IMG/VR virus record: IMGVR_UViG_3300045988_099449 | Span: 1-6,059 of that record | Strand: one strand, 5' to 3' | DNA from: a virus | Length of the DNA: 6,059 nt | Part shown: in pieces, positions 1 through 6,059 of the stretch | Layout of the letters: each line of letters opens with the position of its first letter | Numbering within the stretch: position 1 is the stretch's first letter | Notes under the pieces: generated by a model | Told to the model about the DNA's origin: nothing | The model's input: only the letters and a program-made list of their open reading frames with translations | The model's database searches: none | Program-made: the position numbers and the translations under genes

Positions 1-55
1 AAGAAGAGAACCAACAGGACAAGAAGCAGTATTACCATCACCAGCGTACGAAGAA
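1..55. repeat. Direct terminal redundancy. Window positions 1-55 are identical to about 6005-6059, which marks a circular genome assembled past its own start with a unit length near 6004-6005 bp.
   Basis: The 55-nt string aagaagagaaccaacaggacaagaagcagtattaccatcaccagcgtacgaagaa is found at both window ends. It lies inside the VP1 coding sequence and reads in the same frame at both copies. Confidence 0.9.
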
Positions 56-438
56 CGGGCTACATGTTGGAGGTCGCTTTCAGTAACATAAGGCAAAGAT
101 GAGGGCACAACTACATCGGTCGATATATCAGTAGCGGCCTTAGAAGATTTGCTTTGCTGAACAACAAAAGACGGAAAATCACGATACAACAAACGATAAG
201 GCACAAAGTAAAAGTTATAATATTGCTTCATTCGAGCAAAAGCAGCCGTATTAAGCGGAGCAGTACGCGAAAAAGTAGAAGCATTAACACGAAATTTGTC
301 TCCTGGCAAGCAGTCCTGGAGGAAACAAGGGAGGATTTCACCACATTTAGAGCTAAAAATGCGGCGTTGTGAGAGGTCAAAGGCGTTGCGAGAAACGTGA
401 TTTTTGACTTTAGGAACGAATAGGTTTTGTTTCGTCAT
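1..438 (-). CDS. VP1: Major capsid protein VP1, N-terminal 146 codons. The ATG is at 438-436 and the frame runs off the window start, continuing at the window end into the 4472..5968 ORF. Joined VP1 is about 656 aa.
   Basis: Hand translation of the '-' strand from 438 gives MTKQNLFVPKVKNHVSRNAFDLSQRRIFSSKCGEILPCFLQDCLPGDKFRVNASTFSRTAPLNTAAFARMKQYYNFYFVPYRLLYRDFPSF... with no stop down to position 1. RN-FDLS and LPGD are hallmark N-terminal motifs of Microviridae VP1. An in-frame TAA at 460-462 sits just upstream, so 438 is the first possible start. Reading the terminal repeat in this frame gives RSSYAGDGNTASCPVGSLL on both window edges, which confirms that the two pieces are in the same frame. 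The ORF is missing from the track because it has no stop inside the window. Confidence 0.75.
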   Translation of the reverse strand, partial: MTKQNLFVPKVKNHVSRNAFDLSQRRIFSSKCGEILPCFLQDCLPGDKFRVNASTFSRTAPLNTAAFARMKQYYNFYFVPYRLLYRDFPSFVVQQSKSSKAATDISTDVVVPSSLPYVTESDLQHVARSSYAGDGNTASCPVGSLL

Positions 439-466
439 AAATAATAAAATCTTTAGTTGTTATAAA

Positions 467-1912
467 TCATTCATAATCTTTGAGAGTATACTTTTCTTTG
501 ATTTTTTTGTATTTAGTGAGGTCATAAAGTCTACTTTCGCAATAACCTTTCCAAGCATAAAAAAAGCGTGTAGTACGATAATCAGAAATGCGAGGAAGAA
601 ACACACCACCATCTACAAACCAACTTTCAAGTTGTATGAAATCTTGCGGCTTTGCACCATCATCAAGTAACTTTTGTATGTCATTATGCTGGTTAAGTAA
701 CTTTTCTAACTCCATACGGCCATAAAATTGCCGAGTCTTAAAGAGATGAAAAGTGTGGCAGTTATGAGAATAAAGCCGAGCACTTTGAAGGAACTTTTTA
801 GAAACGAGGACATCATAATAGACGCTGGAATAAATTCTTTCGGGGTCTTGTATGTCCTTAAGTTTCTCGCCAAACGCCTTATAATATTTAGGATAAGGCG
901 CAAAGGAGCAAATATTATATTCATATATTTCATCACTTAGAATTCTTGCGATTTCTGACGAGCGTCTATTAACAAATCCAACCGCGAGATGATAACGGGC
1001 AAGGCAAAGAATATCATCGATGCGGCCAAAGTCGCGACATCTTGGGAAAACGGAAGCCTTAAGACAAGATGGAAAGTTAAAGGATTGGTCAGAGCCATCG
1101 CACGATAAAGAGAACGAGAGAGGGCAGCCACAGACAAACTTGTTGAAGATTGAACTCGCCTTTTTAATAGTCGAGCAGCCGAATTTTTGCGAGTGTCGCG
1201 CGCGGGATTTAACACCGCTTCGGCAATATAATGGTGAAATACATGCAGAGCCCGACATATACGAAGTAAGGTATCGGGAGTTATTTCCGCGGTAATACTT
1301 GGAAACCACAAAACCATACTGCCAACATTCAGCCGAATTTTCGTACAGAAAAGAGCGTGCCTCCTCGGATTTACAGAGAAATATAATGTGAAAGTGGGGA
1401 CGGAACGTTGTCTCCCCATACTCGGCACAATAAAAGTAACGAAAAGAGTATTTTTTTCCAAATTTTCTGCGAAACCGCTCACGCATACGGGCAATGTACT
1501 GTTGAATATCAAAGACTCTAATAAAGGGTATTTGTCCACAAGAGAAATAAGACGGGAAGCGTCGAACATAATTTTTTGAGATTTTACCGAGGAACTTACG
1601 CTCCTCGATGGTGTGAAATTGTTGTGTAAATAACTCACCCGAATCAAGGTCTACAAGATTGCAAATACAACCATCATACAACAAAGTGGCACGAGGAATA
1701 TCACGATTGCGATATGTCAAAGTAACAAACAAACTGCAAGGATTGTCCAACAATTCCAGCGTACCAAGTTGACTTAAAGCATCAGCAGCATGTACGCGGC
1801 AGTAAGCACACTGGCGGCAAGGTACGAAACGGGTTTGACCATCAGCACAAGTAACCTGAATAGGGTGCAAGCAACCAAAAGACACAAGATTTTTAGGGCG
1901 AGTTACAGACAT
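467..1912 (-). CDS. VP4: Replication initiation protein VP4, a rolling-circle HUH endonuclease of the Microviridae gpA family, 481 aa.
   Basis: All three gpA-family motifs are present in order. Motif I is LFVTLTY at about aa 60-67. Motif II (HUH) is RPHFHIIF at about aa 171-178, preceded by the EYGETTF block typical of gokushovirus-like VP4. Motif III is the two-tyrosine catalytic pair Y-LTS-Y at aa 214-218, comparable to the phiX174 gpA Y-VAK-Y. The stop at 467-469 verifies as TGA. A CxxCxxC cluster (VPCRQCAYC) near the N-terminus may bind zinc. The Cys-rich C-terminal ~230 aa have no motif I could recognise. Confidence 0.85.
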   Translation of the reverse strand: MSVTRPKNLVSFGCLHPIQVTCADGQTRFVPCRQCAYCRVHAADALSQLGTLELLDNPCSLFVTLTYRNRDIPRATLLYDGCICNLVDLDSGELFTQQFHTIEERKFLGKISKNYVRRFPSYFSCGQIPFIRVFDIQQYIARMRERFRRKFGKKYSFRYFYCAEYGETTFRPHFHIIFLCKSEEARSFLYENSAECWQYGFVVSKYYRGNNSRYLTSYMSGSACISPLYCRSGVKSRARHSQKFGCSTIKKASSIFNKFVCGCPLSFSLSCDGSDQSFNFPSCLKASVFPRCRDFGRIDDILCLARYHLAVGFVNRRSSEIARILSDEIYEYNICSFAPYPKYYKAFGEKLKDIQDPERIYSSVYYDVLVSKKFLQSARLYSHNCHTFHLFKTRQFYGRMELEKLLNQHNDIQKLLDDGAKPQDFIQLESWFVDGGVFLPRISDYRTTRFFYAWKGYCESRLYDLTKYKKIKEKYTLKDYE

Positions 1913-1966
1913 TTAAAGTAGTTCAATACGAGTTGAAAAGTAAAGTGATTTAGGAGAAAGCATAGG

Positions 1967-2209
1967 CTATGCGTTGTATATCATATCAAGTTGTTTATCA
2001 GCATGGTGTGAAAGAGCATCAATAGAAGCAAGGTTATCAGTATCCATGCGAGGAGAACTCTCAACAATCGAAGAAAGAAGTGCAGAAATAATCGAAAGGG
2101 ATTTAACAGCATTTTCAGAAAGTGTATTATCTTTGTCAGCTAAAAGACGATTTACAAACTTAAAGACAATGTTTAGGACAAAAAGAAAAACTTGTAATTG
2201 TAGTTTCAT
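1967..2209 (-). CDS. Hypothetical 80-aa protein with a hydrophobic N-terminal segment. It sits immediately upstream of VP4 and may be a membrane or lysis protein, or a small accessory protein.
   Basis: The ATG at 2209-2207 is preceded by an AT-rich leader and a TAnnTTTG motif. The N-terminus MKLQLQVFLFVLNIVFKFVNRLL is long enough for one transmembrane helix, and the rest is polar. It is on the same strand and in the same orientation as all other genes, 54 nt upstream of VP4. An antisense '+' ORF (1974..2258) covers the same DNA. The '-' strand is preferred because every other gene is on it. Confidence 0.4.
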   Translation of the reverse strand: MKLQLQVFLFVLNIVFKFVNRLLADKDNTLSENAVKSLSIISALLSSIVESSPRMDTDNLASIDALSHHADKQLDMIYNA

Positions 2210-2236
2210 ATCTTTGAATTTTTATGTTAGACAGCG

Positions 2237-2244
2237 CAAATATA
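2237..2244 (-). promoter_or_regulatory. Possible Bacteroidetes-type sigma-A -7 promoter element (TAnnTTTG) upstream of the 80-aa ORF and VP4.
   Basis: The coding strand reads TATATTTG 28-35 nt upstream of the ORF80 ATG. About 19 nt further upstream is AATTG, a weak match to the -33 TTTG. This is a motif match only. Confidence 0.25.
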
Positions 2245-2342
2245 AGAACACAATTTGAAATTGAAAAGAATGTATGTTGTGTTTAATATCGAAATTTAAT
2301 ATTATTAGTAAACTTAGCAGATTATAACAATTCACAAGTCTA

Positions 2343-2527
2343 TACGGACGCGCTAACGCGCTATTGCATGGCATACGCCTTTGCGAGGACCGGACGCCCT
2401 ACGGGCTAATACGCTAACGCGTGGGTGTCTGATTGGTCACCGGTTACAGAGACAAGACGCGAGGACGCTAACCGCTACGCGGATATGCCTCCGGCATTAA
2501 CGTTACACGGCAAAAAGTAGCGTGTGA
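2343..2527. promoter_or_regulatory. CpG-rich structured non-coding island of about 60% GC in a ~40% GC genome. It carries short direct repeats and hairpins. Candidate roles are replication origin, complementary-strand origin or another cis element. The function is unknown.
   Basis: No ORF is present on either strand. CGCTAACGCG occurs at 2351-2360 and 2412-2421, each able to form a CGC-TAAC-GCG mini-hairpin, with a degenerate third copy ACGCTAACCGCTACGCG at 2466-2482. GCGAGGAC occurs twice (2383-2390 and 2459-2466) and GGACGC three times. A 5-bp hairpin ATGCC-tcc-GGCAT lies at 2485-2497. AT-rich DNA flanks it on both sides within the 518-nt VP2-to-ORF80 intergenic region. Confidence 0.5.
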
Positions 2528-2727
2528 GTTTTGCATATTTGTATCAAGGGGTATGTTTGACGGCAGTCAAATCCGAAGCACGGACAAAACAAAATTAAAC
2601 AATATGGAATTAACACAAACAGACATCAATATATTAGCATGGGGTATAACAATATACTACATAATAATACCCATATCAATACTAATAGTATCAATATGGG
2701 CAATAATTAAACTAATTAACTATATTA

Positions 2728-3963
2728 CTAAAAGCCAAGACGAGAACCAAACTTAAGAGCAGACACAGCGGCTTTACCATATTTTTTGACAAGGTTTTCC
2801 ATTATCCACCAACTACGAGTCGCGCCACCTGCATTATACATTAAAGCATCAGCAGAAGGAAAAATATTAAAGTACTCACGTTTAGTTTTCTCTTTCTGAG
2901 CACGAACTAAAAGGCGCTGTTCATCTTTCAAATCAACATCAGCGAGAGAACCATAAATACGAGGAAACAACAAAGAGCGTTCCGTAGCAGTCTGAGCACG
3001 AGAAAGTCCAGCAGCAGCGTGCGAGGCATCGGCAGAGCCATAGGCAGCAGCAGTATTGGCGGCATAGTTGGCAAGTTGGGCCATTGTTAATTTTTCAAAC
3101 CACGTATTTTGCTTACGCATATTTTCGGCTTGTTCCTTGGTTAACTCACCTTGTGCAACTAATTGGTCAAGACGAGCCTTTTCTGACGCTTCAGCATATT
3201 TAGCAATAGCTTGTTTCTGTTGGTTATCATAGCCCATGCCTTCGGCTTGTAGTTGCATGATTTGCGTATTACTACGCATTTGGGCAAGTTCATTGGCTAC
3301 AATATCCGAAACGCCTTGCGCTTTAAGGGCATAATATTGCGAGTTATAGGCGAACTCATGTGTTTGCGACTGGTAAAGATTAGCATTAGCAGCAACACGC
3401 GAGGGCTCATTAACAAGGTCGTTTTGGTCTTTGATACCTTGTGCAAGAGCAGAGTCGGCAGTACCTTTAGAGCCACGTGCCTCATTCTCCGATTTTTCAA
3501 CAACCGAGGGAGTTAACTTACGTTCGCGGTCAACAGATATTACCTTTAAGGCATTATCCAAAGAAGATGAAAGGCCGCTTATAAAATTGCCAACGGGGTT
3601 AGAATATGCTTCAGCGTAAGCAGGCGCGGAAACATTATTAGGCGTGGCAGACTGCAAAGAAGATGCGGTACCCGAACCGATTTGACCAGAGGAAGCGGAA
3701 TTATACGGATTTATGCCAGCGGCTTCCATACGGGACATTTGAGCAGCAGGGGAATTATATTCATTTTCTCTATTCCATTGCTCAATGTTCCATTGGTTTT
3801 GCTTCTCGGCCATTTGTTCAGACCATTCTTGTTGCTTTTGCAACATAGCATTTTGATGACGTCTATTTTTAGTTGCTTGACGAGCACCGCCAATGGCATT
3901 ACCAATACCACTAAGCAAAGAAGCACCTGCACTAACAGGGTCGAAAGACATATTAAATTCCAT
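2728..3963 (-). CDS. VP2: Minor capsid / DNA pilot protein VP2, about 411 aa starting at MEFNMSFDPVSAG. The track ORF extends upstream to 4143, but that stretch overlaps the 141-aa ORF and the terminator hairpin and is probably not translated.
   Basis: The N-terminus is Gly-rich (GASLLSGIGNAIGGARQ). It is followed by a Gln/Glu/Trp-rich block, QQEWSEQMAEKQNQWNIEQWNRENEYNSPAAQMSRMEAAGINPY, which matches the conserved VP2 region of gokushovirus and Bacteroidetes-type microviruses (...QERMSNTA...AGLNP...). The middle section is long, low-complexity and Ala/Gln-rich with predicted coiled coil. Placement downstream of VP1 is typical. ATGs at 3963 and 3951 both follow the ORF141 stop and the terminator. 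Confidence 0.8.
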   Translation of the reverse strand: MEFNMSFDPVSAGASLLSGIGNAIGGARQATKNRRHQNAMLQKQQEWSEQMAEKQNQWNIEQWNRENEYNSPAAQMSRMEAAGINPYNSASSGQIGSGTASSLQSATPNNVSAPAYAEAYSNPVGNFISGLSSSLDNALKVISVDRERKLTPSVVEKSENEARGSKGTADSALAQGIKDQNDLVNEPSRVAANANLYQSQTHEFAYNSQYYALKAQGVSDIVANELAQMRSNTQIMQLQAEGMGYDNQQKQAIAKYAEASEKARLDQLVAQGELTKEQAENMRKQNTWFEKLTMAQLANYAANTAAAYGSADASHAAAGLSRAQTATERSLLFPRIYGSLADVDLKDEQRLLVRAQKEKTKREYFNIFPSADALMYNAGGATRSWWIMENLVKKYGKAAVSALKFGSRLGF

Positions 3964-3981
3964 AGTAGTAAAATTTAGATG

Positions 3982-4017
3982 AATAAAAAGGCATGCGCCA
4001 CTATAGCAGCGCACGCC
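3982..4017 (-). terminator. Putative rho-independent (intrinsic) terminator between the 141-aa ORF and VP2.
   Basis: On the coding strand the hairpin is GGCGTGCGC-tgctatagtg-GCGCATGCC, a 9-bp GC-rich stem with one mismatch and a 10-nt loop (plus strand 3990-4017). It is immediately followed by CTTTTTATT (plus 3982-3989). It sits 10 nt after the ORF141 stop and about 18 nt before the VP2 ATG. It is the only GC-hairpin plus T-run combination I found in an intergenic gap. Confidence 0.5.
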
Positions 4018-4027
4018 AATACACAAT

Positions 4028-4453
4028 TTAGTTCTTATCCAGCGGAGCAGGAGCAGGAGCGGAGGAAGATTTAAGGTTAGATATGAATTTATTCCAAAAG
4101 TCTTGTTGCTCTTTTTTGTTTTTGTACTTGGACTTAATGTCATCAGCTTTTTCTGTCAGCCAATTAGCAAAATCGTTGACATCGCTTGCCTGTTGCACGT
4201 AGCGATTAGAACATATTTCAAAAAGTTCATCATCTGATAATTGAATATCGTCAGAGGTAGACGGGTTTGTAATAGGTTCAAGGAACTTGGACAACTCGCT
4301 GGGGTCAAGAGCTTGCAACTTTTTCTCAGAAATTACAAAGTCTATATCGCGCACACGCATAGTAACCTCGGGTTCGTCAGATGATAGAGGAGCAAGTTTA
4401 TACGTCTGAATACTGGTAAAGATATTATCTTGTATGTCGTTTTTGTAGTCCAT
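4028..4453 (-). CDS. Hypothetical highly acidic 141-aa protein, possibly an internal scaffolding protein (VP3-like). It sits between VP1 and VP2.
   Basis: A clean ORF begins with ATG 18 nt after the VP1 stop. The protein is rich in D/E (SDDIQLSDDELFEI, DPSELSKFLEP) and ends in APAPAP. Its size and acidity fit microvirus scaffolding proteins such as phiX B/D or gokushovirus VP3. I recognise no diagnostic motif, so the function is inferred from composition and context alone. Confidence 0.55.
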   Translation of the reverse strand: MDYKNDIQDNIFTSIQTYKLAPLSSDEPEVTMRVRDIDFVISEKKLQALDPSELSKFLEPITNPSTSDDIQLSDDELFEICSNRYVQQASDVNDFANWLTEKADDIKSKYKNKKEQQDFWNKFISNLKSSSAPAPAPLDKN

Positions 4454-4471
4454 AACTTTATATATTATAAG

Positions 4472-6059
4472 TTAGTAAGGAAGTCCGAGGCGGTCAAGAT
4501 TACGAATAACTTGGGTATTAAAATCTACAACGTTGTAAAATTGGTCATAACTTACGCCATCATGAAAATAAAATTTGCCGTCAGAACCTTTAGAAATAGA
4601 ACTGTATACACTAAAGATATTGTTCAAAATGCTTGGATATACCTTAAAACTGGAATACTTAGGCTGATTGTAAAAATCAAGGTCACCAAGTAAACCAAAG
4701 CTTACATCACACTTGCCAAGCTCAGAAACAAGAGAAGAGTCAACACCACCCTCAATATTTGGGCCAAGATTAAGAACAAAATCGTGAAGCATACTATTTT
4801 GAGATAGAGAGCAAACAAAATTGGGTTGAGTACCATTTTGTGACTTATTAAAGTCACCTAAAACGATATCGTAATTAGTCTTGTAGTCATAATAACGAGG
4901 GCCATAACCAAGGTTTTTATATCGTGATTTATCACCGAAATCAAAGGGAGGAGTATGGTAAAGGTCACCAGTCAAGAGACGAGGGTCTACACTCTCATAA
5001 CCGAGTCTATCGTATTCGGGCAAAGCAAAATCCGAGAACTGAGTACGGAGACAAGCAGCATCGTAGCCGACAACGCTATAATCAATAAAGGGCAAAGTAT
5101 AAGTTACACCAATTATCAAACCATGCTCACGAACTTCGAAATCAAAATTACCATTGCCTTGAACTATGCCGTTAGCAGCATAATTAGCAATTGAACCCTC
5201 TGAAGCAAGGTTAGTATTAGTAACAGTGTTAATATTAAAATCAGAGGAAAAGCCGCCAATATAATCACAAAGACCACTTTGCAAAGAAGATACATTTACA
5301 TTAAAATGGGCTTCGATTTGGCTTTTATAGTCTGAATTATTTGACAAAGTAACTTCGAGGAATTTTTGCTTAGCTTGAGCAGCACGGAGCGAAAGAATGT
5401 CAAAGGACTGAACAGAACTATTAGAAAGATTTGCAAGGCGCACTTGTGTACGTTCGACTTTTGAAGAAGGACCATCACCAGCAGAAGAAACTACGCCAAG
5501 GTCGTTATAAGTAGGGTCAAAACCAGCAAGTTGACCTTTAGAAGATGGGGCGAGGCTCTGAATATACATATTGGACAAATCGGCAGACTTAACAGACGAA
5601 ACTGCACCGAATTGCGAAGTAGGCACTACACCAAGAAAAGTATCTTTGGTAAAATTGACATAGCGCATATCGAACATATTAGGCTTATGCGATGCAGGAT
5701 ACCAGCCATTTTTATCATTAGTAACGAAAAGAGAAGCAATAGGAATGTTCATATTGCTTTTACCGGCCATGTAATCAACATTATAAGTATTAGCTTGCTC
5801 GTTTTCCCATTGAGAAAAGCGGTAAAAATCATTATAAACTTTTTGATAAGCAAGCAAAGGGAAAAGACTAAGACGTGAGTTATTATTAGCCCAAGTATCA
5901 TCAGAAAGTACAGAACGAGTAGTTTTGTAATAGCCAAGATATTGCAACAACTTACGAGTAGCCATCATACGAGAAGTGCCAACACAAGTAAAAAAATTAC
6001 CGATAAGAAGAGAACCAACAGGACAAGAAGCAGTATTACCATCACCAGCGTACGAAGAA
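4472..6059 (-). CDS. VP1: Major capsid protein VP1 (phiX174 F-like), C-terminal ~520 codons. The ORF stays open upstream of the listed Met at 5968 through to the window end (the last ~55 nt duplicate window positions 1-55) and is continuous with the 1..438 segment across the circular junction.
   Basis: The 498-aa ORF from the track contains the capsid motif FPLLAYQKVYNDFYRFSQWENEQ, which resembles the conserved P-x-x-AY-x-x-I-(W/Y)-N-E-(Y/F)-(Y/F)-R-D-x-N-L block of Microviridae F/VP1 proteins, here partly substituted (V for I, D for E, no R-D...N-L tail). Translating the '-' strand upstream of 5968 gives ...SSYAGDGNTASCPVGSLLIGNFFTCVGTSR-MMATRK... with no stop and no in-frame ATG, TTG or GTG. 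The track does use TTG starts elsewhere, which explains why it began the ORF at 5968. It is the largest ORF in the window, as expected for VP1. Confidence 0.85.
   Translation of the reverse strand, partial: SSYAGDGNTASCPVGSLLIGNFFTCVGTSRMMATRKLLQYLGYYKTTRSVLSDDTWANNNSRLSLFPLLAYQKVYNDFYRFSQWENEQANTYNVDYMAGKSNMNIPIASLFVTNDKNGWYPASHKPNMFDMRYVNFTKDTFLGVVPTSQFGAVSSVKSADLSNMYIQSLAPSSKGQLAGFDPTYNDLGVVSSAGDGPSSKVERTQVRLANLSNSSVQSFDILSLRAAQAKQKFLEVTLSNNSDYKSQIEAHFNVNVSSLQSGLCDYIGGFSSDFNINTVTNTNLASEGSIANYAANGIVQGNGNFDFEVREHGLIIGVTYTLPFIDYSVVGYDAACLRTQFSDFALPEYDRLGYESVDPRLLTGDLYHTPPFDFGDKSRYKNLGYGPRYYDYKTNYDIVLGDFNKSQNGTQPNFVCSLSQNSMLHDFVLNLGPNIEGGVDSSLVSELGKCDVSFGLLGDLDFYNQPKYSSFKVYPSILNNIFSVYSSISKGSDGKFYFHDGVSYDQFYNVVDFNTQVIRNLDRLGLPY
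6005..6059. repeat. Second copy of the terminal redundancy, a duplicate of positions 1-55.
   Basis: Same 55-nt sequence as the window start. The boundary is uncertain by about 1 nt because the header gives 6059 nt while the printed final line counts to 6060. Confidence 0.9.

Follow-up and report, generated by a model that had tools for sequence, protein, structure and literature searches.

A probably temperate, circular Alpavirinae-like microvirus of human-gut Prevotellamassilia timonensis with a dif-like attachment site and a candidate viral-strand origin

A model of Xer integration through dif-like sites was proposed in 2011 for BMV/Alpavirinae proviruses (PMC3091885), whose genes follow the order Rep - VP1 - VP3-like ORF - VP2 and for which one site was definable in the original material, and Xer-dependent integration has been proven for enterobacterial gokushoviruses (PMC7062461). 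Here we analyze a window, by which we mean the whole 6,059-nt stretch of viral DNA under study (IMG/VR record IMGVR_UViG_3300045988_099449). We hold with high confidence that it represents the complete 6,004-nt circular genome of an Alpavirinae-like microvirus of human-gut Prevotellamassilia timonensis, which would be temperate, with a dif-like attP, no recombinase of its own, presumed use of the host Xer machinery, one operon and its cis-acting functions gathered in a 518-nt non-coding region. Taken alone, the window adds another complete genome to the known gut microviruses; it is also part of an unusually clean natural data set on Xer-type lysogeny in Bacteroidales, with attP, attB, both junctions, a crossover interval and a named host.

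The first and last 55 nt of the window are identical, an exact match of a length that makes chance an impossible explanation, and the unit that remains once the overlap is merged is 6,004 nt long, in line with a first-pass annotation that had described a complete circular microvirus genome with about 55 nt of terminal redundancy. The same circle, with 0 mismatches and its own 55-nt overlap, is found in ENA as ERZ28571175 scaffold_5295 (L095), linearized inside VP2 at window position 3222; since the window is opened inside VP1 instead, the linearization point is arbitrary and without biological meaning. As an unannotated metagenome scaffold, the sequence was already public. Circularity is read from the k-mer overlap in the assembly together with an intact attP junction, both of which a tandem prophage would also yield, and the DNA was sequenced from a bulk metagenome rather than from a virome. 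What was captured would be an excised or replicative form or, possibly, one unit of prophages in tandem. The printed + strand contains 34.0% A, 26.2% T, 21.0% G and 18.8% C (55% purines), in agreement with the earlier description of an A-rich and purine-rich printed strand and a T-rich coding strand, and 34% T on the coding strand is compatible with a single-stranded, positive-sense DNA genome packaged in a T=1 virion. Coding falls to the printed - strand, which carries all five ORFs of the 6,004-nt unit and, by the rule of the family, would also be the packaged strand.

After circularization, VP1 is a single 656-aa ORF that crosses the junction without a stop or a frameshift. Linear ORF calling returns it as 5968..4472, a 498-aa product that is 158 aa short, and leaves the 146-codon N-terminal piece (438..1) out of the ORF list; the first-pass annotation had recognized this split, its cost of about 160 aa and the missed N-terminal piece, and the case is a warning for the annotation of such genomes. 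Across all 656 residues VP1 shares 99% identity with P0001, a protein from a metagenome, which indicates that the joined reading frame is real. VP1 matches Phage_F (PF02305, 1.9e-31, score 109.9 against a cut-off of 25 bits), PHROG 514 (1.9e-59) and, by profile, the PDB capsids 8DES and 9CGM; the Phage_F family had been named correctly at first pass, under an accession (PF02280) that is not the one it bears. VP4 had been called Rep, and it carries the three HUH motifs and the two YxxxY tyrosines of superfamily-I rolling-circle Reps: FVTLTY (motif I, residues 62-67), HFHIIF (motif II, from residue 173) and Y214-LTS-Y218 (motif III), which parallel FDTLTL, HFHAVHF and YVAKY in phiX174 A, with phiMH2K VP4 also compared. 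Its matches are to REP_ORF2-G2P (PF23343, 5.8e-15), a Rep family related to the Phage_GPA (PF05840) that had been expected, and to PHROG 942 (4.4e-27); the Pfam model of PF05840 itself gave no match even at E<=10.

The identity proposed for VP2 was likewise sustained by matches to PHROG 8689 and PHROG 31272, both annotated 'pilot protein for DNA ejection', with no Pfam family found. Its start had to be revised: the mechanical ORF of 471 aa from 4143 runs into the 141-aa gene, and the public gene call and the relatives place the start at 3963, which is M61 of the mechanical ORF. The 141-aa protein is acidic, as stated before, given its pI of 4.48, and is homologous to the ORFs that follow VP1 in GenBank alpavirus-like genomes. 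Its comparison with phiMH2K VP3 by hhalign was not significant, and it is predicted to be VP3-like by its position, following Krupovic & Forterre. The 80-aa ORF has a hydrophobic N-terminus by hydropathy and homologues of 79-80 aa in four relatives (L004, L006, L020 and L022), and matched no family in Pfam or PHROGs. The gene set listed at first pass (VP4, VP1, the acidic 141-aa protein, VP2 and the 80-aa ORF, on one strand) is thus present in full, and the genome is complete.

Table 1. Features of the window, in window coordinates.
Feature	Position	Strand	Basis or remark
Terminal redundancy, copy 1	1..55	.	Exact prefix = suffix; assembler's overlap on a circular path
VP1, N-terminal 146 codons	1..438	-	Start codon 438..436; circularized ORF; PF02305, PHROG 514, P0001
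VP4, rolling-circle replication initiator, 481 aa	467..1912	-	PF23343, PHROG 942, HUH motifs
16-codon remnant MLSPKSLYFSTRIELL of 98-aa ORF	1913..1963	-	blastn gap against L004, L006, L008, L020
80-aa ORF, first gene past attP	1967..2209	-	Kept in P. timonensis prophages
Putative operon promoter TATATTTG	2237..2244	-	Fits TAnnTTTG; between attP and 80-aa ORF
attP core TTCGATATTAAACACAACATACATTCTTTTCAA, 33 nt	2261..2293	-	dif-like; four-way attB/attP/attL/attR comparison
GC-rich island with short GC hairpins	2345..2521	-	About 51% GC in a 40% GC genome
Motif CTTGATACAAATATGCAAAACTCACAC, candidate viral-strand origin (Rep nick region)	2522..2548	-	Conserved in alpavirus-like genomes
Two adjoining hairpins upstream of motif	2556..2584	-	TCCG-TGCTT-CGGA (2584..2572), TTTGAC-TGCC-GTCAAA (2571..2556)
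Terminator-like 16-bp hairpin, 3-nt loop, T-rich tail	2668..2702	-	26 nt past VP2 stop
VP2, DNA pilot protein, 411 aa	2728..3963	-	PHROG 8689 1.5e-11, PHROG 31272 3.1e-10
141-aa acidic protein	4028..4453	-	Slot of predicted internal scaffolding protein (VP3-like)
VP1, C-terminal 510 codons + stop	4472..6004	-	Stop 4474..4472; same circularized ORF
Terminal redundancy, copy 2	6005..6059	.	Same as 1-55

With a Phage_F VP1, a rolling-circle Rep, a pilot VP2 and genes on one strand of a 6,004-nt unit whose circular topology comes from the assembly, the window has the hallmarks of Microviridae. Its size and its order of VP1, a hypothetical protein of ~140 aa, pilot protein, variable region and Rep match those of GenBank alpavirus-like microviruses. 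In a rough neighbor-joining tree of VP1, drawn without bootstrap and with the BMV1-7 sequences left out, it grouped with Prevotella, Paraprevotella and Hoylesella prophages and 6-kb gut microviruses, apart from phiMH2K, SpV4 and phiX174. BLASTP scores of VP1 were 316-335 bits against a Prevotella prophage and 6-kb gut viruses, 77 against phiMH2K and 30 against phiX174 F. Because VP1 is 30-35% identical to the closest alpavirus-like sequences in GenBank and IMG/VR, its placement in the subfamily is loose; the term Alpavirinae-like seems appropriate from the VP1 grouping, the gene order Rep - VP1 - VP3-like - VP2, a size of ~6 kb and the absence of VP5, VP8 and J.

The attP core is dif-like when read as its reverse complement, TTGAAAAGAA / TGTATG / TTGTGTTTAAT. 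Over the spacer and the XerD arm (TTTGAAAAGAA-TGTATG-TTATGTTTAAT) it is identical at 15 of 17 positions to E. coli dif, the XerC-side arm is only weakly dif-like, and the core also matches predicted Bacteroidetes dif sites. The core is found at both ends of the prophages and in the empty host site. On contigs as long as 262 kb, relatives with 77-99% VP1 identity are present as prophages flanked by dnaG and a C_GCAxxG gene, and a relative with 57% VP1 identity (L023) occupies this locus in a different host. Insertion is precisely at the 33-nt core in at least six independent contigs, and in eight contigs the site is unoccupied, with a spacer of 84 nt. These integrated relatives are 86-91% identical to the window at the nucleotide level, the exact sequence of the window having been seen as a circle, and its attP is 0-1 nt different from their phage-side core. 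The right-hand arm comes in two variants, with attL always of the attB type and attR always of the phage type; this reciprocity indicates that crossover occurs in the common central and left part. By this sequence comparison, the crossover interval falls inside AACATACATTCTTTTCA and the four att sequences are defined.

Searches of Pfam and PHROGs returned no integrase or recombinase, with all coding-strand ORFs of at least 60 aa accounted for, and no repressor gene in the window. A dif-like core without an integrase points to reversible integration mediated by Xer, and an 11-6-11 dif-like attP whose recombination with a dif-like site of the host gives hybrid sites on both sides is the pattern of IMEX-type elements. 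Integration presumably depends on host XerC/XerD: the double-stranded form would recombine at the dif-like attP with the dif-like host site, presumably via host Xer, and would leave the prophage between two dif-like sites, an arrangement that would make the reaction reversible. The attB site may be the true dif of the host. It is intergenic, prophages lie at the dnaG / C_GCAxxG locus in two hosts, and GC skew changes sign within ~3.5 kb of it, but this change tracks gene orientation and the host flank spans 16-22 kb.

Host proteins flanking the prophages match Prevotellamassilia timonensis entries exactly, those on prophage contigs that carry this name being S16, PFK, PheT and DnaG, and the contigs of the relatives accordingly display both a Bacteroidales host and the provirus state. 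An independent sign of host association comes from one CRISPR array in which 42 of the 105 spacers match this lineage, on both strands and with the type I-C TTC PAM. Host-flanked prophage copies have been deposited as 'Microviridae sp.', host genes included, which calls for caution in the use of such entries.

The non-coding region extends over 2210-2727. At first pass the genome had been treated as a plain microvirus, its temperate side and the attachment site in this region being missed. The -7 promoter motif of Bacteroidetes is TAnnTTTG. A match to this pattern, TATATTTG, is a putative operon promoter; the pattern shows no genome-wide enrichment, and the block around the match, TTATATTTGCGCTG, is kept in every attL flank. 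The 16-bp hairpin behind VP2 is a putative operon terminator, and relatives have other hairpins at the corresponding position. The genes would then form a single operon that runs from a promoter to the right of attP through the 80-aa ORF, VP4, VP1, the 141-aa protein and VP2 to the hairpin terminator. The GC-rich island (177 nt) is nearly invariant among relatives, has no Rfam or tRNA match and may be the complementary-strand origin.

Adjacent to this island is an element consisting of one or two hairpins, a gap of 4-9 nt and the sequence CTTG-N10-11-(G/C)AAAA(C/G)-TGACAC, represented in the window by two hairpins and CTTG...TCACAC. Its place is the non-coding region between VP2 and VP4, on the coding strand, also in genomes whose VP1 is at most 35% identical, and its carriers include Hoylesella, Prevotella and Paraprevotella prophages and GenBank isolates, the hairpin sequence differing in each. 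A regular expression for the motif matched 25 times in the forward and 0 times in the reverse orientation in 82 loci, as compared to 5.15 matches on both strands in shuffled sequences; an HMM found it in further prophages, and it is targeted by CRISPR spacers. Pairing in the hairpins is 100% in six sequences, with two compensatory pairs in hairpin 2, and distant genomes have non-homologous hairpins at the same position before the motif. In the Prevotellamassilia lineage, the cis region is conserved at ~92% identity, far above the 75-77% of coding DNA in L020 and L022, two P. timonensis prophages that are more distant from the window. We tentatively propose, with slightly less than even confidence, that the block 2522-2584 on the - strand is a so far undescribed viral-strand origin of alpavirus-like microviruses, coupled with the GC island and attP as one compact replication/integration cis module. 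The origin role is suggested by conservation, strand and position, not by resemblance to phiX174, and is directly testable with purified VP4. The candidate does start with CTTGATA, as does the nick region of the phiX174 origin (CAACTTG^ATATTAATAAC; rep_origin 4306, NC_001422), and shares with it an A/T-rich middle, a ...CACAC end (...GACCAC in phiX174), a length of ~30 nt, location on the coding strand and a two-tyrosine Rep; it is, however, non-coding with upstream hairpins, whereas that of phiX174 lies inside the Rep gene. A phiX174-type 30-nt origin sought by sequence was rejected, the candidate being identical at 17 of 30 positions and eight other 30-mers of the window doing equally well or better (best 19/30).

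Four other explanations bear on how this circle is understood. That it is a strictly lytic, ordinary microvirus whose core resembles the host site incidentally would fit the fact that most known Microviridae are lytic, as well as the lack of a repressor or integrase gene, and we regard it as very improbable: the independent insertions exactly at the core together with the matching empty sites contradict it for the lineage, the hybrid attL and attR with their reciprocal variants speak against it, and the window's own attP is that of the integrated relatives to within a nucleotide. A more serious, if still unlikely, explanation is that the contig is the collapsed repeat unit of at least two integrated copies, attP being the junction between them. 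A 12.6-kb scaffold (L021) has host flanks at both ends and two full copies with an intact attP-type junction between, L106 and L109 exceed one genome length, bulk metagenomic origin fits a tandem prophage, and a de Bruijn assembler would render tandem copies as one 'circular' contig whose ends overlap by a k-mer. L021 itself, however, could be the product of an assembler passing the loop twice, the window carries no host sequence and, in the gokushovirus model, Xer-type prophages between two dif sites excise continually, with circles in nearly all infected cells (PMC7062461). Tandem prophage and free circle are, moreover, states that can coexist.

The window differs from its relatives by an in-frame deletion of ~246 nt that leaves 16 codons of a 98-aa ORF. 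This ORF is intact in all relatives examined, down to L023, whose protein is 33% identical to that of the lineage (E 4e-11), and without it the window may be defective, a deletion derivative that is non-viable alone and depends on a helper or survives as the remnant of a prophage. We find this doubtful, as the deletion is precisely in frame, the start context of VP4 is preserved and all core genes are full length; L023 lacks the 80-aa ORF, which implies that not all members need the small genes found here, and GenBank alpavirus-like genomes have unrelated small ORFs in the region. The deletion variant is presumably viable. A chimera, in which a mis-join of two related genomes produced both the overlap of 55 nt and the continuous VP1, is scarcely credible: related strains do co-occur in gut samples and similarity is mosaic (the VP2 3' end and terminator like L022, the remainder like L004), but all genes are intact and collinear with integrated relatives across the junction in VP1 as well as the one in VP2 where L095 is cut, and the full-length match of P0001 to VP1 argues against it.

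A temperate circle that integrates through a dif-like site thus remains our preferred reading, and it has counterparts in three known systems. With the enterogokushoviruses, such as EC6098 (Kirchberger & Ochman 2020, PMC7062461), the lineage shares a dif motif that the phage carries in non-coding DNA, integrase-free integration beside a dif-type site of the bacterium, the retention of both sites, which permits excision, and a host-type site on one side with a more variable phage-type site (XerD-arm variation) on the other. Those phages differ in being Gokushovirinae of ~4.5 kb with VP5 and VP8 in a proteobacterial host, and their Xer dependence is experimental, whereas here it is inferred. The VGJphi-type IMEX filamentous phages of Vibrio (cited in PMC3091885) are similar in having a double-stranded replicative form with a single dif-like attP, a prophage between two functional-looking sites and tandem arrays, but they are Inoviridae, an unrelated family; unlike CTXphi, the window has no inverted dif-like pair that folds a single strand into attP.

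The closest likeness is to the Alpavirinae and BMV1-7 (PMC3091885, PMC3394797), which we compared by description. Shared features are a size of ~6 kb, a VP1 of 656 aa against a subfamily mean of ~630, Rep just upstream of VP1, followed by a predicted VP3 scaffold ORF of ~140-150 aa and then VP2, no homologues of J/VP8, C/VP5, D, G or E, and the combination of a human-gut Bacteroidales host with a provirus that lacks an integrase and is bordered by dif-like att sites. By contrast, the VP1 identity of 30-35% is of the size that Roux et al. 2012 (PMC3394797) give for comparisons 'between groups', the host belongs to Prevotellamassilia rather than to the Bacteroides and Prevotella of the BMV proviruses, and the duplicated core is 33 nt as opposed to 13 bp for BMV1 (PMC3091885). 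The lineage described here also differs in offering the unoccupied site, a free attP and the two junctions together.

The first-pass annotation had read this sequence as a complete circular microvirus genome whose VP1 gene is split by the ends of the contig, and our analysis confirmed this observation and, apart from small corrections, supported its interpretation: this is a new and fairly divergent genome of a known kind, the Alpavirinae-like temperate microviruses that integrate at dif-like sites. The window begins and ends with the same 55 nt, with no longer overlap, giving a repeat unit of 6,004 nt. On the '-' strand of the doubled circle, VP1 forms a single ORF of 656 aa that crosses the junction, of which linear ORF listing recovered only a 498-aa piece (5968..4472) and missed the 146-codon N-terminal piece, as had been anticipated. 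This joined frame is genuine because a metagenomic VP1 homologue (P0001) is 99% identical across all 656 residues. The same circle is also present in a public assembly (ENA ERZ28571175, BRIT16-1_SAMN02334059 scaffold_5295; L095) with 0 mismatches, equal total length and a 55-nt overlap. Relative to the window this contig is reverse-complemented and cut at position 3222, splitting VP2 and not VP1, and since the identical circle was opened there, the break of the window inside VP1 is arbitrary. The base content of the '+' strand (34.0% A, 26.2% T, 21.0% G, 18.8% C) likewise agrees with its earlier description as rich in A and in purines, opposite a coding strand rich in T.

Coordinates and main properties of the features discussed in the text (positions are those of the window unless a contig is named)
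Feature	Position	Strand	Properties
VP1	438 -> junction -> 4472	-	Pfam Phage_F PF02305, 1.9e-31; PHROG 514 'major head protein', 1.9e-59
VP4	1912..467	-	PF23343 REP_ORF2-G2P, 5.8e-15; PHROG 942
Remnant of the 98-aa ORF, 16 codons	1963..1913	-	MLS + PKSLYFSTRIELL left
Non-coding region	2210-2727	-	Interval from VP2 to the 80-aa ORF
Hairpin, 16 bp + T-rich tail	2702..2668	-	26 nt after VP2 stop
Two hairpins	2584..2556	-	Precede CTTGATACAAATATGCAAAACTCACAC
Origin-like motif CTTGATACAAATATGCAAAACTCACAC	2548..2522	-	3' of the two hairpins
GC-rich island, 177 nt	2521..2345	-	Near-invariant in seven distinct relatives
attP core	2293..2261	-	Present at both prophage ends
Promoter-like TATATTTG	2244..2237	-	Matches Bacteroidetes -7 motif; in block kept in all attL flanks
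Hairpin + motif element in other loci	L001 3880-3950; L003 3660-3730; L009 5760-5830; L010 14080-14155; L011 13910-13980
Prophage of the VP1-57% relative	L023 / L024 7088-13611		Core differs: CTATTAAACATAACACCGATTCAAAA
att positions, tandem contig L021	attL 29; attP 6261; attR 12493
CRISPR arrays	L110 (1-6993 of the 65-kb contig ERZ1026776 NODE-99); L108 (ERZ1026864 NODE-24597)

The protein families proposed in the first-pass annotation fared unevenly. VP1 did match Phage_F, although the accession quoted for that family, PF02280, was incorrect (Phage_F is PF02305), and a profile built from VP1 relatives matched the solved capsids 8DES and 9CGM. VP4 did not match the suggested Phage_GPA (PF05840) even at the lax threshold of E<=10; its motifs I (FVTLTY), II (HFHIIF) and III (Y214-LTS-Y218) have as counterparts in phiX174 protein A the sequences FDTLTL, HFHAVHF and YVAKY. 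The identity of VP2 was borne out by matches to two 'pilot protein for DNA ejection' PHROGs, and its start at 3963 (MEFNMSFDP...) is consistent with a public gene call and with the relatives, the mechanically called ORF from 4143 running into the upstream gene. The 141-aa protein is acidic (pI 4.48) and can be aligned with unannotated ORFs situated after VP1 in alpavirus-like genomes from GenBank, with which it has an SD-x-[DE]L...SRY-x-Q block in common. That it corresponds to the gokushovirus scaffold VP3 is argued from its position and from the reasoning of Krupovic and Forterre (PMC3091885); comparison of the family profile with phiMH2K VP3 using hhalign was not significant (E 0.16), and the family had no match in the PDB. 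The 80-aa ORF, which has a hydrophobic N-terminus, is kept in close relatives, and neither it nor the 98-aa ORF described below matched any family in Pfam or PHROG. Rfam (E<=1) and ARAGORN found no match in the whole window. Finally, no Shine-Dalgarno sequence was found upstream of any window gene, as is usual in Bacteroidota.

Genome megablast against GenBank phages returned only a 51-nt match of chance size, so that no GenBank phage is closely similar in nucleotide sequence. At the protein level, the top VP1 matches among these phages are ~35% identical and all belong to ~6-kb gut or faecal microviruses, in which the gene order is VP1, a ~140-aa hypothetical protein, the pilot protein, a variable region and Rep. 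A single-protein VP1 scan of IMG/VR gave no match and a profile scan nothing above ~35%; a large metagenome protein collection yielded graded VP1 relatives from 99% down to 36%. A rough NJ tree places VP1 of the window with Prevotella, Paraprevotella and Hoylesella prophages and 6-kb gut viruses, separate from phiMH2K, SpV4 and phiX174. Its position in the tree, VP1 length (656 aa), genome size (6 kb) and gene order are all in keeping with the proposed subfamily Alpavirinae; measured against the identity ranges that Roux et al. give (PMC3394797), the lineage is a deep branch of this subfamily.

Comparison with the relatives uncovered several differences in gene content. Between the 80-aa ORF and VP4, all relatives, including the one at 57% VP1 identity, carry an intact ORF encoding a basic protein of 98 aa (pI 10.2), and in the window an in-frame deletion of ~246 nt, whose breakpoints have the short repeat CTT(T)C in common, removes 82 of the 98 codons. 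The VP1-57% relative (L023/L024) has neither the GC-rich island nor the 80-aa ORF, and it carries at 12699-13216 on the '-' strand an opposite-facing 58-aa RHH/CopG-like repressor candidate (PHROG 876, 8e-6) together with a 112-aa ORF; Pfam and PHROG searches found no such repressor-type regulator in the window. Window 2599-2979 covers the terminator hairpin together with the last ~84 codons of VP2; it could not be aligned with L004 and L006, the nearest relatives (VP1 98-99%), and aligns with L022 (VP1 77%), at 92% in its non-coding part. From these alignments, the mosaicism suggests recombination between lineages.

Among seven distinct relatives, identity is ~92% in non-coding and 75-90% in coding sequence (75-77% in the more distant L020 and L022), and the non-coding region in its entirety, taken as single-stranded DNA, forms a better fold than its shuffled versions (z -3.4). 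The hairpin behind VP2 fits a putative terminator, since relatives carry different hairpins in its place. The GC-rich island contains GCGTTAGCG-type mini-hairpins; its RNA fold is no better than shuffles (z -0.23), its covariation amounts to 1 compensatory pair at a level of variation too low for the test to inform, and it has no Rfam match and no conserved ORF. At a guess, it may be a complementary-strand origin. The promoter-like motif matches TAnnTTTG, which we take to be the Bacteroidetes -7 motif, and TAnnTTTG shows no enrichment (10 found vs 7.2 expected).

The block formed by the hairpins and CTTGATACAAATATGCAAAACTCACAC is the sole non-coding part that can still be aligned with the VP1-57% relative, and two compensatory changes preserve the pairing of hairpin 2. 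Across 82 loci, the loose pattern CTTG N8-14 AAA N0-3 T[GC]ACA has 25 matches on the coding strand and none on the opposite strand, compared to 5.15 on both strands in the shuffled control; four of the 25 matches, from small distant genomes (23-25% VP1), have no preceding hairpin and look like chance. The other copies each lie in the VP2-Rep non-coding region behind a hairpin of different sequence. A hairpin followed by CTTG...(G)AAAA(C/G)TGACAC occupies this region in GenBank alpavirus-like genomes and Bacteroidales prophages, with TCTCTCAC common to several of the hairpin loops, and an HMM of the motif extends the matches to Paraprevotella and Prevotella prophages. From its conservation, strand and position, this block of hairpins and CTTGATACAAATATGCAAAACTCACAC is likely the region nicked by Rep. 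The role is an inference, as the resemblance to the phiX174 origin (CTTGATA; 17/30 positions), considered as support and set aside, is within chance. In the literature searched, neither an alpavirus origin nor the hairpin and motif element is described.

A metagenome scan with the origin-like motif also led to two CRISPR arrays with spacers matching the lineage (L110 and L108, examined as arrays only). The L110 array has 106 repeats, with repeat end ATTGAAAC, and 42 of its 105 spacers match the virus lineage; a type I-C 5'-TTC PAM adjoins 24 of these 42, and both strands are targeted (19:15). Among the targeted sites are the origin-like motif (at 2519-2557 of the window) and the attP core (at 2261-2287); 27 nt of the spacer against the attP core also occur in the host's own attB. 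Legionella provides a precedent for heavy CRISPR targeting of a microvirus.

The phage lineage is temperate and integrates at a dif-like site, its relatives having been found integrated. Many relatives in the metagenome protein collection lie on long contigs, and on those of 262, 92, 85, 74 and 67 kb the full gene set, with VP1 77-99% identical, sits between dnaG and a C_GCAxxG_C_C gene. The VP1-57% relative occupies the same locus in another, more distant host species. Host-flank S16 and PFK exactly match entries named Prevotellamassilia (P. timonensis for S16), and P. timonensis entries are present in the flanking DnaG and PheT clusters; we named the host from these flanking proteins, a GTDB genome scan having yielded three distant prophages only, with the actual host not among them. 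No paper linking Prevotellamassilia with Microviridae was found in the literature. A deposited entry for the host C_GCAxxG protein (P0181; L004 14158-14640) bears the title 'MAG TPA: hypothetical protein [Microviridae sp.]' (DAR59459.1); host flank carried over from an integrated copy therefore seems to be part of one or more public Microviridae records of the lineage.

With its attP intact and host DNA absent, the window contig is either an excised or replicating circle or a single copy from a tandem prophage array. The second alternative is a real one given L021 (1-12557), a contig with host flanks at both ends and two complete prophage copies in tandem, separated by an intact attP-type junction; this contig is itself either a true tandem lysogen or the result of an assembler passing twice round a loop. 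On another contig (L007, 13796-14022), duplicated right-end fragments consisting of a VP2 piece and a piece of the non-coding block stand ahead of the full right end. These may be the remnant of a second insertion and recall the additional dif-like sites reported for BMV4-6.

The empty site is preserved in eight contigs, where the dnaG and C_GCAxxG genes are 84 nt apart, and the attP core was located at the prophage ends by aligning the rotated window to the prophages. With attB being GGTAATTCGTTATTAAACATAACATACATTCTTTTCAAAACGAG and attP of the window AAATTTCGATATTAAACACAACATACATTCTTTTCAATTTCAAA, attL joins the host left side to the phage right side and attR the phage left side to the host right side. 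Across the five distinct prophages compared, host variants (T...T) are kept in attL and phage variants (A...C; TT.T in L004) in attR, which places the exchange within AACATACATTCTTTTCA. No window ORF resembles a recombinase (Pfam, PHROG). The GC skew near the candidate-dif attB, assessed over just 16-22 kb of flank, changes sign ~3.5 kb away and tracks gene orientation. The main value of this genome lies in a clean att data set, a named host and a conserved candidate origin.

Read as its reverse complement, the core is TTTGAAAAGAA-TGTATG-TTATGTTTAAT. The dif site of E. coli is GGTGCGCATAA-TGTATA-TTATGTTAAAT, and among those predicted for Bacteroidetes is TTGTTGTATAA-TTTATA-TTATGTTAAAT; compared with these, the spacer and XerD arm of the core are nearly identical and the XerC arm is weakly similar. 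The same integration model was proposed for BMV proviruses by Krupovic and Forterre (PMC3091885) and proven by Kirchberger and Ochman in enterobacterial gokushoviruses, in which integration is reversible (PMC7062461). The gokushovirus prophage of the latter study carries a host-type site on one side and, on the other, a phage-type site that is variable in the spacer and XerD arm.

Follow-up and report, generated by a model that had tools for sequence, protein, structure and literature searches.

The window, by which we mean the whole 6,059-nucleotide stretch analysed here, is a circular microvirus genome (6004 nt, ~6.0 kb; GC 0.398) in which the Phage_F capsid protein, the pilot protein and a REP_ORF2-G2P Rep are all encoded on the - strand. 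Microviridae package the gene-sense strand, and the packaged strand is therefore the - strand of this window. The phage is a Bacteroidales temperate microvirus of the gut, with Prevotellamassilia as its host. Between the - strand genes, the intergenic region at 2210-2727 (518 nt) is the sole long non-coding stretch, as originally described, but it overlaps a possible 50-aa ORF on the + strand (2604-2756). A terminator-like hairpin follows VP2 within this region (2668-2702, - strand) and lies upstream of the island on the sense strand; an equivalent is present in the relative L174, and a terminator scan detected none in L001 or L176. Searches of GenBank phages by megablast and blastn returned no relatives of the window and no similarity for the island region. 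IMG/VR gave no match to the single Rep or to the DNA block pattern, and distant microviruses only (25-30% identity) when searched with a Rep alignment, which also found no prophage among GTDB species representatives.

The island itself (2343-2527, 185 nt) has a GC content of 0.568 and a CpG observed/expected ratio of 1.61, against a GC content of 0.267 in the remainder of the intergenic region, confirming the predicted CpG-rich block in AT-rich surroundings. The highest-GC 185-nt window of the genome begins at 2344, so that the block is indeed the GC-richest stretch of this size, although its measured value is 56.8% rather than the ~60% first given. The recurring motifs were also found as predicted: CGCTAACGCG occurs at 2351 and 2412 (expected matches 0.27), GCGAGGAC at 2383 and 2459, and GGACGC at 2346, 2392 and 2463, and the repeats form two stem-loops with a TAAC loop, GCGC-TAAC-GCGC (2350-2361) and ACGC-TAAC-GCGT (2411-2422). 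Folding of both strands, a proposed check, gave a divided answer. The wider element at 2325-2590 had a fold z of -2.4, but the island alone, whichever strand was folded and whether as RNA or DNA, gave z values of -0.6 to -1.3, which is ordinary for its composition. The notion of an exceptionally stable overall fold was accordingly dropped, and emphasis was moved to the type of hairpin and its conservation. No tRNA or tmRNA was detected by ARAGORN, and the Rfam 15 covariance models had no match within 2200-2760 even at E values up to 10. An nhmmer search of ~1.3 Mb of fetched phage and Bacteroidales DNA found no copies of the island outside the phages, and a host-repeat origin was rejected on these grounds.

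Hairpins of the form C-G(N)NA-G with stems of 4-5 bp were strikingly strand-biased, with five on the - strand and none on the + strand of 2343-2527, while 2000 dinucleotide shuffles averaged 0.2 and never exceeded 2. Their loops are of the known stable-DNA mini-hairpin type, GCGNAGC/GCGNNAGC, members of which are extraordinarily stable and bind SSB poorly (PMC13037366). On the - strand, the octamer GCGTTAGC lies at both 2352-2359 and 2413-2420, and GCGTAGC at 2474-2480. As positive controls, the same detector found CGGCGAAAGCCG inside the annotated primer/origin of G4 (3970-3998); in alpha3 and St-1 it found GGCGTTAGCC, located between genes G and H.

The island is kept in 11 relatives whose Rep is 70-94% identical. 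Each of the 12 genomes carries three to five mini-hairpins, always at the same five positions. Of the 60 loops, 57 retain G...A and the closing C-G pair, with the loop length (3 or 4 nt) and the middle bases varying. The AT-rich flanks and the antisense ORF, unlike the island, diverge freely across these genomes.

All helices are described here on the sense (-) strand, beginning with those beyond the island. H1 (2572-2584, TCCG-TGCTT-CGGA) has an invariant stem and a variable loop, and H2 (2556-2571, TTTGAC-TGCC-GTCAAA) contains two covarying pairs, T-A to A-T in five genomes and A-T to G-C in four. H3 (2505-2526, CACACG...CGTGT) exists in two sequence versions among the relatives and has an alternative pairing, GCAAAA/TTTTGC. 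The first mini-hairpin, H4 (2485-2497, ATGCC-GGA-GGCAT), has GGA or GTTA loops and shows a compensatory C-G to T-A change in L087 (ATGCT-GTA-AGCAT); the next, H5 (2472-2482, CCGC-GTA-GCGG), contains GCGTAGC and has GTA or GTCA loops, with TTA in L002. H6 (2459-2468, GCG-TCCT-CGC) sits within the almost invariant TTAGCGTCCTCGCGTC, and its stem is lengthened to five pairs by two-sided changes in L086; this hairpin corresponds to the GCGAGGAC/GGACGC motif of the original prediction. The least certain helix is H7 (2425-2453, GTCTCTG...CAGACAC), a 7-pair stem with a 15-nt loop, in which 86.9% of cells are paired and columns 145/163 read T-A in five genomes, T.G in five and C-G in one.

Towards the 3' end follow H8 (2411-2422, ACGC-GTTA-GCGT), a mini-hairpin containing GCGTTAGC with GTTA, GTCA or GAA loops, and H9 (2396-2406, GCCC-GTA-GGGC), with GTA, GTAA or GTTA loops. 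In L084 and L174 one G-C pair has been inserted on both sides of H8 (ACGGC-GAA-GCCGT), and L083, L085 and L087 have GCGAAGC at this position. Two stem positions of H9 covary (GCCC/GGGC, GCGC/GCGC and GGCC/GGCC; columns 189-198 and 190-197). The outer pair of H10 (2366-2384, GC-AAA-GGC-GTAT-GCC-AT-GC) is G-C in six genomes and G.T in five, a wobble possible on the sense strand only. The last mini-hairpin, H11 (2350-2361, GCGC-GTTA-GCGC), again contains GCGTTAGC; all 12 genomes have it at the corresponding position, its stem invariant and its loop GTTA, GTA or GTCA. A conserved sequence, GTCCGTATA (2341-2349, - strand), marks the 3' boundary of the island, and the distant relative L183 has a similar one, TCCGTAAACAC. 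A possible long-range helix that would close the island, pairing columns 47-54 and 247-254, varies in L174 only.

Across the alignment, 97.1% of cells were paired in a curated 12-helix structure, compared with 27-47% in slid controls. Two-sided changes affected six pairs and 19 cells, and the covariation score was reached by none of 500 shuffles, so that the proposed covariation check came out positive, with compensatory changes and a paired insertion over the 12 genomes. Most stems are invariant (mean identity 87%), and the covariation thus rests on few pairs. The structure was placed on the sense strand because 18 cells held G.T and 2 held A.C; nearest-neighbour DNA energies, whose parameters may omit mini-hairpin bonuses, gave no sense-strand preference (-46.0 vs -48.1 kcal/mol). 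These results indicated that the island is a conserved set of hairpins whose structure has been selected on the sense strand.

Beyond this clade, a comparable hairpin cluster was found in one of 80 more distant microviruses. In the unrelated L034, the non-coding region after VP2 holds seven C-GAA-G hairpins, all of them on the sense strand, with a fold z of -4.1. Distant relatives with 31-42% Rep identity have no island and carry other GC hairpins, sometimes on the far side of the conserved block described below, indicating that the element is lineage-specific and that those phages must prime elsewhere.

Adjoining the island, and outside it, is a 30-nt block (2522-2551, - strand; sense CCCCTTGATACAAATATGCAAAACTCACAC) that hardly varies among 14 genomes, two of them being L089 and L173 (Rep 42% identical), with recognisable versions in L181-L183 (Rep 31-35%). 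On the viral strand its CCCCTTGATA matches the phiX174 cleavage decamer CAACTTGATA at 8/10 positions (~0.2 expected by chance), and overall the block shares 15/30 positions with the 30-nt phiX174 origin CAACTTGATATTAATAACACTATAGACCAC, a non-significant agreement. The 16-nt phiX174 origin core was absent from the island and from the whole window at ≤3 mismatches. The suggested search for a nick-site-like sequence thus yielded a decamer match in the adjoining block and no origin-core match in the island or window, and the proposal of Rep iterons or a nick site within the island received no support, the block outside appearing to be the better candidate for a Rep site. CTTGATA was rejected as a family-wide nick motif because its location was inconsistent across the 80 distant microviruses.

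From its sequence, the block may be a Rep (+) origin, a + strand Bacteroidetes-type promoter, or both. Beside the island, the + strand reads TTTG (2530-2533), N18, TAtgTTTG (2552-2559), which is the pattern type of the Bacteroidetes -33/-7 promoter consensus (PMC7366714). This promoter-like element runs in the direction required of a complementary-strand primer. Both TTTG elements lie in predicted intrastrand stems (H2 and GCAAAA/TTTTGC), and the TA of the -7 box is missing in 5 of 12 genomes.

The phage integrates without an integrase gene, and its attachment site lies in the same intergenic region. A dif-like attP core (2261-2287, - strand; sense ATTAAACACAA-CATACA-TTCTTTTCAA) is the sequence common to the attL and attR of the prophages and the empty attB of Prevotellamassilia timonensis. 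It is outside the island, at a distance of ~55 nt, is present in a single copy in the window, and is identical to E. coli dif at 10/11 positions of the XerD arm, 5/6 of the central region and 5/11 of the XerC arm. A second, inverted dif-like site, as in CTXphi-type ssDNA integration, was not found in the window. In prophages the island is wholly phage-borne and lies on the attR side. L174 has the island without the dif-like core. The reverse holds for L089 and L173, which lack the island but share the core and the integration site, L089 being integrated at the same attB. Since island and core occur independently in relatives, the island is not the attachment site, and the prophage junctions and empty attB, which put the core at 2261-2287, led us to reject it as an att site. 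The suggestion of Xer-mediated attachment was therefore right about a dif-like attP in a Bacteroidales temperate microvirus but misplaced it, as the core is outside the island and separable from it. The attB was rejected as a true chromosomal dif because no GC-skew switch occurs within 8.4 kb, and we call it dif-like only.

What the hairpins do can be read in several ways. One reading, which we regard as unlikely, assigns the island to the viral-strand (+) origin or another Rep-dependent step, such as VP4 binding, an enhancer or a termination signal, with the reiterated GTCCTCGC and GCGTCC serving as protein-binding repeats. The island directly follows the block that is near-invariant even at 42% Rep identity and that matches the phiX174 decamer on the viral strand, its motifs recur, and TTAGCGTCCTCGCGTC is nearly invariant including its loop, as sequence-specific recognition would predict. 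However, L089, L173 and L181-L183 possess homologous Reps and the block without the island, the decamer match has a chance expectation of ~0.2 and no 16-nt core accompanies it at ≤3 mismatches, and the G...A loops are kept while the stems vary, which points to structure rather than a binding sequence. It is similarly doubtful that the hairpins act in RNA, by protecting a transcript 3' end against exonucleases, by REP-like insulation or as a small structured RNA, in a transcript arising from sense-strand read-through or, in the prophage, from a host C_GCAxxG gene reading into attR. The strand-specific structure, the commonness of G.U pairs in RNA, the GNRA-type GTAA loops, the position after the late operon and before the next promoter and, in prophages, the location downstream of a host gene with the orientation of the window + strand would all fit such a role. 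Yet the tetraloops are mostly GTTA or GTCA, which are not GNRA, triloops are not notably stable in RNA, the strand favoured by the structure is opposite to that of host-gene read-through, both the window and L174, read along the sense strand, have a terminator-like hairpin before the island, and the island has no T-run terminators of its own. The small structured RNA that had been suggested found no Rfam or tRNA match.

Two further readings appear very improbable. The island could be an accessory or architectural sequence for Xer-type integration or excision, like the ~180-bp cer/psi sequences or the folded attP of CTXphi, given its length of ~185 nt and its proximity to the dif-like core used for integration. 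Accessory sequences of cer flank the XerC arm, but the island is on the XerD-arm side. CTXphi integrates as folded ssDNA, according to a citation in PMC3091885, but the window has one dif-like site and no inverted second copy. The double dissociation between L174 (island only) and L089 and L173 (core only, same attB) also argues against such a role, as do the compensatory changes, which indicate intrastrand pairing rather than duplex protein sites. Alternatively, the island could be a passenger without a role for the phage, an inserted palindromic repeat or an inherited composition oddity, which would agree with its restriction to one clade (Rep at least 70% identical) and with other lineages having nothing or different hairpins there. 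Conservation in the 11 relatives weakens this lineage-specific composition reading, and so do the compensatory substitutions, paired insertion and constrained loops maintained over 12 genomes with freely diverging flanks, the lack of copies elsewhere in ~1.3 Mb of phage and Bacteroidales DNA, and the analogous array that arose in the unrelated L034.

We infer that the hairpins function in ssDNA rather than in RNA and that they serve priming, and we estimate an even chance that the island is a complementary-strand (minus-strand, single-strand) origin. The original prediction had named ssDNA structure of this kind; its specificity for the packaged strand, the stable loop type and the shared GCGTTAGC speak for it, while the ordinary fold energy of the island alone does not. 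For other microviruses, too, hairpins in intergenic regions that show compensatory changes have been put forward as minus-strand origins (PMC9865509). The array would be a DNA-level element folding on the packaged single strand, on which the five C-G(N)NA-G mini-hairpins, by analogy with G4, may stay folded and resist SSB coating. Once the ssDNA is in the cell, a host enzyme would synthesise an RNA primer at the place marked by the folded array, and priming would then allow the genome to be converted to the double-stranded replicative form. Two enzymes are candidates for this step: the primase DnaG, which primes G4, St-1 and alpha3, and RNA polymerase, which does so for M13 and ssoA plasmids. 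A bolder and improbable extension is that mini-hairpin arrays on the packaged strand are a recurrent, independently evolved start for complementary-strand synthesis in gut microviruses, and that in this clade the array works together with the adjoining block, which would refold in ssDNA as a duplex Bacteroidetes -33/-7 promoter and let host RNA polymerase make the primer in place of primase. If true, it would give both microviruses and Bacteroidota their first described M13/ssoA-like origin, and the 400-nt region would be a compact module with a (+) origin, a (-) origin, attP and a promoter.

As far as we know, no cis-acting replication signals have yet been defined for the abundant gut microviruses infecting Bacteroidales. 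The island is now a concrete candidate for the complementary-strand origin, bounded in extent and defined by a strand, a motif and 12 aligned examples, and the attP core and empty attB are mapped in a cultured type strain, Prevotellamassilia timonensis Marseille-P2831, which together make the question testable. The analysis also shows mini-hairpin DNA to occur naturally outside coliphage origins and separates three easily conflated functions of the region, namely origin, integration site and promoter.

Among known systems, the DnaG-dependent origins of G4, St-1, alpha3 and phiK (Microviridae, Bullavirinae) resemble the island in being non-coding and in forming hairpins on the packaged strand. 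They also share its GCGNAGC/GCGNNAGC mini-hairpin motif, the primase priming sites being GCGAAAGC at G4 and GCGTTAGC at St-1 and alpha3 (PMC13037366), whereas the island has GCGTTAGC twice and GCGTAGC once. The coliphage origins, however, comprise three hairpins with one mini-hairpin, and the island has about nine hairpins with five mini-hairpins in another arrangement; the homologous three-hairpin (I-III) architecture and sequence were not found, and blastn revealed no alignable homology beyond the octamer. In alpha3 and St-1 the hairpin is followed by CTGCTAAG, which also occurs 3' of the island (sense 2320-2313), and which we treat as a lead only. A CTG, the coliphage start trinucleotide, lies ~30 nt from H11, the last hairpin, compared with 3-6 nt in coliphage origins; it is kept in 11 of 12 genomes (missing in L174), and it may not be the start trinucleotide of the host, which is here a Bacteroidota species, unlike the hosts of the coliphage origins.

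The RNA-polymerase-dependent single-strand origins (M13/f1 ori(-), ssoA, ssoU, ssoW and ssoT) likewise consist of orientation-specific folded ssDNA. TAGCGT, which we take to be the CS-6 consensus of ssoA, occurs twice here, but these copies are in stems and linkers and not in a terminal loop. Origins of this type are folded, orientation-specific and 150-300 nt long (PMC4595007, PMC8860593); in contrast to them, the island has the promoter-like block beside rather than inside it and has no long imperfect palindrome. The phiX174 primosome assembly site (PriA n'), at which complementary-strand synthesis starts (PMC9865509), is also an intergenic hairpin region but consists of a single ~55-nt hairpin, and no similarity to the island was found. 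The BMV1-7 proviruses (Krupovic and Forterre 2011) are phages of the same kind with dif-like integration, a likeness that concerns the att core at 2261-2287 and not the island. A further parallel is offered by the reekeekee- and roodoodoo-microviruses (PMC9865509), whose conserved intergenic hairpins show compensatory substitutions and were proposed, as here, to start the minus strand; theirs number one or two, measure 13-64 nt and have not been reported to carry a mini-hairpin loop signature, whereas the element described here is an array whose loops are constrained to the C-G(N)NA-G type.

The first 55 nt of the window are an exact copy of positions 6005-6059, so the window represents a circular assembly of ~6004 nt (redundancy of the same kind and length was found in L083, a circular relative), and all recognisable genes lie on its - strand. 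These encode the Phage_F major capsid protein (437..1 continuing 6004..4472), a 141-aa protein (4453..4028), the pilot protein VP2 (3963..2728), an 80-aa protein (2209..1967) and a REP_ORF2-G2P rolling-circle Rep (VP4, 1912..467), a set that identifies a microvirus. The packaged single strand of Microviridae has gene sense, here the - strand of the window, referred to below as sense. Between the 80-aa ORF and Rep, most relatives have a gene for a 98-aa protein (3919-4215 in prophage L001) that is missing from the window (1913-1966), L084 and L174. A 50-aa hydrophobic ORF on the + strand (2604-2756), opposite to all other genes, overlaps the end of VP2; one membrane helix was predicted by eye, and PHROG and Pfam returned no match. 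At the equivalent place, L001 and L086 have a different small hydrophobic ORF of 45 aa and L087 one of 39 aa, while L174 has none.

The GC-rich, CpG-dense block singled out by the original prediction in the AT-rich intergenic region was borne out. This island (2343-2527, 185 nt) has 56.8% GC and a CpG observed/expected ratio of 1.61, compared with 26.7% GC in the remainder of the 518-nt intergenic region and 39.8% in the genome, is the highest-GC 185-nt segment of the genome, and contains the quoted repeats where they had been placed. The predicted stable ssDNA structure held in part: sense-strand hairpins are conserved, but in total folding energy the island does not stand out from sequences of its composition (z = -0.6 to -1.3), so stability as such is not the signal; the wider element at 2325-2590 reached z = -2.4. 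Ahead of the island, the sense strand has a terminator-like hairpin (2702-2668), as does that of L174; scanning detected none in L001 and L176, where imperfect hairpins followed by T-runs were visible by eye.

Covariation was evaluated in an alignment of 12 genomes in sense orientation with a mean identity of 87%. The element consists of hairpins H1 and H2, a 30-nt almost invariant block, H3, and H4-H11, which fill the island, with H11 nearest 2343, and the aligned region closes with a conserved GTCCGTATA boundary. RNAalifold recovered most local hairpins, and a curated 12-helix structure had 97.1% of cells paired, compared with only 27-47% in controls with partners slid by 1-3 columns. Six pairs showed changes on both sides (19 cells), and none of 500 shuffles reached the covariation score, so that the check proposed originally came out in favour of a conserved structure. 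Pairing was preserved among variants of H2 (TTTGAC/GTCAAA, TTTGGC/GCCAAA, ATTGGC/GCCAAT) and H9 (GCCC/GGGC, GCGC/GCGC, GGCC/GGCC) and in a change in H4 (ATGCC/GGCAT to ATGCT/AGCAT), while H8 of L084 and L174 gained a whole G-C pair (ACGC-GTTA-GCGT to ACGGC-GAA-GCCGT). Because most stems are invariant, the weight of covariation rests on few pairs; H3, H7, H10 and a predicted long-range closing helix are uncertain.

Three observations point to the sense strand as the one to which the hairpins belong. Among non-Watson-Crick cells, G.T outnumbered A.C by 18 to 2, the reverse of what is expected for the complementary strand. Loops starting with G, ending with A and closed by C-G occur in H4 (GGA), H5 (GTA), H8 (GTTA), H9 (GTA) and H11 (GTTA), giving the island five such hairpins in sense and none in antisense, whereas 2000 dinucleotide shuffles gave a mean of 0.2 and a maximum of 2. 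Across the 12 genomes this G...A form was kept in 57 of 60 loops even as lengths switched between 3 and 4 nt and middle bases changed (H4 GGA/GTTA, H5 GTA/GTCA, H8 GTTA/GTCA/GAA, H9 GTA/GTAA/GTTA, H11 GTTA/GTA/GTCA). These loops are of the GCGNAGC/GCGNNAGC "mini-hairpin DNA" type, a motif known for extraordinary thermostability and nuclease resistance (PMC13037366).

Close relatives were absent from GenBank phages and IMG/VR, and Reps 70-94% identical were found in a large protein collection. Fetching their contigs yielded circular genomes (L083, L176) and prophages (L001, L002, L084-L087, L171, L172), every one of the latter lying between dnaG and a C_GCAxxG-family gene; the clade has at least nine prophages at this locus, and the insertion point is ~60 nt ahead of the start codon of dnaG, the primase gene. 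In Prevotellamassilia timonensis Marseille-P2831 the counterpart of the host gene shows 97% identity, and the genome of this strain (NZ_LT629845.1) contains an empty attB. Comparison of attL, attR, attB and the window placed the crossover in ATTAAACA(C/T)AA|CATACA|TTCTTTTCAA at 2261-2287, with corresponding dif-like sites at 3590-3625 and 9905-9935 in L001 and at 4490-4530 in L091, host DNA with an empty attB. In reverse orientation this core matches E. coli dif at 10/11 positions of the XerD arm, 5/6 of the centre and 5/11 of the XerC arm, in keeping with the dif-like sites reported from proviruses of Bacteroidetes microviruses (PMC3091885); the window has this single site, with no second, inverted copy. 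GC skew is positive on both sides of attB (L091 1-8480) and flanking genes are co-oriented, so attB may be dif-like rather than the true terminus dif of the chromosome.

Several features of individual contigs were also recorded. L085, whose contig ends are prophage junctions, has an 11-nt tandem duplication (GTATACACTTG) directly after the island (6150-6175). The L174 contig (CYGL01001084.1) exceeds one genome unit (~6140 nt), its first 535 nt agreeing at 99.6% with 6141-6675 in sense orientation before diverging; a tandem or circular genome would explain this, as would two strains joined in a chimeric assembly. CRISPR arrays in L177 (1-6993, ERZ1026776 NODE-99; repeat GTCGCACCCTGTGTGGGTGCGTGGATTGAAAC) and L175 (repeat GCTTTAATCGGACCTTTATGGAATTGAAAC) have 49 of 105 and 3 of 26 spacers, respectively, matching the clade, those of L177 on both strands; among the L177 targets are the conserved block, the H7 region of the island and the attP core.

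No other non-coding sequence of the clade is as conserved as the 30-nt block (sense CCCCTTGATACAAATATGCAAAACTCACAC, 2522-2551, - strand), which is almost invariant down to 42% Rep identity (L089, L173) and recognisable at 31-35% (L181-L183). It may be a promoter or a Rep nick site. As a putative promoter, TTTG-N18-TAtgTTTG on the + strand matches the Bacteroidetes -33/-7 consensus (PMC7366714) and faces the small + strand membrane-protein ORF, the same direction as needed for a complementary-strand primer, and both TTTG elements lie within predicted intrastrand stems, recalling the M13 and ssoA origins (PMC4595007, PMC8860593). Three things speak against a promoter: 5 of 12 genomes have lost the TA of the -7 box, conservation is highest in the supposed "spacer", and L174 has the block without the ORF. 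The search for a VP4 nick site suggested originally gave an 8/10 viral-strand match to the phiX174 cleavage decamer, not significant alone with ~0.2 expected, and the longer phiX174 origin core had no match.

The analysis establishes a conserved set of hairpins that is specific to the sense strand, has a characteristic loop type and is independent of integration. We infer that the island acts in ssDNA and serves priming, and we give about an even chance to its being a complementary-strand (single-strand) origin. At such an origin, mini-hairpins would stay folded on the incoming SSB-coated genome and mark the spot where a host enzyme (DnaG or RNA polymerase) makes a primer. A role of the conserved hairpins at the RNA level, in line with the small structured RNA raised originally, is retained as an unlikely rival: Rfam and tRNA searches of the island gave no match, and most of its tetraloops are not GNRA, so the loop pattern fits DNA better than RNA. 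We consider it similarly doubtful that the island is an accessory of Rep or the (+) origin, for which a nick site in the adjoining block would be relevant; the block question bears on the rivals and leaves the island structure unaffected.

The proposal that the island is itself the Xer attachment sequence did not survive mapping of the crossover, since the island is phage DNA throughout, on the attR side and ~55 nt from the core, and either can occur without the other. The island of L174 (Rep 78% identical) comes with no dif-like core within 6 mismatches, whereas in L089 and L173 (Rep 42% identical) the core is present without the island, L089 being integrated at the same locus. The island is thus neither the attachment site nor required for it, and even a part as Xer accessory sequences is very improbable. 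Nearly as improbable, set beside the pairing and loop form kept across the 12 genomes, is a functionless passenger.

Complementary-strand origins made of hairpins are textbook knowledge in coliphage microviruses, and the island is a well-defined, testable origin candidate rather than a surprise. What is new is a five-fold mini-hairpin array with a strand-specific loop constraint, in a temperate Bacteroidales microvirus and cleanly apart from the dif-like attP. The arrangement is not general among microviruses, as a comparable cluster occurred in only 1 of 80 distant ones, and relatives at 31-42% Rep identity differ in their GC-rich hairpins, some of which lie on the far side of the conserved block. 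In the unrelated microvirus L034 (Rep 25% identical), the post-VP2 non-coding region (6400-6860, fold z = -4.1) contains seven C-GAA-G hairpins in sense and none in antisense, which suggests that the arrangement arose more than once. In other microviruses, complementary-strand synthesis has been proposed to start at intergenic hairpins that show compensatory changes (PMC9865509). On G4 ssDNA, GCGAAAGC lies at the site of primer synthesis by primase, GCGTTAGC holds the equivalent place in St-1 and alpha3, and such mini-hairpins bind SSB poorly (reviewed in PMC13037366). The core of the quoted CGCTAACGCG repeat, read as its reverse complement, is GCGTTAGC, which is present twice on the packaged strand of the island. 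As positive controls, the hairpin detector recovered CGGCGAAAGCCG within the G4 origin (3970-3998, annotated [quoted passage not shown]) and GGCGTTAGCC in the G-H intergenic region of alpha3 and St-1. In these two phages CTGCTAAG follows the hairpin, and an identical octamer lies ~30 nt 3' of the last hairpin in the window (sense 2320-2313), with its CTG kept in 11 of 12 genomes, a likeness that we take only as a lead.
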